Source: an uncultured Candidatus Saccharibacteria bacterium
GTDB lineage: Bacteria > Patescibacteriota > Minisyncoccia > Phycocordibacterales > CSBR16-119
Assembly: GCA_964490365.1 (NCBI GenBank)
Contig: CAZBAG010000002.1
Span: forward strand, 6,411-70,410
Direction: 5' to 3'
DNA: 64,000 bases
Both the position numbers and the translations under genes were made by a program. Shown piece by piece: positions 1-64,000 of the stretch (positions are counted from its first letter, which is position 1; each line of letters begins with the position of its first letter). A model generated the notes under the pieces. It saw nothing but the letters and a program-made list of their open reading frames with translations. It was not told the origin of the DNA and did not search any database.

Positions 1-777
1 CTGGCGCTTATCTTACCAATGATTGGTCCGTAGCCATCTGACGTGAAGGTAAAGCAAAACCCTCCTTGAAAAGGAACAGCATCAACGAAAAATTCGTTTT
101 GCCCGTACCCATAGAAGAAGTGGTTCAGAAGAACACCGTCACTCAGTCGGTAAACCGACAGAGAAACATCCCGTCCATTACTTATACCTGTCCCAAACAC
201 GTAGATCGAGTCTCCTTGTATAAAGACTTTCTCTGCATATCTCGAACTGCCAGATCCTTCGAGTTTACTCACCCAGAGCACATTCCCGCTAGAAGAAATC
301 TTCATGGTGAACTCTCTTCGTGTAGTTGCATTCCAGTAATTAATATTGCCGACGGCAACAATGTTACCGAAAGTGTCAATATCAACATCTTGAAACACAA
401 GAATCGAGTCAGTAATCCCAAACGATCGTGTCCACAAAACTGTTCCGAATGGATCAAGTTTTGCGACAAGGGCATTCGTGTTACTCGAGGAGCCAACGGC
501 AACAATTTCACCGCCACCGGTTTTTACAGAAGCATTGAAACGTGACCCTAGGTCAAAGAGTTTTGACCAGAGCGTTGTGCCAACAGGAGTAGTCCTCTCG
601 ATATAGGCTTGCTCTTGAACTCCCCCTTTCCAGCCAACATGTATGAAGTCTCCTCCAACTTCTTCAAGCGATTCGACAATGAGAGACTCAGTCGAAATCG
701 CCGGATCTAAGGTGATCTGCTGACCAAAGGCGTGAAGCGATATAGTCAGAACGACGAAAACGATTAGGTTTCTCATG
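1..777 (-). CDS. Secreted repeat-containing protein, truncated at window edge (C-terminus lies beyond position 1)
   Basis: Reverse-strand translation from ATG (RC of 775-777) gives MRNLIVFVVLTISLHAFGQQ..., a signal-peptide-like start. The body has recurring G-x-IVAVG-type beta-propeller-like repeats. The ORF runs off the window so it is absent from the supplied track. The forward ORF 66..545 is antisense to it. Confidence 0.5.
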
Positions 778-966
778 GGTTTGTTGGTTTTATGTGTGTA
801 CCCGCATACGCGGGTGGTTGTAAATGACAATGTACGGTCTTCTAATATTTATACCATTTTTAGACTAAAAAGTCAAGCATTTCCACATATTCTTTCAAAT
901 AGCCATATTCCCTTGCTTTCTTCTTATTTATATGGTATTATGTAATTAAATAAACACCATCAAACG

Positions 967-2145
967 ATGAAAAAGCTCATGCTTCTCTTTGCTTTGATGG
1001 TCGCCACAGGCACCTTCAAAGCTTATGCTCAGATAGTTGAATACCGCTTTGATGCCACCTGCAATTACACAGCGTGCACAACAGATAACTGTCATGGAAG
1101 GGGTACAGCATTACCCTTTTCATTTAACTCTGGTGTTCTTGCCTCTGCTAGCGCCTTTAATCTTGGACCAGGACTTACTTCTAGCAGTACAACATGTGGG
1201 GGATCACCTATGAATGGATATGCCGCTGGTGACACTGGTCCTCCTGCTCCTATTGTTGGTAGTGGCAGAAGAGCGAGATGGGCAAACAATTGGCTAGTAG
1301 CGCCTCTTGCTGTAAACCCTAGCTCAGATTACTTTACTTTTACACTCACCACACTTCCGTTTCTGAATGTTCAGATAACAGAAATTAGATGGAGAGAACG
1401 AAAAAGTTCACAAGGACCAACGCTGCGCCAACTCAGAACCAGCACAGATGGTTTTGTAACTTCAACAATCTTTGCTGTTGCAAGTAATACAGACACCACA
1501 ACCTGGGTTACGAGAAATGTAACAACTGGATTACCCGTCTTTACGTCTTCAATTGAAATACGTATTTATGGATATTCAGCGACCAGCACAAATGGAACGT
1601 TACGAATAGACAATGTAGTTGTCTTCGCAACACCACTCAACCTCCCTATCGAACTTCTCTCTTTCAACGGAGAAAAAGTTGGCGAGGATGTGAACCTTCA
1701 CTGGTCAACAGCAACTGAGCAAAACAACGAACGCTTTACACTCTATCGATCGCCCGACGCGATGTCGTGGCAAGAGATCGGAAGGGTTCCTGGAGCGGGC
1801 ACCAGTCAAATTCGGATCGACTATCAGTTTGTAGATGGGTCACCACATGTTGGGACAAACTACTACTGTCTTCGTCAGACCGATTTTGACGGAACCTTTG
1901 TTGATTCAGAGGTCATCGCTGTTGATGTGGATGTTGGTAACTCATTTGTTGCCTTCCCTAACCCCATCCAACGCGGTGAACCAGTACAAACCTCCAAGAA
2001 AATCGACTTCATATTCGACGGACTTGGAAAACTGGTACCCTTTGATCCAACGAGCATCGTCATCGAAATCCCCGGAGTCTACACTCTAGTGCATCTCGAT
2101 GAAAACGGTTTCTCGGCTACTAGCCGACTTATCGTCAACCCCTAG
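967..2145 (+). CDS. Secreted protein with T9SS-type (Por secretion) C-terminal sorting domain
   Basis: N-terminal signal peptide MKKLMLLFALMVATGTFKAYAQ. The C-terminal ~70 aa (VAFPNPIQRGEPV...DGLGKLV...PGVYTLVHLDENGFSATSRLIV) fit the T9SS CTD pattern. GC is higher than the window average. Confidence 0.6.
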   Translation: MKKLMLLFALMVATGTFKAYAQIVEYRFDATCNYTACTTDNCHGRGTALPFSFNSGVLASASAFNLGPGLTSSSTTCGGSPMNGYAAGDTGPPAPIVGSGRRARWANNWLVAPLAVNPSSDYFTFTLTTLPFLNVQITEIRWRERKSSQGPTLRQLRTSTDGFVTSTIFAVASNTDTTTWVTRNVTTGLPVFTSSIEIRIYGYSATSTNGTLRIDNVVVFATPLNLPIELLSFNGEKVGEDVNLHWSTATEQNNERFTLYRSPDAMSWQEIGRVPGAGTSQIRIDYQFVDGSPHVGTNYYCLRQTDFDGTFVDSEVIAVDVDVGNSFVAFPNPIQRGEPVQTSKKIDFIFDGLGKLVPFDPTSIVIEIPGVYTLVHLDENGFSATSRLIVNP

Positions 2146-2160
2146 CCTCTAAAGACTAGA

Positions 2161-2194
2161 AGACCTTCGCCCTTGGGCGAAGGTCTTTCTTTTT
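2161..2194 (+). terminator. Rho-independent terminator (agaccttcgccc-ttg-ggcgaaggtct followed by T tract)
   Basis: Perfect 11-bp stem with a 3-nt loop followed by tttcttttt, directly after the stop of the 967..2145 gene. Confidence 0.65.
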
Positions 2195-2280
2195 ATATGT
2201 TGTCAAGAGAATAGTTGACAAATATTATTTTTGTGATATTATTCGCGTAAATAAACCCTGCCCTTTCCAAACCAAAAACC

Positions 2281-3975
2281 ATGAAAAAAGTACTGACGTT
2301 CATCTTCTTGATGATGACTTGCCTTGTGCATGCACAAGACCAGATCAACTGGGTTCCTTTCGAGTGTAACGACGGAAGTTCAACGAGATATGTCTCGCTT
2401 GATAATCGCAAGACGCTGTTCAAAGTGCATGCATCGTGGCCCGAAAATGAAACACGGCCAGTGGTGAAATGGATCAATAACAGCTACCCTGTTTCGATGG
2501 GAGATATGGCTGGTGGAGAATACTTCATCACACTAGAACATCCTGACGAGTGGATGAATCCCATCATTGGATATCAAAGCATCTACATCGTGAGTTTAGA
2601 AGTTCAAACAGGCATCTATCTTCGTTCCGAGGATTGTGATGTTCGCACTGAGCCAACACCTGTTGTTCAGACAACGATGAGTACCACTTCTTCTGAAGAT
2701 GGATCGTTACTCACGATAACTGGCATCTCACATACATCAGATATGACAGCGAGTGATGAAGATGGTTGGGGTGGACTCGGTATTCCGTGTGCATTCCATG
2801 AGATCTCTATCATCACTGATGTAGTCTCGGGAAACACGCTCGTATTCTCTGACACCACCATCTGCGTACCAGGTGTACCAACGGAGTTCTCTACTGAGTT
2901 TCTCTATGAGGGTCCGTTCGCAGAATTGTGCGCACGAAGCCGAATGGAAAAACGGAGCTTGAGTAATCCGCCCACGTTCCCGACACAAGTAATAGCCTCT
3001 GGTAATGAAGTGTGTCAGTTTGCGGGACAGATTGTGCCAAGTGTTCAGTTACTTTTTGACTGTGAAGACGACTTTGTCGGTCGTCCACCAACCACAGGAG
3101 GAAGAGAATTCTTGGTTCGATTCAACATCAACTGGCCAGGAGATGAGGAAGAAAAACTCATCTACTACAACGTACCTAATCATCAAACAGGCTGGGCGGA
3201 TCGCATCAGTAGTGGACAATTTGTTCACCGTGGTGAAAACTACATTGTGATACAGCACGATGATATACAGCCTGTGGTCGGAAGTACGTATTGGCAAGAA
3301 TGGCACAGTCGGTTGTCGTTCTACCATGATGGAGGCTTTATCGAAAGCCAACTGTTCATACCACAAACTGAACCAGCTCCTGTTGTTTATGGGGAATGGC
3401 TTCCAGCACATGGAGACTCTGTCTTATTCTCATACGGAGAACACTCTCAATTGATGGAAACGCTCGGATGGGGATCAATACCTGATATTTGCCCCGAGTA
3501 CGAGCTCATCCTCGTAAAGAGTGTGACGAACGTTGATGGCGAACACATTTTCACAGACACAGTCTTTGTTGCTCCAGGACTACCCATGAGCGAAGAAGAT
3601 GGATTTTCGTATACGGGCGAACTAACGGAACTCTGCCTGGAGGTGAACATGCAACGTGTCCACCTCTCTAGCTCACCTCACTTTGAGCCACAGACAGTGG
3701 TGGTCGTGGATGGTGGATGTATTTCCGTAGGAAGTCCGACGACAATTACCGAAACATCCATCGACAACCAAGTTCGAGTCTTTCCCAACCCAACAACAGG
3801 TCAGGAAGTTCGAATACTTGGTACAACATCAACGTCGAAGTGGTCTGTGTTCACCACGTCAGGGAAGCTCGTCTTCTCTGGTAACGGTGAACTAATCAAT
3901 ACTTCCCCGCTTTCTTCTGGTGTTTACATTGTGAACATCGAAAGTGTTGGAGTTGTCAGACTTATTCGACAATAA
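2281..3975 (+). CDS. Secreted protein with T9SS-type C-terminal sorting domain (564 aa)
   Basis: Signal peptide MKKVLTFIFLMMTCLVHAQ. The C-terminal VRVFPNPTTGQEVRILG...SGKLVFSGNGELINTSPLSSGVYIVNIESVGVVRLIRQ is a classic Por_Secre_tail-like pattern. Confidence 0.65.
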   Translation: MKKVLTFIFLMMTCLVHAQDQINWVPFECNDGSSTRYVSLDNRKTLFKVHASWPENETRPVVKWINNSYPVSMGDMAGGEYFITLEHPDEWMNPIIGYQSIYIVSLEVQTGIYLRSEDCDVRTEPTPVVQTTMSTTSSEDGSLLTITGISHTSDMTASDEDGWGGLGIPCAFHEISIITDVVSGNTLVFSDTTICVPGVPTEFSTEFLYEGPFAELCARSRMEKRSLSNPPTFPTQVIASGNEVCQFAGQIVPSVQLLFDCEDDFVGRPPTTGGREFLVRFNINWPGDEEEKLIYYNVPNHQTGWADRISSGQFVHRGENYIVIQHDDIQPVVGSTYWQEWHSRLSFYHDGGFIESQLFIPQTEPAPVVYGEWLPAHGDSVLFSYGEHSQLMETLGWGSIPDICPEYELILVKSVTNVDGEHIFTDTVFVAPGLPMSEEDGFSYTGELTELCLEVNMQRVHLSSSPHFEPQTVVVVDGGCISVGSPTTITETSIDNQVRVFPNPTTGQEVRILGTTSTSKWSVFTTSGKLVFSGNGELINTSPLSSGVYIVNIESVGVVRLIRQ

Positions 3976-3983
3976 CAAACGAG

Positions 3984-4017
3984 AGAGCCCGGCCAAACAG
4001 CCGGGCTCTTTATTTTT
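3984..4017. terminator. Bidirectional rho-independent terminator (agagcccggc-caaaca-gccgggctct with T tract)
   Basis: 10-bp GC-rich stem followed by ttatttttg. It sits between the convergent genes 2281..3975 (+) and 4021..4881 (-). Confidence 0.6.
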
Positions 4018-4020
4018 GTC

Positions 4021-4881
4021 TTAGTTAGTTTTTGTTTTTACCTCTACTTTTGTTTCTGTTGGTTTAGTTGTCGGCTTCATTATCAGTCCATCTGATCCTA
4101 CAACTGGGTGCGGTACAACATTTACCAGATCATGGGCGTGTAATTTTTTTTCACTTGCTGAAAAGCGGTGTTTCCTTACTTCACTTTCTGTAATATTTCC
4201 ATCATCCACGTCACTGCTTCTTACATAATCTATATGACTAAGAACCATTCGTAGATTTTGTAACTCTGTAAATTGAGAAGATGTAAAATTTGCTACGAAC
4301 GAAAAGTCTCTTGTCTGACCAGCTGGAATTAAGTAGGTGCCAGTATTAAACGGTTCAGCAAAATAATTATAGATAACACTGTTTACACAATCGATACAAT
4401 TAACATTTTCAGAAGAAACCGCACCGCCAAAAATAGTGGTATCATCTGGTCGTGTTACAAATTCACCTAGACTATTTCTATACTCTGCATTAAACAAATC
4501 AAACCCTCCGAAATTAGTAAATTCCTTATACAGCTTTAAAATTCTCACATCATAGGTACATCTATTTCGTACAGAGAAATAAGAAATGAAATTAGAAAAA
4601 CGATTTATTTCACTATTTTCATTCGTGAAATAATCGATCGAATCTTCATTATATTTGTGAGACACAGTTAAACAAGTTCGACTTATGGGATTAAGGACTT
4701 GAGCATTTTGGTTGTCGCTTACCTTACCCTGAATATTTAAAATTGCACTTGTTTGAACAGCTGACCCTATAAACAAAAGAGAGAGAAGCCCCATCAGGAC
4801 TTTATTGTTTTTAATATCGAGACGTTGTAATAATTTCATATTTCCTAAACTACTAATAATATACGTATATAAGTATAGCAA
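4021..4881 (-). CDS. Secreted hypothetical protein (likely start at MKLLQRL, about 4839)
   Basis: ORF with N-terminal hydrophobic segment (LMGLLSLLFIGSAVQTSA) and a Lys/Thr-rich low-complexity C-terminus. No recognisable catalytic motifs. Confidence 0.45.
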   Translation of the reverse strand: MLYLYTYIISSLGNMKLLQRLDIKNNKVLMGLLSLLFIGSAVQTSAILNIQGKVSDNQNAQVLNPISRTCLTVSHKYNEDSIDYFTNENSEINRFSNFISYFSVRNRCTYDVRILKLYKEFTNFGGFDLFNAEYRNSLGEFVTRPDDTTIFGGAVSSENVNCIDCVNSVIYNYFAEPFNTGTYLIPAGQTRDFSFVANFTSSQFTELQNLRMVLSHIDYVRSSDVDDGNITESEVRKHRFSASEKKLHAHDLVNVVPHPVVGSDGLIMKPTTKPTETKVEVKTKTN

Positions 4882-4928
4882 CCTTCTTTATGAAGATATA
4901 CAATAAAAAGAAAGGGTTGTGGAAAACA

Positions 4929-6044
4929 CTATTGATTGAGAGCTTCAATACCAGCCAAGGTGCCAGAAGAAAGGAATTCAAGCATTGCCCCACCGCCCGT
5001 AGAGATAAATGAGATACTGTTTTCTAAATTCATTTCTTTAATCAACTTCACCGTATCTCCCCCACCAACAACAGAAAAAACTTTTGACTCTGCAATGGTT
5101 TTTAATATTTCCTTTGAAGACGTATCAAAACCTTCTTCATAAAGACCAAGTGGCCCATTCCAGAGAACTGTTTTTGAAGACCGAATCGTGTTTTTCAGGT
5201 CTTCCAAAGTTTCTGTACCCATGTCAGTAATCATGTCTGTTGGAAGTAAACTATTAGGAGCTTTTGTCGCACCAGTTTTCACTACAATATCAAACGGAAT
5301 TTTAATATTTGGTTTATCGAAAAACTTCGCCACGTTCACTGATTCATCTAACAGAGAAACACCTGTTTCAAATCCGATTTTCTTTATAAAATTGTTTGCT
5401 AACGCCCCGCCAATAAAGATATGGTCAGCAATTTTAGAAAACTTTTCGATCAAAGGAACTTTTGTTTCAAACTTTGCTCCACCAAGAATAAAAAGGAATG
5501 GTTTGTCTGGCGCATCTAGTTTTTTTAGGTTTTCTACTTCTTTTAAAAACCAAATACCCACATATGAAGGTAAGAATTTTGTTACTCCTGTAATCGATGC
5601 ATGTGATCTATGCGACACAGAAAATGCTTCATTCACATAGAGATCTGCTAAACTTGCTAAGTAGGCTGCAAATTCTTCAGTATTTTTTTCTTCACCTTCA
5701 TTACTTCTTAGGTTTTCAAGGAGAAGAATTTGTCCTTCACTCATATTTTCAGCTATTCCTAATACTTCTTCCCCGTAAAGCATTGGCACAAACGTAACTG
5801 GGATAAGTGTATTTAAATAGTCAGCCACAGGCTTTAATGATTCTTTCGGGTCGCGGCCAATATGACTAATGAGTACAATTTTTGCCCCCATTGTAGAGAG
5901 ATGCTTAATCGTATCAAGCGCTTTTTCTATTCGTGAACCTTCCGTAGGCCCAACAACACCGTCTTTACCGATAGGTACATTGAAATCAACTCGCACCAAA
6001 GCCGTTCTTCCTCGTAAGTTATTAATTTCAAGAATTGATTTCAT
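4929..6044 (-). CDS. pgk: Phosphoglycerate kinase
   Basis: The N-terminal RVDFNVP motif, FILGGAKFETK and the overall PGK architecture are present. The start codon overlaps the tpiA stop at 6044 (a conserved tpi-pgk arrangement). Confidence 0.9.
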   Translation of the reverse strand: MKSILEINNLRGRTALVRVDFNVPIGKDGVVGPTEGSRIEKALDTIKHLSTMGAKIVLISHIGRDPKESLKPVADYLNTLIPVTFVPMLYGEEVLGIAENMSEGQILLLENLRSNEGEEKNTEEFAAYLASLADLYVNEAFSVSHRSHASITGVTKFLPSYVGIWFLKEVENLKKLDAPDKPFLFILGGAKFETKVPLIEKFSKIADHIFIGGALANNFIKKIGFETGVSLLDESVNVAKFFDKPNIKIPFDIVVKTGATKAPNSLLPTDMITDMGTETLEDLKNTIRSSKTVLWNGPLGLYEEGFDTSSKEILKTIAESKVFSVVGGGDTVKLIKEMNLENSISFISTGGGAMLEFLSSGTLAGIEALNQ

Positions 6045-6820
6045 TATTTTTTTAAGAGATCTACTTTTTTAATAATGTCATTAAATTTTTTAGGATCGAG
6101 ACTCGCACGCCCAACAAGGACACCGTCAATACCTCCGTGTTTTAAAATCATTTCTATATTTTTTTCATCAACAGAGCCACCGTAAAGTATTTTTGTTGGT
6201 GGGACCGACTTTGTGTCATAAATATCACTGAGTACTTTCTTGATAAAAATACTTACTTCAAAAATTTCTTTTGCAAGAGGTTCTCGAGTTGCCCCCGTAC
6301 CAATAGCCCAGACTGGCTCATAGGCAATAACAATATCTTTGATTGATGATTTTGAAAGACCGGAGAGTGCAGCGAGAAGTTGGTCTTTTAAATTTTTTAA
6401 AAAGCCACCTGATTCATCACGCTCTTTCTCTCCAATGCAAATAATAGGGGTTATCGTGCCACGTAAACTCGCTTTTACTTTTTTATTCACCATTTCATCT
6501 GATTCACCTTGTACTCTTCGTTCTGAGTGCCCAACTATCGCGTATTTACTACCAAGATTTTTAAGTTGCAAGTAAGAAATATTTCCGGTGAAAGATCCTT
6601 CAGCCTCTTGAAATATATCTTGTGAACCCAATACGCATCGATGTCCCGATGTTTTTAGACTTTCCATATAGATATATGGCGGACAAATAACCGTGTCAGT
6701 GTTACGTGTCTTGTTTGCAACTTTTTTAATAGAAGAAAAGATTTGTTTCGCAAGCTTTCCCGAGACCGGATTCATTTTCCAGTTTCCAACAATAAGCCAT
6801 TTTTGTTTATCTTGTGCCAT
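6044..6820 (-). CDS. tpiA: Triosephosphate isomerase
   Basis: NWKMN, AYEPVWAIGTG and ILYGGSV motifs typical of TIM. Confidence 0.9.
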   Translation of the reverse strand: MAQDKQKWLIVGNWKMNPVSGKLAKQIFSSIKKVANKTRNTDTVICPPYIYMESLKTSGHRCVLGSQDIFQEAEGSFTGNISYLQLKNLGSKYAIVGHSERRVQGESDEMVNKKVKASLRGTITPIICIGEKERDESGGFLKNLKDQLLAALSGLSKSSIKDIVIAYEPVWAIGTGATREPLAKEIFEVSIFIKKVLSDIYDTKSVPPTKILYGGSVDEKNIEMILKHGGIDGVLVGRASLDPKKFNDIIKKVDLLKK

Positions 6821-6860
6821 GTCCCTAATTATATCAGATCTTGATTAGTCAGAAACAATG

Positions 6861-6892
6861 GAAAACAAAAAACACTCTTTCGAGTGTTTTTT
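6861..6892. terminator. Bidirectional terminator hairpin (aacactc-tttc-gagtgtt flanked by A and T tracts)
   Basis: 7-bp stem with a tetraloop, an A tract upstream and a T tract downstream. It lies downstream of the minus-strand 6908..9862 gene. Confidence 0.5.
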
Positions 6893-6907
6893 GTAGTAGT
6901 CATTTCA

Positions 6908-9862
6908 TTACCATGAGATTCGTACTCGTCCATCTTGTGCAGAACCTTGGTACACGTTAAGTGTAGGATCAATACATTTTCTTGGTTCACCCTTACCGAA
7001 TCCAAGAGTTATTGGCACGTTCTCACCAGCAAGATTACATGGCGACCCTCCATTATCTGGCGGCAATCCTTCTTGACCCCTGTTATAGTCAGGTCCCGCA
7101 ACGTGTCCAGTATAACCATTGGTTGGCGAACCTGGGTTACTTACCCAACCACCACCTTTTCCTGCTGCATCTGGTGCACTACTGCTTAGACCCCATCCCC
7201 CTTGAGCAAGCTGATACTGAGATCCGTAGCCACTTACCTGTGTTGTTCCACCTCTAGATCCATTGACACCCTTTGCACCAACTGTGAAAGTCCTGTTAAG
7301 GAGTATAGTTCTAGGTAGTGTCATTCTTATATATTCACCCGAACCACCGCCTTGTGTTCTAACAACTGAAGACGCTGTTGCCGGAACTGGACCAGCACCT
7401 CCTCCCGCCCCCCAAAGTTCAACAGTAAAGTTTTGTACGTCGGAAGGAATCATGTTATTGATCTGGAACTGAGTAAGTGAGTGATTTCCTGGTGTATCAA
7501 ATACTATTTCGCTTACTTGACCTCCTCCTGGTAGACCAGAAATGAGTACATAGCCGGAACCACCACAACCCCCTGTTCCACCTCTGAATTTAAACCCACC
7601 ATCAAAACTATTTGCTCTATAGTATCCACCGAACCCTCCACCTCCACCTCCACCTCCATGACCTGGTGCACCACAATATCCAGCTCTTCCAAATCGATCA
7701 GCATACGAATCTGTTCCACCAGGTGTTCCTCCTCCTCCTCGTGCACTTGTTTGATTACTCGTCAAGTTTGTTCTTAGAGTTCCATCTGAATCATATGCTT
7801 CACCCCAACCTCCGACACCTCCACAAGATTCACATGGCGCAGTGTTTATTGTTGCTCCTGCACCACCGTTAAATCCCCATGCATATGAGCCAGTTGCTAA
7901 AGCCAGGTTTCCGTGTAAACCAATAAGAGGTAGTCCACCCTGAAGCCCTTCTCGGACTGAACCACCCTTACCTCCCCCAAAACCACCCAGAACTGTTTGA
8001 CCAACCTGAGCATCAGGGTCAGCACCTGCTGGATCAAACGAAATAGATGTTGTTCCTCCTGTTTGACCTGAATAGGCGTTGTTGTTTTCTGGACTACCAT
8101 TAGTGACCACTGTCCAAGCTGCACCATATCCTCCATTTCCTCCTTGTCCGATATTCCATCCAAGAGAACTTCCTGGCTCTACGTTAACCGATTCTGTAAG
8201 ACACTTTCCTGCCTCTCCACCTCCTCCTCCACTACCGCCTGTTCCCCAGCTATCCATACCAGGGTTTTGTCCTGGTGCACCAATTCCTCCGCCACCTCCT
8301 CCTCCTCCGCCACCACAATACTTTACAGTAACTGTTCCTGTAAAATTAAATTGATGTCGCAAGTCGTTATCTTCAACAGTATACATCACGGTTCCATTTC
8401 CTGGACCACGTGGAGGTTGGTTTTCTGGATATTCACCATCATAGCTTGTTGCTGTAGGACACTTTACAACCTTCTTATCTGTTTCTATATAGCAAAGGTG
8501 TTTTACAAGCCCATCTGATACCAAGTTTATGTTTGCACCTTCTAACCCTTCAAGATATAGATGACCATTGTCACTAATTATTGTATCGTTTCCAAGCCAC
8601 GAGACACCTGCGTTAGCGAAGATTGCAAGTGAGTTTTCTGGATTTGCAAGAGTAAGTTGTCCAACATTTAGACCAGGAATCAAGTCAAATTGATTGTAGG
8701 TTAGATTTTTATTCCATTTAAATGTTCCGTCTGCGTCCACAGACATTGGAATTCTACCAACACCAGCATCTAGATACTCTGGATGTTGGGGTGGTCCTTT
8801 GAATTTAACTGAAGAAGAATTGAAAGTTACAGATTGAGGAACATAGTCATCCCCCGCAATACCGAAATCGACTGTATCTGATTGGATGTCGAGATCTTGA
8901 TCTTCTGTTGGCGAAAAGGGATTAAAAACAACATTTTGTGATCTTAAGTGTGTTTTAGTAGAAGGTGTATTTACCCCATTCATCACACCACCTGAACCTA
9001 ATGTAATCGTATTAAACCCTCGTACATTGAATGATCTACTATTTACTACAGTTTCATTTGTCCCCGTTGATAGTGGTAATTTACCAATAGCTACAATTGG
9101 AGAATTCAACATGGTCACGTTAGTATTTGTTCTTATGGTATCCATGTTTGCACCAGTATGTTCAATTTTGTTTGTAGCCTGCCATGAGTTTGTTGTGTTA
9201 TCAAACCATAGTGTTTGACCCGCAGTACCCGGAGGCAGGGCTGCCCCAGTTACAGTTGTTGGTCCAGTAGTCCAGCAGTTACAAGTTTCATCCCAGATAA
9301 GTGTGTCTCCATCATTACCGCCATTTGGCATACCTGGCCCCCACACAAGACTTCCTTGTGCATCTGCTGACTTCAAAACATATCCAGCCATAGGTTGCGC
9401 ACCTTGAACATCAGAGCCATTTGGATTTGTTGGTTTATATTTTAGTCGTCCAAAAATATTAAAATCAACACCAGCATTTTGCTGACCAACATCTACACGG
9501 TTAAGAAAAGTAGCTGGAATAAAGGATGCCATGAAGTCATTTCCTTGTCCGGCTGTATCAAAGAAGGTAAACCCTTTAAGGTTTGAACCATATTCAACAC
9601 TAAGATCAGAGCCAGCTGTAAGAGTACCTTGCACTCGAAGTGGACCTGCTTTTGTTTGTTGGTTTGGACCAATATTTACAGGAGCTGGAGTGTTAGTGCC
9701 TGTCACTGGACCACCCACCGGAGGAGTCCAGTTGTTTTCTTGAGCGAACAGAGATGTTGGTGCTATGAATACTACAACAAAAATTGCTAATAAAACCTTT
9801 GATAAAAATGCACGCATAATTATTACTAATAAATTTATAAATTGCTTCTTATATAATAACAC
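6908..9862 (-). CDS. Large glycine-rich secreted or surface protein (984 aa)
   Basis: N-terminal membrane or signal segment (VLLAIFVVVFIAPTSLFAQ) and long Gly runs (GGGGGGGGGGIGAPG, GGGGGGGGGFGG). The Gly runs are encoded by (ggtgga)n-type hexanucleotide repeats. No catalytic motifs recognised. Confidence 0.6.
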   Translation of the reverse strand: MLLYKKQFINLLVIIMRAFLSKVLLAIFVVVFIAPTSLFAQENNWTPPVGGPVTGTNTPAPVNIGPNQQTKAGPLRVQGTLTAGSDLSVEYGSNLKGFTFFDTAGQGNDFMASFIPATFLNRVDVGQQNAGVDFNIFGRLKYKPTNPNGSDVQGAQPMAGYVLKSADAQGSLVWGPGMPNGGNDGDTLIWDETCNCWTTGPTTVTGAALPPGTAGQTLWFDNTTNSWQATNKIEHTGANMDTIRTNTNVTMLNSPIVAIGKLPLSTGTNETVVNSRSFNVRGFNTITLGSGGVMNGVNTPSTKTHLRSQNVVFNPFSPTEDQDLDIQSDTVDFGIAGDDYVPQSVTFNSSSVKFKGPPQHPEYLDAGVGRIPMSVDADGTFKWNKNLTYNQFDLIPGLNVGQLTLANPENSLAIFANAGVSWLGNDTIISDNGHLYLEGLEGANINLVSDGLVKHLCYIETDKKVVKCPTATSYDGEYPENQPPRGPGNGTVMYTVEDNDLRHQFNFTGTVTVKYCGGGGGGGGGGIGAPGQNPGMDSWGTGGSGGGGGEAGKCLTESVNVEPGSSLGWNIGQGGNGGYGAAWTVVTNGSPENNNAYSGQTGGTTSISFDPAGADPDAQVGQTVLGGFGGGKGGSVREGLQGGLPLIGLHGNLALATGSYAWGFNGGAGATINTAPCESCGGVGGWGEAYDSDGTLRTNLTSNQTSARGGGGTPGGTDSYADRFGRAGYCGAPGHGGGGGGGGFGGYYRANSFDGGFKFRGGTGGCGGSGYVLISGLPGGGQVSEIVFDTPGNHSLTQFQINNMIPSDVQNFTVELWGAGGGAGPVPATASSVVRTQGGGSGEYIRMTLPRTILLNRTFTVGAKGVNGSRGGTTQVSGYGSQYQLAQGGWGLSSSAPDAAGKGGGWVSNPGSPTNGYTGHVAGPDYNRGQEGLPPDNGGSPCNLAGENVPITLGFGKGEPRKCIDPTLNVYQGSAQDGRVRISW

Positions 9863-9930
9863 TTTTGTAGTTGTAAATTGACAGCAAACATTTATAGTGT
9901 GGAAAACTTTCGCGTAACAGACTTAAGAAA

Positions 9931-9966
9931 AAATAAAAAACATCTCGCAGTGCGAGATGTTTTTTA
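9931..9966. terminator. Bidirectional terminator (catctcgca-g-tgcgagatg with flanking A and T tracts)
   Basis: 9-bp perfect stem. T tract on the plus side and A tract (T tract in minus sense) on the other, immediately 3' of the minus-strand 9971..12235 gene. Confidence 0.6.
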
Positions 9967-9970
9967 TTTT

Positions 9971-12235
9971 TTAGAACTCTTCGTAACCTGGAATATTTGA
10001 GCCCGGTGGAGGTGAACATGGAGGAATCATTGTCGGTGGACAAGCCATGCCATCTACGAGAACAGTAACCTGACTACTGTCTGAAGCTCCGTCATCATTT
10101 GTACATGTAAGAATAAATGTTGAGTTTGCATACGATGCTGAGCTAGGAGTCATATCCATTGTTCTTGATCCTGAACTTGGAGCAAACGAGTAACTATCCC
10201 AACTATTATTTGAATCTTGGAATGAACCAGTTGTGACAACAGATGAGCCTGTACATGACGTCGCATTCTGAACAGACCATCCAAGATTGACGATACCACC
10301 AGTATCCGGAAGAATTTCATAATACGGACCATATCCATTATCAGGAGTAAGAATTCTTAGATCAACAATTGGAAGTGGAGATGGTGGAACTACTGCACTA
10401 TCCATAATAATCGTATCCTCATCTGTTAAGGTTGTTCCGCTTGTTGTCTGACAACGTATCATGAACCTGAAGATTGTTCCATCTGGCGCACTGTTTGCAA
10501 AACTTGCTACGTTAATGCTTGCGATTGATTGATTTGGATTAGCTCTTGAACCAGACCAACCAGTAAGTGTTTGCAGTGTACTGTTTACCCGGAATGTTCC
10601 TACGCATGAATTTGGCTGTATGAGAGATGGATTGCTTGAAGACCAAGTAATAGCTTCTGTACCATAGTCACTACTTCCAACAATAAACACATCTTCTTCT
10701 ACTTCAAGATTAAGGGTTGGCGTTTCTGGCGGTGTCATATCTTGGAAAACAACTTCTGCTCCATTACCAAATGGATTACCCTCAATATCAAGACATTCTA
10801 TTCTAAACGCAAAGATATCTCCTGCAACCACCGTTCCTGAAGATGCAAATGAGCCAACATTATGAGTTCCAGAGTGAGGTCCAACCCAATAACCATTGTT
10901 TGCAGTAGGTGTTGCTAAGTCAGCATTTGTCCAACCAAGAAGGGATTGTTCATTTCCATTATCATCGAAGAATTTTCCTGTACAAGAATCAACGCGTGAC
11001 GGACTGGTAAATGTCCATCGTGGACTTAGTTGGTAATCAAAAGGTGTAGAGCTACCGACCGGTAAGAAATTTGGTGGGAAGTTCGTAACAAGAGTAAGGC
11101 TTACTGATGGTGTGTCGGTGTCATACGTACAATCATCTGGCATTGTAGCTAATGGATTATAGTTTGTAGCAATTGGATCCATACAACCTTTGATTGCTTC
11201 AACAACGGTTACAGTAGCTATCTTTTGAGGTAATGTGCCTCCATCTGAAGTCTGACAATTTAATGTATATGTAGTTGTTTGAGTCAATCCACCGATCGGA
11301 TGACTTCCATTTGGAAGGTTACCTGCCCCAGTGCTTATCGTCCCAACATTTGTACTATCTCCACCAGTTGATTGCCAGTGTGAATAGCCATTTGTATTGT
11401 TGTATGTCGTACATGAGACAACTGATTTTTGAAGACTATTTACGGCTTCCCAACGAAGCGTGGTACCTTGACCCTCAGGAACAACAGTGTCTTCTGCCCA
11501 GAAATTAATATTTGCAGTTCCCGGTATTGAAACCGAAGTATCGCAGTAACGACACTCTGGGTTTTTAAAGCTAATCCAACCGACAACATCACTACCCCAC
11601 GCCCAACCTGCGAGATCACCCGTTGCGAGATCGAGTGTAACCCCATATGGTTCTCCTCCATTAAAATTTACACAGCCATCCCAGCCGTCATTAGGATCAT
11701 CATCGCCAGCAATAAATTTTGCCCAACCGGCAACCTTTCTTGTATTTCCATAGCTTGGATCTGTAATATCTAGATTGGTAACCCTTGCAACATTATTTGA
11801 TGCGGTTGTAGAGGGATTATTTTGCCAACAACTTCTTACGATCGTAGGGTCAAATGAAAGCCATCCGTAGTTATTACTCCATGCTTCACCAGTCAGCAGA
11901 CCCTGGCTTCTTCCAGAATCAAGATTAATTTTTACCCCCCAAGGACGTGATAACCGACCCGAATCTTCACAATATTCGGGTTCACAATTAAATTTAAGCC
12001 AACCACCACCACCTTCACTTTGTTCTGGATTTTCAATACCTGTTCCCATCCATGCAAAACCATAAATGTTTGCGGTGCCTCGCATTGGTGCAGGTCGTAT
12101 TGGTCGTCCTGGTCCGATTGGATTGATAACCTGGGCAAATACGGTTGAAGAAATACCTAAGATAACTCCTACCACTGCAAAAATAGCGAGTTGTTTGGAG
12201 TATTTTTTAAAGAAATTTCTAAAAGAAAAGATCAT
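9971..12235 (-). CDS. Large secreted hypothetical protein (754 aa)
   Basis: N-terminal signal or anchor (LAIFAVVGVILGISSTVFAQ). Cys/Pro-rich C-terminus (CPPTMIPPCSPPPGSNIPGYEEF) and Trp/Gly-rich beta-like repeats. Confidence 0.55.
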   Translation of the reverse strand: MIFSFRNFFKKYSKQLAIFAVVGVILGISSTVFAQVINPIGPGRPIRPAPMRGTANIYGFAWMGTGIENPEQSEGGGGWLKFNCEPEYCEDSGRLSRPWGVKINLDSGRSQGLLTGEAWSNNYGWLSFDPTIVRSCWQNNPSTTASNNVARVTNLDITDPSYGNTRKVAGWAKFIAGDDDPNDGWDGCVNFNGGEPYGVTLDLATGDLAGWAWGSDVVGWISFKNPECRYCDTSVSIPGTANINFWAEDTVVPEGQGTTLRWEAVNSLQKSVVSCTTYNNTNGYSHWQSTGGDSTNVGTISTGAGNLPNGSHPIGGLTQTTTYTLNCQTSDGGTLPQKIATVTVVEAIKGCMDPIATNYNPLATMPDDCTYDTDTPSVSLTLVTNFPPNFLPVGSSTPFDYQLSPRWTFTSPSRVDSCTGKFFDDNGNEQSLLGWTNADLATPTANNGYWVGPHSGTHNVGSFASSGTVVAGDIFAFRIECLDIEGNPFGNGAEVVFQDMTPPETPTLNLEVEEDVFIVGSSDYGTEAITWSSSNPSLIQPNSCVGTFRVNSTLQTLTGWSGSRANPNQSIASINVASFANSAPDGTIFRFMIRCQTTSGTTLTDEDTIIMDSAVVPPSPLPIVDLRILTPDNGYGPYYEILPDTGGIVNLGWSVQNATSCTGSSVVTTGSFQDSNNSWDSYSFAPSSGSRTMDMTPSSASYANSTFILTCTNDDGASDSSQVTVLVDGMACPPTMIPPCSPPPGSNIPGYEEF

Positions 12236-12239
12236 ACAA

Positions 12240-12551
12240 CTAGTATTTTCTCTTTAAGTCCTCTGTAATTTGAGCTTTTTGTTCTGCTGTAAAAGTAGTT
12301 TCTGTACTATTATTTTTTTTAATATTTTCAACAGCTCTATCTTTTTGTTCTTGAGTTAGTGCCGGCTCATTTGCCATTGATTGACGTAGTTGATTCTTTA
12401 TTTGTTCTTTTTCCGCCGCAGAATACCTTTCATTTGAAGGAATTATCTGGATATTAGGATTTTTCTTAATAAGGAGAGCAATTACAACAACAATGATGAC
12501 ACCGAGAAGAATAATGATAATTTTTTTACTACTATGTTTTTGATTATCCAT
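12240..12551 (-). CDS. Small membrane-anchored protein (103 aa)
   Basis: Single N-terminal TM helix (IIIILLGVIIVVVIALLI) followed by a charged soluble tail. Confidence 0.45.
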   Translation of the reverse strand: MDNQKHSSKKIIIILLGVIIVVVIALLIKKNPNIQIIPSNERYSAAEKEQIKNQLRQSMANEPALTQEQKDRAVENIKKNNSTETTFTAEQKAQITEDLKRKY

Positions 12552-12649
12552 AAAAATGATTTAGAAATTATTAACTATTACTTATCAACATCATAACACC
12601 ACACATATAAGAAAAGAAAAGTTTTACACAAGATATGTGGATATCGATG

Positions 12650-12958
12650 TTAGTTTTTTTCTTCTGGTGCCTTAAGTGCTTCATATGCTTCTGCATACAT
12701 TTCCTCTTCGGTTAGTTGTGGAACTTCGCCTGGACTTTTCAATGCTTCATATGCTTGGGCGTGAAGTTCTGCTTCTGTATAAGTTGGGATTTCACCTGGA
12801 CTTTTCAATGCTTCATATGCTTGGGCGTGAAGTTCTCGCATCTCTTTTCTTTTACCCAAATATTTCACAAACACAATAAGGAATATAACAACTAATGCGA
12901 TGATGAGAATCGTCATTGTTTTTTTATCTCGGGCAGAGAGTGCTACGTTTGACTTCAT
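12650..12958 (-). CDS. Small membrane-anchored protein with internal tandem duplication (102 aa)
   Basis: N-terminal TM helix. A ~22-aa unit (ELHAQAYEALKSPGE.P..TE) is repeated twice, visible as a ~66-bp tandem DNA repeat at about 12700-12860. Confidence 0.45.
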   Translation of the reverse strand: MKSNVALSARDKKTMTILIIALVVIFLIVFVKYLGKRKEMRELHAQAYEALKSPGEIPTYTEAELHAQAYEALKSPGEVPQLTEEEMYAEAYEALKAPEEKN

Positions 12959-13150
12959 AATAGATATATTTATTATTAATTATTTTACGAGATAATTATA
13001 CCACCTCCCTTTTTAAAAATTTCTATATTTCAACACCATTTGTGGATAATTTGACCAAGGAAAAAAAATAGTTTATGATGTGTAGGTAAATCGTCCTGCT
13101 CGTGCCGGACTTTTTTTAATGAAATAACCATTACAATTAAATATAAATAT

Positions 13151-14335
13151 ATGTTAGATCTAAAAGCGTTAAAGTCAGCACTGTTACAGCTCGAAGAAGA
13201 AAAGAAAATTCCGAAAGATAAGATTATTGATGCCATTGAGCAATCATTAGCTGCTGCCTACAAAAAAGATTACGGAAAGAAGGGCCAAATCATTCGAGTA
13301 AAGCTCGATCTTGATTCTGGTGCAACAGAATTTTACCAAGTAAAAATCGTTGTTGATGAATCAACCGTACGATTTCTCGAAGAAAACGAGAATATTGAAG
13401 ATTTCCTTGAAGAAAACACCGACAATCTTGAAGAAAATGTAAAACCAGTATTCAACCCAGAAAAACACATTCTTCTTGCTGATGCAAAAATGATGAAGAA
13501 TGATGCAAAACTTGATGAAGAAATCATTTTCCCTCTTGAAATGAAAGATGATTTCGGACGTGTTGCTGCACAAACAGCAAAACAAGTTATTATCCAACGT
13601 ATTCGTGAAGCAGAACGCGGAGCGGTCATGGAAGAATACGGAGACCAAGAAGGTGAAATTATTAATGGTATCGTTCAAAAAGTAGAACGAGGTATTGTGT
13701 TTGTTGACTTTAACAAAGCAACAGGAATTATTCCTCGAGAAGAGCAAATATTTGGTGAACGATTCATGACAGGGCAACGAATAAAAGCATATCTAACAAA
13801 AGTTGAAGAAGGTCACCGAGGTATTAACCTTTTCCTTTCACGAACACATCCAAAATTTATTGAAAAACTTTTTGCTGTTGAAGCACCAGAAATCGCTAAC
13901 GGTGTTGTTGAAATTCGAAGTATTGCACGAGAAGCTGGTGCACGATCAAAAATTGCAGTGCTCTCTCATGACAACAATGTAGATCCAATTGGAGCATGTG
14001 TCGGTCAACGAGGAGTACGTGTAACAACCGTTATGAATGAGCTTGGTGGAGAAAAAATCGACATTATTCCATGGAGTGAAAACCCAGAAGAGTTCGTAGC
14101 ATCAGCAATATCTCCTGCAAAAATCCTTTCGATTAAACTTGTAGAACGAAAAAATGAAAAAGGAGAAGATGAAAAGGTTGCAGAAATCGAAGTAGCGAAC
14201 GACCAGCTTTCACTTGCTATCGGCAAAGGAGGACAAAATGTACGATTGGCTGCAAAACTCACCGGATGGAAAATCGACATTAAAGGATCTGACGCCCCTG
14301 AACCAACTGTAGAGTCAGATGAAGAAGTTGCATAA
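13151..14335 (+). CDS. nusA: Transcription termination/antitermination factor NusA
   Basis: NusA N-terminal domain, an S1-like segment (GEIINGIVQKVERGIVFVDF) and KH regions (GACVGQRGVRV, LAIGKGGQNVRLAAKLTGWKIDI). A DnaA-box-like tgtggataa lies at 13041-13049 upstream. Confidence 0.9.
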   Translation: MLDLKALKSALLQLEEEKKIPKDKIIDAIEQSLAAAYKKDYGKKGQIIRVKLDLDSGATEFYQVKIVVDESTVRFLEENENIEDFLEENTDNLEENVKPVFNPEKHILLADAKMMKNDAKLDEEIIFPLEMKDDFGRVAAQTAKQVIIQRIREAERGAVMEEYGDQEGEIINGIVQKVERGIVFVDFNKATGIIPREEQIFGERFMTGQRIKAYLTKVEEGHRGINLFLSRTHPKFIEKLFAVEAPEIANGVVEIRSIAREAGARSKIAVLSHDNNVDPIGACVGQRGVRVTTVMNELGGEKIDIIPWSENPEEFVASAISPAKILSIKLVERKNEKGEDEKVAEIEVANDQLSLAIGKGGQNVRLAAKLTGWKIDIKGSDAPEPTVESDEEVA

Positions 14336-14365
14336 ATTTAATTACACATTAATTACAAAAAATAT

Positions 14366-14905
14366 ATGAATCTTTGGCACGAAGTATCAAAAGGTGAAAA
14401 CATTCCAAACGAAATAAATGTTATTATCGAAATTCCTAAAAACTCACCAAACAAATACGAGATTGATAAGGAAACAGGATTGATCAGTCTTGATCGAGCA
14501 AACTACAGTTCAGCGCCCTACCCTTTTGATTACGGATTTGTACCGCAAACTCTTTGGGAAGATGGTGACCCGCTTGATGTGGTAGTGCTCACTACGTTTC
14601 CTCTCCACCCTGGTATCTTAGTAAAGTCACGACCAGTCGCTGTTATGGAAATGATTGACGACGGCGAATCTGACTACAAGATCATCGCGGTTCCTGTTGA
14701 TGACAAACGATGGGACGACACACATGACCTACAAGACTTGAACAAACACATGATAAAAGAATTTGTTCACTTCTTTGAAACATATAAAGAGCTCAAGAAA
14801 GGACAAAAAGATGTAGTAAAAATTCCAAAAATATCTGGCAAACAAGAAGCGCTGGATGCAGTACTAAAATCAATCGAAATCTACAATCAAAAATTTGGAA
14901 AATAA
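14366..14905 (+). CDS. ppa: Inorganic pyrophosphatase (family I)
   Basis: Conserved DPLDVVVL and DDGESDYKIIAVPVDD metal-binding motifs of soluble PPase. Confidence 0.9.
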   Translation: MNLWHEVSKGENIPNEINVIIEIPKNSPNKYEIDKETGLISLDRANYSSAPYPFDYGFVPQTLWEDGDPLDVVVLTTFPLHPGILVKSRPVAVMEMIDDGESDYKIIAVPVDDKRWDDTHDLQDLNKHMIKEFVHFFETYKELKKGQKDVVKIPKISGKQEALDAVLKSIEIYNQKFGK

Positions 14906-14910
14906 TAAAA

Positions 14911-14940
14911 ATCTGGCACAAGTTGTGCCAGATTTTTATT
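14911..14940 (+). terminator. Rho-independent terminator (atctggcacaa-gtt-gtgccagat with T tract)
   Basis: 10-bp stem followed by ttttatttc directly after the ppa stop. Confidence 0.65.
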
Positions 14941-15002
14941 TCTTTACCTCACTACCCATAAGGTATACAATATACGTATTATCAGATTAGTTAATATATA
15001 TC

Positions 15003-15647
15003 ATGAAATCATATACATATATCACCATATTTATAGTATTAGCGGCACTTTTCCCGGCAACAGGAAAAGCGATGATTGAATTAGAATCTGAAGCAAAAGT
15101 TAACGTTGAGGCGAAGCAAGAAGGTGGCATACATTTACGAAAACTAGATCTTCAAAAGAGACTTTTCCAAGAACGAGTAGAAGATCATCGAGCTGATTTT
15201 CATAAGGCTCGAGAAGCATATAAAAATGCAGGACCAGAGACACGAAACATGATGAGAGCTGACTTTCGACAAAAGTTTATCAATCGTTTTGATTTCGCGT
15301 ACAAAAAACTAGGTGACTTCCAAGCCCGAATGGACGCTCGAATTACAAAAGAAGCGGGTACCGATGTTGATACGTCAAAAGCAAAGATGAAGTTAGATGA
15401 ATCAATTTCTGTGATGGCATCAATCCAAGCTGATATTGCAAGCTTAAAAGATTTGCTCAGCGAGCGATACACCGATGAAGAACGAGAAGCAAAGAAGGAA
15501 GAAGTAAAGAAACTTGTTGAAGAGTTAAAAGCAGATATTAAGTTCTCTCATAACACCCTTAAAGAATCATTTAAAGAACTTAGAGCGGCAATGGAAGCAA
15601 AGATGAATGTCGAAGCATCTATTAATACTAACGCATCTGTAAACTAG
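15003..15647 (+). CDS. Secreted coiled-coil hypothetical protein (214 aa)
   Basis: Signal peptide (ITIFIVLAALFPATGKA). The remainder is Lys/Glu-rich and predicted helical. Confidence 0.45.
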   Translation: MKSYTYITIFIVLAALFPATGKAMIELESEAKVNVEAKQEGGIHLRKLDLQKRLFQERVEDHRADFHKAREAYKNAGPETRNMMRADFRQKFINRFDFAYKKLGDFQARMDARITKEAGTDVDTSKAKMKLDESISVMASIQADIASLKDLLSERYTDEEREAKKEEVKKLVEELKADIKFSHNTLKESFKELRAAMEAKMNVEASINTNASVN

Positions 15648-15658
15648 TAACCTTACCT

Positions 15659-15907
15659 ATGGAACCAGAAAAAAAGAGCGGAGTATTTGGTATCATTTTA
15701 GCAGTCATCATTCTCTTGGGTCTTGTTGTCTACTATCTTTCAAACAAAAAAAGTATGGAGGAAGTACCAGAAACAACGATAAGCCAAACAGATGAACGTC
15801 AGTCTATAGAATCAAATACCCTTGAAACAGATGCCTCACTTGAAACTGAAGTAGAAAACCTAGACACCAACTTCGACGACATGAACTCAGAAGATCTGGA
15901 TATGTAA
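15659..15907 (+). CDS. Small single-TM protein with acidic C-terminal tail (82 aa)
   Basis: TM helix (VFGIILAVIILLGLVVYYL) followed by an Asp/Glu/Thr-rich tail. Confidence 0.4.
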   Translation: MEPEKKSGVFGIILAVIILLGLVVYYLSNKKSMEEVPETTISQTDERQSIESNTLETDASLETEVENLDTNFDDMNSEDLDM

Positions 15908-15919
15908 TACATACTAAAA

Positions 15920-15944
15920 CTCGCCGGTTATGCCGGCGAGTTTT
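15920..15944. terminator. Terminator hairpin (ctcgccgg-ttatg-ccggcgag with T tract)
   Basis: 8-bp GC stem flanked by aaaa and tttt. Confidence 0.6.
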
Positions 15945-15967
15945 AGTATGTGTAAAAAGTAGACAAA

Positions 15968-17053
15968 ATGAGTCATATCAGTAATATAATGATTATGAAA
16001 ATACATAATCTAGAAATAACAAAGAAAGAGGGGTCGATTGTTGAGATCAAAGGAGAAGTAGAAAGTTCTGACTTTGAACTATCTCGAGAAGGAGCTATAG
16101 CAAAACTATCTGAACACATCGAACTTGATGGATTTCGAAAAGGCAAAGCCCCAAAAGATATGGTGGTGAAGAAACTTGGCGACCACATTATCTTAGAAGA
16201 AATGGCACAAATTACTTTAGGAAAAGTGTATCCTCAAATCATTACTGAACAAAAAATCGACGCAATCGGCTATCCTCAAATACAAATTACAAAATTAGCA
16301 AATGGAAACCCTCTTGGCTTTACTATTCAAACTGCTGTTATTCCTGAAATCAAACTACCTGACTACAAAACTCTTTCAAAGAAAATTCTAGAAACAGAAG
16401 AAAAAGCCGAAGTAAAGGATGAAGAGTACGAAGGCTTTATCAAACAAATCAAACGTGCAAAAGCTCACGATGATTTTCACAAGGCAAACCCTGATGTGAA
16501 AGGTCACGATCACGCAGAAATTAAAGATGAGGATTTGCCAGAGTTAGATTTGGAATACCTAAAAACTCTTGGAAACTTTTCTGATATGCAGGATTTTGAA
16601 ACAAAAGTGCGTGCAGATATTTTAAAAGATAAAGAATTCAGAGCAAAAGAAAAAAATCGACTTGCACTCATTGAAAGTATTGAAAAAGAAACAACGATTG
16701 AAGTACCTGAAATACTCATTCAATCAGAAATAGAAAAGATTATCGCCAGAATGAAAAGTGATGTTGAACACATGGGACTCAAGTACGAAGACTATCTAAC
16801 AAGTCTTGGAAAATCTGAACAAGATATGCGAAAAGATTTCAGAGCTGACGCTGAGAAACGAGCAAAAATTCAGATGATCGTCGGTGAGATAGCAGTTAAA
16901 GAAGGATTAAAGCCTAATGAAGAAAAAATCAGAGAAGAAACAAAGAAAGTTATGGATGCCTACAAAGACGCTGATGAACGCAACGTGAGAATGTATATCG
17001 AAAGCGTTCTGGTAAATGAAGAAGTGTTTCAATTTTTAGAAAATCAAAAATAA
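15968..17053 (+). CDS. tig: Trigger factor, short form apparently lacking the PPIase domain
   Basis: N-terminal ribosome-binding signature GFRKGKAPK plus TF N- and C-domain-like sequence. At 361 aa (or fewer if it starts at MKIHN), no FKBP-like PPIase segment is recognisable. Confidence 0.8.
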   Translation: MSHISNIMIMKIHNLEITKKEGSIVEIKGEVESSDFELSREGAIAKLSEHIELDGFRKGKAPKDMVVKKLGDHIILEEMAQITLGKVYPQIITEQKIDAIGYPQIQITKLANGNPLGFTIQTAVIPEIKLPDYKTLSKKILETEEKAEVKDEEYEGFIKQIKRAKAHDDFHKANPDVKGHDHAEIKDEDLPELDLEYLKTLGNFSDMQDFETKVRADILKDKEFRAKEKNRLALIESIEKETTIEVPEILIQSEIEKIIARMKSDVEHMGLKYEDYLTSLGKSEQDMRKDFRADAEKRAKIQMIVGEIAVKEGLKPNEEKIREETKKVMDAYKDADERNVRMYIESVLVNEEVFQFLENQK

Positions 17054-17064
17054 AACCATATAAA

Positions 17065-17084
17065 ATCCCTTCGGGGGTTTTTTG
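17065..17084 (+). terminator. tig terminator (atccc-ttcg-ggggt followed by tttttg)
   Basis: Short GC stem with a UUCG tetraloop and a T tract 12 nt after the tig stop. Confidence 0.5.
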
Positions 17085-17090
17085 TTTACC

Positions 17091-17288
17091 CTTACTTTTT
17101 TCATGACAAAAAAGTAACAAAAACTCTAGACCCACACTTCACACCTAAAACTAATAGATGTTAAGCCAACAAAACTTCAAACTCAGAACGTCTATACGTT
17201 CCTCAAACAGTGAAGTTTTGTAGAGCAACATACTATTAGTTTCTTAACGGTGTTCTCGTGTAGGGTCGGAGGATCTTAATTAAAAAAA
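17091..17288 (+). repeat. Copy A of a ~190-bp conserved element (candidate structured RNA leader or insertion-associated element)
   Basis: The first ~95 nt (cttacttttttcatgacaaaaaagtaa...gacccacacttcacacctaaaa) and last ~35 nt (acggtgttctcgtgtagggtcggaggatcttaatt) are near-identical to the reverse complement of 50556-50750. The middle differs but keeps a hairpin. Details are in the findings. Confidence 0.55.
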
Positions 17289-17315
17289 ATAGAAGAGCAA
17301 TATATAAAAAGAAAA

Positions 17316-17345
17316 AGGGCGTCTCGATGTCGAGACGCCCCGTTC
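17316..17345 (-). terminator. Rho-independent terminator of the GC-rich islet gene (gggcgtctcga-tg-tcgagacgccc, T tract in minus sense)
   Basis: Perfect 11-bp GC-rich inverted repeat. In minus sense it is followed by ctttttctttttatat. Confidence 0.6.
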
Positions 17346-17485
17346 TGTACACAACTCCACGTAGGGGGAGAATATGCAAAGAACACCCTATTCTTTGTGG
17401 CTTGTCGCCACGAACCTGGACTTACAGTCCATCTCGTGCACGACGCACTTTTGCGATCACGTACGCGCCACTCGGCACGCGATCA

Positions 17486-17998
17486 TCAGCATCGCAAGGG
17501 CACCGCCATCCAGGCAGGACGCCTCATCACCGACGCCTCAAGGCGCGGGTGCAGGGCTGCCATACTGGCAAGGCCGGTCGCATGTTCTTTGAGGTTATCG
17601 CTGATGTTCACTCGCATATTGCTGGCGCACGATCGTCGATCGCACCAGGCCCGCGGATGTTCACCATCGTACTTGCCCACGTTCACCAACTTGCTGCTTT
17701 CACTGCCGAAGAAGACCTTCTTGTTCAAGATATAATGCGTCGTCGCGACCGAATGGTCGGATCGATGCAACACGGTCTCCTGGCCGCTGGCTTGCACCGC
17801 TGTGCTGAAATAGTTGTTGGTGATGCTGACCTGGAAAACCCCTTGCTCGGGCATGATCAGGTTGGCCGATGCGCTGTTGTGGTCGTTTACTTCGATGTTG
17901 TCCACCTTCGGACCCGTGTCGGGTGCCGCGAAGGCGGGTTGGGGGCTGAACACCAAACAGGCGCCCAGCACCATGGTAAGGTGCAAGATCTTCTTCAT
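17486..17998 (-). CDS. Secreted hypothetical protein encoded on a ~57% GC islet (possibly 3'-degenerate)
   Basis: Signal peptide MKKILHLTMVLGACLVFSPQPAFAAPD and a plausible beta-rich mature region. The last ~60 aa are Arg/Ala-rich and may be frameshifted junk. The overlapping + ORF 17327..18034 is antisense noise. GC is far above the flanks. Confidence 0.4.
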   Translation of the reverse strand: MKKILHLTMVLGACLVFSPQPAFAAPDTGPKVDNIEVNDHNSASANLIMPEQGVFQVSITNNYFSTAVQASGQETVLHRSDHSVATTHYILNKKVFFGSESSKLVNVGKYDGEHPRAWCDRRSCASNMRVNISDNLKEHATGLASMAALHPRLEASVMRRPAWMAVPLRC

Positions 17999-18074
17999 GT
18001 GTATGGAAAAGATTGGTTTTGTCGGATTGTGTGAGCCCGACGTTCAAGTGCAAGTATAGCATATCTAAAAAACT

Positions 18075-18103
18075 TGTCAAGTCTTTTATTTCATGGTATA
18101 GTC
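18075..18103 (+). promoter_or_regulatory. Sigma70-like promoter for clpP (-35 TTGTCA, 17-bp spacer, -10 TATAGT)
   Basis: ttgtcaagtcttttatttcatggtatagt lies about 40 nt upstream of the clpP ATG. Confidence 0.5.
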
Positions 18104-18144
18104 AAAGACACAAATAAGCATTATTTATCAATATATTTTATAGT

Positions 18145-18735
18145 ATGTTAATCCCAACAGTAATCGAAAAAACACATAACGGTGAACGAGCGTATGACAT
18201 CTACTCTCGCCTACTAAAAGAGCGGATTGTCTTTCTTGGCACAGGAGTTGAAGAAAATTCATCAAGTAACATTATTGCCCAACTTCTTTTCCTTGAATCT
18301 GAAGATCCTAAAAAAGATATTTATCTGTATGTAAACTCTCCGGGAGGAAACGTAAAAGATGGCCTTGCTATTATCGACACCATGAACCATATCAAACCAG
18401 ATGTTGCGACAGTATGTGTTGGTATGGCAGCTTCAATGGGAGCAGTCATCCTTTCTGCAGGAGCAAAAGGAAAACGATTTATCCTACCAAATGCAGAGGT
18501 GATGATTCACCAACCACTTGGTGGTGTAGAAGGACAAGCTTCTGATATTGCTATTACGGCAGACAGAATTATTAAGACAAAAGCGAAATTGAATAAGATC
18601 CTCGCAGAAAATACTGGACAAAAACTTGAAAAGGTTGAAAAAGATGGCGACCGAGATTACTGGATGGACGCAAAGGATGCATTAAAGTACGGCATCGTTG
18701 ATAAAGTGATGGAAAAACCAAAAACAAAGAAATAG
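18145..18735 (+). CDS. clpP: ATP-dependent Clp protease proteolytic subunit
   Basis: Strong ClpP signature (VNSPGG...[19 protein letters not shown]...MIHQPLGG). The catalytic Ser and His context is present. Confidence 0.92.
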
Positions 18736-18744
18736 AAAATAAAA

Positions 18745-18772
18745 ATCCGATGCCAGGGCATCGGATTTTTAT
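18745..18772. terminator. Bidirectional terminator (atccgatgcc-agg-gcatcggat with T tract)
   Basis: 10-bp stem between convergent clpP (+) and 18773..20359 (-). Confidence 0.65.
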
Positions 18773-20359
18773 TTAGAGTTTACTTAAGTTTATTCCGTAC
18801 AAGTTCATATCGTGTTTGTTGATAAAGATGAAGTAGTCTTGCTTGTCGTTTACCATAGGACTTGTTACATCCATCTGTGCTGATGCTTTAGCACTATCAA
18901 GAATAATTTTTGAAGTATTTGTTGTTGCATCAATTTTCCATAATGCATCCATGAACAGAGACTCTCCTTTGTACCAATCATCAGGATAAAGAGCGAGTGG
19001 AACAGATGTTGGGGCTCCGCAGTATAATGTCTTGCTGTCTTTTGTCCAAGTACATTTTTCTGGAAGTGTTGTCGGAGAAAAATCAGACACCTTCCCTGTT
19101 GCGATAGTAAGTAACATTGTTTTCAGTGCGCCATTTTCATATGAACTATACAAGACCATCTTACCGTCTGGACTCACGTTTGTTGTCAGTCCATTTACGT
19201 TGGAAATAATATTCTTAAGGCTGTTGTTTTTTATATCAAGCATGTACGCATTTCCAGGATAGCGACCAGAAGCCCTTGTAGTCAGTGACACCATATTCTC
19301 AGTAATTACTTGTGGAAGAAAATCAGAGAACTTTGTATTCCAGACTCTCTTTGACTGACTTGTCTTAAAGTCATAGAGGTTCACACTCGCACCTGTTGCT
19401 TCTTTGGTCATATAGAGCGCCTTTTGACCACTTGGTAACAGTGACACGAACGATATTTTATTCGTAAGAAGAGTAGTATCGAGTGTTGCGTAGGTTCGCG
19501 CTGTTTCTGAAATGATGACAGGTTTTTTAATAGTTGCGACGAGATTCTCAACAACGTTACCTTTTAAATAACGCATAAGCACGATATTTTTTGTAGCATC
19601 AAAATACGCTTCGTACACTTTTGCAATCTGAGAACTTGTAACTCTGGCGAGTGGTTCTTCACGAGTTGTTGTTTTATCGTACACATAGCCATTTGCACGG
19701 TCAATAAAACGAACAAATTCTATTGTTTCTTTTTCAGGCGCTTTTACAACCTTTGGTTTAATACCTTGAAATTCATTTAGTTTTTTATAGGTAGTAGCTC
19801 CCACTACCCCATCTGGAGTAAGTCCATTTTTTGCCTGAAATTCAATAATTGCATTTTTAAGTGTTGTGTCAAAAGCATTATCAATAGCAAGCGCCGGTGA
19901 AGGAATTTGTCGATTGAGTACTGTCTTTATGTCGACAACTTCTTTTCTATCATCGCCAAATTTAAGCGATGGATACCCTGTAAAATCATAACCTTCAACA
20001 AGGTTTGCAGACACTTCTTCAGGAAGTTTAATTTCTCGCTCAACATACATGAACGTTGCACCAGCAACAGGCTCTTCACTTATTTTTTGCATGATTGGAG
20101 AATTTTCGTTGGCTATGAAGTCGGGGGTAATTGGTGTTTGGTCTTCACCTGTTTCTCCGTTTTCAGTAGTGCCTCCATTTGAGTTGTTTGTGCCACCAAG
20201 AGATGTGTCGTCTGAATCAATACCGAAAGGATTTTCTATATTTGTTTGTATTTGCGTTGCATCTTTTTTATTTTTTGCCCGCACAAGAATAACACCCAAA
20301 ATAACAAGTCCGATGACTAGCACTGAGATAAGTAAAATTTTAAAAAGTTTTTCTGACAT
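18773..20359 (-). CDS. Membrane-anchored protein with peptidoglycan-binding domain and TolB-like beta-propeller (start likely MSEKLF)
   Basis: N-terminal TM (LLISVLVIGLVILGVILV). PG_binding_1-like segment (NAIIEFQAKNGLTPDGVVGATTYKKL). C-terminal PD40/TolB-like repeats (SPDGKMVLYSS). Confidence 0.55.
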   Translation of the reverse strand: MSEKLFKILLISVLVIGLVILGVILVRAKNKKDATQIQTNIENPFGIDSDDTSLGGTNNSNGGTTENGETGEDQTPITPDFIANENSPIMQKISEEPVAGATFMYVEREIKLPEEVSANLVEGYDFTGYPSLKFGDDRKEVVDIKTVLNRQIPSPALAIDNAFDTTLKNAIIEFQAKNGLTPDGVVGATTYKKLNEFQGIKPKVVKAPEKETIEFVRFIDRANGYVYDKTTTREEPLARVTSSQIAKVYEAYFDATKNIVLMRYLKGNVVENLVATIKKPVIISETARTYATLDTTLLTNKISFVSLLPSGQKALYMTKEATGASVNLYDFKTSQSKRVWNTKFSDFLPQVITENMVSLTTRASGRYPGNAYMLDIKNNSLKNIISNVNGLTTNVSPDGKMVLYSSYENGALKTMLLTIATGKVSDFSPTTLPEKCTWTKDSKTLYCGAPTSVPLALYPDDWYKGESLFMDALWKIDATTNTSKIILDSAKASAQMDVTSPMVNDKQDYFIFINKHDMNLYGINLSKL

Positions 20360-20367
20360 AAAATAAT

Positions 20368-21912
20368 TTATTGAAACGTAACATGCCAATGCTGGGCAGT
20401 AGTGTTGTTTGTAGAACCGGAAGGTTCAGCATAAAAACTACCAAAACCAGGAACATTTATTGTAGCACCTCGCGGAAAATTTGAGCTTTGATTTGGTCCA
20501 CCAGGTAACGATGTAAGATACGAATTTAAGGTTAGCGTTGCTCTCATATCTACTACTTTTTTATTTGGGCCATGAGTTCTATGAAGCCATGCCTCACTCC
20601 CTCCCGTTATAACCAAATCACAGTTACATTGATTTTTAAAACTAATTATTTGAGAAATAAGATCAGAGGCTGAGCCTTCAAAATAAACAGATGTACAGCC
20701 TGATCCTCCTGCTGTTGGAGAACAGTCGTTGGGAGTATTGACAGTAACTCCAGCCGCTGCAAGCTGATTTCTTTGAGCAGTATCACTTGGCCAAGGCATT
20801 CCCTGGACAATTGGCTGACCACCAAGACTTGCAGTTGGGGCAATATTTGTACCTGGAGCAGCGTTACCATTGTTCCACTCCTCTGTTGGACCATCAAGAG
20901 AAACTGTTGGTATCTCTAGACTCAAATCTTCTGCTAAATCTGGATTTACTGTATTTAAAATAACCCAAGCACCTAATGCCAAGATGAGTCCCACAATGGC
21001 GTTAATAATATATTCTTTTGCTTGACCCTTTCCTCCAAACGACTCAGAAGTCATGTAGGTAATACCGCCAACAATAATCATAATGAGCGCAAGAAGACCC
21101 GCAATAACGATTAGTATCGTAAACAAAGATTCAAACCATTGCCCAAGGTTTAGGTCAGCTGTAAAACCAGGGAGAGGCGCCAGCGGTTCGGTTGAATATT
21201 CGCTTGGTACAACAGTATTACTTCCACCGGTACCTGGGGTAGTAACATTTACTGTTCCCGTGTCGGTTGAACATATGTTTGGAGGGCCGTACGACAACAC
21301 ATTTGGGGTAGAGCCTTGACCCTGTGGACAACCAACAACCCAATCAAAATTACATATAAAATCACATTCGTACTGTATTCCCGTAGAAGGAAGATCAAAG
21401 AGTTCTGGACTACCTTGAGCGCTTGTATTAAATATTTTTATCGACAAATTACAATCTTCAATTGTTGGAGTTGCCTCGCACGAACCAAGATTCCCTTCTT
21501 CGCCCACAATGAGCGGAATAGTAAAGTTTGAACTTGTTGTTTCAAAATGAACACTTCCTCCCTGCTGAGAGTTTGATCCTACTTGTTTCACTCGAATTCT
21601 AATATCCTGAATAGGTTCAACCTCAAATGTAGGTGCTGATGGGTTTACTGAGATATCCACATCAACATTTTGAATCAATATCCTTAAAACATTTCCAGTA
21701 GTAGTATCACAGTTCGTAGTCTGAATATCCATATAAAAATATGGCGGTGCTTCATCGTTATAGTTGTTGATTGTTGACCCTGTCGGTATTCTTGGTGTAA
21801 ACGATGTTACCTGACATGCTTCTGCAGACGAAGTACCGAAAAACAAAAAGAAGCCGAGACAAAAAGAACTTACTAAAAGAAATTGTTTGAAAAGCTTATT
21901 CATTGTTTGCAA
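20368..21912 (-). CDS. Secreted protein with central pilin-like double-TM segment (possible VirB2/TrbC-like pilin or adhesin)
   Basis: Signal peptide (LLVSSFCLGFFLFFGTSSAEA). The mid-protein has two adjacent hydrophobic helices separated by a short Gly-rich loop (LFTILIVIAGLLALIMIIVGGITY...AIVGLILALGAWVILNTV), reminiscent of TrbC/VirB2 pilins. A ~200-aa C-terminal domain has no recognised motifs. Confidence 0.45.
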   Translation of the reverse strand: MQTMNKLFKQFLLVSSFCLGFFLFFGTSSAEACQVTSFTPRIPTGSTINNYNDEAPPYFYMDIQTTNCDTTTGNVLRILIQNVDVDISVNPSAPTFEVEPIQDIRIRVKQVGSNSQQGGSVHFETTSSNFTIPLIVGEEGNLGSCEATPTIEDCNLSIKIFNTSAQGSPELFDLPSTGIQYECDFICNFDWVVGCPQGQGSTPNVLSYGPPNICSTDTGTVNVTTPGTGGSNTVVPSEYSTEPLAPLPGFTADLNLGQWFESLFTILIVIAGLLALIMIIVGGITYMTSESFGGKGQAKEYIINAIVGLILALGAWVILNTVNPDLAEDLSLEIPTVSLDGPTEEWNNGNAAPGTNIAPTASLGGQPIVQGMPWPSDTAQRNQLAAAGVTVNTPNDCSPTAGGSGCTSVYFEGSASDLISQIISFKNQCNCDLVITGGSEAWLHRTHGPNKKVVDMRATLTLNSYLTSLPGGPNQSSNFPRGATINVPGFGSFYAEPSGSTNNTTAQHWHVTFQ

Positions 21913-22864
21913 TATTTAATCGTAATATTCGTGCATTTTGCTGTAGTAACTGTGAAGTATTATTTGTACTAAAACCAACCTCAACATTTGTTATCCTATC
22001 TGCAATGGTAAGAAGAATGCTGTTTTTAACATCGGTTGGAGTAGCACGCCCGTTAAGCTTCCATTCTGTTTGAAGTGATGGATCGTTTAAACTATTGGTA
22101 AATATAAAATATGGCTCTGCAATAAGATTGATCGATCTCTTTGTAAACGTTTGATTGTTTTTAACTGCCTTGTTATACAAAGGTCCGTACGAAACATTGT
22201 ATTCATAGAAATGAATTTCGCTTGATGCTGGAGCAATAAGAATATTTCGAGCAAGAGATCTTGAAAAGCCCGTTCCGGCAACTTCAATCGTGTTTTCTTT
22301 ATCAAGAGCAGAAGACAAATACGTAAAACTATTCAGGCCGTATCCTGATTGTCCTGCAAAATTAGAACCATCTTTTCGCCATGCATAGCTGTACAAAGCG
22401 GCGTCAGGAACAAGTCCTTTGTCGTTTTTTATTTGAGGTAGTGCTACCACTTTAACCCGTGAGCCTTTAATCGGAAATACTTTTCCTTTATAGAAAGGTG
22501 GTTCGTAGCCACCAACAACCTCCCACAACACATCAATAGATGAAGGTTGTATTTTAATAGATTGCTCAACAAGCTGATTTTTTATTTTAAGTGTCGCACG
22601 TATCGTATTTCCACTATCGCCAACAACGAAGCTGTAGTTTTTCATGCCAATTCCCTTTTTATCAAGCTTTCCATCTTTATACCAAGACACTTCTACAGCG
22701 TTTATGTCGGTGTCGAAAGACGTAAGAGATAAAGAAACGCTATCACCCGTTGGTGGATACAGAGACGACGCCTGTAGCTCAAGCGACTGCGCATGAGAAA
22801 AAAGAGGTAGCGCTAAAAAAAGAAAGGTTCCACCTATAACTTTTTTTAGCAATGAAGTACTCAT
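21896..22864 (-). CDS. Secreted hypothetical protein (322 aa)
   Basis: Signal peptide (GGTFLFLALPLFSHAQS). The start of the downstream gene overlaps its 3' end, suggesting co-transcription. Confidence 0.5.
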   Translation of the reverse strand: MSTSLLKKVIGGTFLFLALPLFSHAQSLELQASSLYPPTGDSVSLSLTSFDTDINAVEVSWYKDGKLDKKGIGMKNYSFVVGDSGNTIRATLKIKNQLVEQSIKIQPSSIDVLWEVVGGYEPPFYKGKVFPIKGSRVKVVALPQIKNDKGLVPDAALYSYAWRKDGSNFAGQSGYGLNSFTYLSSALDKENTIEVAGTGFSRSLARNILIAPASSEIHFYEYNVSYGPLYNKAVKNNQTFTKRSINLIAEPYFIFTNSLNDPSLQTEWKLNGRATPTDVKNSILLTIADRITNVEVGFSTNNTSQLLQQNARILRLNIANNE

Positions 22865-22870
22865 AATAAC

Positions 22871-23509
22871 CTAAGATTTTAATTCCTCTGCAACTTCTTT
22901 TTCTATGTTTGATATTTCTCCTGTCAGAGTTTCTACTTTATGTAATTGATCTTCGATTTTTCCTTTTGAATCTTCGAGTTCTTTAATATTTTGAATTCCT
23001 TTCGCAATATCTTCTTTGACATGTTTTAGATTATCGAGTTCTTTTTGAACTTCTGTTTTTTTCAGACCAAGCTTTTCTTGGATTTTTGACAACATGCCAC
23101 GAAGACTGAAGACTTTTTCGTTTAATGATTCATTTTTTACTGGGATTGTTTGTCCAACAGTTTTTTTAAACTCTTGCTCAAGATCCGAAGCACTTGCCAT
23201 AGTTTCTGCTTGTTTTGGAGCAGGTGCCACAGGATTTGGCACTACAGGCGTTGTAGGTTTGGCGGCCGCAGCATTCATATCCATTTTTTCTTTAAGTGCG
23301 CTTAGGTCTTCTTTGTTTTCTGGTGCAACAAAATTAATACCAATATCTTTAAGATCTGCATCATCTTTTGAAGATGGTGCACTGTCTATATCGACAAATG
23401 TTTCTGTTTTTTCTTCTGTAGACGACAAATCAACCCCTGCATTGTGTAGTGTGTCCTTTTCTCCTCCTGTTATATTATTTGCTGTTTTATTATCTGTATC
23501 CATTGGCAT
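22871..23509 (-). CDS. Coiled-coil or disordered hypothetical protein (212 aa)
   Basis: Acidic, low-complexity N-terminal half and a Lys/Glu-rich heptad-like C-terminal half. It sits directly downstream of VirB4. Confidence 0.4.
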   Translation of the reverse strand: MPMDTDNKTANNITGGEKDTLHNAGVDLSSTEEKTETFVDIDSAPSSKDDADLKDIGINFVAPENKEDLSALKEKMDMNAAAAKPTTPVVPNPVAPAPKQAETMASASDLEQEFKKTVGQTIPVKNESLNEKVFSLRGMLSKIQEKLGLKKTEVQKELDNLKHVKEDIAKGIQNIKELEDSKGKIEDQLHKVETLTGEISNIEKEVAEELKS

Positions 23510-23555
23510 TATTATACCAAGAAGATTCAGAAAGAGTATTTAACTATTGTGAATA

Positions 23556-25613
23556 TTAGGCCTGTTCTTTGAACATTCGCTCAAGCTCTTCAATTTCAGC
23601 ATCAAGCCGTTTACGTTCATCTTCCATGGTTTCTGCCTCGGTTTTTGAAGTAGGAGAAGATTCTAGGGCTTCTGACACTACTTCCGCTTGTTTTTCCATG
23701 ACAGGCCCTGGTTCAACTGGCTCAGGAGACGCCTCTACAGAACTTTCGTAGGTTATAGGGTATTCTTCTTTTGCTGGCTGACTTGACCCCTCTTCTTCTT
23801 GCATATACTCGTCTTTTGCCTTTTTAATAGCAAGGATTTGAGACGGATCGGAGGTAATAATTTGATCTTCAGTATATGAGGCAATGATTTTAATGGCTAC
23901 GTGCTTAAGACCCGCAAAGAAAATTCCTTCTCCAACTTCAGATTCAAGAAGTAGGTATTTTTCTTCATCGGTTAAATTAAACACTTTTTGCAAAGCATCA
24001 GCAGAGCTTGTCGATTGCTTTAAGAGAAGTTGCATCGATGAGTTTGTAACGATCGGCATGCCGTACGGAGAGTTAATAAAATCATTTACGTCCTGAGTAA
24101 TTGTTGAAAGGCCGAGATAATATTTTCGTCCTCGTTTTGCGATCGAATACAAGAAACTCGCCGTATCCTCAGATTTCATCATCCACCACGCCTCATCAAC
24201 GATCAGTAATCGTTTTTTTAGATTTTTTCTAACCGCGTTCCAGATAAAGTGCGTAATAATATACATAGCAACAGGTTTGAGGTCGTCTTCCATGTCTCGC
24301 ACAGAGAACACAATAAATTTTCTATTAATATCAACGTTTGTTGGCTGATTCAAGAAATTTTTCCATGTTCCTTGTGTATATTTTAAAAGTCGTGTTACGA
24401 CTGACTCACTTCCCTCGAGACCAGAAAGAACCATTTCAAAATCAGAAAGAAGCGGTGGTTCAATATTTGCAAAGTCTGACTCTGCAGAAATATCTTTCAT
24501 GGCATAGGTTTCCGTAATTGCCTTATCGATCAACGCATCTTCTTCTGGTGTAAGACCGCCGAGCATAATACGAAAGAGTCCAACAAGCTGAATCGTGTTT
24601 CCTCGAAGTACATCTTCAGGTGTTTCGTCGCCTGTCGGCATTGGAAGGTCAAATGGGTTGATATGATGCTCTGAAGAAAGCGAAATATTGAAATATCGTC
24701 CACCAATCGCCTCGGCCAAATATTCGTATTCTCGTTCAGGGTCAATAACAATCACCTCTGCATCAAACATAAGCGTTCGAAGAATTTCAAGTTTTGTTGA
24801 ATATGATTTACCGGAACCAGACTTCGCAAACGTTACCGAGTTATAGTTTTCAAGAGAAAATCGATCGAAAATAATGAGCGACGAGTTGTGTCGATTCACC
24901 CCATACAAAATACCCTTGTCTGAAGATAGGTCAAACGAAACGAATGGAAACAGACTTGAAAGTGGTTCAGAATTTAATTTTTGGTGAATTGCCAGAAAGT
25001 CATTCCCTGTTGGAATCACACTGTTGAATCCAACATCTTGCTGGAACAATGCTGGCTTAATGTATACGAGCTTTGATTCGAGCATTGATTTCACTTCGCT
25101 CTCTATTTTTGAAAGCTCTTTTTCATTGTCAGCATAGAGTGTGATATACAAACCAACATCAAACATTTTTTGTTGGGCTTGTTGTAAGCTGTCTCGAAGA
25201 CTTTCAAGATCTTGATACGCTGTATCAAGCACGGGGTCGCGAACCAAACCTTTTGATTCACGAACATTGATTTGACTTTGCACTTCAGCAACTTTCTTTT
25301 GGAATTTTTTTAGAATATCTTCAGTGTTGATGTCGTGAATATGAATTGCAACATCAAAAATTTTGTCGAGGTTAATGATTGGTGTAAACCAGTTATCTGA
25401 CAAATATCGTGGATATGAGATCACGAAATATGTTCTTGTTATTTTGTCACCAAGGTTAAGATTTTTTGGCGACACCTTAAGAGCAGAAGGAGCGAGAATA
25501 TCTTGAAGCTCAAGCGTAGCCGCTTCATAAATCTCTTTCGGCAACACTGGCATGATTTCACGCTTTTTTGATCCGGTTTTATTTGATTTTAAGATAGTAT
25601 CAAGAAAACCCAT
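23556..25613 (-). CDS. virB4: VirB4/TrbE/CagE-family type IV secretion ATPase (Gram-positive/CPR type)
   Basis: Walker A TFAKSGSGKSYSTK and Walker B LLIVDEAWWMM. The N-terminal LGDKITRTYFVISYPRYLSDNWF matches the conserved D/YPRYL..GW block of TcpF/PrgJ/TraE-type VirB4. It has an acidic C-terminal tail. Confidence 0.85.
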   Translation of the reverse strand: MGFLDTILKSNKTGSKKREIMPVLPKEIYEAATLELQDILAPSALKVSPKNLNLGDKITRTYFVISYPRYLSDNWFTPIINLDKIFDVAIHIHDINTEDILKKFQKKVAEVQSQINVRESKGLVRDPVLDTAYQDLESLRDSLQQAQQKMFDVGLYITLYADNEKELSKIESEVKSMLESKLVYIKPALFQQDVGFNSVIPTGNDFLAIHQKLNSEPLSSLFPFVSFDLSSDKGILYGVNRHNSSLIIFDRFSLENYNSVTFAKSGSGKSYSTKLEILRTLMFDAEVIVIDPEREYEYLAEAIGGRYFNISLSSEHHINPFDLPMPTGDETPEDVLRGNTIQLVGLFRIMLGGLTPEEDALIDKAITETYAMKDISAESDFANIEPPLLSDFEMVLSGLEGSESVVTRLLKYTQGTWKNFLNQPTNVDINRKFIVFSVRDMEDDLKPVAMYIITHFIWNAVRKNLKKRLLIVDEAWWMMKSEDTASFLYSIAKRGRKYYLGLSTITQDVNDFINSPYGMPIVTNSSMQLLLKQSTSSADALQKVFNLTDEEKYLLLESEVGEGIFFAGLKHVAIKIIASYTEDQIITSDPSQILAIKKAKDEYMQEEEGSSQPAKEEYPITYESSVEASPEPVEPGPVMEKQAEVVSEALESSPTSKTEAETMEDERKRLDAEIEELERMFKEQA

Positions 25614-25614
25614 A

Positions 25615-26250
25615 TTATTCTTTATTAAAACTTATCTTTGATTCAGCATCTCCGGGGTTAAATACTCGGTAAAAAAGCTCAACTTCTTCGTCTGTTTTCA
25701 GTGCCACGGTTCGCACGCCGACACGAGAAAGACCCTGTTGCACAAGTGAAACTCTTTGTTCAAGTTGAGATCTATATGATTCAAATTCTGCCTTTTTATC
25801 CTTTTCAATTTTTGAGCTTGGTAAAATTTTATCAAGAAAACCACCAGAGGTTGGCAATACTGCGGGTGTATACGGAACAATGATAAAGAAGTGTTTCGTC
25901 ATAATATTTACATTATCCGTGAAGTTTTGGATAAATTGCATATATTCTTGAGTTTGTATTTTCAAAAGAGGTTCCGTCTGAATTTTCAACTTCTCTTCAA
26001 GTGTTGCTAGGTACGACGTAACATCATATTTTCGAGATTGAATTGAAATTTGCACTGAGAAATCAAGTGTATTTAGGAAGTTTTGAAACTGCATGATAAT
26101 TGCATTTTGTTCATCTTCTGACTTAAGCGAGATGTTTACCGATGACGCCATCAACACTGAACGCAATCCGCCATCTTTTAAAACAACGATTCCATCTTGA
26201 ATCTCTTTTATAGGAACAAATTCTTGTGATGCGCGTGCATTTAATGCCAT
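25615..26250 (-). CDS. T4SS-associated hypothetical protein (211 aa)
   Basis: Ends 1 nt before the virB4 start, consistent with translational coupling. It is soluble, and its N-terminus (IKEIQDGIVVLKDGGLRSVLMASSVNISLKSEDEQ) loosely resembles the VirB4 N-terminal region consensus. Confidence 0.4.
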   Translation of the reverse strand: MALNARASQEFVPIKEIQDGIVVLKDGGLRSVLMASSVNISLKSEDEQNAIIMQFQNFLNTLDFSVQISIQSRKYDVTSYLATLEEKLKIQTEPLLKIQTQEYMQFIQNFTDNVNIMTKHFFIIVPYTPAVLPTSGGFLDKILPSSKIEKDKKAEFESYRSQLEQRVSLVQQGLSRVGVRTVALKTDEEVELFYRVFNPGDAESKISFNKE

Positions 26251-26276
26251 AGAGGTAAGTATATTCTATCACACAA

Positions 26277-26696
26277 CTATTTTTGTCTTTTGTTCATATC
26301 CAATACATCGAGACTCCATGATATGTCTTTTAATTTACTTTCGGTAAGCCGAGGCAAATTATCCGAAGAAGTGGGGTTCAGCGATGCACGACTTGGTAAG
26401 ACTTTTTCTTTCTTTGGAGCTCGTTGTCGCCAAATAAAAAGTTTACTTCTGAAAAAATAGACGAATGATGATTGAAGAACTTCTGAAAATTCTCGGCCAT
26501 TTACTTTGTAAAATGTGAGAAGGAGTGCAAGTCCAACAATAACAAGTATCGCTGGGATAGCAATAAGGATAGGCAGTGTTTTATAAAACACATATCCCCC
26601 ACCAGCGCCACCTAAAAGATAGATGAATTGTTTAAAGGTAAAAGGACCAAAAATTTTATCTTCTATTTCAATAAATTGTGGAACTTGGAATCGCAT
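26277..26696 (-). CDS. PrgI-family (VirB3-like) small membrane protein
   Basis: N-terminal MRFQVPQFIEIEDKIFGPFTFKQFIYLLGGAGGGYVFY matches the hallmark start of PrgI/TcpE-like proteins. Two TM helices follow. Confidence 0.6.
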   Translation of the reverse strand: MRFQVPQFIEIEDKIFGPFTFKQFIYLLGGAGGGYVFYKTLPILIAIPAILVIVGLALLLTFYKVNGREFSEVLQSSFVYFFRSKLFIWRQRAPKKEKVLPSRASLNPTSSDNLPRLTESKLKDISWSLDVLDMNKRQK

Positions 26697-26749
26697 GTCT
26701 TTATTATAAATCAGGAAGTAGTAAGTAAAAAGTAGGAAGTAGTGAGTAA

Positions 26750-27097
26750 CTATTTATTAACGAAATAGTTAAGAAGCTTCATGGTTTCATTAAGAAGGGT
26801 ATCTGTCTTTGAAAAATCAAATTTCTTTGTTAATTTCAATCGTTTAATAATCTCTATTTGTGTTTCAAGCTCAGCACCAGAACCAAAAGCAATGAGTAAG
26901 AATTGCTTAAATGATTTACTTGAATTTATTCTAAATCCCTCTGCAATATTTGATGGAATGGATACTGACGCTCTTGTTATTTGTGATGATAAACCAAATT
27001 TTTCTTCAGAGGGTAATTGTTTTACAAGTTTGTAAATCTCCTCAACAAGACTCATAGATTTTTGCCATACAATGAGATCTTTATGTCCGTTTTTCAT
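26750..27097 (-). CDS. Four-helix-bundle protein (23S rRNA intervening-sequence protein family)
   Basis: 115 aa. DLIVWQKSMSLVEEIYKLVKQLPSEEKFGLSSQITRASVSIPSNIAEG is characteristic of this family. Confidence 0.6.
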   Translation of the reverse strand: MKNGHKDLIVWQKSMSLVEEIYKLVKQLPSEEKFGLSSQITRASVSIPSNIAEGFRINSSKSFKQFLLIAFGSGAELETQIEIIKRLKLTKKFDFSKTDTLLNETMKLLNYFVNK

Positions 27098-27139
27098 AAA
27101 GTTTTTACTTACTACTCTCTACTCACTACTTTTTACTTG

Positions 27140-27733
27140 CTATTCTATTGGTTCACGGTATGGATCAAAAGCAACTTTTGGCATAGTAACCACATTATCT
27201 TTCACTTGTTGTTCGGGAACACTGACTGGTGGTTTTTCTGGTTCTGGAGGAGGAACAGCCACTACTAACTTTTCCTGTGTTGGTTTTTGAGTATCCACCA
27301 TAGTAATAAGGGGTTTTTTGTCAGTTCGTGGAACATAGTTATCCTCCAATTCAACACCAGCATGGTGAAGTTCGTCTTTTTCTTCATCGGCCATAATTTC
27401 TCCTGCACTTACCTTTTCATAGTGCACTTTCAGAGCATCACGAATCTTTGAAAACAGTCGATTGTTTATTTCGTCAACAATATTCATGAGTTCGTCATCG
27501 TTTAAACCAATTCTTTTTTGAATATTGTCGGGAAAGTGTTTTGGGTGTTCAAGTCCGATCATGGTTAAGATTGTTTCAACAGACAAGATATCGATGTCAT
27601 CGATATGCATTTTATGTTCACGACCAATGTTGAACACTGTTCTCTCCCAATCAGAAAGCTTAATAGCCTCAGCAACTTCTGCTGGAATTTTATGCATTTG
27701 ATCGGCTATTAACTTTTTTTGATTGTCATCCAT
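27140..27733 (-). CDS. Hypothetical protein (197 aa), part of the T4SS-like locus
   Basis: Soluble, with a Pro/Glu-rich C-terminus. Its start is 3 nt from the stop of the VirB6-like gene. Confidence 0.4.
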   Translation of the reverse strand: MDDNQKKLIADQMHKIPAEVAEAIKLSDWERTVFNIGREHKMHIDDIDILSVETILTMIGLEHPKHFPDNIQKRIGLNDDELMNIVDEINNRLFSKIRDALKVHYEKVSAGEIMADEEKDELHHAGVELEDNYVPRTDKKPLITMVDTQKPTQEKLVVAVPPPEPEKPPVSVPEQQVKDNVVTMPKVAFDPYREPIE

Positions 27734-27736
27734 ATA

Positions 27737-29911
27737 TTATTTTCCACCTTCATCTTTCTTTTCCTCCTTTGGTTTTTCGTCTTTTTTCTCTTCTTTTGGT
27801 TTTTCGTCTTTCTCTTTAGATTCTGATTCTTGTTCTTCTTTTACAAATGCTAGCGCCGCCTCTGCTGCCTTTTCCTTTTTACTCTTTTCTTTTGAAAGTC
27901 CTCTTATCTTTTCAGCAGTCTGTTTTGCATTACCGGTTGCAAGATCGTACGGATTAAACACTCCTTTTATCCAACCATCTTCAACTTCTCGAGCATATTC
28001 AAATTGTCTTCGCTTAGTTTCATCCTTAACGATTGCATCCTTATTGTTAAGTTCTTTTTTCTTTTTAATATCATTGTCAATTTCAGAAATTTTTTCATCT
28101 TTTTCTTTTTTAGCCTTTTCAAGATCTGCCTTAAGTGTTACCTCTTCATCTCTCTCTCTCTGACTCATGGCACCGAAACCTGCTTTAGATTTTTTACCAA
28201 GTTCTTCTAGTCGTTTAGATATTGTTTCTGTGTTTGTCTTGAAACCACTCTCAACGGCGTTTCTATTTTCTTCTAAAGCATTTATTTCTTTAGTAATTTC
28301 TCCTTGGCGTTGTTTAACAAGCGTATCTTTCTCTCCGGAACGCACAGTTCCTAATTCTTTAGCGAGTTCAACACGACGTTTTTCAGCAGACTCTTCATAT
28401 TTCTTTCTGCTCTGATCACTACCCTTACCAGCGTTAAAATCTTTGCCACCAAAACCAGTCATGCCGTACCCAAGACCAGTTCCAACCACTCCTGAAATCT
28501 TACCTGCTAAACCTTTTGCCTTTGATGCATTTCTAATATCCAAACTGCTTTCATTTACTTTCTTAAGTGCACTTCTTTGAACCATAAGCTGCCATTTGTT
28601 TAGACCTTTTGCATCAGCAATTCTTTTTTCATAATTACCAGTCTCAAGGGCACCACCTGCAAACCGTCCCACAGTTGCTCTTCCCACAAAAGCGGTTGCA
28701 CCGAGTGCCGCGCCACCAACAAACCCAAGTGCTTTTCCAACAAAACTTTTAACCATGCCGCCAAATTCACCCGCCATACTATCTGCTGTTTTTTTAGCAA
28801 CTTGCAGGAGTGTGATAATAAATAGGAATGGGATAAACACTTTCATAAGAGCCACAAACATACTTGAGCCCTCTGCAGGAGCTAATGATTCACCTGTTCC
28901 TAGAATTGAGAGGAATGAAATAGTTAAGTAGAGAAAGAAAATAAACACAGGCGCAAGAAACGCAAGTTTGATCACATTGTCTTTCCATGAATCGAAGCTC
29001 AGTTGCTTGAAGAACCCACCACTACCTGGAACAGCAAGCGTAATAAACGCAATTGGAGAGAAGATCATGGCAAACCAAAGACCAATTACTCGACCAATAA
29101 AAGTGAGAGAGACAGATAAAAACGTCCACGCTAACACAAGGTTAACAACTGTCATTAAAATAAATATGAGGAAAATTGTACCTGTGTTTCCAGATATATC
29201 TGGGGTGACTGTTCCTTGAAACTGACCTGTCGTCTGATCAATGGAACCAATTTGCCCGCCCGCACCAGATTCAAAAAGTGCCGTGCTTAATAAATTCTGA
29301 GGATTAATCTTGTCGACAATACCATAGGTGATTGATTTGTAACCTTCAACATCTTCGTATGTTGTATCATTTTCAATAACAATACTGTTGTAGAATGCTC
29401 TGGCAAGAATATTACCAGCATCAATAACAACTTTAGTAAAAAAGAGACTGAAGTTAAGAAGCAAAGCAACGATAATAAGCGTTGGAATATATTTTTTAGA
29501 ACTTGATCCTAAAATATGTTTTATCGCAAGATAGAGAAGTGTAAAAATAAATGCAATATTTGAAATATCCCTAATCAAACCCCAGCCTTTCACAATAAAG
29601 TCTGATCGGTAGGCATTTGAATCAAGACTGTAACCAAGGAAGAAGTCGAGAAGCTGAGCAACGAGCCCAACTAAACCAAAGCTGGGTTGCAAAATAACGT
29701 TATAAAAAGCATAGAGGAGACAATTTGCACTAAATGGATTAGATAGTCCTGAACAATTTTGATCTACAGCATTTTCAATACCTGTATTAACAGAGAGAGC
29801 TGAAGGCGTAGTTGTTTGTGCGTGCACAAAAGAGACCGGAGAAACGAAGTATCCACTAAAAACAACGAATATTGAAGCCGTCAAAATTGCTATTTTTTTC
29901 ATTACACGCAC
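27737..29911 (-). CDS. VirB6/TrbL-like polytopic membrane protein with charged coiled-coil C-terminal tail (724 aa)
   Basis: Signal peptide plus at least 6 TM helices across the first ~400 aa. The C-terminal ~300 aa are Lys/Glu-rich and end in a KEKDEKPKEEKKDE tandem repeat. The size and topology are typical of VirB6-like channel subunits in minimal T4SS loci. Confidence 0.55.
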   Translation of the reverse strand: MRVMKKIAILTASIFVVFSGYFVSPVSFVHAQTTTPSALSVNTGIENAVDQNCSGLSNPFSANCLLYAFYNVILQPSFGLVGLVAQLLDFFLGYSLDSNAYRSDFIVKGWGLIRDISNIAFIFTLLYLAIKHILGSSSKKYIPTLIIVALLLNFSLFFTKVVIDAGNILARAFYNSIVIENDTTYEDVEGYKSITYGIVDKINPQNLLSTALFESGAGGQIGSIDQTTGQFQGTVTPDISGNTGTIFLIFILMTVVNLVLAWTFLSVSLTFIGRVIGLWFAMIFSPIAFITLAVPGSGGFFKQLSFDSWKDNVIKLAFLAPVFIFFLYLTISFLSILGTGESLAPAEGSSMFVALMKVFIPFLFIITLLQVAKKTADSMAGEFGGMVKSFVGKALGFVGGAALGATAFVGRATVGRFAGGALETGNYEKRIADAKGLNKWQLMVQRSALKKVNESSLDIRNASKAKGLAGKISGVVGTGLGYGMTGFGGKDFNAGKGSDQSRKKYEESAEKRRVELAKELGTVRSGEKDTLVKQRQGEITKEINALEENRNAVESGFKTNTETISKRLEELGKKSKAGFGAMSQRERDEEVTLKADLEKAKKEKDEKISEIDNDIKKKKELNNKDAIVKDETKRRQFEYAREVEDGWIKGVFNPYDLATGNAKQTAEKIRGLSKEKSKKEKAAEAALAFVKEEQESESKEKDEKPKEEKKDEKPKEEKKDEGGK

Positions 29912-29969
29912 ATAAAATGCACTATGAAGAAATTATATCATTCTTCTTGAAAACGATATGTGCAAATCC

Positions 29970-32309
29970 CTAGAAAAGAGACTGGAGAGCGTCGGCAAAA
30001 GTTTGTGTACTTGTTGTCGGCACCGTAATGTTTTGACCGTTAAAGTCTGAAAGATCAATTTGTCCAGCGTCATCGCCAAAACTCATGTTATTGAGGTAGT
30101 AGTTTGGATTCGGTCCTGGTGTTGGGATTTGTCCAAATGATGGGTTTTGAGAAATTGATGGGAATGGATAGGTGGTTCGTTCGTTGAGTCCAGGATAGCC
30201 ACTTGCTGTAACCTCTTGAATACATTGACCAATATAGTTGTTTACCGCAAAAATCTGAGATTCATAATTTAAAATATCCTGAGCCAACTGACTTAATTGT
30301 GATTGGTTCACCAAAACACCTTGATTAGCAACTTGAGCCAAAAGCGATGAGATAGTCTGCATTTCTGGACTACTTGTATTAGCCTGCTGAGCCGGTGTAA
30401 GAGCGTTTAACTGACTTTGAATAAGCTGAAGTTGTGGCATAACAGACATGAGGCCAGTAATTTGACCCTGAAGCGTCGTAATGCGGTTAGTGAGAGTATC
30501 TAACTGTAGATAGAGATTTGTGGCAATTGGACGAACGGTTGGGGGAGTGCCGACAAGCGGATATGCTGCGAACATTGCATCTCGATACTTTCCAAACGTG
30601 AAGTTCATAAACGACATAAACTGTTCGTAGTTAGGAACAACAGCATCTGCAATGTTGATACCCGTAATAGACTGCACTTGGTCACCATAGTACGCGTTTG
30701 TTTGACCTGGTAAAACACTGCTCAAAGCATTTTGTAAATATACCTGGCCGTCTTCATACCATGCTGGATTTGGTCCCGGTATACAGTAATCAAGTGTTTG
30801 AATATCTCTAATAAGGGTTGTAATAGAAGTAATAGCTTCAGAAGCTTCAAGTAGGTAATTTTGTTGCACCATAACCAAACCTGGGTCAGTTGGACTTCCG
30901 TTCACTGCCGTAGTAACTGGTGTTTGTTGAGAGCCTGCACCAAAACCAGGATTATTATTTTGTGCCCATACAGGGTTATAGTTTGGATCATTAGGATTTG
31001 AACTGTACTGACTACCTGTTTGATAGAGCGATCGCAGACCTCCTGCCACACTCTTAAAGAGCTGTGCTGCCAATGCATCAAAAATAAGTCCGAGATTTTC
31101 GTTTAACTCATCGCCAAGTTCAAGATTACGAAGCGGAGAGCCCAATACCTGTGTGGTTTGTTCTGCAAGAAGTCGTCCTGGTGTTACGGTGGTCCATTGA
31201 ACACAAGTACTTCGTTTAACAATATTATTATACTCAAGCGCTTGAGCATCTGTACCATTTTGAGCATCAAGATAATCTCTTACCGCTTGAGGTAATCCTT
31301 CGTACACTGTCTGGGTCATGGTTTGGCCAGCTGGAATAAGTGGGTAATTCCCCAGGTGAAGTGGATTTGTTGGATCAATATAATCATCACCTGAGGTGTA
31401 GAAGCTATCGCTCAGTGCAGTTCGTGCACATTCTCGTTGGTTTAAAAAACCGGCACCTTCGTTAAGCTCTGCTTGGAAATTTTTCGCAATCGTAATGTTA
31501 GTGCCTGCGGTTTGACGCGCTAAATAACTATTTGCCATCAAATAGTTACCGAATACGTTGTTGTTTGGTTGTGCAAATGCAGTGTATCCCGCCCATCCAC
31601 CAACACTAAATCTCGCTTGGAAGTTTGAATAGCTCGCATATTGATTATTATGTTGTAATACTTGATTCAAAGAAAAACGGAGATTGTCTTGCAATCTGTT
31701 TTGAACAGTAAGGAGAATTGTTTCTGAAATAATTTGTCCAAAAGGATAATCTTCTGGGTTTGCAGAAAACCAGCTTGTAAAGCTGAGCACTTCATCTTTT
31801 GCAATTTGTTCAAAGAAGTTTGGTCTATCTTCTGGATAAAATGGATTTCCTTGGAAACCACTATTAATCCATTCAACAGTCATAAGGGTAATTTTGTCGA
31901 TAACTTTGAGCACTGCGTAACGAGCGATGGCGTCTAGACATTGTTCTTTTTTGTTATTATCCTTTACCTCATCTCGAGTTGCGCTTGTATTAGCTCGAGT
32001 ACCGCGATCTTTTGTCGGAACAGCAGTGGCATCACTTGCTGCAATAGCAGCAGCTTCCGCAGCACCTGCTGGATCAGTAACATCGCCACCAAAACCAAGT
32101 GCATTTCCAATAGCATTAAGACCGTCAGAAATAAGCCCTGGTAAATCAATACAGCTTGCAGCCACAGCGCCAACACCTTGAATATTAAAACCTCCACTTG
32201 CATTTCCGGCACCAGCAACTTGAGCAGAGGCAGTTTGTGGAAGTAGTGGAAATGAAACAAGAAAGAGGATAAAAAACGAAAGTATAACGTTTTTAAAAAA
32301 GTAGTTCAT
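29970..32309 (-). CDS. Large secreted hypothetical protein (779 aa)
   Basis: Signal peptide (ILSFFILFLVSFPLLPQTASAQ). Gln/Asn-rich with no catalytic motifs. Confidence 0.5.
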   Translation of the reverse strand: MNYFFKNVILSFFILFLVSFPLLPQTASAQVAGAGNASGGFNIQGVGAVAASCIDLPGLISDGLNAIGNALGFGGDVTDPAGAAEAAAIAASDATAVPTKDRGTRANTSATRDEVKDNNKKEQCLDAIARYAVLKVIDKITLMTVEWINSGFQGNPFYPEDRPNFFEQIAKDEVLSFTSWFSANPEDYPFGQIISETILLTVQNRLQDNLRFSLNQVLQHNNQYASYSNFQARFSVGGWAGYTAFAQPNNNVFGNYLMANSYLARQTAGTNITIAKNFQAELNEGAGFLNQRECARTALSDSFYTSGDDYIDPTNPLHLGNYPLIPAGQTMTQTVYEGLPQAVRDYLDAQNGTDAQALEYNNIVKRSTCVQWTTVTPGRLLAEQTTQVLGSPLRNLELGDELNENLGLIFDALAAQLFKSVAGGLRSLYQTGSQYSSNPNDPNYNPVWAQNNNPGFGAGSQQTPVTTAVNGSPTDPGLVMVQQNYLLEASEAITSITTLIRDIQTLDYCIPGPNPAWYEDGQVYLQNALSSVLPGQTNAYYGDQVQSITGINIADAVVPNYEQFMSFMNFTFGKYRDAMFAAYPLVGTPPTVRPIATNLYLQLDTLTNRITTLQGQITGLMSVMPQLQLIQSQLNALTPAQQANTSSPEMQTISSLLAQVANQGVLVNQSQLSQLAQDILNYESQIFAVNNYIGQCIQEVTASGYPGLNERTTYPFPSISQNPSFGQIPTPGPNPNYYLNNMSFGDDAGQIDLSDFNGQNITVPTTSTQTFADALQSLF

Positions 32310-32317
32310 AATCGCGC

Positions 32318-33211
32318 TTACTGTAGTATACCATTTTGAGAAAAATAAGAAGCCAATGTCCCCAAGGCACTATCAATATTATTTGAATATTCGTTGTATT
32401 TACTCAAGTACGTAGTTACTTTGAGCGGATCGTTGTTAATGTTTCTTGACTCAACAAGAATTTTAGAAAGTTTATCGATATTATTAAGCAAAAATAGATG
32501 TCCACCCGATGCACCATATGGTACATCCATACGAACAAGTCCGTCAATCAACTTGCTATATGAAAGATGAATATTTGATATTTTTTCAATAGTTGCTGTA
32601 TCCTCTGGATTTTGAATAACCAGAGCAAGTGTTTCAAGTTCTGGAATACCCTTATGTGGCAGTGAATTATAGAGGGTTTTAAAAGAGGTATAGTATAAAT
32701 CAGCTGAAATAGGAGATAATTTTAAATCTGAGAGTGCATACGTGTCTTTAAGATTGAAGTTCACGATTGACTGATCAACTCCTGACGAAAACTGACCAAT
32801 TGTTTCCTGGTTAAATGCACCACCTTGATTTAAAACTGCGGCCGTTGTAAAAAACTGTTTTGCAAACACTTCTGTTTCGTTTGATGAATCTGGTTTGTAT
32901 GTTTCATCAAAATCACTTTCTTTTCTTTTATTTTCGACAAATTTTTTATCGTCTACTCCGTCACCATCAGTATCTTTGAGTGCTGGGTTGGTGCTCCAAA
33001 GCGCCTCTTCCCAATCATAGAGACCATCGCTGTCGGTATCTTTTGAAAAAAAATCAGTGCTTGCAGATGCAGAAGCAACTTCATCTGAAGAATCATTGTT
33101 CCATGTTGTTTTGTTATTTAAGAGTTTGCCCCCAAAGAAAATAACAAGTCCGACTACTGCAGTTACAAGGATTATCCTTACAAATTGTTTACTTGGTAAA
33201 TAGTTTTGCAT
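32318..33211 (-). CDS. Membrane-anchored protein with thrombospondin-type-3-like calcium-binding repeats
   Basis: N-terminal TM (IILVTAVVGLVIFFGG). Repeated DxDxDG motifs (DTDSDGLYDWEE, DTDGDGVDD). Confidence 0.5.
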   Translation of the reverse strand: MQNYLPSKQFVRIILVTAVVGLVIFFGGKLLNNKTTWNNDSSDEVASASASTDFFSKDTDSDGLYDWEEALWSTNPALKDTDGDGVDDKKFVENKRKESDFDETYKPDSSNETEVFAKQFFTTAAVLNQGGAFNQETIGQFSSGVDQSIVNFNLKDTYALSDLKLSPISADLYYTSFKTLYNSLPHKGIPELETLALVIQNPEDTATIEKISNIHLSYSKLIDGLVRMDVPYGASGGHLFLLNNIDKLSKILVESRNINNDPLKVTTYLSKYNEYSNNIDSALGTLASYFSQNGILQ

Positions 33212-33214
33212 ATT

Positions 33215-33607
33215 TTATTGAGCAACCTTTACAGATGTTCCGTGTAAAAAGGTCCGGAAACCAGATACTGGAGCCGGCGGAGCTGATTGTGTGGCACATT
33301 CTGGTATTGGTATAGGGTTATAAAGACCTAATATCCAGGCCCCTGGTACTAGTTGATAGTTGAGTGATATTGGATGATAGTCGCCCACAAAAGGTCCAAC
33401 TACCGATGGGGTGTTCGGTGCTAGCATAAATGGACTTCCAGGCTGTCGACCAGCGGGGCAACTTATTCCTGGGGTTGGAGCTGTAATAATTTTTCCACCA
33501 AACGGTTGAAGTATCGAGATTTGTGCAAAAGCCGTGTTTACGAATAACACAAACATAAGAATGGAGCTTAGAAATATGACTTTCTTCATAGGATTATTAT
33601 ATACCAA
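33215..33607 (-). CDS. Small secreted hypothetical protein (130 aa)
   Basis: Signal peptide (VIFLSSILMFVLFVNTAFAQ) and a Pro/Gly-rich mature region. Confidence 0.45.
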   Translation of the reverse strand: MVYNNPMKKVIFLSSILMFVLFVNTAFAQISILQPFGGKIITAPTPGISCPAGRQPGSPFMLAPNTPSVVGPFVGDYHPISLNYQLVPGAWILGLYNPIPIPECATQSAPPAPVSGFRTFLHGTSVKVAQ

Positions 33608-33631
33608 AGGAGGAACTTCTCGTGTGGATAG

Positions 33632-34405
33632 TTATAGAGATTTGACCAGAGAAATCCAATCAGAAATTTTAAGGTTTTCAGCTCTTACAGTAGCTGGAAA
33701 ACCTAGTGAATTTACTAACACCTCGAGTTTTTCTTTATCAAAGCCTGCTCCGCCTAGATTTTTTAGTAATGTTTTCCTTTTTTGAGCAAAACCAGCCTTT
33801 ACAAGCTTGAAAAATAGCTCTTTTTCTTTGTTTTTGAGCTTATGTTCTATATGATCAATTAGTAAAATTGCCGAATCAACCTTTGGTTCTGGAGAAAAGT
33901 ATCGTGCAGGGATTTTATCAACAAATTTTGGCTCTCCGAATACTCGAACACTCATTGAAAGAATGCTCTCTTTTCCATCACGAGCAACTACACGCTCGGC
34001 AACCTCTTTTTGAACAATAAGCCCCATACAAGCCGGCTGATTATGAGATTCAAGAAATTTTTCAAGAATAGCACCAGTAATATAGAACGGAATATTAGCC
34101 ACCAGCTTATAGCTTTTTGGTAATTTTGAAATATCAAAGGTAAGAATATCATCCTGAAGCAACACAAGCTTTTTACTTGCAATTGCATCTTGAAACATCT
34201 CGGTAAGTACCGGTATAAGATCTGTATCTTTTTCTATAGCAATCACTTTTCCGGCAGATTCAAGAAGTTTTACCGTTAAAGCACCTTTTCCCGGGCCAAT
34301 TTCAACCACCGTGTCAGCTTCTGTAATACCGGTTGCAAGAATAATGTCTCGGAGAGCTTTTCCAGATTTTAAGAAGTTTTGACCTAAATGCTTTTTCGCT
34401 TTCAT
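33632..34405 (-). CDS. rsmA: 16S rRNA (adenine1518/1519-N6)-dimethyltransferase RsmA/KsgA (ATG start at 34405; the track ORF extends to 34426 via an alternative start)
   Basis: MKAKKHLGQNFL start, SAM motif VVEIGPGKGALT and overall KsgA architecture. Confidence 0.85.
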   Translation of the reverse strand: MKAKKHLGQNFLKSGKALRDIILATGITEADTVVEIGPGKGALTVKLLESAGKVIAIEKDTDLIPVLTEMFQDAIASKKLVLLQDDILTFDISKLPKSYKLVANIPFYITGAILEKFLESHNQPACMGLIVQKEVAERVVARDGKESILSMSVRVFGEPKFVDKIPARYFSPEPKVDSAILLIDHIEHKLKNKEKELFFKLVKAGFAQKRKTLLKNLGGAGFDKEKLEVLVNSLGFPATVRAENLKISDWISLVKSL

Positions 34406-34533
34406 CCCGTTAGAGACCGCAGTCAAATAGTGATAAACTTACTATACGTAACAAATACATAAAGATAGTATATCGTTAATCTACGATAATGTCTCGGGCG
34501 ACTGAGACCTGTCTCTAACGGGATTCATGTATA

Positions 34534-36486
34534 TTAAATATACACAATATTATTTCCAAAACCACTATTGTCTCGTTCTTCCCTATAGATCAAATCTTCT
34601 GGAAGATCATCAAGAAATTCTGATCGGTAGCGAAGTTCGGTATTTCCAAATACCATCCGAATAGTTGCATAACTTAAAAACAATTTCTTTTTTGATCGGG
34701 TTACTGCAACATAGAAGAGTCTCCGCTCTTCTTCTTCGTTATAGTCTTTATTCATCGACTTTTTGCCGTGAGGAAATAGATCATCTTCGAGCCCTACGAT
34801 AAACACATAATCGAATTCAAGACCCTTTGAAGCATGCACAGTCATAAGTTTTACTCCACGTTTTGGTTTCTTTTGCACTGTTTCACTCAATGTGTCCTGG
34901 TCTGATGCAAGCGCAGCTTCTTCAAGCAACAATTCTATCCCTTCAGTTCCAGGAAGTTCATCATATTTTGTAGCAAAGGTAACAAGTTCTTTCACGTTTT
35001 CTAATCGCTCAAGATCTTCTTCAAGTCCTGACGCCTGTAACTCTTTTTCTATACCGGACTGCTTAATCGTATAGGAAATGAGCTCTGAGGGTTTGTGATC
35101 GAGAGAAAAGTTTTTAATCGCTTCAAGCAACTCATAAAAAGATTTTATCTTGAGGCGTGTTTTAAGTGGTAGTTCTTCCTCTTTTCCAGAAAAATATTTA
35201 TCGAGCGTAGTTTTACCAAGACCACGTTTCGGTTCATTAATAATTCTTCGTATATCCGAGAGCGATTCAGGATTTAAGCTTGCACGAATATATGACAAAA
35301 CATCTTTAATTTCTTTTCGATCAAAAAATCGCACACCAAGAACTTGATACGGAAGCGAATATTTCAACATATATTCTTCAAATATTCGTGACTGAAAATT
35401 TGCTCTATAGAGAACCGCAATCGTGTCTGGATTAACCCCTTTATCAAGAAGTGAGGTTACTGTGTCAGCGACAAATTCAGCTTCGTATTTATCATTATAT
35501 GCTTCAAAGAGTGAGATTTGCTCACCTGCTTCGTTTTCCGTAAACAAATGTTTGTGTTTTCTCTGCTTATTTTTTTGAATAATATGATTTGCAACCTCAA
35601 TAATATTTTTTGTTGAACGATAGTTTTGCTCAAGCAGTACGACATCTGCACCAGGATAGTCTTCTTCGAAGTTTAAAATATTGGTGATGTCAGCCCCACG
35701 CCAACTGTAGATATTTTGATCTGAGTCACCAACAACACAAATATTTTTATACTTCTTCGCAAGAAGCTTTGTCAGCAAATATTGAACTGTATTGGTATCT
35801 TGATATTCATCAACATGAATATACTTCCACCTCTCATGGTAAAGCTCTAAAATATCTTTGTGATCTTGAAACAAAAGTACTGTTTTCAAAAGAAGATCAT
35901 CAAAATCAAGCCCTTTTTCTTTAACTTTCTTTTCTTCATATTTTTGCCATACACGAGCAATCACTTGGGCTTGGTATGAATTTGCATTTTTACCAAACTC
36001 ATCAAGACTTGTGAAATTATTTTTTTGATTCGAGATAACACTCTTAAACATTCTCACCGGACTTTGCTTTGGATCAATGTTCAAGTCTTTTAAAACTTCT
36101 CGTATCAAAGAGTTAGTGTCAGCATCATCAAGTATCACAAAATGGCGATGAAGACCTATTTTTTCAGCATGTTCCCGTAAAATTTTTACCGCAAGAGAGT
36201 GAAATGTAGCAATCATCGGACGAAACGTTATATCTTTTGGAAGCATGTGAAAAACACGCTCAGACATTTCTTTCGCAGCTTTGTTTGTAAAAGTAACCGC
36301 TAAAATATGTTGCGGTGAAACACCTTTATGTATGAGATGAATGATTCGATGCGTGACTGTTTTTGTTTTTCCAGCACCAGCACCAGCGATAATGAGAAGT
36401 GGTCCTTCTATATGAAGTACAGCCTGTCGTTGTCGTTCATTAAGTGAAGATAGATAGTCCATGAGGGATACTATACCATAAAACAA
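34534..36486 (-). CDS. uvrD: ATP-dependent DNA helicase UvrD/PcrA family
   Basis: Walker A AGAGAGKTKTVTHR and helicase motifs across 650 aa (DEYQDTN, VGDSDQNIYSWRGA, VHASKGLEFDYVFIVG). Confidence 0.88.
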   Translation of the reverse strand: MFYGIVSLMDYLSSLNERQRQAVLHIEGPLLIIAGAGAGKTKTVTHRIIHLIHKGVSPQHILAVTFTNKAAKEMSERVFHMLPKDITFRPMIATFHSLAVKILREHAEKIGLHRHFVILDDADTNSLIREVLKDLNIDPKQSPVRMFKSVISNQKNNFTSLDEFGKNANSYQAQVIARVWQKYEEKKVKEKGLDFDDLLLKTVLLFQDHKDILELYHERWKYIHVDEYQDTNTVQYLLTKLLAKKYKNICVVGDSDQNIYSWRGADITNILNFEEDYPGADVVLLEQNYRSTKNIIEVANHIIQKNKQRKHKHLFTENEAGEQISLFEAYNDKYEAEFVADTVTSLLDKGVNPDTIAVLYRANFQSRIFEEYMLKYSLPYQVLGVRFFDRKEIKDVLSYIRASLNPESLSDIRRIINEPKRGLGKTTLDKYFSGKEEELPLKTRLKIKSFYELLEAIKNFSLDHKPSELISYTIKQSGIEKELQASGLEEDLERLENVKELVTFATKYDELPGTEGIELLLEEAALASDQDTLSETVQKKPKRGVKLMTVHASKGLEFDYVFIVGLEDDLFPHGKKSMNKDYNEEEERRLFYVAVTRSKKKLFLSYATIRMVFGNTELRYRSEFLDDLPEDLIYREERDNSGFGNNIVYI

Positions 36487-36510
36487 AAAGCTCTCGGTCG
36501 AGAGCTTTTT
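36483..36510 (-). terminator. Terminator of the giant-protein gene (agctctc-ggtc-gagagct, T tract in minus sense)
   Basis: Hairpin flanked by an A tract and a T tract, lying between the giant-protein stop (36517) and the uvrD start (36486). Confidence 0.5.
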
Positions 36511-36516
36511 GTAGAG

Positions 36517-39500
36517 CTATTTCAATATATCAACATACTTTGCTTTGAAAGCATTAACCTGTGAAAGTAAATATTTGTATTCTAGAGAATTTGGTGTGAA
36601 TTTTCCTTCTTCAAGAATAATCAGGTGCTCTTTGAGAGCCTTCATATCACTGCGAATTTTTTTAATACCAGTAGCTTCATCAATACTGTATTGTTTTACT
36701 TTTGTCATCCAATCATCTTTCAGAAGTGTCTCAGGACGATCAAGCCCTTTAATAACGGTAAATGTTGAATCTTGAACATCGGTAATAGCGCCACGTTCAT
36801 CAAAAACAAATCGTATTTTACCTTTTATATTCTCGGTATTAAAAGAATATGTCTTTTCGTTTGCACTCAGAGAAACGACACTGACTCCACTTTCTGAAGG
36901 GCTTTTAACTGGGGACTCAGGTGTGTTAGCTTGAGCTAATTTTTCTTCACGTATTTTTTGAATTCTCTCAAGTGCATCAGCTGGCTTTCTTCTGCCTACA
37001 CTTTCTTCCGCTGGAACAGTTGCTTTTTGACTAGTAGACGGTGAGTCTTCAATTGTTGATGTTATACTCGGATTTACTTTTGGCTCTATCGGATTATCAG
37101 TACTGAAATGTATTGGCTTTCTGCCAAGTTGCTCAGCAATAGCTACTTCATCATACTTTCCATTAAATGCTCCACCTGTTTTTAAGACAATTTCTTTGTT
37201 TAATTTGAGTACATTTTGTTTTAAGAATAGTGATTCTTCAGCGGTTAAGTTGGCAGTCGGTGTATTCAAAATATTTTTCTGCACAAGAAGTTGCTCAATT
37301 AATTCCCTATTATTAGTTAGTGTTTTTACAGCAAATGAGTCAGTTTTTGCGAGAAGTGTTGTTGATGAAAGATCTTCAGTCATGAAACTTCGTGGATTTC
37401 TGCGGAAGCGAAGTACGTCTTCAGAAATTGTTTTTGAAGTATTGATACCAGTAATTTTACCTTCAGGAGAAGTGGTAAATTTCCACTCGCCACGAACAGA
37501 AGGGTTCGTTGCTTCTAGCGGATTTACCACGGTTCTCTGTCCTGGTCTCGTGTCCGCAATGCTTCCCCTTTCTTCTGGTATTGATCCCCTTACTGTGCTG
37601 TTTTGATTTGAAGTATCCAAAGCACCAGAAGTAGCAGGGGTTCGTGATTCAGATAATACTTCCGTTTCAACAACGGATGGCTTTTGAGCTACATTAGCAC
37701 TTTCCATTTGACTTGCATCAAAAAACTTTCTTTCTGACCCTGGAACAGTAACATCTTTTACATTTTCTGGTACATACACCTCCTCAGCACCATTAAGTCC
37801 GGCAAATCGAATAACACCTCTTTGATCGATAGAGAATCCTTCCCCCTTTTTAATAACAGCGCTCTCCTCGGCTTCGCCAGGTTTATAGAAACCCCATTCT
37901 TGTGCTAATTTATTTGGATCTTTCGACAAAAACTCTTGGTATTGTTCTGGAACCGCTGTGCCAAATTTGTCTCGAAGCTTGTCTTGCAAATCGTCGATAG
38001 CTCCAATGGCACCGCGTGCACCGGCCATAACTTTTTCAACCTCGACATTCGTTTGATTAGGGCTTGGAGTATTTGAAGATTCGAGTATTGCACCCTTTGA
38101 TGTACCAAATTCAGCATCTTCTGAAGAGAGACTTGAAAGTAGTTCTTTTGCTTTATTGAAACCTTCTGCACCTTTTTCAGAGATTACTTCCCATACTGCG
38201 CCCAAGTACCCATGTTCTTGTGCATATCGAAGTCCGTATCCAATTTCAAAACCAAGCAAACCTACAGCCGCACCCTTTGTAAGAGCTAGAGCTCTTACAG
38301 TATTTTTTTCATTTTGAACATCGCTGTCTTGTACAAATTCTTTAAATCGCTCAAGAAGTTCTTCTTCTTTTGTTTTTTCTTTAGTAAATCCACCATTCAT
38401 TTCAACTGAAATCGCTGCTTTCGACATCATTTCAGCCAGCTTAAATTCATTGGCGGTTTGTTCTTTTTGATTACCAAAGTTAATACGTCCATCGCGCATT
38501 AATTCTTCGGTGACAAAGATTCTTGTTTTTATTGTTTCAAGGATTTTTTGCTTGCTCTTTTCGTCTGTGGTTTTTTCTAATTGACCAACAAGCTTCTCGA
38601 GTCTTCCGTACACGTTTGAAGAATTTGCAGGCTTTTTAAGCCATAGATCATTTGATTCTTTCCCATACCGTTGTCGCAATTCTTTTTCTGTATATTCAAG
38701 ATTTTTCTTTCGGTATGCCATATAGCCACCAACTGCTGCTGATGCCCCAAGACCAACACCTGTAACAGCCATTGATCTTCCAAGCCACTTAGTTGCAAAG
38801 CCCGCACCAGCAAACAGTGCGCCACGAGTAAAATCATTCGCTTTGGCACCTAACACTTTTTCAACGAAGCTCGCTGACAGTGTTTCCATTTCTGGATTTT
38901 GCGTGATAAAACTGCCAAATCTTACTTTTGCATCTGTGCGCATCATTTCGAGTCGTGCTTTTTTTTCAAGTGTCGTTCTTTCTTCAGAACTTAGATTCGG
39001 ATTTTTCTTCGCCGCTTCATCAAGAATACTTTTTACGTATGACTCTTTTGCACCGGTATAACTTGAGAAGGCTTGTTGGTACATTTCACGCTGTCTACTT
39101 GTTGCAGAAGGTAGTGACCATTCAAAAGGAACTTCACCAAATCGACTTGCTGAAATATTGAGGAATGTTTTTGGTGTTTCAAACTTTTTGTCTGATGAAG
39201 CAGTATCAACGTATTCAAAATACGGAACAAGACGACCTTTTTCATTTGGTTCATAGCGAAGTTCTGGAGTATCAAGCAAGTAGGTATTAAGCGCAGAAAT
39301 ATCTTGACCGTATTCAAGAATACCGCCTGACTTAATCTTTTGAATCATTTGTTCACGCAAAGAAACTTGTCGTTGACCTTTTGCAAAACTCGCACTGAGT
39401 CTTTTCCAAAAACCCATCTTCTTCATTTCTTCTTCATTTTTATCTTTTGAAGCAAAGTCAGTGTCTCGATATATTTTTTGCTCGAGCTTCGAGAAAAGAT

Positions 39501-42321
39501 ACATCTGCTTTTCAGAAGAAAGAGAGAAGAATTCAGGCGAAAGTTTGAGCATTTGCTTTTCAGACAAACTATAGTCTGCTAGTTTATTTTTTACCTGTTC
39601 ACTCGCAAAACCAAAGTCTTCTCTATTTTTTTCAGCATCGTCTTTTGCGATCCTTTCTATCAGAGTCTGATTGTCTCCACCTGAGGGAAGTCCTCGCCCT
39701 TTTGCGATTTCAATAAGTTTTGTCTTGTCAAAGTTTTCATAACCTTTTTCTAAAACTTCTGCAAAAGATTTTTGTTCACGCGCCACTTCCGCTGCACCTC
39801 TCTCTTGTTTTAGGAAGACCTTTGCACCTTCAGAAACCCCTCGTGCGCTTAATTCATATTGCTCTTTTCTTTGAGCGTCTCTTCTACTCATTTCTGCATC
39901 GACTTGATCTTTGTACTTGTTGTAAAAAACCATCTCTGACTCTGTCAAAGAAATTTTTCCTTCTTTAATTCTATCTCCTGTAACAAGTGAATCAACAAAC
40001 TCATCTACTGTTTCTTCTTCTGAGGCTTGTTCAGTAGTACTCTCAGTTGAAACATTTCCATCTCCTTCTTTTTTAAAATCTCCTGCTTTCACATGGTGCC
40101 AAAAGACAAACTGTCTTTCTGTTTCGGTGAGATTTCCGTAAGTTTCAAGACTCCAGCCATTACGCTCGAGCTCTTCCTTATTCTTTTCAAAATCATCTAA
40201 GGCCTGTCTTCTTAACCTCTTTTCTTCGATGAGTTTTTTGATTTCTTCTGGGTTTGCTGGGGCAACTTTTTCTATAACCGATGGTGTGAGCCCTCCTACG
40301 GTTTTTTGTTCAGCAATACGAGAAACATCTGCACTATTTTTATTGTTTAATAAATCGATGAGTTCGCCCTTGGACACTTTACGGGTTGATGAATAGTAGC
40401 TTCCATCATGGCCAGCATATTCTTCTTTAAACGTATAGAAACCTTCCCCTGAAGTAACAGGTGCTGACTCTTTTAAAGAATCTTGTTGTGGGAATTGTGC
40501 AACAACAGTAGGTGCACCTTCTTTTCGTATTTGTTTTTTAAAAATTTCGTCTCGTTCTTCAATTGAAAAATTGAGGATTTCTTCTCGAGAGTAACCAAGG
40601 TCAAAAAGAGATAGGCTGCCAGATCCTTCTTTTGTAGTATCGAGTACTTCTTTTACCTCTTCAACAGATGCACTTTGTTCATCAATTTTGAATGGATCAA
40701 CAAGATCTTTGGCTCCTCCGCGAAAAACTTCTGGACTCAAGGCTGGAGTAACAGGTGGCCAGTGACGAACAACGCCGTCTTTGAGCTGGACGTCTTGTGG
40801 CGGCCAATGATGTATTTTTTCACCACCCTTAAGTGAAGACGCTCTAGACATTAAGATCTCTATGTCTCCATCGATTTTTCTGACTTCGTCTTGATTCTTC
40901 TCCTGCTCGGCCTTTCTTCTGTCTTTTCTAAAAGCTTCAATGAGAAAATTAATATTTTTTAACTCATGTTCACTGGTTGACCTTTTAAAGGGATCCTCGA
41001 GATCTTTCGCCCCTCCACGGAAAGTTTCTGGTGATTGAACAGAGCTTTTATTTTCATTTGAATATTTTTTACGACTCTCGACAATCCATTCATCGCGAGA
41101 CATTTTTTTATCAAGAATATTTTTTCTATCTTCTTCGGAAACAACATGAAGGATTTCGTTTGCACTAAATCCTAATGCTAAAAGATCTTTAGATTCGGGA
41201 ATTTTATTAAGAGAAAATTGTATTTCTTTTTCTTCTGAATCATCGAATGAAGAAATCCAGTCCTTTTTGTTGATATGCGTATGTAAAATAGTATGAATTT
41301 CTCTATCAGAAAGACCAATAACATCTTCATTGGAAAAACCTAATTCATGGAGCGAATCTATGTTATTTCCAAGAGATTCTATTTTTTTTATCTTTCGTCG
41401 TTCTTCAATATAAAAATTAATGTCTTCATCTGAGAAAGCTTCGATTTCTTTTAAATCAATACCTGTATCAATCATTTCAAGTAATGATTCTTTATATTCA
41501 AGATCATTACTTATACGATCAATGAATTGATTGAGGCCTGCTATTCTAGAAGATAGCTCAGTGGTGTCTTGACCTTTATTTGTTTGATCTTTCTCCTCTC
41601 TTGTAAGCTGTGCAATAATTCTTTGTGTTTCAGGAATTTTCTCACGAAGCTTGCTCACCTCACCTTCAAGATTAATGCGCTCACTGACATATAAAATATT
41701 TTCTCTATCTTTACTCTTTTTATTTTCGCGTAGAGCAGCAAGTTGATCTTCCACAATTCCTACTGATTGTTCTTTAGAGTAAGGGCGTTTTCTAGAATCT
41801 CCACTTGCAGTGAAATATCTTTCGGCAATAGTAAGATAACCTTTTGCATGTTGCAATTCACCATTATAGGTATCTCCGTCTTTTACCCTCCTCTGTTCTT
41901 TAATTTCTTCCAATCTTTGTAATACCCTTTCTTTAATTTTAAGATCTCTTTTATTTGGCTCCTTTAACTCTTGAACCACTTGAGTATAAAAGAGGCCTTT
42001 TCTGTCCACGGGCTCTCCGGAACCTTGGACAGCATCGATTAAGCCTAGTTTTGGTGTCGGATTTTCTTGTGTTTTATCATAGAAAACGTGAGCAGAAGAA
42101 AAACCCCCTCCGGCTTTCTCTGACCATGTATCATCGGCAGATTTTCTAGAAACTAGCCCCTGTGAAGGTTCAGAATTGGTATCCTCGACCTCACTTACTG
42201 TTGATACGGGCGATGATTCTTCGGCTCTTTTTCTTCTATATTCAAAGGCTTCATCAGATAGTCCAATTCTTTGCCTCTCTAATCTATTTTTGGGAGCCAT
42301 AATGAAATTATTATACAACAA
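36517..42321 (-). CDS. Giant membrane protein (1934 aa) with charged low-complexity regions and central TM helices
   Basis: Single uninterrupted ORF with no signal peptide. It has long Glu/Lys-rich coiled-coil-like stretches and internal repeats (EVFRGGAKDL.DPFK x2, HWPP... x2). Two or three TM helices occur near residues ~1180-1330 (ALFAGAGFATKWLGRSMAVTGVGLGASAAVGGYMAY, AAVGLLGFEIGYGL). Confidence 0.6.
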   Translation of the reverse strand: MLYNNFIMAPKNRLERQRIGLSDEAFEYRRKRAEESSPVSTVSEVEDTNSEPSQGLVSRKSADDTWSEKAGGGFSSAHVFYDKTQENPTPKLGLIDAVQGSGEPVDRKGLFYTQVVQELKEPNKRDLKIKERVLQRLEEIKEQRRVKDGDTYNGELQHAKGYLTIAERYFTASGDSRKRPYSKEQSVGIVEDQLAALRENKKSKDRENILYVSERINLEGEVSKLREKIPETQRIIAQLTREEKDQTNKGQDTTELSSRIAGLNQFIDRISNDLEYKESLLEMIDTGIDLKEIEAFSDEDINFYIEERRKIKKIESLGNNIDSLHELGFSNEDVIGLSDREIHTILHTHINKKDWISSFDDSEEKEIQFSLNKIPESKDLLALGFSANEILHVVSEEDRKNILDKKMSRDEWIVESRKKYSNENKSSVQSPETFRGGAKDLEDPFKRSTSEHELKNINFLIEAFRKDRRKAEQEKNQDEVRKIDGDIEILMSRASSLKGGEKIHHWPPQDVQLKDGVVRHWPPVTPALSPEVFRGGAKDLVDPFKIDEQSASVEEVKEVLDTTKEGSGSLSLFDLGYSREEILNFSIEERDEIFKKQIRKEGAPTVVAQFPQQDSLKESAPVTSGEGFYTFKEEYAGHDGSYYSSTRKVSKGELIDLLNNKNSADVSRIAEQKTVGGLTPSVIEKVAPANPEEIKKLIEEKRLRRQALDDFEKNKEELERNGWSLETYGNLTETERQFVFWHHVKAGDFKKEGDGNVSTESTTEQASEEETVDEFVDSLVTGDRIKEGKISLTESEMVFYNKYKDQVDAEMSRRDAQRKEQYELSARGVSEGAKVFLKQERGAAEVAREQKSFAEVLEKGYENFDKTKLIEIAKGRGLPSGGDNQTLIERIAKDDAEKNREDFGFASEQVKNKLADYSLSEKQMLKLSPEFFSLSSEKQMYLFSKLEQKIYRDTDFASKDKNEEEMKKMGFWKRLSASFAKGQRQVSLREQMIQKIKSGGILEYGQDISALNTYLLDTPELRYEPNEKGRLVPYFEYVDTASSDKKFETPKTFLNISASRFGEVPFEWSLPSATSRQREMYQQAFSSYTGAKESYVKSILDEAAKKNPNLSSEERTTLEKKARLEMMRTDAKVRFGSFITQNPEMETLSASFVEKVLGAKANDFTRGALFAGAGFATKWLGRSMAVTGVGLGASAAVGGYMAYRKKNLEYTEKELRQRYGKESNDLWLKKPANSSNVYGRLEKLVGQLEKTTDEKSKQKILETIKTRIFVTEELMRDGRINFGNQKEQTANEFKLAEMMSKAAISVEMNGGFTKEKTKEEELLERFKEFVQDSDVQNEKNTVRALALTKGAAVGLLGFEIGYGLRYAQEHGYLGAVWEVISEKGAEGFNKAKELLSSLSSEDAEFGTSKGAILESSNTPSPNQTNVEVEKVMAGARGAIGAIDDLQDKLRDKFGTAVPEQYQEFLSKDPNKLAQEWGFYKPGEAEESAVIKKGEGFSIDQRGVIRFAGLNGAEEVYVPENVKDVTVPGSERKFFDASQMESANVAQKPSVVETEVLSESRTPATSGALDTSNQNSTVRGSIPEERGSIADTRPGQRTVVNPLEATNPSVRGEWKFTTSPEGKITGINTSKTISEDVLRFRRNPRSFMTEDLSSTTLLAKTDSFAVKTLTNNRELIEQLLVQKNILNTPTANLTAEESLFLKQNVLKLNKEIVLKTGGAFNGKYDEVAIAEQLGRKPIHFSTDNPIEPKVNPSITSTIEDSPSTSQKATVPAEESVGRRKPADALERIQKIREEKLAQANTPESPVKSPSESGVSVVSLSANEKTYSFNTENIKGKIRFVFDERGAITDVQDSTFTVIKGLDRPETLLKDDWMTKVKQYSIDEATGIKKIRSDMKALKEHLIILEEGKFTPNSLEYKYLLSQVNAFKAKYVDILK

Positions 42322-42471
42322 ATTTTGACAAAAACCCCAAGCTTTGGTTTATCCACAAATCGATTGACTCTCTTCTTGGGGTAGGATACCATCTTACTTA
42401 CGTGTTGATTTGAGGGTACGAACTGTAAACCAAATTTCAAATATACATTGTGAAATAAAGGTTTTTCTGGA

Positions 42472-43602
42472 ATGTTAATCAACAATAAACCAAAAAGGCT
42501 TATTAAAACACCACAACAAGACCCAGATTCCTCTCAATATAAAAAGTTTTCGGGACGGGTATCAAATAGCTTTAAGAAATGGCTTTTCATTGGAAAAGCT
42601 TCTATCCCTTTTGCCCTTACATTCTCTCTTGTGGTGTTACCTATCGCACAATCAGGTGCTGATGAAGTGATAAAATCAAAAAATTTGAACTCAAATTCTC
42701 AAAATCTTAAGATTTTGAGATCTGAAATGTCACTTGGAACTGGAGGACCTACCGGCGGAGCTGAAATCATGATTGAAGAAAACGCCCTTATGGCAACAGC
42801 GCCAGGAACAGAAGGTGAGAAAACAAAGATAACAAGCTCTACGAACGATGAAATTAGCGTCTATACAGTACGAGAAGGAGATACTCTCTCTCAAATAGCA
42901 GAAATGTATGGTGTAAAAGTAAGCACGATACGAGGATTTAACAACATTCGAAAAGATAGCGATCTTAAAGTGGGACAAGAAATTCTTGTGCTTCCAGTAG
43001 ATGGTGTTGCTTACACGGTAGAAAAAGGAGACACGCTCGCAAGTGTTGCAAAAAAATGGAAGAGTGACGAAACAGATATTGCTATTTTCAATGATATTAG
43101 TGAAGATGGAAAACTAGTTGTTGGTTCTGAGATTATTATTCCAAACGCGGAGGCGCTTCCTGTTGAACCAGTAAAACCAGCCACAGGAACAAAGGTTACG
43201 GTGTCTACAAAAACATCTACTGCTCCAAATGGTAGCTATCCGGCAGGGTTCTACGGCCACCCAGTACCACGAGGTTCTGTAAAAAGCCAAGGGTTCCATG
43301 GTCCATACCAAGCACAAGATCTTGCGGCAAAAGAAGGGACTGATATTGTTGCTTCATCTGCTGGTCGAGTAATTGCTGTTCGATACGGCTGGAGCGGAGG
43401 ATACGGAAATATGATCATCATTGACGATGGACGAGCAAATGTACTCTACGCTCACATGAGTAAAATCGAAGTAACCCAAGGTCAAACGATTTCACAAGGA
43501 GAAAAAATTGGTGAAGTTGGAAACACGGGACGTTCAACAGGTCCACACCTACACATTGAATACCGAGGAAAGAAAGGCCCGATGAAAACCCCAGTATGGT
43601 AA
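42472..43602 (+). CDS. LysM-domain M23-family peptidoglycan endopeptidase
   Basis: N-terminal TM, two LysM motifs (YTVREGDTLSQIAEMYGV, YTVEKGDTLASVAKKW) and the M23 catalytic signature (HLHIEYR with upstream HGP...D and GNTGRSTGPH). Confidence 0.8.
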   Translation: MLINNKPKRLIKTPQQDPDSSQYKKFSGRVSNSFKKWLFIGKASIPFALTFSLVVLPIAQSGADEVIKSKNLNSNSQNLKILRSEMSLGTGGPTGGAEIMIEENALMATAPGTEGEKTKITSSTNDEISVYTVREGDTLSQIAEMYGVKVSTIRGFNNIRKDSDLKVGQEILVLPVDGVAYTVEKGDTLASVAKKWKSDETDIAIFNDISEDGKLVVGSEIIIPNAEALPVEPVKPATGTKVTVSTKTSTAPNGSYPAGFYGHPVPRGSVKSQGFHGPYQAQDLAAKEGTDIVASSAGRVIAVRYGWSGGYGNMIIIDDGRANVLYAHMSKIEVTQGQTISQGEKIGEVGNTGRSTGPHLHIEYRGKKGPMKTPVW

Positions 43603-43605
43603 AAA

Positions 43606-43633
43606 AACGCTCTCAGTTGAGAGCGTTTTTTAT
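43606..43633. terminator. Bidirectional terminator (aacgctctc-agtt-gagagcgtt with T tract)
   Basis: 9-bp stem between convergent genes, flanked by A and T tracts. Confidence 0.65.
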
Positions 43634-45129
43634 ATATACTCTTTTGGTCGATAGGCCAATGCTTCAAGAATATGCTTGTTTACAATATTGTCACTATTAT
43701 CAAGATCAGCGATTGTTCGAGCGAGCTTAATCACTCGATGGTACGCACGTGCGGAGAGTCCAAGTTTTTCAGCCGACATATTCAAAATCTGCTTCACTTC
43801 AGGAGAAAGAATAACTGTTTTTTCTAAATCTCGAACAGACATTTCACTATTTGTTTTAGCTTCAGAATTTTGAAGCCTTTTGTTCTGACGTTCACGAGCT
43901 CGCAACACTCTTTGTGTAATAACACTACTTGATTCTCCACTTTTTTCTTTGGTACTTAAGAGTTCATAGTCAATTTTTGGAACATCAACCCACATATCTA
44001 TTCTATCGATAATGGGTCCAGAGATTTTCTTTTTATATCTTACAATATCACTTGCCGTAGCATTGTCTGGTGGAGGGTTCATCGCCGCAATAAGAATAAA
44101 ATTTGTAGGAAACACTGCTGTACCTTTTGAACGAGCAATATGTACAACTCTATCTTCAAGTGGTTGCCGAAGAGACTCAAGTACTCGTCTATCAAACTCT
44201 GGAAATTCATCTAAAAATAAAACTCCTTTGTGAGCGAGTGTAACCTCTCCCGGCTTTGGAAATGTTCCCCCGCCGATAACAGATACATAACTTGATGTAT
44301 TGTGGGGCGAGCGAAACGGTGACTGTGTTACAAGAGCTCCGTCCAATATTCCAGCAACACTATGTATTTTAGTAATTTCTAAAATATCTTCTTTCGAGAG
44401 TGGTGGCAAAATACCAGAAAAAGCACGAGCCAACATTGTCTTACCTGTTCCCGGTGGTCCATACATGGCAATATTGTGTCCACCAGCAGCCGCTATCTCA
44501 AGCCCGCGCTTTGCAACATCTTGTCCGCGAATATCAGAAAAGTCATTATGTGCTTTTGTTTGCTGTGAAATAATTTCTGTTATAGGTTGGACCACCAAAG
44601 AAAACTGCTCTTCTTCTTTAAGATGGTTAATAACGTCGAGCAATGTTTTTGCTGGGAAAATAGCTATTCCTTCTACAAGAGCGGCTTCTTCTCTATTCGC
44701 GAAAGGAACGAACACCTCTTCGAAACCAAGATCGTAAAGCGTTGTTACAAGTGCCAAGATTCCTTTTACCGGTTTAAGGTCACCATTTAAAGAAAGTTCT
44801 CCGATAAATGCCTTCTTGTCAGGGTTAAAGAGTAGTGCGTCATTAGAAAGCAAATAACCAAGAGCTATCGCTAAATCAAAATATGATCCTTCTTTCTTAA
44901 CCGAAGCAGGAGAAAGGGAAACGGTAATTTTTTGATTACTCTGTTTAGGAGATGTAAGCCCTGAATTTTTGATAGCTGAGCCGACTCGATCACGAGCCTC
45001 TTCAACAGCTTTGTCAGCAAGACCAACAACCGAGAAGTTGTGCAGACCTCTCGAGATATCTGTTTCTATGGTTATCAATTGCCCGTCCAAAACATTCACT
45101 TGAGCAGAATACACTCGTGAGAATGACAT
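43630..45129 (-). CDS. comM: Mg-chelatase-like AAA+ ATPase ComM/YifB
   Basis: N-terminal Lon-like domain, AAA+ Walker A (GPPGTGKT) and Walker B (LFLDEFPE), and a C-terminal ChlI/YifB region. Confidence 0.85.
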   Translation of the reverse strand: MSFSRVYSAQVNVLDGQLITIETDISRGLHNFSVVGLADKAVEEARDRVGSAIKNSGLTSPKQSNQKITVSLSPASVKKEGSYFDLAIALGYLLSNDALLFNPDKKAFIGELSLNGDLKPVKGILALVTTLYDLGFEEVFVPFANREEAALVEGIAIFPAKTLLDVINHLKEEEQFSLVVQPITEIISQQTKAHNDFSDIRGQDVAKRGLEIAAAGGHNIAMYGPPGTGKTMLARAFSGILPPLSKEDILEITKIHSVAGILDGALVTQSPFRSPHNTSSYVSVIGGGTFPKPGEVTLAHKGVLFLDEFPEFDRRVLESLRQPLEDRVVHIARSKGTAVFPTNFILIAAMNPPPDNATASDIVRYKKKISGPIIDRIDMWVDVPKIDYELLSTKEKSGESSSVITQRVLRARERQNKRLQNSEAKTNSEMSVRDLEKTVILSPEVKQILNMSAEKLGLSARAYHRVIKLARTIADLDNSDNIVNKHILEALAYRPKEYI

Positions 45130-45190
45130 ATTTCTATATTAACAACAGATAGAACATTTATTAAATAGATAATTTTAAACGTGTGTAAAA

Positions 45191-45216
45191 ATCCCACACA
45201 GAGTGTGGGATTTTTG
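45191..45216. terminator. Bidirectional terminator (atcccacaca-g-agtgtgggat)
   Basis: Perfect 10-bp stem with A and T tracts on either side, immediately 3' of the DksA-like gene. Confidence 0.6.
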
Positions 45217-45576
45217 TTAGTCGTTCATATGCTCTTTACATGTTCGTGCTGCAGGGTTTGCAAGGAGTCTGTCTTCTTCAATATCTTTGCCTGAAATTTC
45301 ACACTTTCCGAAACTTCCATCTGCGCGCTCAATTTTTGCAAGTGCATTTTTAACATCAAGATAACGTTTTTCAAGTTGCCCCAACATATTTGCTCGTATC
45401 GCAAAATCTTCATCAAAATCTGCGGCGTCATTTTTGTCTGAGACTTCTGCTTCGCCTTCTTTTTGATATGCACCCCAATCTCCTGTTTCAGGATCCATAA
45501 TACCAAGATCAGAAAGTTCCATTTCAAGTTTTGCACGTTCTTCTAAGAGTATTCCTCTTAACGTTTGTATATCCAT
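45217..45576 (-). CDS. DksA/TraR-family C4 zinc-finger protein
   Basis: Coiled-coil N-terminus and a C-terminal CEISGKDIEE...CKEH four-Cys motif. Confidence 0.65.
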   Translation of the reverse strand: MDIQTLRGILLEERAKLEMELSDLGIMDPETGDWGAYQKEGEAEVSDKNDAADFDEDFAIRANMLGQLEKRYLDVKNALAKIERADGSFGKCEISGKDIEEDRLLANPAARTCKEHMND

Positions 45577-45592
45577 ATAGTTATAGTAACAA

Positions 45593-46528
45593 TTATTTAA
45601 TACTTTGTGAATTTATTCTTTTAACAATTTCTTCAACGGAAGCACTATGATTTGTCATAAGAATGGTACTTCTGTCGAGATACACATACGAAAACACAAG
45701 TGTCCCATCTTCATCATATAGATTTCTTGATTCTTTATTAAAAGTAACACCACTTTGAAATTCTCTAAAAAAGATATCTCCCGTAAACGATTTTGGATCT
45801 ATCTGGAAAAGTCGTACGAGGTCATTTGCCATTGAAATTTCCCAATCTTTCATAGCAGAAAATGACTGATTAAAATCTTTTACTTTAAAAATTAAGAAAA
45901 GATTACCTTCATCTTCAACCTTGTATACACCCAGCATAAATTGACCCGTTAGGGTGTTCACAACACTTTCTGGAATTTTTATACCAAGCTTATTAAATAA
46001 GATAGTGACAGGAATAAGTGTACGACCAGCGGCTGCCTGGCTCGTCATAGACATATTGGTAATGGTTTCATTTTCAGCGAAAGAAGCTTTGGCTGTGGTA
46101 TGTATTGTAGTAAACAGATTTCCTCGCGTGAGATTTGTAACATCTGTCTGAGTTTGATTTTCAGAATAAATAAGACTTGGAGATGTAATTGGTGCGACCA
46201 CAGAAACCGGTGCCTCTCTGTTCATAATGGTATATACAAAAATAAGAATACCGGCGACGATAAACATCACACCAAGCAAGATGACAATAAGATTTCGTGT
46301 ACTTGTTGGATCTTTTTGCTCTTTATAGGCTTGTCGTCGTTCCTGTTCGGCGAGAGCAATCTTAATCACCGAACCTTTTTCACGCCGCATAATATCACCA
46401 ATATCGGCAGCATACGTTCGAATACCAACACCAACTTTTTTGGTTTCTGTTGTCTCCTTTGCTCCAGAGGTATCGGTTGTTTTTTCTAATTCATTTTTTA
46501 AGATATCTCTATCTTGATCCAAAGTCAT
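45593..46528 (-). CDS. Membrane-anchored hypothetical protein (311 aa)
   Basis: Single TM helix (LIVILLGVMFIVAGILIFVYTIM) after a charged N-terminus, then a large extracytoplasmic domain. Confidence 0.45.
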   Translation of the reverse strand: MTLDQDRDILKNELEKTTDTSGAKETTETKKVGVGIRTYAADIGDIMRREKGSVIKIALAEQERRQAYKEQKDPTSTRNLIVILLGVMFIVAGILIFVYTIMNREAPVSVVAPITSPSLIYSENQTQTDVTNLTRGNLFTTIHTTAKASFAENETITNMSMTSQAAAGRTLIPVTILFNKLGIKIPESVVNTLTGQFMLGVYKVEDEGNLFLIFKVKDFNQSFSAMKDWEISMANDLVRLFQIDPKSFTGDIFFREFQSGVTFNKESRNLYDEDGTLVFSYVYLDRSTILMTNHSASVEEIVKRINSQSIK

Positions 46529-46600
46529 AGAAATAGTTTACCATACGTTGTTTGTTTTAAGAGAAAGAAAAAGCCCGCTTGCAATTGCAAACAGGCTTCG

Positions 46601-46674
46601 TGGAGGGGACAGGATTTGAACCTGCGACACCAAGACTTATACCCTTGTGCTCTACCAGCTGAGCTACGCCCTCC
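46601..46674 (-). tRNA. tRNA, identity not confidently assignable (3' CCA encoded)
   Basis: The minus-strand sequence GGAGGGCGTAGCTCAGCTGGTAGAGCA...GCAGGTTCAAATCCTGT...CCA has canonical D and T arms. As I read it, the anticodon loop is GUAUAAG (anticodon AUA, implausible) and there is an acceptor-stem mismatch. I may have the register wrong. Check with tRNAscan-SE. Confidence 0.55.
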
Positions 46675-46702
46675 TCTCTAATACTAAGGTCCTTAAACTT
46701 CG

Positions 46703-46776
46703 AGCTGGGGGTGGGACTCGAACCCACGACCTTGTGTATGTGAATCACACGCTCTAACCAGCTGAGCTACCCCTGC
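46703..46776 (-). tRNA. tRNA-Val (CAC), tentative
   Basis: The minus-strand GCAGGGGTAGCTCAGCTGGTTAGAGCG-TGTGA-TTCACAT-ACACA-AGGTC-GTGGGTTCGAGTCCCAC-CCCCAGC-T has canonical D and T arms. The anticodon loop UUCACAU gives CAC. An alternative register would give UCA; it is rejected because genes here are intact under standard stops. Confidence 0.55.
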
Positions 46777-46838
46777 TTATTTCCGAACACAATGAACGTA
46801 CTCGAACTATATTACTTACTAGTTTAAAATTGTCAAAG

Positions 46839-46871
46839 AAAAAACCAGCATCTTATAGTGCTGGTTTTTTC
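46839..46871. terminator. Bidirectional terminator (accagca-tcttatag-tgctggt) downstream of pnp
   Basis: 7-bp stem. In minus sense it follows the pnp stop and is followed by a T tract. It is also followed by tttttt in plus sense. Confidence 0.55.
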
Positions 46872-46875
46872 TTGT

Positions 46876-48978
46876 TTATGCTTTAGGATTTTTTATAAAA
46901 TCCTTGTTAGCTTCTTTAATAGAAAGTCCAAGTTTACCCATTTCGTTTTTAATAACTTTAACTGGAACAACTTGTCCGAGTTTTAAAACCTCTTCTACTT
47001 TTTCTACTCGAAATGGTGCAATTTCAGAAATATGTATCATGCCTTCTTGTCCATTCATCATTTTCGCAAAGGCGCCAAAGTCTTTAATACCGACAATCTC
47101 TGCATTCGAAACATCTCCTACTTTCCACTCGTGTGTCATATTTTCAATAATCTTTTTCGCTTGTTCTGGACCCTCTGCCTTTCCTGTAATAAATACCGTT
47201 CCGTCATCTTCAATAGTAATTTCAGTTTTTGTCTTTTCTCGAATTTCATTAATTGTCTTTCCTCCCGATCCAATCACCATACCAATTTTTTCTGGACTTA
47301 TTTTCACCACCACAATCTTTGGAGCAAATGGTGAAATATCTTTTCGCGGCGCTGGTATTGCCTCTTTAATTGTCTGTAAAATTGCACTTCGTGCTTTCAA
47401 ACTCTGCATCATTGCTTCAGTAAGAATTTTTCTTGAAACACCATCAACTTTTACATCAAGTTGTATCGCAGTGAGCCCATGCTCTGTTCCGGCAACTTTA
47501 AAATCCATATCACCATAATGATCTTCTGGGCCTTGTATGTCAGTTAAGATTTTATAGTTCTGTTCATCTTTATACATAAGCCCCATAGCAATACCTGCAA
47601 CAGGTGCTTTGATTGGAACACCGCCATCCATGAGGGCAAGCGTCGAAGCACAAATAGAAGCTTGAGATGTTGAACCGTTGGACGACATAGCTTCCGAAAC
47701 TAATCGGATCGTGTACGGAAAATCAACCTTACTTGGTAGCACAACTTCAAGAGCTTTTTCTGCAAGTGCCCCGTGTCCTACCTCACGACGGTTTACAAAA
47801 CCTGCTCGGCCCATCTCACCAACTGAAAACGGTGGGAAATTGTAGTGATGCATGAAGCTCTTACTTTCTTCTGTTTCCATGCCATCAATAAGCTGAGCAT
47901 CTTCTGGTCCACCCAAGGTAAGCGCTGTAAATATATGTGTTTCACCTCGATAGAAAATACCACTGCCGTGAAGCACAGTCGAAAAACCACCTGCTTGCGC
48001 GTACAGTCCACGAAGTTCATCCATGGCTCGGCCATCTGCTCGCACATTGTTTTCTATCGCTTCACTGTGCAAAAAACTATCGAGCTCTGCTTCAAAATAA
48101 TCTATCTCTTTTTTAAAGTTTTCTTGTTCTGGAAACTGTGTCTTTAGGAGCTCCTTCCACATACTTTTTAGTTCTTCCATTTTCGCTTTTCCAGAGGTAC
48201 CAGTAATTGCATGCTCCTTCAGCACAGGACGAATCTTGTCTTCAAACAACGCCAATACTTCATTGGTTAACGTTAAAATTTCTAAAACTTTTTTCGGCGC
48301 TCCAATATCTTTACGAATCTCTTGTTGCCACATTTCAAGTTTAGCGATTTCGACTTCTGCTTTAGCTAAGCCCGCTGCAATAACATCTTCGGGTATTTGA
48401 TATGCAACTGCTTCAATCATATTTATTTTATTATCCTTTCCGCAGACAATAAGATCGTATTCAAAACCTTCTCCTCGAGTTTTTTGTGATGGATTCACAA
48501 GGTATTCTCCATTTCGTTCTATAACACGAACCGCGCCAATTGGCCCATTCCAAGGAATGTTTGAAGTATGAAGAACGAGAGAGGCACCATTCACCGCAAG
48601 AATTCCAGGGTCAATACTTTCATCCATCGCCAAAACTGTAGCGATCACCTGCACGCCATATTCCATGTGCTGATGAAAGAGTGGCCTGAGTGTTCTATCG
48701 ATAACACGCCCAGCGAGAATCGCTTCATCGGTTGGCTTACCTTCTCGCTTCATAAAACGTCCACCTCCAATTTTTCCTGATGCGTAAAACTTTTCAATAT
48801 AGTCAACCGTAAGATTAAAGAAATCAGTAGTGCTTTTTTCTTTTGACATCACCGCTGTCACAAGCACCCTAGTTTCTCCACACGCCATAATTACAGATGG
48901 TGATTGTTCTACTAAATTAGAAAAAGTTGCTGTTATCTTTTTACCTCCAATCTCCACTCCATATTCTTTTTTATTCAT
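46876..48978 (-). CDS. pnp: Polyribonucleotide nucleotidyltransferase (PNPase)
   Basis: 700 aa with two RNase PH-like domains, a KH domain (IGMVIGSGGKTINEI) and a C-terminal S1 domain (KVGDVSNAEIVGIKDFGAFAKM). Confidence 0.92.
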   Translation of the reverse strand: MNKKEYGVEIGGKKITATFSNLVEQSPSVIMACGETRVLVTAVMSKEKSTTDFFNLTVDYIEKFYASGKIGGGRFMKREGKPTDEAILAGRVIDRTLRPLFHQHMEYGVQVIATVLAMDESIDPGILAVNGASLVLHTSNIPWNGPIGAVRVIERNGEYLVNPSQKTRGEGFEYDLIVCGKDNKINMIEAVAYQIPEDVIAAGLAKAEVEIAKLEMWQQEIRKDIGAPKKVLEILTLTNEVLALFEDKIRPVLKEHAITGTSGKAKMEELKSMWKELLKTQFPEQENFKKEIDYFEAELDSFLHSEAIENNVRADGRAMDELRGLYAQAGGFSTVLHGSGIFYRGETHIFTALTLGGPEDAQLIDGMETEESKSFMHHYNFPPFSVGEMGRAGFVNRREVGHGALAEKALEVVLPSKVDFPYTIRLVSEAMSSNGSTSQASICASTLALMDGGVPIKAPVAGIAMGLMYKDEQNYKILTDIQGPEDHYGDMDFKVAGTEHGLTAIQLDVKVDGVSRKILTEAMMQSLKARSAILQTIKEAIPAPRKDISPFAPKIVVVKISPEKIGMVIGSGGKTINEIREKTKTEITIEDDGTVFITGKAEGPEQAKKIIENMTHEWKVGDVSNAEIVGIKDFGAFAKMMNGQEGMIHISEIAPFRVEKVEEVLKLGQVVPVKVIKNEMGKLGLSIKEANKDFIKNPKA

Positions 48979-49204
48979 CCCGTTAGAGATAGTACATTTT
49001 TAATGTGCGTATCTTATTATAAATTTATAAATATCTTCTATCTTCTACTTCTCCACCATGTTCCGTAGAGATTATATAAACTGAACATCTCTAACGGGAT
49101 AAATCCTCTATAAGCTTATTTTCGAGCCTTAGGATTGAAACTTTTGTTTCAACGCTACTCGCCCGAAAATAAACAAATTAAATTTAATATTTTGAGTATA
49201 AATT

Positions 49205-49238
49205 TTTCTACATATAAAAACAAGAACACCGACCCATT
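49205..49238 (-). terminator. Terminator of the 4-TM protein gene (acaccgaccc-att-gggtcggtgt, T tract in minus sense)
   Basis: 10-bp stem. In minus sense it is followed by tcttgtttttat. Confidence 0.55.
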
Positions 49239-49267
49239 GGGTCGGTGTATCTCTTTGGTTGGTTTGA

Positions 49268-49873
49268 TCAAGCAATAATGCCATTCCTTTTCAGAAGAGC
49301 CACTTTGGCTTCAATATCTGATTTGGACAGGCCACGTTTTTGGAACTCGAGCCTTGCATCATGTTCACTACCGTACCATGTCTCGTGGTAAATATGAAAT
49401 CTCCACGATAACAGTGATATGACGAAGGAAAACAAAGCGCACAGAGTAAAAACCTGTGCTCTTGCGTAGAAACTGGGAAAATGACCATCTTCAGCTGTAT
49501 GAGATATAATGAGCATTCCCAGCAATAATAACAATGCGATGCTGTAAAGCAAGACCAGAATGCTAGGTAATCCGAGCACAGAGAATTTTCCCTTCTTGAT
49601 AATACCAACTCCATGGCCCGTCAACTGAGACGAAGCGTAGTACATCTTGAAAGACACGTAGGCACTAATCACTCCGACAATAAGAGCAAAACCTGGGTCA
49701 CCATCTTTTATCCATGTATACCCTATTGTCGATATCGCAATCACCAGCGCTATTAGAAATGGATGAAAGATGGTGTGCACCACTTTGCTATGTGACGGAA
49801 ACTTCATGAGATGAGAACTCATGAGTTGCTCGTATGTCATCCCTTTGTCTGATTTGTTTTGTTGCTTATTCAT
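49268..49873 (-). CDS. Four-TM membrane protein of unknown function (201 aa), co-oriented with and immediately downstream of the NYN gene
   Basis: Four predicted TM helices (FLIALVIAISTIGYTWI, FALIVGVISAYVSF, VLGLPSILVLLYSIALLLLLGMLII, VFTLCALFSFVISLLSWRF). The short C-terminal tail is SHOCT-like (DIEAKVALLKRNGII). Confidence 0.5.
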   Translation of the reverse strand: MNKQQNKSDKGMTYEQLMSSHLMKFPSHSKVVHTIFHPFLIALVIAISTIGYTWIKDGDPGFALIVGVISAYVSFKMYYASSQLTGHGVGIIKKGKFSVLGLPSILVLLYSIALLLLLGMLIISHTAEDGHFPSFYARAQVFTLCALFSFVISLLSWRFHIYHETWYGSEHDARLEFQKRGLSKSDIEAKVALLKRNGIIA

Positions 49874-49964
49874 AACTTAATGTTCTTTTAGAAACCTTAT
49901 ATCATATATAAGCGGTTTTGTCAATAATAAAAGACTTCTTTTTGAAGTCTTTTATTATTGATTA

Positions 49965-50555
49965 TTACTCTGGTTTTACTCGACTTATCGTCACGTTTCC
50001 TTTTGTAGCTTGATGATGTTTCTGTTTTTTCTTATTTTGTTTTCGCGGTCGGAATCCAATCAAATATTTTTCTGGATGTTTTGATAAATCCATAAAATCG
50101 TCTGAGGCGTCTATCAGTCTTTGAGATGACGATTGCCCAAATGACGCAACCTCTACTTGAATACCAGAGTGAATTTGTAAATATTCAACAAGTGGAACAA
50201 AGTCTCCGTCTCCAGAAACAATAATCACGGCGTCTAGTTTTGGCGCCATGGTAATAGCATCAACAGCAAGACCGACATCCCAGTCACCCTTTTTAGATCC
50301 TCCAAAAAATACTTGTAGATCTTTTGTTTTTGTTTCAATACCATTCTTGTGAAGAGCTTCAAAGAAACCTTGTTCGTCTCCCGCTTCAGACGTAATCACA
50401 TACGCAATCGAGCGAATGAGTTTTCTACCCGCAAGAGCGTCTTTCACAATTTCTGCAAAGTTCACTTTGTGACCAAACAAATTTTTTGCTGAATGGTATA
50501 AATTTTGTGTGTCGATAAAAATTCCGACACGTTGTTCTGTATGTTTTATTATCAT
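49965..50555 (-). CDS. NYN-domain (LabA-like, PIN-like) predicted ribonuclease
   Basis: VGIFIDTQNLYHS at the N-terminus and the SGDGDFVPLVEYLQ motif with a conserved acidic cluster, typical of NYN/LabA (DUF88) nucleases. It has a basic C-terminal tail. Confidence 0.7.
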   Translation of the reverse strand: MIIKHTEQRVGIFIDTQNLYHSAKNLFGHKVNFAEIVKDALAGRKLIRSIAYVITSEAGDEQGFFEALHKNGIETKTKDLQVFFGGSKKGDWDVGLAVDAITMAPKLDAVIIVSGDGDFVPLVEYLQIHSGIQVEVASFGQSSSQRLIDASDDFMDLSKHPEKYLIGFRPRKQNKKKQKHHQATKGNVTISRVKPE

Positions 50556-50750
50556 ATTTAAAAATTAAATCTTCCGACCCTGCACGAGAGCACCGTAAAA
50601 AATAATATTGTTTTGCCTTAGAAATGAGTACTGTCTGAGCAAGCCTCATGGCTTGCGAGTTTAGTCATTTCTTGGCTTAAAACATATTATTTTTAGGTGT
50701 GAAGTGCGGGTCTAGATTTTTATTACTTTTTTGTCATGAAAAAAGTAAGC
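50556..50750 (-). repeat. Copy B of the ~190-bp conserved element; forms the entire leader of the NYN gene
   Basis: The reverse complement matches 17091-17288 at both ends (~90% over about 130 nt) and runs to within ~5 nt of the NYN ATG (...agggtcggaagatttaatttttaaatATG). It lies immediately downstream, in minus sense, of the rpsO terminator. Confidence 0.55.
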
Positions 50751-50816
50751 AAACATCTTTTATAAAAATCACAAGAGTATGAAACTCTCACGTATATATA
50801 GTAACACCTAAAAACA

Positions 50817-50845
50817 AAAACCCCTTTCGAGAAGGGATTTTTGTT
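50817..50845 (-). terminator. rpsO terminator hairpin (ccctt-tcgag-aaggg with T tract in minus sense)
   Basis: Hairpin flanked by A and T tracts within 35 nt of the rpsO stop. Confidence 0.5.
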
Positions 50846-50849
50846 TTGA

Positions 50850-51113
50850 TTAACTGATTTTTAGATCAGCGACAATCTTATCGTAGGCAACTTTATCTGT
50901 TCTTTCAAGATATTTGAGGTGCTTTCGTCTCTTTGAAACCATTTTGATAAGTCCTCGTCGTGAGTGATTATCTTTTTTGTGAGTCTTCAAGTGAGAAGAA
51001 AGTTCCTTAATCGCTTCAGACAGCAAGGCAATTTGAACATGTGAAGACCCTGTGTCTTTGTCGTTCAAAGCTGCTTTTTTGATTATCTTACTTTTTTTCG
51101 CTGTTTTTAACAT
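50850..51113 (-). CDS. rpsO: 30S ribosomal protein S15 (likely start MLKTAKK; the track ORF extends to 51158)
   Basis: GSSHVQIALLSEAIKELSSHLKTHKKDNHSRRGLIKMVSKRRKHLKYL matches the S15 signature. Confidence 0.85.
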   Translation of the reverse strand: MLKTAKKSKIIKKAALNDKDTGSSHVQIALLSEAIKELSSHLKTHKKDNHSRRGLIKMVSKRRKHLKYLERTDKVAYDKIVADLKIS

Positions 51114-51325
51114 GGGCCTGATATTACTATATAAATTTCTATTTCGCAAGAGTCTCACCCTTCGTTTGACCTAAGGCCACCCATACGGCAAGAGTATTTT
51201 AAAAATCCCTTTATGAAAATATATTCTTACGAAACTGCATACATAATAGCATAAAATATACTTGTTTGTCAATAGCTCATCTTTATGTGTTTTATTTTCC
51301 GACACATACGATACAATAGAAGATA

Positions 51326-52252
51326 ATGAATACAAGCTCAGCAAAAACACAATTTCTTGAATACCTAGAAATCGAAAAAGGTCTTAGTTTAAAAACGGTT
51401 GAAAATTACGACCGATACTTAACTCGTTTTTTTGAATTTGCAAATGTAAAAGATGTTTCAAAAATTACCGAAGACAAGCTCAGAGAATTTAGAATCCACC
51501 TAAACCGACAACTCGGTGTAAAAGTAAAGGGCCAATCTCAGGCAAACCTGAAAAAAAATACCCAGAACTACCATCTCATAGCTCTTCGAACTTTTTTAAA
51601 ATACATGATGAAACGTGGTGTCACCACAATGACTCCGGACAAAATAGAGTTGGCAAAGATTTCACAGCGTAGCCTTGATCTTATTTCAGGAAACGAACTC
51701 GAAAGACTTTTAAACGCCCCAGAGGGTGACTCCCCTTCTGCTTTTCGTGACAGAGCCGTACTTGAACTTTTTTTCTCAACAGGACTCCGAGTATCCGAGC
51801 TCGCAAGTCTTAATAAAGACCTAGATCTTTCAAAGGATGAATTTTCTATTCGAGGAAAAGGAGAAAAAGTTCGTGTTGTATTTCTTTCTGAATCTGCAAA
51901 AGACGCTGTTCGTAAATATTTAAAGTCACGGAAAGATTTTGATGAAGCAATGTTTGTACAATTTAGTAACAACAAAAGCGAAAAGAAAAATATGCGCCTT
52001 ACTCCTCGTTCAATTGAACGTCTTGTTAAAAAATATGCGATTAAAGCTGGTATCTCAAAAAAGGTAACTCCTCACGTTATTCGCCACTCATTTGCCACAG
52101 ACCTCCTTCAAAACGGCGCCGATATTCGCAGTGTACAAATGATGCTTGGCCACGCGAACATTGCAACAACACAAATCTATACCCATGTCACTGATAGCCA
52201 ACTAAAAGATATTCATAAGAAATTTCATAGTAGGAAAAAATCTGATCTATAA
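51326..52252 (+). CDS. xerD: Tyrosine site-specific recombinase, XerC/XerD-like
   Basis: N-terminal SAM-like core-binding domain and a C-terminal catalytic domain with RHSFATDLL...LGHANIATTQIYTHV (R-H-R-Y tetrad context). Confidence 0.75.
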   Translation: MNTSSAKTQFLEYLEIEKGLSLKTVENYDRYLTRFFEFANVKDVSKITEDKLREFRIHLNRQLGVKVKGQSQANLKKNTQNYHLIALRTFLKYMMKRGVTTMTPDKIELAKISQRSLDLISGNELERLLNAPEGDSPSAFRDRAVLELFFSTGLRVSELASLNKDLDLSKDEFSIRGKGEKVRVVFLSESAKDAVRKYLKSRKDFDEAMFVQFSNNKSEKKNMRLTPRSIERLVKKYAIKAGISKKVTPHVIRHSFATDLLQNGADIRSVQMMLGHANIATTQIYTHVTDSQLKDIHKKFHSRKKSDL

Positions 52253-52495
52253 AAAGTGAAAACCTCTTGCGAGATTTTCACAAGAGGCTGTATGGTCTAC
52301 GTAGAAATGTGGGAGGGGTTGTCGGAGCCGACTCCGCACCTGCTGATGATGAAGAGAGACCCTGAGAAAAGTATGGCGAAAAGCAGTACCGCATCCATGG
52401 CAGAGAAGGGTTTAGTGAGTAAAAAACAATCTTTGCTCATCTTATACACTTTTGTATAAAAAATCCAGAGGACAACATGATAAACTATTCCTAAC

Positions 52496-53143
52496 ATGTC
52501 GTACGAGGAAAATAAAAAATATTTTGAACTCGCCTATCGAACTGGTTCTGATATTTGGACGCATAAAAATTACCGTTCAAAAGTATTTGAATATATTTCA
52601 TATATTCCTAAGGGTGGCACAGTATTGGACCTTGGTAGTGGTCGCGGGGTTTGGCCTTTTCTTTTTGTTGATGCAGGATTTAAAGTAATTGGTATTGATT
52701 ATATTCAAAGCATTATTGATGCAAATAACCAAGAAGTATATTTTCGAAAAATAGAAGACCGTATTCGATTTCTTGCTGCCGACATATTTGATATGCCGTT
52801 TGCTGAAAATGCATTTGATGTGATTACCGACTTTGGACTCGTGCAACATCTTCACTCAGAAGATTTTAAAAAGTATCGAGAAGCGCTCCATAAAGTATTG
52901 AAACCTGGTGGACATATATTAAATGTATCGTTTTCTAAAAACACAGAACAGTTTCTGTCGTTTCACCCTAAAGAATCAGGGGTAAGTAACTACGAGGCTG
53001 AGGGACTACCTTACTATTTCTTTGGTGATGATGAAATTATAGATCTTTATGGAGACAACATGAATGTTATCAACCAGGAACATATTATTATCCCTGAACA
53101 CCACAACGAAGTATTTGTCATTACGCTTCTTCAAAAAAACTAA
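52496..53143 (+). CDS. Class I SAM-dependent methyltransferase
   Basis: Motif I VLDLGSGRGVW, motif II (ADIFDMPF) and a downstream acidic loop. The substrate is not inferable. Confidence 0.65.
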   Translation: MSYEENKKYFELAYRTGSDIWTHKNYRSKVFEYISYIPKGGTVLDLGSGRGVWPFLFVDAGFKVIGIDYIQSIIDANNQEVYFRKIEDRIRFLAADIFDMPFAENAFDVITDFGLVQHLHSEDFKKYREALHKVLKPGGHILNVSFSKNTEQFLSFHPKESGVSNYEAEGLPYYFFGDDEIIDLYGDNMNVINQEHIIIPEHHNEVFVITLLQKN

Positions 53144-53148
53144 AGAAA

Positions 53149-53172
53149 AAGCCCCGCATAACGGGGCTTTTC
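53149..53172 (+). terminator. Rho-independent terminator (aagccccg-cataa-cggggctt with T tract)
   Basis: 8-bp GC stem directly after the methyltransferase stop. Confidence 0.65.
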
Positions 53173-53510
53173 AGTATGGCGATCTTCCCGCTCAACAAAA
53201 TCCAGTACACGCGAGCAAAAAGATTATCAGAACAAGACCTAGTGAGTATGTCCCACCCTCACTTTCCACCCAATTTCGAAATTGTTCCATGCTCTATTTT
53301 ATCTTAGAGTTTTTCCAATATCATTCTCAGCATGGTGAGGGCTGGAAGGATCGACATAAGGCCGATCGTGAGAAAGCGCGACTTTACTTCCTGACATGTC
53401 GTATGTTTCATGGTACGAGTGTTTGGTTCTCTATATTTATATCATATTTATACTATTTTGTCAAGTATCTCTCCGTATCTCTTTTTCAAAGGCTACGATA
53501 TAATCACACT

Positions 53511-54275
53511 ATGCGAATTATCTCATGGAACATAAATGGTATTAGGGCGGGTGTAAAAAAGGGTGCATTTGCTGAAGCTTTTAAGCTAAAGCCAGACATT
53601 CTCTGTCTTCAAGAAACAAAAGCGGAAATTTCACAGCTCACCAAAGAAATCCTAGAGCCAAAAGGATACGTCTCATTTTTCTCGAGCTCAAAAATAAAAA
53701 AGGGTTACAGTGGAGTAGCTATCTATACAAAACAAAAACCAGAAAAGGTTACCTATGGTATTGGTATGCCAGGTGATGACGATGAAGGACGAACCGTTGT
53801 GGCGTACTTTAAAGATTTTGTATTAATTAATTGCTACTTCCCTAACGGTGGAGGTGGTCCAGTACGTTTAGCGTATAAATTAGAATTCTATGATGCATTT
53901 TTAACATTCATCAATAAGCTAAAAAAATCTGGTAAACAAATAATCTTCACAGGAGATGTAAACACTGCACACACAGAAATCGATCTTGCTCGCCCAAAAG
54001 AAAATGAAAAAAATACAGGATTCTTACCCGAAGAACGCGCATGGATCGATGAAGTGATTAGCGATGGATATGCTGATGTCTTTCGAAATTTCTATCCAAA
54101 CAAAAAAGATGTCTATACATACTGGGACCAAAAAACTCGAGCGCGAGAACGAAACGTTGGCTGGCGTATCGACTACTTCTTTGCTTCCCCAAAAATACTT
54201 TCAAAAATACAAAACTTTAAAACACACGCAAACTTTATTGGCTCAGATCACTGCCCGATTGAAATTAACTTGTAG
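53511..54275 (+). CDS. xth: Exodeoxyribonuclease III (ATG at 53511; the first 149 codons of the track ORF are spurious)
   Basis: MRIISWNINGIRA, LCLQETK, GDVNTAHTEIDL and GSDHCPIEI motifs of the ExoIII/APE family. A TATAAT box lies at 53499-53504. Confidence 0.85.
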   Translation: MRIISWNINGIRAGVKKGAFAEAFKLKPDILCLQETKAEISQLTKEILEPKGYVSFFSSSKIKKGYSGVAIYTKQKPEKVTYGIGMPGDDDEGRTVVAYFKDFVLINCYFPNGGGGPVRLAYKLEFYDAFLTFINKLKKSGKQIIFTGDVNTAHTEIDLARPKENEKNTGFLPEERAWIDEVISDGYADVFRNFYPNKKDVYTYWDQKTRARERNVGWRIDYFFASPKILSKIQNFKTHANFIGSDHCPIEINL

Positions 54276-54287
54276 TACACTATATCT

Positions 54288-54686
54288 ATGAAGAATAAAA
54301 ATCATAAATCAGAAAAACAAATTTTTAGTATTGTAAAAAGAGTACAGAGTTTTGAAAACGCTTTTTATGGTTTAAAAGTTTTTCTCACAACAACACACAA
54401 CTCTTGGATACAAATTAGTGTTGGACTGATCACTGTTTGGCTTGGATTTGTATTCGATATTTCACAGACTGAGTGGTTATTTGTAGTTCTCTCAATCGGT
54501 TTTGTATTGGCAGCAGAAGCATTCAACACCGCCCTTGAATTTGATATTGATCTTACCTCTCCGGAATATCACCAATTTGCAAAGTACACAAAAGACGTCG
54601 CTGCTGGCGCAGTACTTATTGCTTCTATTACAGCTTCAGTTGTAGGACTTATAATTTTCCTACCTAAATTCTTGATGGTGTTGTAG
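54288..54686 (+). CDS. dgkA: Diacylglycerol kinase (prokaryotic DgkA family)
   Basis: 132 aa, 3 TM, with SFENAFYGL and AAEAFNTALE signature segments. Confidence 0.65.
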   Translation: MKNKNHKSEKQIFSIVKRVQSFENAFYGLKVFLTTTHNSWIQISVGLITVWLGFVFDISQTEWLFVVLSIGFVLAAEAFNTALEFDIDLTSPEYHQFAKYTKDVAAGAVLIASITASVVGLIIFLPKFLMVL

Positions 54687-54770
54687 TTGGGTATACTTGA
54701 CAATATGGTATATTTATGTTATATTTAATCTTGAGAAACGCTTGTTCAATTAACAAAACCGTCTGTAGAG

Positions 54771-55175
54771 ATGAATAGCAACACCCTCCTAATGTCTCAG
54801 ACCGATCTCGTTAAAAAGATCGGTAAAGTGATCGCTGGAATGCAAATCCACAAAAACGAGAAGTCTACTGTGGAGAATCTCCGTGTTCTGCTGGGACAGA
54901 AGATCATTAGCCGAATGACAAAAAGCGAATATCTCCGGAATAAATTCGCCGAAATGTTCGTCGGGGAAGATGCAGACACGAACGAGTTCGCTGCCAAGTG
55001 CTTGGCCATTGCTTTCGACAACTACTTCAGCGAAAGGGTCAGAGATGCGGCAATGGGCCAACTCATGAATGCGCTCTGTCTGAGTAAGTTTGGATACTCT
55101 TTCGAGATCCAAACGATCGTAAGGAAGATGGCACCATTCGAATGGGAAGCCCCCGAAGGTATGGCCGCCGCATAG
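54771..55175 (+). CDS. Hypothetical protein (134 aa) with locally elevated GC
   Basis: ORF with its own strong terminator. No recognisable domains. GC is higher than the flanking core genes. Confidence 0.4.
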   Translation: MNSNTLLMSQTDLVKKIGKVIAGMQIHKNEKSTVENLRVLLGQKIISRMTKSEYLRNKFAEMFVGEDADTNEFAAKCLAIAFDNYFSERVRDAAMGQLMNALCLSKFGYSFEIQTIVRKMAPFEWEAPEGMAAA

Positions 55176-55194
55176 TTATATACAGATCATGACC

Positions 55195-55228
55195 GAAGCC
55201 CGCCCCATCGGCGGGCTTCTTTCTTTTT
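55195..55228 (+). terminator. Rho-independent terminator (gaagcccgcc-ccatc-ggcgggcttc with T tract)
   Basis: 10-bp GC stem followed by tttctttttat. Confidence 0.7.
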
Positions 55229-55294
55229 ATAATTGACAAAAATAACTTACTCAGTACTATCTATGTAAACATACATGTACTAATACAACAGAAA

Positions 55295-56266
55295 ATGGTA
55301 CGGATTGGAGTATTTTACGATGGTTTTCATTACGGCAAGATCAACAAGTACTACAAGTACGAACACTCTTGGAAAAGCCCTTTATCTTTCGAGGGTCTTC
55401 ATATGTATATCGAAAAACAAGTTTCTAGATGGGAAAGAAAAAACCCCTTAACTTGCAAAGTTGTTTCTGCTCACTATTTCAGAGGCAGACTCAGAACACA
55501 AGAGATCAAAGAAGATGCGTTGGATAGGCTGACCAAAGAGAGGGGGTTTGATGAAACTTTACAGTATCACAATATCACTACTCACTACCTCCCTCTTCGA
55601 GAAGACTCGAACGGCACCAAAAGAGAAAAAGGTATCGACAGCCTTATGGCAATTGAAGTACTCGATCAAGCGGTAATTAGGAAAGAACTCGATATTGTAG
55701 TTCTTATCACTGGTGATGTAGATCATGTAGGAGTTGTTCGAAAACTTCATAAGTATGGAGTGCCAACACTCCTTCTTGCATGGAATTTGGAATACAAACA
55801 TAGCGAAACCGGTGAGACCGAGTCAACGTGGACAAGTAAAGAACTTCAGGCGGAAGTCATGTCTTACTTTCCAATGGGCAAGATCATTGAACGTGGCATT
55901 GAGCAAAAAGACCCTCTCATTCTAAATATTTTTCGTAACGAGAAACCGATTCAACCAGAGGAGCGATCTGATACCGAAGAAAAAGTCGACGAAGTACCTC
56001 CAGAACTCTACGGAGCAGGTCAAATCTTTGACCCGAACATGCGACACTCAAGTACCATCTCTCGTGTCTTTACACAGCATGGGTACGGATTCATTCATTA
56101 TGAATATGGTGGCTTGTATTTTCATAGAAGCGATGTCGCGGGAGAAGTTCCATTTGAACAACTAAAGAATGGTGGTGGACTTACGTTTAAGATCATTCTG
56201 AACACGAAGATGCAGAGACAAGCTGTGGAGGTCTCTGTTGACGATACTGAACCCAAAAAAGAATAA
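55295..56266 (+). CDS. NYN-domain nuclease fused to a C-terminal cold-shock-like (CSD/OB) domain
   Basis: N-terminal VRIGVFYDGFHY and ITGDVDHVGVVRKLHKYGVPTLLLAW match the NYN/LabA pattern. The C-terminal GTISRVFTQHGYGFIHYEYGGLYFHRSDVAGE resembles the cold-shock-domain RNP1/RNP2 region. Confidence 0.6.
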   Translation: MVRIGVFYDGFHYGKINKYYKYEHSWKSPLSFEGLHMYIEKQVSRWERKNPLTCKVVSAHYFRGRLRTQEIKEDALDRLTKERGFDETLQYHNITTHYLPLREDSNGTKREKGIDSLMAIEVLDQAVIRKELDIVVLITGDVDHVGVVRKLHKYGVPTLLLAWNLEYKHSETGETESTWTSKELQAEVMSYFPMGKIIERGIEQKDPLILNIFRNEKPIQPEERSDTEEKVDEVPPELYGAGQIFDPNMRHSSTISRVFTQHGYGFIHYEYGGLYFHRSDVAGEVPFEQLKNGGGLTFKIILNTKMQRQAVEVSVDDTEPKKE

Positions 56267-56274
56267 CGACCTGA

Positions 56275-56306
56275 GGGTTTCGCTTTCGCGAAGCCCTTTT
56301 TCTTTT
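56275..56306 (+). terminator. Rho-independent terminator (gggtttcgc-tttcg-cgaagccc with T tract)
   Basis: 9-bp stem (one G-U) followed by tttttctttttaa. Confidence 0.6.
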
Positions 56307-56394
56307 TAACACGCCGATTAATATTTATAGACAAAAATATATTTTTCAGTATTATAAAAACGAACCAGCTCTTTGAGCACAAACCAAACCAAAC

Positions 56395-56913
56395 ATGCAA
56401 TTAAGGAAAAGGAATGGATTTCGTCGAAGAAATTACTCGAAACTCGTCCAGCCCCTCGAACAAAAAGAAGTGCCTCGAGTGGTAGTATGGAAAATGTCTT
56501 GGACACCCTCAACTGAAAAGGAGCGTGTCGACACTAGGGCCCTCCATTCACTTCGTGACAGATTACTAAGGATACGAGCAAGTCACTACGAGAAAAGACT
56601 CACCTTTTTGCTCCTTCTGGCATTCTTCAAGGAATTCCCCCTCGAAGAACTCGGGGAACGAACAATGAAAGAGATCGCTTTATCGATCTCACGAGGCTCG
56701 ATGAGTCTTGATGAGTCTTTGTCCATGCTTGAAATGTACGAGATAGCAACAGAAACCCTATCAAGGGCTGAAGTACTATGCGAGAAGCTCCAGCATGTTG
56801 GATTTCCTACAACAAAGGAAGGATTACAAAAAGCAAGCAGGCTTCACCTTGCCATCAAACATTGGACGAGGAGCCTGCAACAAGAAAGAAGGATTCACAA
56901 CATTGCTGCCTAA
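56395..56913 (+). CDS. Hypothetical protein (172 aa)
   Basis: ORF with a basic N-terminus and a strong terminator downstream. No recognisable motifs. GC is slightly elevated. Confidence 0.4.
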   Translation: MQLRKRNGFRRRNYSKLVQPLEQKEVPRVVVWKMSWTPSTEKERVDTRALHSLRDRLLRIRASHYEKRLTFLLLLAFFKEFPLEELGERTMKEIALSISRGSMSLDESLSMLEMYEIATETLSRAEVLCEKLQHVGFPTTKEGLQKASRLHLAIKHWTRSLQQERRIHNIAA

Positions 56914-56931
56914 GGCAGCACAGGTGCTAAA

Positions 56932-56966
56932 ATGCCCGACCTCACAGGTCGGGCATTTTCTTTTTT
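56932..56966. terminator. Bidirectional terminator (atgcccgacc-tcacag-gtcgggcat with T tract)
   Basis: 10-bp stem between the convergent 56395..56913 (+) and cca (-) genes. Confidence 0.7.
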
Positions 56967-58443
56967 ATTTCACATTATATTCTTTGCGGATTTTTTTTAC
57001 TTCAGCATCTTCAGCATCATCTTTTGCATCCTTCCCTGCTTCACCTAATGCCTGTAATCTTTCTTTCGGTAATGCAAAAAGTTCTTTTGATTTTTCTTCT
57101 AAATATTCTTTTGTATTTTTCATTGGATCATCTAACACCTCTTCAAGAAGTGTGTGGAGCACCCATCCCATTTCCCTTCCCGGCTTATACCCCATCTCCA
57201 CAAATCTATCTCCACTAATATTTAGCATGGCTACCGACACAGGATCTCGCATCACCTCTTCAATCATCGATTCATATTTACGAAGTCTATATGGCTCTTC
57301 TTTTGGCCTACCCATACCAATACGATCACAAATTCGCAGATTAACTAAATCCCACACATTCTCCTTCCCTACTTTTGCAACAAGTCTTCGTACTGCTGAG
57401 TGTGTGATCGTATCTGGATCAGCAAAAAACATATGGTGTCTGACAAGTTTTGTTACTGTTTCAGTAAGATCATTTGAAAGTCGCAGCCTTTCACAAATCT
57501 TTTTTGTTATTTTTGCACCAACAACTTCGTGTCCATAAAACGTATAGTCGTTTTTTTCTTTTGACCATTCGCGAGTTGCCGGTTTACCGATATCATGAAG
57601 TAATCCAGAAAGACGAATATGAAGTGGCCATTCTTTATCTGCTGCGTGTTGCATGGTGCGAAGATTGTGTTCCCAGACATCGTAGACATGGCTTCCATTT
57701 TGTTCTACACCAATTCCTATTTCAAGTTCTGGAATAATATATTTTAAAATCCCAAGCTTTTCAGAAAGAATAATTCCTGTCATTGGTTCTGAAGACATAA
57801 GCATTTTTAAAAACTCATCACGAATACGCTCAGCAGAAATATTTCCAAGTAAATCGGCATGGTCCACAATCGCGACCATCGTTTCATGAGAAATCGCAAA
57901 ACCATGTTGTGAAGCAAAACGCACTGCTCGCAAAATACGCAAAGCATCTTCTTTAATGCGCTCGGTTGGATTCCCTACCGCAATAATCATCTTGTCGTAA
58001 ATTGCCTGAACACCGTCATACAAATCGATCATCTCTTGCTTCGAGACAGAGTATGCAATGGCGTTCATAGTAAAATCTCTTCTTTTTAAATCATCTTCTA
58101 GGCGCTGACTAAAAGAAACGCTGTCTGGATGCCTGTTGTTTGAATAACTACCTTCAACTCGATATGGGGTCACTTCTACAACTTTAAGTTTTTCATCTTC
58201 AGCGTTTTCGTTTTTAACTCCAACCGTTCCAAAACTGTTTTCATAAAAAGATTCTGGAAAAAGTGATTGAATTTGTTCGGGAGTAGCATTTGTGGTTACA
58301 TCCCAATCTTGGGGAGTCTTCCCTGTTAAAAGATCTCGGACACACCCTCCGACAATAAAAGCTTCAAAGTTATGACTTTCTAGCTTTTCTGTGATTATTT
58401 TTATTTCTTTGGGAACATCAAAGATTTGCTTCATGATACACAT
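56965..58443 (-). CDS. cca: CCA-adding tRNA nucleotidyltransferase with HD domain
   Basis: GGCVRDLLTGKTPQDWDVTT polymerase-beta-type head motif, plus a C-terminal HD phosphohydrolase region (HDIGK). Confidence 0.85.
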   Translation of the reverse strand: MCIMKQIFDVPKEIKIITEKLESHNFEAFIVGGCVRDLLTGKTPQDWDVTTNATPEQIQSLFPESFYENSFGTVGVKNENAEDEKLKVVEVTPYRVEGSYSNNRHPDSVSFSQRLEDDLKRRDFTMNAIAYSVSKQEMIDLYDGVQAIYDKMIIAVGNPTERIKEDALRILRAVRFASQHGFAISHETMVAIVDHADLLGNISAERIRDEFLKMLMSSEPMTGIILSEKLGILKYIIPELEIGIGVEQNGSHVYDVWEHNLRTMQHAADKEWPLHIRLSGLLHDIGKPATREWSKEKNDYTFYGHEVVGAKITKKICERLRLSNDLTETVTKLVRHHMFFADPDTITHSAVRRLVAKVGKENVWDLVNLRICDRIGMGRPKEEPYRLRKYESMIEEVMRDPVSVAMLNISGDRFVEMGYKPGREMGWVLHTLLEEVLDDPMKNTKEYLEEKSKELFALPKERLQALGEAGKDAKDDAEDAEVKKIRKEYNVK

Positions 58444-58470
58444 TTTATAGCAATTCCCTCCTTTGTGCTA

Positions 58471-58498
58471 TTTGTAAAATGGTAAAATCGTGTATAAT
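58471..58498 (+). promoter_or_regulatory. Promoter for the tRNA-Arg/tRNA-Gly unit (-35 TTGTAA, 16 bp, extended -10 TGTATAAT)
   Basis: ttgtaaaatggtaaaatcgtgtataat lies about 12 nt upstream of the tRNA 5' end. Confidence 0.55.
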
Positions 58499-58509
58499 GA
58501 CACAATCCT

Positions 58510-58581
58510 GCACCCGTGGTGAAATGGATATCACAACGGTCTTCGGAACCGTTATTCCAGGTTCGAGTCCTGGCGGGTGCA
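58510..58581 (+). tRNA. tRNA-Arg (TCG)
   Basis: GCACCCG/CGGGTGC acceptor. D arm GTGA-AATGGATA-TCAC. Anticodon stem ACGGT/ACCGT with loop CTTCGGA. T arm CCAGG-TTCGAGT-CCTGG. Confidence 0.8.
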
Positions 58582-58708
58582 CAAAAAACAATAGTTTGAT
58601 ATCATTGTTTTCGATGATCACTTTGCGGCTATAAAAGCGTAAACCTTGTATAGCCGCTACATTCGAAGAAAATAAGAATATATGGTATTCTTATTTCACT
58701 TCTCACTT

Positions 58709-58779
58709 GCGGCTATGGTTTAGTGGTAAAATACGTCCTTGCCAAGGATGAGTCGGGAGTTCGATTCTCCCTAGCCGCA
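58709..58779 (+). tRNA. tRNA-Gly (GCC)
   Basis: GCGGCTA/TAGCCGC acceptor. Anticodon stem CGTCC/GGATG with loop TTGCCAA. T arm GGGAG-TTCGATT-CTCCC. Confidence 0.8.
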
Positions 58780-59064
58780 CACAAATATAAAAGCCTAGAT
58801 ATTCAAATATCTAGGCTTTTATATTTGTCTTTTATTATTCATGTCCTTTATAAGGGACATCTTATCAAACTTATTGTATATGTCCTTAAATTATACTAAG
58901 TGGTAAGTTGTTGATAAATAAGGTTTTATTTACAAAGATATGTGGATAACCATGTTAGTATTGTTGGTAACTAGCCTATTTTGTCCCTTTTATACTAAAA
59001 ATTATTATGAGTTTTTCTAAAAAACGTTGATAAATAAGGGTTATATACTAACATTGATTATATA

Positions 59065-59140
59065 TGTTTCACGTGAAACATATATAATGTTTCATCTGAA
59101 ACACTTTGATATATACTGAACTCAGGTTTCACCTGAAACA
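59065..59140. promoter_or_regulatory. Array of three 14-16-bp palindromes (TGTTTCA-NN-TGAAACA) overlapping a TATAAT box; candidate operator sites
   Basis: tgtttcacgtgaaaca (59065-59080), tgtttcatctgaaaca (59088-59103) and ggtttcacctgaaaca (59125-59140). tataat at 59083-59088 sits between sites 1 and 2, about 140 nt upstream of the 59227 gene. Confidence 0.45.
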
Positions 59141-59226
59141 ATCGCGTCCCGTTAGTGATTAAGGTTATTAGAAAGCTGTTTTTGGTAAATCATAAAATTA
59201 TGAAGTTTTAAATAATCACTATTGGG

Positions 59227-59649
59227 ATGAAAAAATTTACATCAAAAACACAGAAAATAGGGGAAATTGGTGAAAACCTAGCCTGTAGAAAGTTTGTAAG
59301 GCTTGGATTTGAGATATTGTGCAGAAACTACACCAAACAAGGTGGGGAAATAGATATTGTAGCTCAAAAAGAGGGCATTCTTCATTTTATTGAAGTTAAA
59401 AGTGTTTCATGTGAAATATCAACGATATATAAAGGAGGAAATGTTACATATGAAACAAAAAATACTTATAGACCTGAGGAAAACCTTAGTTTTCAGAAAT
59501 TTTTAAAAATAACAAGAACTATAGAGGTTTACTTCTTGGAGAACAATGTTTCAAATGAAACACCTTGGCAAATAGATTTAGCCTGCGCCCATATTGACCC
59601 TCAGAGAAAGATAGGGAAGGTCGAGATCCTAGAAAATATCATTTTATAA
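59227..59649 (+). CDS. YraN-like (UPF0102) predicted endonuclease
   Basis: GEIGENLACRKFVRLGFEILCRNY...GGEIDIVA...LHFIEVKS matches the UPF0102/YraN restriction-endonuclease-like fold pattern. Confidence 0.65.
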   Translation: MKKFTSKTQKIGEIGENLACRKFVRLGFEILCRNYTKQGGEIDIVAQKEGILHFIEVKSVSCEISTIYKGGNVTYETKNTYRPEENLSFQKFLKITRTIEVYFLENNVSNETPWQIDLACAHIDPQRKIGKVEILENIIL

Positions 59650-59844
59650 ACAAAAACTTATTGACGAATCAATTATTTGGGATTATAGTATTCTCCTGCA
59701 ACGTTCATTCATTTAAAAACCACAGGACAATGGGAAAGGAGGATCTGGAAACGGTAGCTGCAGAGATAGGTATACCTATCGTAGTAGCCAACGACAGGGG
59801 TGTGGTTAAAAAAGAATAGGCGCATAAAGCGCATATAAAGAGGT

Positions 59845-60279
59845 GTGTCAAAGGACGCACCTCTTTATCTACCTACAACACTTTTGACAAAATCATTCTT
59901 TTGTTTAAACTGCAATCAAACGTTCCACATGAAACATGGATTGATAATCATTGGTTTTTTTAAAGAAGACATTTCTTTGGATGCTCCATATGAGACCCTA
60001 CTTGAGGATATAGACCTTAATATGGCCATGGTAAACATAAGCACAATCATCCTCATGAATAGCAACCGACCTCCTGTGGTGGATATCCATGAAATGATAG
60101 TTCAAGAAGCACAAAAAGTAGAACCTATCGTCATCACCCAGAACCATTTAGACATTCCATTTGTTCCAAAGCCAGCTCCTAAAGTTTGGCCAAAGGATCG
60201 CCTGCTCAAGCAACGAAAAAACAAGGTTGTTGGGGGAAATCGATATGGAAAAAAGATATATCGCAAGAGGCCGTTCTGA
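59845..60279 (+). CDS. Hypothetical protein (probable true start MKHGL at 59929)
   Basis: The ORF track start lies inside a hairpin (aagaggtgtg...cgcacctctt). TTGACA and TAAACT promoter-like boxes at about 59883-59912 precede the internal ATG at 59929. The basic C-terminus has no known motifs. Confidence 0.35.
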   Translation: MSKDAPLYLPTTLLTKSFFCLNCNQTFHMKHGLIIIGFFKEDISLDAPYETLLEDIDLNMAMVNISTIILMNSNRPPVVDIHEMIVQEAQKVEPIVITQNHLDIPFVPKPAPKVWPKDRLLKQRKNKVVGGNRYGKKIYRKRPF

Positions 60280-60335
60280 CGGCCTCTTTTATTGTATTAA
60301 ATAGAAAGTATGCTAATATATCTTTTGTTACTACA

Positions 60336-60408
60336 CGGGGTGTGGTGTAACGGCTAACATTCTCGTTTTGGGTACGAGCGACTCCGGGTTCGAATCCCGG
60401 CACCCCGA
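60336..60408 (+). tRNA. tRNA-Pro (TGG)
   Basis: CGGGGTG/CACCCCG acceptor. Anticodon stem CTCGT/ACGAG with loop TTTGGGT. T arm CCGGG-TTCGAAT-CCCGG. Confidence 0.8.
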
Positions 60409-60463
60409 CCAATAGGGAATTGAGAATATGTTAGATATTTGATATCCTTGTTTTATAACAATT

Positions 60464-60534
60464 GCGGGATTAGTTTATCGGTAAAACAACAGTTTTCCAA
60501 ACTGTGGTGAGGAGTTCGACTCTCCTATCCCGCA
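60464..60534 (+). tRNA. tRNA-Gly (TCC)
   Basis: GCGGGAT/ATCCCGC acceptor. D stem GTTT/AAAC. Anticodon stem ACAGT/ACTGT with loop TTTCCAA. T arm AGGAG-TTCGACT-CTCCT. Confidence 0.8.
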
Positions 60535-60546
60535 CACATAGCAAAG

Positions 60547-60572
60547 AAAACCTGGTTTAAACCAGGTTTTCT
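60547..60572 (+). terminator. Terminator after the tRNA pair (aaacctggttt-aaaccaggttt with T tract)
   Basis: Perfect 10-bp palindromic stem followed by tttctttg. Confidence 0.6.
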
Positions 60573-60686
60573 TTGTTTAAGATAATCTTTTCGAAAAGAC
60601 TATGATTATTAGCGACGTAGGGCGAGAGAAATGAAAACATTTTCATTTCCGAGCCGAGGAGCTAATATGAGAGATTATATCTGCTC

Positions 60687-60959
60687 TTATTTAACTGCAT
60701 CTTTAAGAGCTTTTGCGGCTCGGAATTTTGGTACTTTTTGTGCAGCAACTTTTACTGTTTCTCCTGTTCTTGGGTTTCGTGCTGTTCTAGCAGCTCGCAA
60801 CTTTGCTGAGAAAATACCGAATCCTGAGATTGACACTTCATCTCCTTTCTTAAGAGATTTTGTAATAGTGTCAAAAATACCATCTACAACTTGTTCTGCT
60901 TGAGTTTTTGTTCCTCCAAGCATTTCGTGTACTGCTTCAACAAGTGATGCTTTATTCAT
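60687..60959 (-). CDS. hup: HU/IHF-family DNA-binding protein
   Basis: 90 aa. MNKASLVEAVHE...GFGIFSAKLRAARTARNPRTGETVKV shows the HU arm and the signature RNPxTGE motif. Confidence 0.85.
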   Translation of the reverse strand: MNKASLVEAVHEMLGGTKTQAEQVVDGIFDTITKSLKKGDEVSISGFGIFSAKLRAARTARNPRTGETVKVAAQKVPKFRAAKALKDAVK

Positions 60960-61086
60960 ACGTTAATATAATCTAAAAATAATAATAAACTATCTTACCG
61001 CACAACGCGGTGACAAAAGCCTAGGTATATTATATAGCAAGCAAAAAACCTTGCAATAGCAACACAATTAAGTGTTGGGGAAGTAG

Positions 61087-61110
61087 AAAACCCTCATTTC
61101 TGAGGGTCTT
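61087..61110 (-). terminator. rny terminator (ccctca-tttc-tgaggg, T tract in minus sense)
   Basis: Hairpin 7 nt downstream of the rny stop on the minus strand, flanked by an A tract in plus sense. Confidence 0.5.
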
Positions 61111-61116
61111 CCAATT

Positions 61117-62643
61117 TTAACGTGCGTAATTGATGATTCTTTGTTCTCGTATAACCACAACTTTTATTTCTCCTGGATATTTTAGTTCACTTTCTATCTT
61201 TACTGCAATATCTCGAGAAAGGTCTTTTGCCGCAATATCTGTTATATTTTCAGGGTTTACGAAGACTCTCACTTCTCGTCCCGCCGCTATGGCATAGGCT
61301 TTTTCAACGCCATTGAATCCTGTAACCAAAGACTCTAGTTCTGTAAGACGTTTTATGTAGTTTTCAGCAGAATCACTTCGGGCACCTGGTCGTCCACCAG
61401 AGATAGCGTCAGCGGTTTGAACAATGTGCGCTTCTATTGTTTCATACGGGAATTCATCGTGGTGAGATTTCATTGCATCAATAATCTTTTGATCAGTTCC
61501 AAACTTCTGAAGAATTCTCATTCCAATTTCAACGTGCGTACCTTGTACTTCATGCGTAAGTGCTTTTCCAATATCATGAACAAGTGCTCCAGCTTTCGCC
61601 ACAGCAACATCCGCTCCTAGTTCTTCTGCGAGAATTCCTGCAACATGAGCCATTTCTACAGAGTGAGCTAATACATTTTGGCCGTAACTTGTTCTAAAAT
61701 GTAGACGACCAACAATCGCAACAACACGTGGATCGAGATTAAATATTCCGCACTCGTACACCGCTTCTTCTCCTTTTTGTTTAATAATCTTATTAATATC
61801 TTCTTGGGCCTTTTGGATCATCTCTTCAATTTTTGCAGGCTGTATTCTTCCGTCGATAATGAGGTTTTCGAGAGCAACACGAGCAACTTGTCGACGCACT
61901 GGATCAAATGACGAAACAATGATTGACCCAGGAGTATCGTCAACAATAAGCTCGACACCAGATGCTCGTTCAAAAGCCCTTATATTTCTACCTTCTTTCC
62001 CGATAATCTTTCCTTTAATATCTTCGGATGGAATATTTACTGTCGTTGCCATCATTTCTGAAACACTGTCATTGGCAATACGTTGAATTGATGTCGCAAG
62101 AATATCTTTTGCTCTTCGCTCAAGCTTTTCAGTTGCAGTATTTTCAAGTTTTTGCATCCGTACCAGAAAATCTTCTTCATATTTTTCTTCGATTTGTGCA
62201 ACGAGTCTTTCTTTTGCTTCATCTTCAGAAAGTCTTGATATTTCTTCAAGTTTTTTCTGTTCTTCTTCTTTTTTTCTTTCTACGTCTTCTTTTATCTTTT
62301 GAACTTCTTCAATTTTCTGTTTTACTTTTTCTACTTCTTTTGAAAGTTCTTCTTCTTTTTTAAGTAGGGAATCATCTTTTTTATTTAAACGCTCTTCATT
62401 TTTTCGAATCTCTTCATTTTTCTTCTTTTCCTCTTCTTCAGTTTCTTTAAGGCGCTCTTCTGCTTTTTCTTGTGCCTCGGTGATTATTTTTTGAGCTTCT
62501 TCTTTGGCTTCAATCATCTTTTGCTTTATTTCAAGCTCTACACCCCCTTTTTTACCCAAAGAAATCGCAATTCTCAAAAAATAACCAGCAACACCTCCGA
62601 CCACAAGAGAAGTGATGAAAATTACTATACTAACTGTACTCAT
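61117..62643 (-). CDS. rny: Ribonuclease Y
   Basis: N-terminal TM, long coiled coil, KH domain (GKIIGKEGRNIRAFERASGVELIVDD) and HD domain (HSVEMAHVAGILAEE...VHDIGK). Confidence 0.88.
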   Translation of the reverse strand: MSTVSIVIFITSLVVGGVAGYFLRIAISLGKKGGVELEIKQKMIEAKEEAQKIITEAQEKAEERLKETEEEEKKKNEEIRKNEERLNKKDDSLLKKEEELSKEVEKVKQKIEEVQKIKEDVERKKEEEQKKLEEISRLSEDEAKERLVAQIEEKYEEDFLVRMQKLENTATEKLERRAKDILATSIQRIANDSVSEMMATTVNIPSEDIKGKIIGKEGRNIRAFERASGVELIVDDTPGSIIVSSFDPVRRQVARVALENLIIDGRIQPAKIEEMIQKAQEDINKIIKQKGEEAVYECGIFNLDPRVVAIVGRLHFRTSYGQNVLAHSVEMAHVAGILAEELGADVAVAKAGALVHDIGKALTHEVQGTHVEIGMRILQKFGTDQKIIDAMKSHHDEFPYETIEAHIVQTADAISGGRPGARSDSAENYIKRLTELESLVTGFNGVEKAYAIAAGREVRVFVNPENITDIAAKDLSRDIAVKIESELKYPGEIKVVVIREQRIINYAR

Positions 62644-62873
62644 AAGCGATTGTGTCGCTCTAAAAAATTACCTAGAAAAGGCTTTGATGTTTATGAAATA
62701 GGCTTACGTCTTGAGAAATTTTATAAAACATACGGAAATTCTGGTTTTTCTGGAATAAATCTTAGATTGACTTTGTTTAATTATTAATCGGTACCCTCAA
62801 TATACCAGAGGAAAAAGTTTGTGTCTAACTATATAAAAGAAAAGGACATGGGTTCACCATATCCTTATTCCTT

Positions 62874-63335
62874 TTAATTTTCCTTATTAAAACGTATTAC
62901 TACGTGTCGATCCTTAGCAAAACCAGCTGATTCGGAAGACAAGTCACTATGTTTAGAAACATATTCATGAACAATCCTTCTTTCAAATGAATTCATGGGT
63001 GGAAGCTCGATACTACTTTTGAAAAACCTTGCTCGTTCAGACATCATATGCGCAATCGTTTTAATTTTATCTATTTTTGCTTTTTGATAGTTATTGATAT
63101 CAATCAATATTTGGGGTGCACCTTCCTTATATTTTTTATCAAGGAATCTTTTTACAAGATAATTAATACTTTGGATAGTTTCACCGTCTTTTCCGATCAA
63201 AAATCTTGAGTCGTTACTCTCAATACTAAAGATAAACGACCCAGAATCCATATCGAGATCACTTGAAACAGCACTAACATCAAAACCAGTCTTTGTGAGA
63301 AATTCTTGTATGATGTTTTTGATATCTGTTTCCAT
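62874..63335 (-). CDS. jag: Jag/KhpB-family RNA-binding protein (KH plus R3H)
   Basis: C-terminal R3H motif (ELPPMNSFERRIVHEYVSKHSDLSSES). It sits adjacent to yidC, as in the canonical rnpA-yidC-jag locus. Confidence 0.75.
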   Translation of the reverse strand: METDIKNIIQEFLTKTGFDVSAVSSDLDMDSGSFIFSIESNDSRFLIGKDGETIQSINYLVKRFLDKKYKEGAPQILIDINNYQKAKIDKIKTIAHMMSERARFFKSSIELPPMNSFERRIVHEYVSKHSDLSSESAGFAKDRHVVIRFNKEN

Positions 63336-63346
63336 AAAGCTTTCTG

Positions 63347-64000
63347 TTATTTAGTAATAACCTCGGCTTCTATAATGTTTTGTCGTTTTTCCATCTTTTT
63401 ATTAATAACAACCTCTTGGATGGTGGTGAAAATATTGTTCACAGACCAGTAGAGCGCAATTGCTCCTGATATTTGGTATGAAATAAAACCAACAAAGACT
63501 GGCATAATAAATCTCATTTGTTTACTCATCATGTTTGAGATATTTGCCTGCATTGAGCCATCATTTTTAGTTTGAGGGTTTCGTTTTACCGCTAAATCAA
63601 TTTGGAAAAACTGCGTGATTCCAGCTAAAACAGCCAAGAAAAGATTTCGCACTGAAAGATCAAATACTCCAAGGAAGTTTATATTTACTGATTCTGGAGA
63701 TGAAATGAATGAATAGAGGTGTTCTCCTGAAGAAAAATCAAATCCGTTAAGAAATACTTTGTAGAGTGCAAAAATAATAGGAAGTTGTATCAAAATTGGC
63801 AAACAACCTGAGAGCGGGTTTATTTTTTCTTGTTTATAAAGTTCAAAGGTTTTTGCCGCTTGTTCTTGTTTGTCAGTATATTTTTCTTTGATTTCGTTTA
63901 TTTTTGGCTCGAGTTGTTTGAGTTTTATTTGACTCACAATAGCCTTTCGGTGAAGGGGAAGGAGGATGAGTTTAATGATAATAGTAAGTAAAATAACAGC
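63347..64000 (-). CDS. yidC: Membrane protein insertase YidC/Oxa1, 5'-truncated at window end (the coding frame continues upstream of the track's GTG start)
   Basis: KLKQLEPKINEIKEKYTDKQEQAAKTFELYKQEKINPLSGCLPILIQLPIIFALY is the conserved YidC core. The frame remains open through 64000 (..LLTIIIKLILLPLHRKAIVSQIKLKQ..). Confidence 0.8.
   Translation of the reverse strand, partial: AVILLTIIIKLILLPLHRKAIVSQIKLKQLEPKINEIKEKYTDKQEQAAKTFELYKQEKINPLSGCLPILIQLPIIFALYKVFLNGFDFSSGEHLYSFISSPESVNINFLGVFDLSVRNLFLAVLAGITQFFQIDLAVKRNPQTKNDGSMQANISNMMSKQMRFIMPVFVGFISYQISGAIALYWSVNNIFTTIQEVVINKKMEKRQNIIEAEVITK

Follow-up and report, generated by a model that had tools for sequence, protein, structure and literature searches.

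Comparison with related contigs indicates that, in a Patescibacteria (CPR) genome, three consecutive genes between the core genes dgkA and cca make up an accessory island that varies from strain to strain. The middle gene encodes a protein in which a NYN domain is followed by a cold-shock domain (NYN-CSD), and on both sides it is accompanied by ORFan genes (p134 and p172) whose products end in Ala-Ala. Taken jointly, the descriptive part of this work, i.e., the island, the family membership, and the degron-like tails, is very probably correct. What is new is the occurrence of NYN-CSD in a strain-variable island beside fast-evolving Ala-Ala-tailed ORFans, and what was already known is the NYN-CSD fusion. 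We favour the reading that these genes form an accessory RNase module of the conflict type whose partner proteins are short-lived, and we give it about an even chance of being right.

Gene organization, composition, and expression signals

The window, which is the whole 64 kb stretch of DNA analyzed here, contains the three plus-strand genes of 134, 323, and 172 aa reported in the preliminary description, and each of them has the strong terminator of its own that was claimed there (Table 1). The z-scores of the terminators compare the RNA folding energy with that of shuffled sequences. Sigma-70-like sites were found ahead of all three ORFs (at 54697, 55233, and 56328), with 10–11 of 12 positions matched. 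The p134, NYN-CSD, and p172 genes thus each look like an independent transcription unit with a promoter-like site and a terminator, as had been proposed, and the island genes of the related contig L012 likewise appear to be separate units by the same signals. The promoter motif TTGACAAAAATA-N7-CAGTACTAT occurs in exact form just twice in the 64 kb window, each time in the island, where 0.03 occurrences would be expected by chance, and the promoter of the NYN gene is a copy of the B-type promoter motif. The promoter and 5'UTR block, common to all B cassettes, is nearly invariant in nine loci in which the B proteins are unrecognisably divergent, and its exact matches occur at island positions only. 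A 4-bp hairpin in this conserved 5'UTR was not significant (z = -1.0).

Table 1. Features of the island, its flanking genes, and the other NYN gene of the window.
Feature	Position	Strand	Remarks
Stand-alone NYN protein, other NYN in the window	49965-50555	-	
dgkA, conserved left flank of the island	54288..54686	+	Pfam DAGK_prokar E = 6.8e-30; 70-96% identical in related contigs
Promoter-like site of the first cassette, TTGACA-17-TATATT + TG extension	54697..54725	+	11/12 positions; region kept in L004, L005
p134, 'A' cassette ORFan	54771..55175	+	134 aa, ends ...GMAAA
p134 intrinsic terminator	55195..55219	+	10-bp stem, 8 GC pairs, T-run; -21.6 kcal/mol, z = -5.05; kept in L004, L005, L012, L020
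Island-type promoter motif TTGACAAAAATA-N7-CAGTACTAT (repeat D1), upstream of the NYN-CSD gene	55233..55260	+	
NYN-CSD gene, middle of three	55295-56266	+	323 aa
NYN (LabA-like, predicted PIN-fold) domain + C-terminal extension	55295..55939	+	residues 1-215; Pfam NYN
Linker, acidic, disordered, length-variable	55946..56020	+	residues 218-242; pLDDT < 50; variable-length region of alignment A1
Cold-shock (OB-fold) domain	56042..56239	+	residues 250-315; GYGFI + LYFH motifs
NYN-CSD intrinsic terminator	56273..56298	+	-18.1 kcal/mol, z = -4.95
'B' cassette promoter + conserved 5'UTR block, TAGACAAAAATA..CAGTATTAT-N6-GAACCAGCTCTTT	56328..56374	+	
p172, 'B' cassette ORFan	56395..56913	+	172 aa, ends ...HNIAA
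Strong terminator hairpin between convergent p172 and cca	56929..56959	.	14-bp stem; -25.1 kcal/mol, z = -7.2
cca (CCA-adding enzyme, HD domain), right flank of the island	56965..58443	-	Pfam PolyA_pol, PolyA_pol_RNAbd, HD; 73-88% identical in island-carrying relatives

The higher GC content noted before was confirmed, with values of 0.481 for p134, 0.417 for NYN-CSD, and 0.453 for p172 compared with 0.348 for dgkA and 0.383 for cca. At third codon positions (GC3), the values were 0.607, 0.392, and 0.451, respectively, compared with 0.278 and 0.282, the window background being 0.30 on average (sd 0.08, 52 genes). Structured RNA was considered as a source of the high GC and rejected, because Rfam at the gathering threshold gave tRNAs only in the whole window and a permissive scan of 54600-57100 gave terminator look-alikes only.

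Domain architecture of the NYN-CSD protein and its family

The 323-aa protein consists of a NYN domain, a linker, and a CSD. The N-terminal NYN/LabA assignment made earlier holds, with a Pfam NYN (PF01936) score of 37.7 bits for residues 4-162 against the curated cutoff of 24.2, and the counting of this gene as a second NYN gene is also correct, since a stand-alone NYN protein is encoded on the opposite strand (Table 1). The C-terminal resemblance to a CSD was only partly upheld by Pfam (PF00313), where the single sequence scored 25.4 bits (E = 1.3e-5), narrowly below the cutoff of 27, whereas the profile of the family alignment A1 matched the solved CSDs of Unr, CSDE1, CspB, and TmCsp with E = 4.5e-12 to 1e-6. 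The AlphaFold model had an overall pLDDT of 86.8, with averages in the NYN part of 93-97 for residue blocks 1-60 and 121-210 and of 68-91 for blocks 61-120. The modelled residues 250-315 form five strands of an OB-fold beta-barrel, which Foldseek superposed on Bc-Csp and Bs-CspB with a TM of 0.81-0.84 and an rmsd of 2.0 A. The RNP1/RNP2-like aromatic motifs GYGFI (residues 263-267) and LYFH (273-276) lie in this domain, and G265, F266, and F276 are invariant across the family alignment.

The NYN family is described with four conserved acidic residues (PMC5499597). In alignment A1, D9, E111-K-G-I-D115, D141, and D143 are unchanged in all 31 family members, the window protein among them, and all four acidic positions predicted to be catalytic in the PIN-like NYN site are thus retained. 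Sequence and profile comparison of the NYN part with solved NYN structures detected no similarity; the top viral fold matches include proteins named NYN and LabA-like/DUF88. Judging from the domain families, the protein would most likely be a Mg2+-dependent endoribonuclease whose OB-fold domain tethers ssRNA at the active site.

The preliminary description considered the fusion of a nuclease with a CSD unusual in bacteria, and this view had to be given up. With a cutoff of E ≤ 1e-3, the homologue search yielded 3,452 proteins, mostly from Bacteroidota, many of which already bear the JGI name 'LabA/DUF88 family protein/cold shock CspA family protein'. The best 120 of the 3,452 homologues (~300-320 aa) align over 93-100% of the query with 33-40% identity (E = 1e-58 to 1e-50), and roughly half of the homologues listed carry a precomputed PF00313 assignment. 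Relatives are encoded in at least 535 stretches of species-representative genomes, mainly Bacteroidota. By these matches, NYN-CSD is a member of a large, common, and uncharacterised bacterial family, and the fusion itself is not new. A literature search found no published experimental study of this family, and any function assigned to it would therefore annotate thousands of proteins. In 74 Bacteroidota-type loci, there were no partner genes in a conserved operon; synteny was restricted to close relatives and the neighbours were mostly on the opposite strand. Neighbours ending in Ala-Ala were found in these loci at the background rate (3/278). Since hundreds of the Bacteroidota genes are solitary, the nuclease need not be toxic.

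Strain-level variability of the island

The 'cargo-like' character proposed for the three genes was strongly borne out by related genomes, in which the dgkA-cca interval is hypervariable. In related contigs, the flanks are 70-98% identical, while the NYN alleles are 25-50% identical or absent, and the small ORFans are unrelated and arranged in varied order (A-NYN-B, A-B-NYN, or NYN-B). More distant relatives have no island. Despite the complete turnover of alleles and gene order, a NYN gene persists in 9 of the 10 variants with sufficient coverage of the interval; the exception, L093, has the A and B cassettes without a NYN gene. As to co-occurrence with the small ORFs, which had been named as a check, NYN and a B-type ORFan stand together in most island variants, but not in L093, and the Bacteroidota NYN-CSD genes are without such partners. 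As the B3 family is paired with four different types of NYN, there is no evident strict co-variation.

The divergence between two island-carrying contigs (L095 and L097) is graded, with dN of 0.014 for cca, 0.063 for dgkA, 0.15 for NYN, and 0.69 for B. Two further contigs (L012 and L020) resemble the window in their flanks (S15 93%, XerC 90-91%, RNase Y 89% in L012, CCA 80%, dgkA 70%), but their NYN-CSD is only 36% identical to that of the window and 86% identical to a Flavobacteriales protein. Its GC3 of 0.70-0.77 compares with a background of ~0.27, and the two values together clearly point to a recent cross-phylum import of a Flavobacteriales allele. Between themselves, L012 and L020 are ~95% identical in DNA up to an ATG and again from GCTGCCGCATAA on, with an unrelated ORF body between. 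The right-hand edge of the swapped segment, GCTGCCGCATAA, comprises the last codons and the stop. By this comparison, a conserved promoter on one side and a conserved Ala-Ala-stop-terminator on the other mark the exact limits within which an ORF body was exchanged.

For both p134 and p172, the alignments thus outline a conserved 'frame' in which a separate promoter with its 5'UTR precedes a hypervariable ORF body that ends in Ala-Ala and is followed by a separate terminator; inside this frame, strains exchange alleles. Integron-like cassettes do not fit, because each cassette brings a promoter with it and is flanked neither by an integron integrase nor by attC-like sites. A diversity-generating retroelement was also rejected, because the differences extend over entire ORF bodies instead of being confined to particular codons, and because the annotated genes near the island include no reverse transcriptase. 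The island is a clean example of strain-level hypervariability in reduced Patescibacteria genomes, with a predicted PIN-like RNase central to the turnover.

ORFan genes and their Ala-Ala tails

Among 5.8 billion clusters, only three proteins match p134, one being p134 itself and the other two relatives with 89% and 74% identity. Its dN/dS of 0.14-0.25 indicates purifying selection and hence a protein-coding gene; the value for p156 is 0.06. The word-indexed search with p172 returned only p172 itself, whereas exhaustive phmmer against 1.84 billion representatives gave five relatives at 30-45% identity, ending in LAA, AAAA, LVA, LAA, and TAA. These retain a full-length reading frame and, with the exception of the LVA ending, the Ala-Ala tail, and those with enough flanking sequence (L104, L105, L106, and L108) are all at the dgkA-cca locus. 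This conserved family supports p172 as a real gene. A basic disordered N-terminus and a helical body make up p172, whose all-alpha AF2 model is of moderate confidence (pLDDT 69.6) and had no match to PDB folds at E < 1. Neither p134 nor p172 had a significant Pfam, NCBIfam, PADLOC, or PHROG match, and the protein-cluster and phmmer searches detected no homologues outside the dgkA-cca locus. Both thus appear as fast-evolving genes specific to this lineage. Apart from close relatives, the A and B ORFans showed no homology to one another by BLASTP and phmmer, and they were therefore counted as about nine families and not as one.

Across these roughly nine unrelated families, 16 of the 21 island small proteins end in AA, with VA in three, SV in one, and FA in one. 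Among the other genes of the window, none of 49 has an AA ending; among all window ORFs of at least 50 aa there are two in 251, namely p134 and p172, and in the Bacteroidota loci nine in 736. Fisher's exact test for the enrichment gave p = 8e-12 and 8e-23. Leu, Ala, Met, or Arg frequently stands before the Ala-Ala (RLAA, GLAA, VALAA, LLAAAA, GMAAA), and the codons of tail and stop vary by cassette (GCC GCA TAG, GCT GCC TAA, GCT GCA TAA). Natural ssrA-like C-terminal degrons (…LAA-COOH), that of CtrA among them, are recognised by ClpXP. In E. coli screens, the terminal Ala-Ala was critical for ClpXP degrons, being necessary but not sufficient for degradation (PMC10862746). A ClpP gene is located in the window at 18145-18735; no ClpX was seen in the 64 kb, and no tmRNA in the window or in related loci. 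From the role of the terminal Ala-Ala in ssrA-like degrons and the presence of ClpP, we infer that the Ala-Ala-tailed island proteins are intrinsically short-lived. A design rule that is independent of family (own promoter, variable body, Ala-Ala end, own terminator) suggests programmed instability of the whole ORFan set. The ORFan flanking genes with the conserved C-terminal Ala-Ala and the swapping of island alleles between strains, which are the most distinctive features of the locus, were absent from the preliminary description.

Proposed function and alternative explanations

In the favoured reading, the short-lived small proteins would modulate or restrain the NYN-CSD nuclease, or act in the same conflict, and the nuclease activity would change once small-protein synthesis stops. 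The logic would be like that of toxin-antitoxin or abortive-infection systems, but from separately transcribed cassettes. We regard the functional coupling of the small proteins to the nuclease, taken by itself, as doubtful. A promoter and a terminator for each gene, unlike typical toxin-antitoxin operons, count against it, as do the contig with A and B but no NYN, the association of B3 with four NYN types, the solitary Bacteroidota genes, the insufficiency of a terminal Ala-Ala for degradation in E. coli, and the absence of a convincing match in PADLOC and PHROGs (no significant PADLOC-DB defence system for NYN-CSD, the best being HEC-09 with E = 8e-4 and 17 bits, followed by a NYN model with E = 2e-3, and nothing for p134 and p172). 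A more specific version is rather unlikely, in which an undescribed modular RNase conflict system in CPR bacteria would have its OB-fold NYN nuclease controlled by one or two constitutively unstable proteins with a gene-encoded, ssrA-like Ala-Ala degron, each of them expressed from a conserved promoter/5'UTR/terminator frame of its own within which strains exchange ORF bodies under diversifying selection. In this version, the CSD nuclease might also target the conserved 5'UTR of the B cassette, GAACCAGCUCUUUGAG. Should the small proteins indeed control the nuclease, they would represent a novel way to build a toxin-antitoxin or abortive-infection-like circuit and offer a testable handle on conflict systems of uncultivated CPR bacteria.

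It is a serious possibility, though one with less than an even chance, that no functional link exists. NYN-CSD would then be an ordinary RNA-turnover or processing enzyme, as presumably in Bacteroidota, in a recombination hotspot collecting unrelated ORFans, and the Ala-Ala tails would be a general ORFan property, e.g., for tight abundance control. The wide distribution of the family without a conserved partner, the ORFans without NYN in L093, the several NYN types beside B3, and the separate transcription units all agree with this. It accounts less well for the persistence of NYN in 9 of 10 sufficiently covered variants and for the copy of the B-type promoter motif at the window NYN gene, and the ~10 times faster divergence of NYN alleles relative to cca would be unexpected in a housekeeping enzyme. 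A type II toxin-antitoxin system of the classical VapBC type, with a NYN toxin and a DNA-binding, protease-labile small antitoxin, would also place a strain-variable, rapidly diversifying PIN-like nuclease beside small proteins with degron-like tails, which are predicted to be unstable. We consider it improbable, because there is no operon, Pfam, NCBIfam, and PADLOC detect no DNA-binding or antitoxin domain in p134 or p172, and the p172 model has no PDB fold match. The order of the island genes also changes from variant to variant; in one variant the ORFans are present but the nuclease is not, and in many genomes, those with the solitary Bacteroidota homologues among them, the nuclease has no such partners.

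The elevated GC, the cross-phylum transfer of NYN-CSD, and tRNA genes within 2 kb could instead suggest that the island is the cargo of a phage or another mobile element that integrated close to cca and the tRNA genes, or what is left of such an element. To this we assign only a small probability, as the island and its immediate surroundings contain neither an integrase nor att-like repeats or phage genes, the XerC/D-type recombinase located 2.5 kb upstream is a conserved core gene, and the flanks are perfectly syntenic in all relatives. Moreover, 2.9 million viral contigs contained no relatives of p134 or p172 and only two contigs with one of NYN-CSD, and PHROG matches were insignificant. That the two small ORFs are not genes, and that their Ala-Ala endings arise incidentally from a conserved DNA motif (e.g., a terminator or a recombination site), is extremely improbable. 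The last codons and stop do form the conserved right-hand boundary of the L012/L020 swap, but this explanation is largely refuted by the dN/dS values of p134 and p156, by the full-length frames of the p172 relatives, by Ala and stop codons that differ between cassettes with some tails reading VA or SV, and by the lack of an Rfam family match.

Comparison with known systems

The window protein shares with the Bacteroidota NYN-CSD family (PF01936 + PF00313, COG1432 branch) the NYN domain with its extension, the variable linker, the C-terminal CSD, and invariant catalytic and structural residues, and it is 33-40% identical to members among the matches listed. The Patescibacteria copy differs by its place in a hypervariable island with degron-tailed ORFans, which the Bacteroidota loci do not have. 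The island tails resemble ssrA-like degrons in the terminal Ala-Ala with a non-polar upstream context; unlike the ssrA tag, they are gene-encoded and shared by an entire set of mutually unrelated ORFans at a single locus, and their recognition by CPR proteases is putative. RNase II and RNase R (CSD + RNB + S1) also use a CSD as the RNA-binding module of a ribonuclease (PMC4229858), but with an unrelated catalytic domain (an RNB exonuclease instead of a NYN endonuclease) and with the CSD at the opposite end of the protein. The specificity of NYN nucleases is thought to derive from appended RNA-binding domains (PMC5499597). Such a combination of a NYN nuclease with appended RNA-binding domains is common to the window protein, LabA of Synechococcus, and the eukaryotic MARF1/limkain b1; in MARF1/limkain b1, the NYN domain is fused to RRM and OST-HTH/LOTUS domains, whereas the window protein carries a cold-shock OB fold instead.

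Gene content of the dgkA-cca island

In this analysis, the interval between dgkA and cca (the island) was found to be accessory and strain-variable. Related contigs were gathered by exact-protein look-ups, by a genome scan (L012, L020) and by a metagenome scan with cca. The order methyltransferase, exonuclease, dgkA, island, cca is kept in them, with identities of 93% for S15, 90-91% for XerC, 89% for RNase Y (L012), 73-88% for CCA and 70-96% for dgkA. A DksA-like protein encoded in the window falls into one 90% cluster with a protein labelled 'Patescibacteria group bacterium'. Between these conserved flanks the contents vary, so the cargo-like status ascribed to the three island genes in the preliminary description is borne out. 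With A for the p134-type and B for the p172-type ORFan cassette, the order is A - NYN - B in the window and L104, A - B - NYN in L005 and L108, NYN - B in L095 and L097, and A - B without NYN in L093. L012 and L020 carry A, a 49-aa membrane peptide, the small ORF p154 and NYN-CSD. In more distant relatives (cca 54-59% identity), the island and dgkA are both absent at the locus; one of them, L090, has a cca-exonuclease gap without long ORFs that is possibly a non-coding RNA.

The clearest case of a swap is that between L012 and L020. Their unrelated 400-nt ORF bodies lie between two stretches of about 95% DNA identity, one reaching as far as the A-cassette start codon, the other running from the final three codons (GCT GCC GCA TAA) on through the terminator. 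Between L095 and L097, dN rises from 0.014 in cca and 0.063 in dgkA to 0.15 in NYN and 0.69 in the B ORFan. The pS of this B gene (0.81) is above that of the flanks (0.46-0.60), which points to allele replacement and not divergence in place. At least five types of NYN allele can be told apart, with 25-50% mutual identity; one is shortened to 232 aa, and in several the C-terminal beta-rich domain no longer scores as CSD. The NYN-CSD allele of L012/L020 shares 86% identity with a Flavobacteriales protein, and its GC3 is 0.70-0.77 against about 0.27 for the genome, which indicates a recent cross-phylum import. Elsewhere in the window, a Por_Secre_tail, the C-terminal sorting domain of type IX secretion (32.7 bits), is found in the second of two GC-rich genes with signal-peptide-like starts. 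This domain is typically found in Bacteroidota and is odd for Patescibacteria, and the gene fits with gene flow from that phylum, as for the one NYN-CSD allele.

Coordinates of the island ORFs, their predicted signals and other features
Feature	Locus	Position	Strand	Remarks
Sigma-70-like site 5' of p134	window	54697		good match
p134 ORF	window	54771-55175	+	134 aa
Terminator-like hairpin 3' of p134	window	55195-55219		-21.6 kcal/mol, z = -5.0 vs shuffles
Sigma-70-like site 5' of NYN-CSD	window	55233		good match
NYN-CSD ORF	window	55295-56266	+	323 aa
Terminator-like hairpin 3' of NYN-CSD	window	56273-56298		-18.1 kcal/mol, z = -5.0 vs shuffles
Sigma-70-like site 5' of p172	window	56328		good match
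B-cassette 5'UTR element	window	56362-56377		GCUCUUUG
p172 ORF	window	56395-56913	+	172 aa
Terminator-like hairpin 3' of p172	window	56929-56959		-25.1 kcal/mol, z = -7.2 vs shuffles
GC-rich genes	window	967-2145, 2281-3975	+	GC 0.46
Trigger factor-clpP insert	window	17300-18080		GC 0.56
Terminator-like hairpin near 170-aa ORF	window	~17318-17345		
170-aa ORF of insert	window	17486-17998	-	start MKKILHLTMVLGACLVFSPQPAFA...
TraG/VirB4-like P-loop ATPase	window	23556-25613	-	685 aa; TraG P-loop domain, E = 1e-26
tRNA-Tyr (ARAGORN)	window	46600-46674	-	anticodon ATA; Rfam 44.1 bits
201-aa ORF	window	49268-49873	-	GC3 0.45
"First" NYN gene	window	49965-50555	-	196 aa; Pfam NYN E = 5e-35
Extra island unit	L012, L020	5065-5309		49-aa peptide, MNYEEVTAGY...GIGGGILLTFFVAMIIRDKIRK
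PemK/MazF-looking ORF	L044	5549-5905		GEVWLVDLP...
PemK/MazF-looking ORF	L046	5464-5847		GEVWLVDLP...
cca-exonuclease gap	L090	2941-3448		~500 nt, GC 0.47

Transcription units and composition

All three plus-strand ORFs were confirmed, and a G+C-rich hairpin with a T-run lies at most about 20 nt 3' of each, in agreement with the strong terminator proposed for every gene. Their higher GC also held: p134 (0.48), NYN-CSD (0.42) and p172 (0.45) exceed dgkA (0.35) and cca (0.38), and the contrast is stronger at third codon positions (0.61, 0.39 and 0.45 vs 0.28 in both neighbours; window mean 0.30). No Rfam family accounts for the raised GC. A further promoter-to-terminator unit, encoding the 49-aa peptide with its C-terminal transmembrane helix, lies within the L012/L020 islands and is absent from the window. 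The insert between trigger factor and clpP was probably gained by horizontal transfer as a further single-gene unit; its 170-aa protein has a signal-peptide-like start, and neither Pfam nor Rfam gave a match. The window also holds a tRNA-Tyr with an unusual anticodon, the lowest-scoring of six tRNAs, and a TraG/VirB4-like gene in a long minus-strand block that includes 724- and 779-aa proteins without Pfam match.

The NYN-CSD protein

The assignment of an NYN and a cold-shock domain was correct. With the single sequence, Pfam places NYN above its cutoff (37.7 bits, cutoff 24.2) and CSD below (25.4 bits, cutoff 27); a profile of 31 family members matches the solved CSDs of Unr, CSDE1, CspB and TmCsp (E = 4.5e-12 to 1e-6). 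In an AlphaFold model from the same alignment (mean pLDDT 86.8), residues 1-215 form an alpha/beta domain, 218-242 a disordered linker and 250-315 a five-stranded barrel; the barrel can be superposed on Bc-Csp and Bs-CspB (TM 0.81-0.84, rmsd 2.0 A). Top matches of the N-terminal domain in a fold search against viral models include 'NYN domain protein' and 'LabA-like/DUF88'. D9, E111-K-G-I-D115, D141 and D143 are invariant among the 31 members, as are G265, F266 and F276 of the RNP-like CSD motifs, and the predicted nuclease site looks intact.

The architecture had been considered rare in bacteria, which is refuted by 3,452 proteins (E <= 1e-3) and at least 535 confirmed stretches of species-representative genomes encoding a relative. 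The best 120 of the 3,452 are 296-395 aa long and share 33-40% identity over 93-100% of the query, and many bear the JGI name 'uncharacterized LabA/DUF88 family protein/cold shock CspA family protein'. Bacteroidota (Flavobacteriales, Saprospiraceae, Cytophagales, Chitinophagaceae) account for nearly all of the genome stretches listed; a few come from Treponema, Ignavibacteria and Chitinivibrionia. No operon partner is conserved in those genomes, and synteny is restricted to close relatives. In two Chitinophagaceae (L044, L046), a PemK/MazF-looking ORF of 118-127 aa ending in QTAA or DKAA lies directly upstream of NYN-CSD on the same strand. A classification of the PIN superfamily lists NYN.COG1432/LabA-like as 'function unknown' and leaves the CSD fusion unmentioned (PMC5499597), and our literature search found no experimental study of it. 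Given these thousands of full-length homologues and no experimental paper, we regard the protein as a new and divergent addition to a known, uncharacterised family. The "first" NYN gene, which encodes a stand-alone NYN protein, is a core gene (69-91% identity in relatives); downstream of it lies an ORF of raised GC3 without family match, ending in GIIA and not Ala-Ala.

ORFan cassettes and Ala-Ala tails

Among 5.8 billion clusters, p134 matched only itself and two proteins at 89% and 74% identity. An indexed search with p172 returned only itself, and exhaustive phmmer over 1.84 billion representatives gave five relatives (145-179 aa, 30-45% identity). The dN/dS of p134 (0.14-0.25) shows purifying selection, and the p172 reading frame is alignable over its full length in its family. 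p134 is thereby shown to encode a protein, and a conserved family exists for p172; both are fast-evolving within a conserved expression frame. The p172 model has a disordered N-terminus, then a helical bundle with no PDB fold match. A basic motif near the N-terminus, M-x-x-[RK]-[RK]-N, recurs in the B proteins. All B cassettes have, 5' of the start codon, a block that hardly varies, TAGACAAAAATA-N-TTTTTTCAGTATTAT-N6-GAACCAGCTCTTT, common to families B1, B2 and B3 despite mutually unrecognisable proteins. It has two exact matches in the 64 kb window, both in the island (chance expectation 0.03), recurs at equivalent positions of related loci, and has a 79%-identical copy at the window NYN-CSD gene. 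The strictly conserved B-cassette 5'UTR also holds an element resembling r(GUCUUUA), the heptamer co-crystallised with CspB (PDB 3pf4 title); a 4-bp hairpin there is not significant (z = -1.0).

All 21 small island proteins end in a small hydrophobic dipeptide, which is Ala-Ala in 16, from about nine families unconnected by BLAST and phmmer. The window tails are GMAAA (p134) and HNIAA (p172); relatives have HLEAA, VSRAA, ESAAA, QAQAA, AAAAAAA, VALAA, NRMAA, SDKAA, RKLAA, YRLAA, LLAAAA, HGLAA, VLTAA and YGKAA, and the other five are GMVA, RARVA, HSLVA, IASV and PQFA. No NYN protein ends in Ala-Ala, nor does any of 49 other window genes. Among 251 six-frame window ORFs of 50 aa or longer, it closes p134 and p172 only; the rate is 3/115 genes in a greedy call of nine related CPR loci (all island ORFs) and 9/736 in Bacteroidota loci. 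Fisher's exact test of the enrichment gave p = 8e-12 and 8e-23. The tail codons vary from cassette to cassette, so selection acts at the protein level, and the Ala-Ala terminus of the ORFans is a selected one. In ssrA-like ClpXP degrons the critical element is a terminal Ala-Ala; of the 100 strongest C-terminal tags of an E. coli screen, 91% had it, although alone it was insufficient (PMC10862746). A ClpP gene is present in the window.

Possible function

Of the earlier interpretation, the domains and cargo status stand and the rarity of the architecture does not. We hold it highly probable that the island is variable, that the nuclease is an NYN-CSD family member and that the tails are degron-like; the family membership and the intact predicted site are shown by homology and residue conservation. 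The NYN-CSD nuclease would cut single-stranded RNA held by its CSD, the ORFans would be short-lived, and they may cooperate with the nuclease, or target it, as parts of a conflict-type circuit. Such functional coupling is proposed tentatively. Against it stand the separate transcription units, the absence of NYN from L093, the occurrence of family B3 with several NYN types and the solitary Bacteroidota homologues. The main rival, a housekeeping RNase merely located in a hotspot, is a similarly tentative possibility. What is new in the descriptive account is an island with degron-tailed swap-in cassettes, which merits experiments as a variant of the accessory/conflict island theme.
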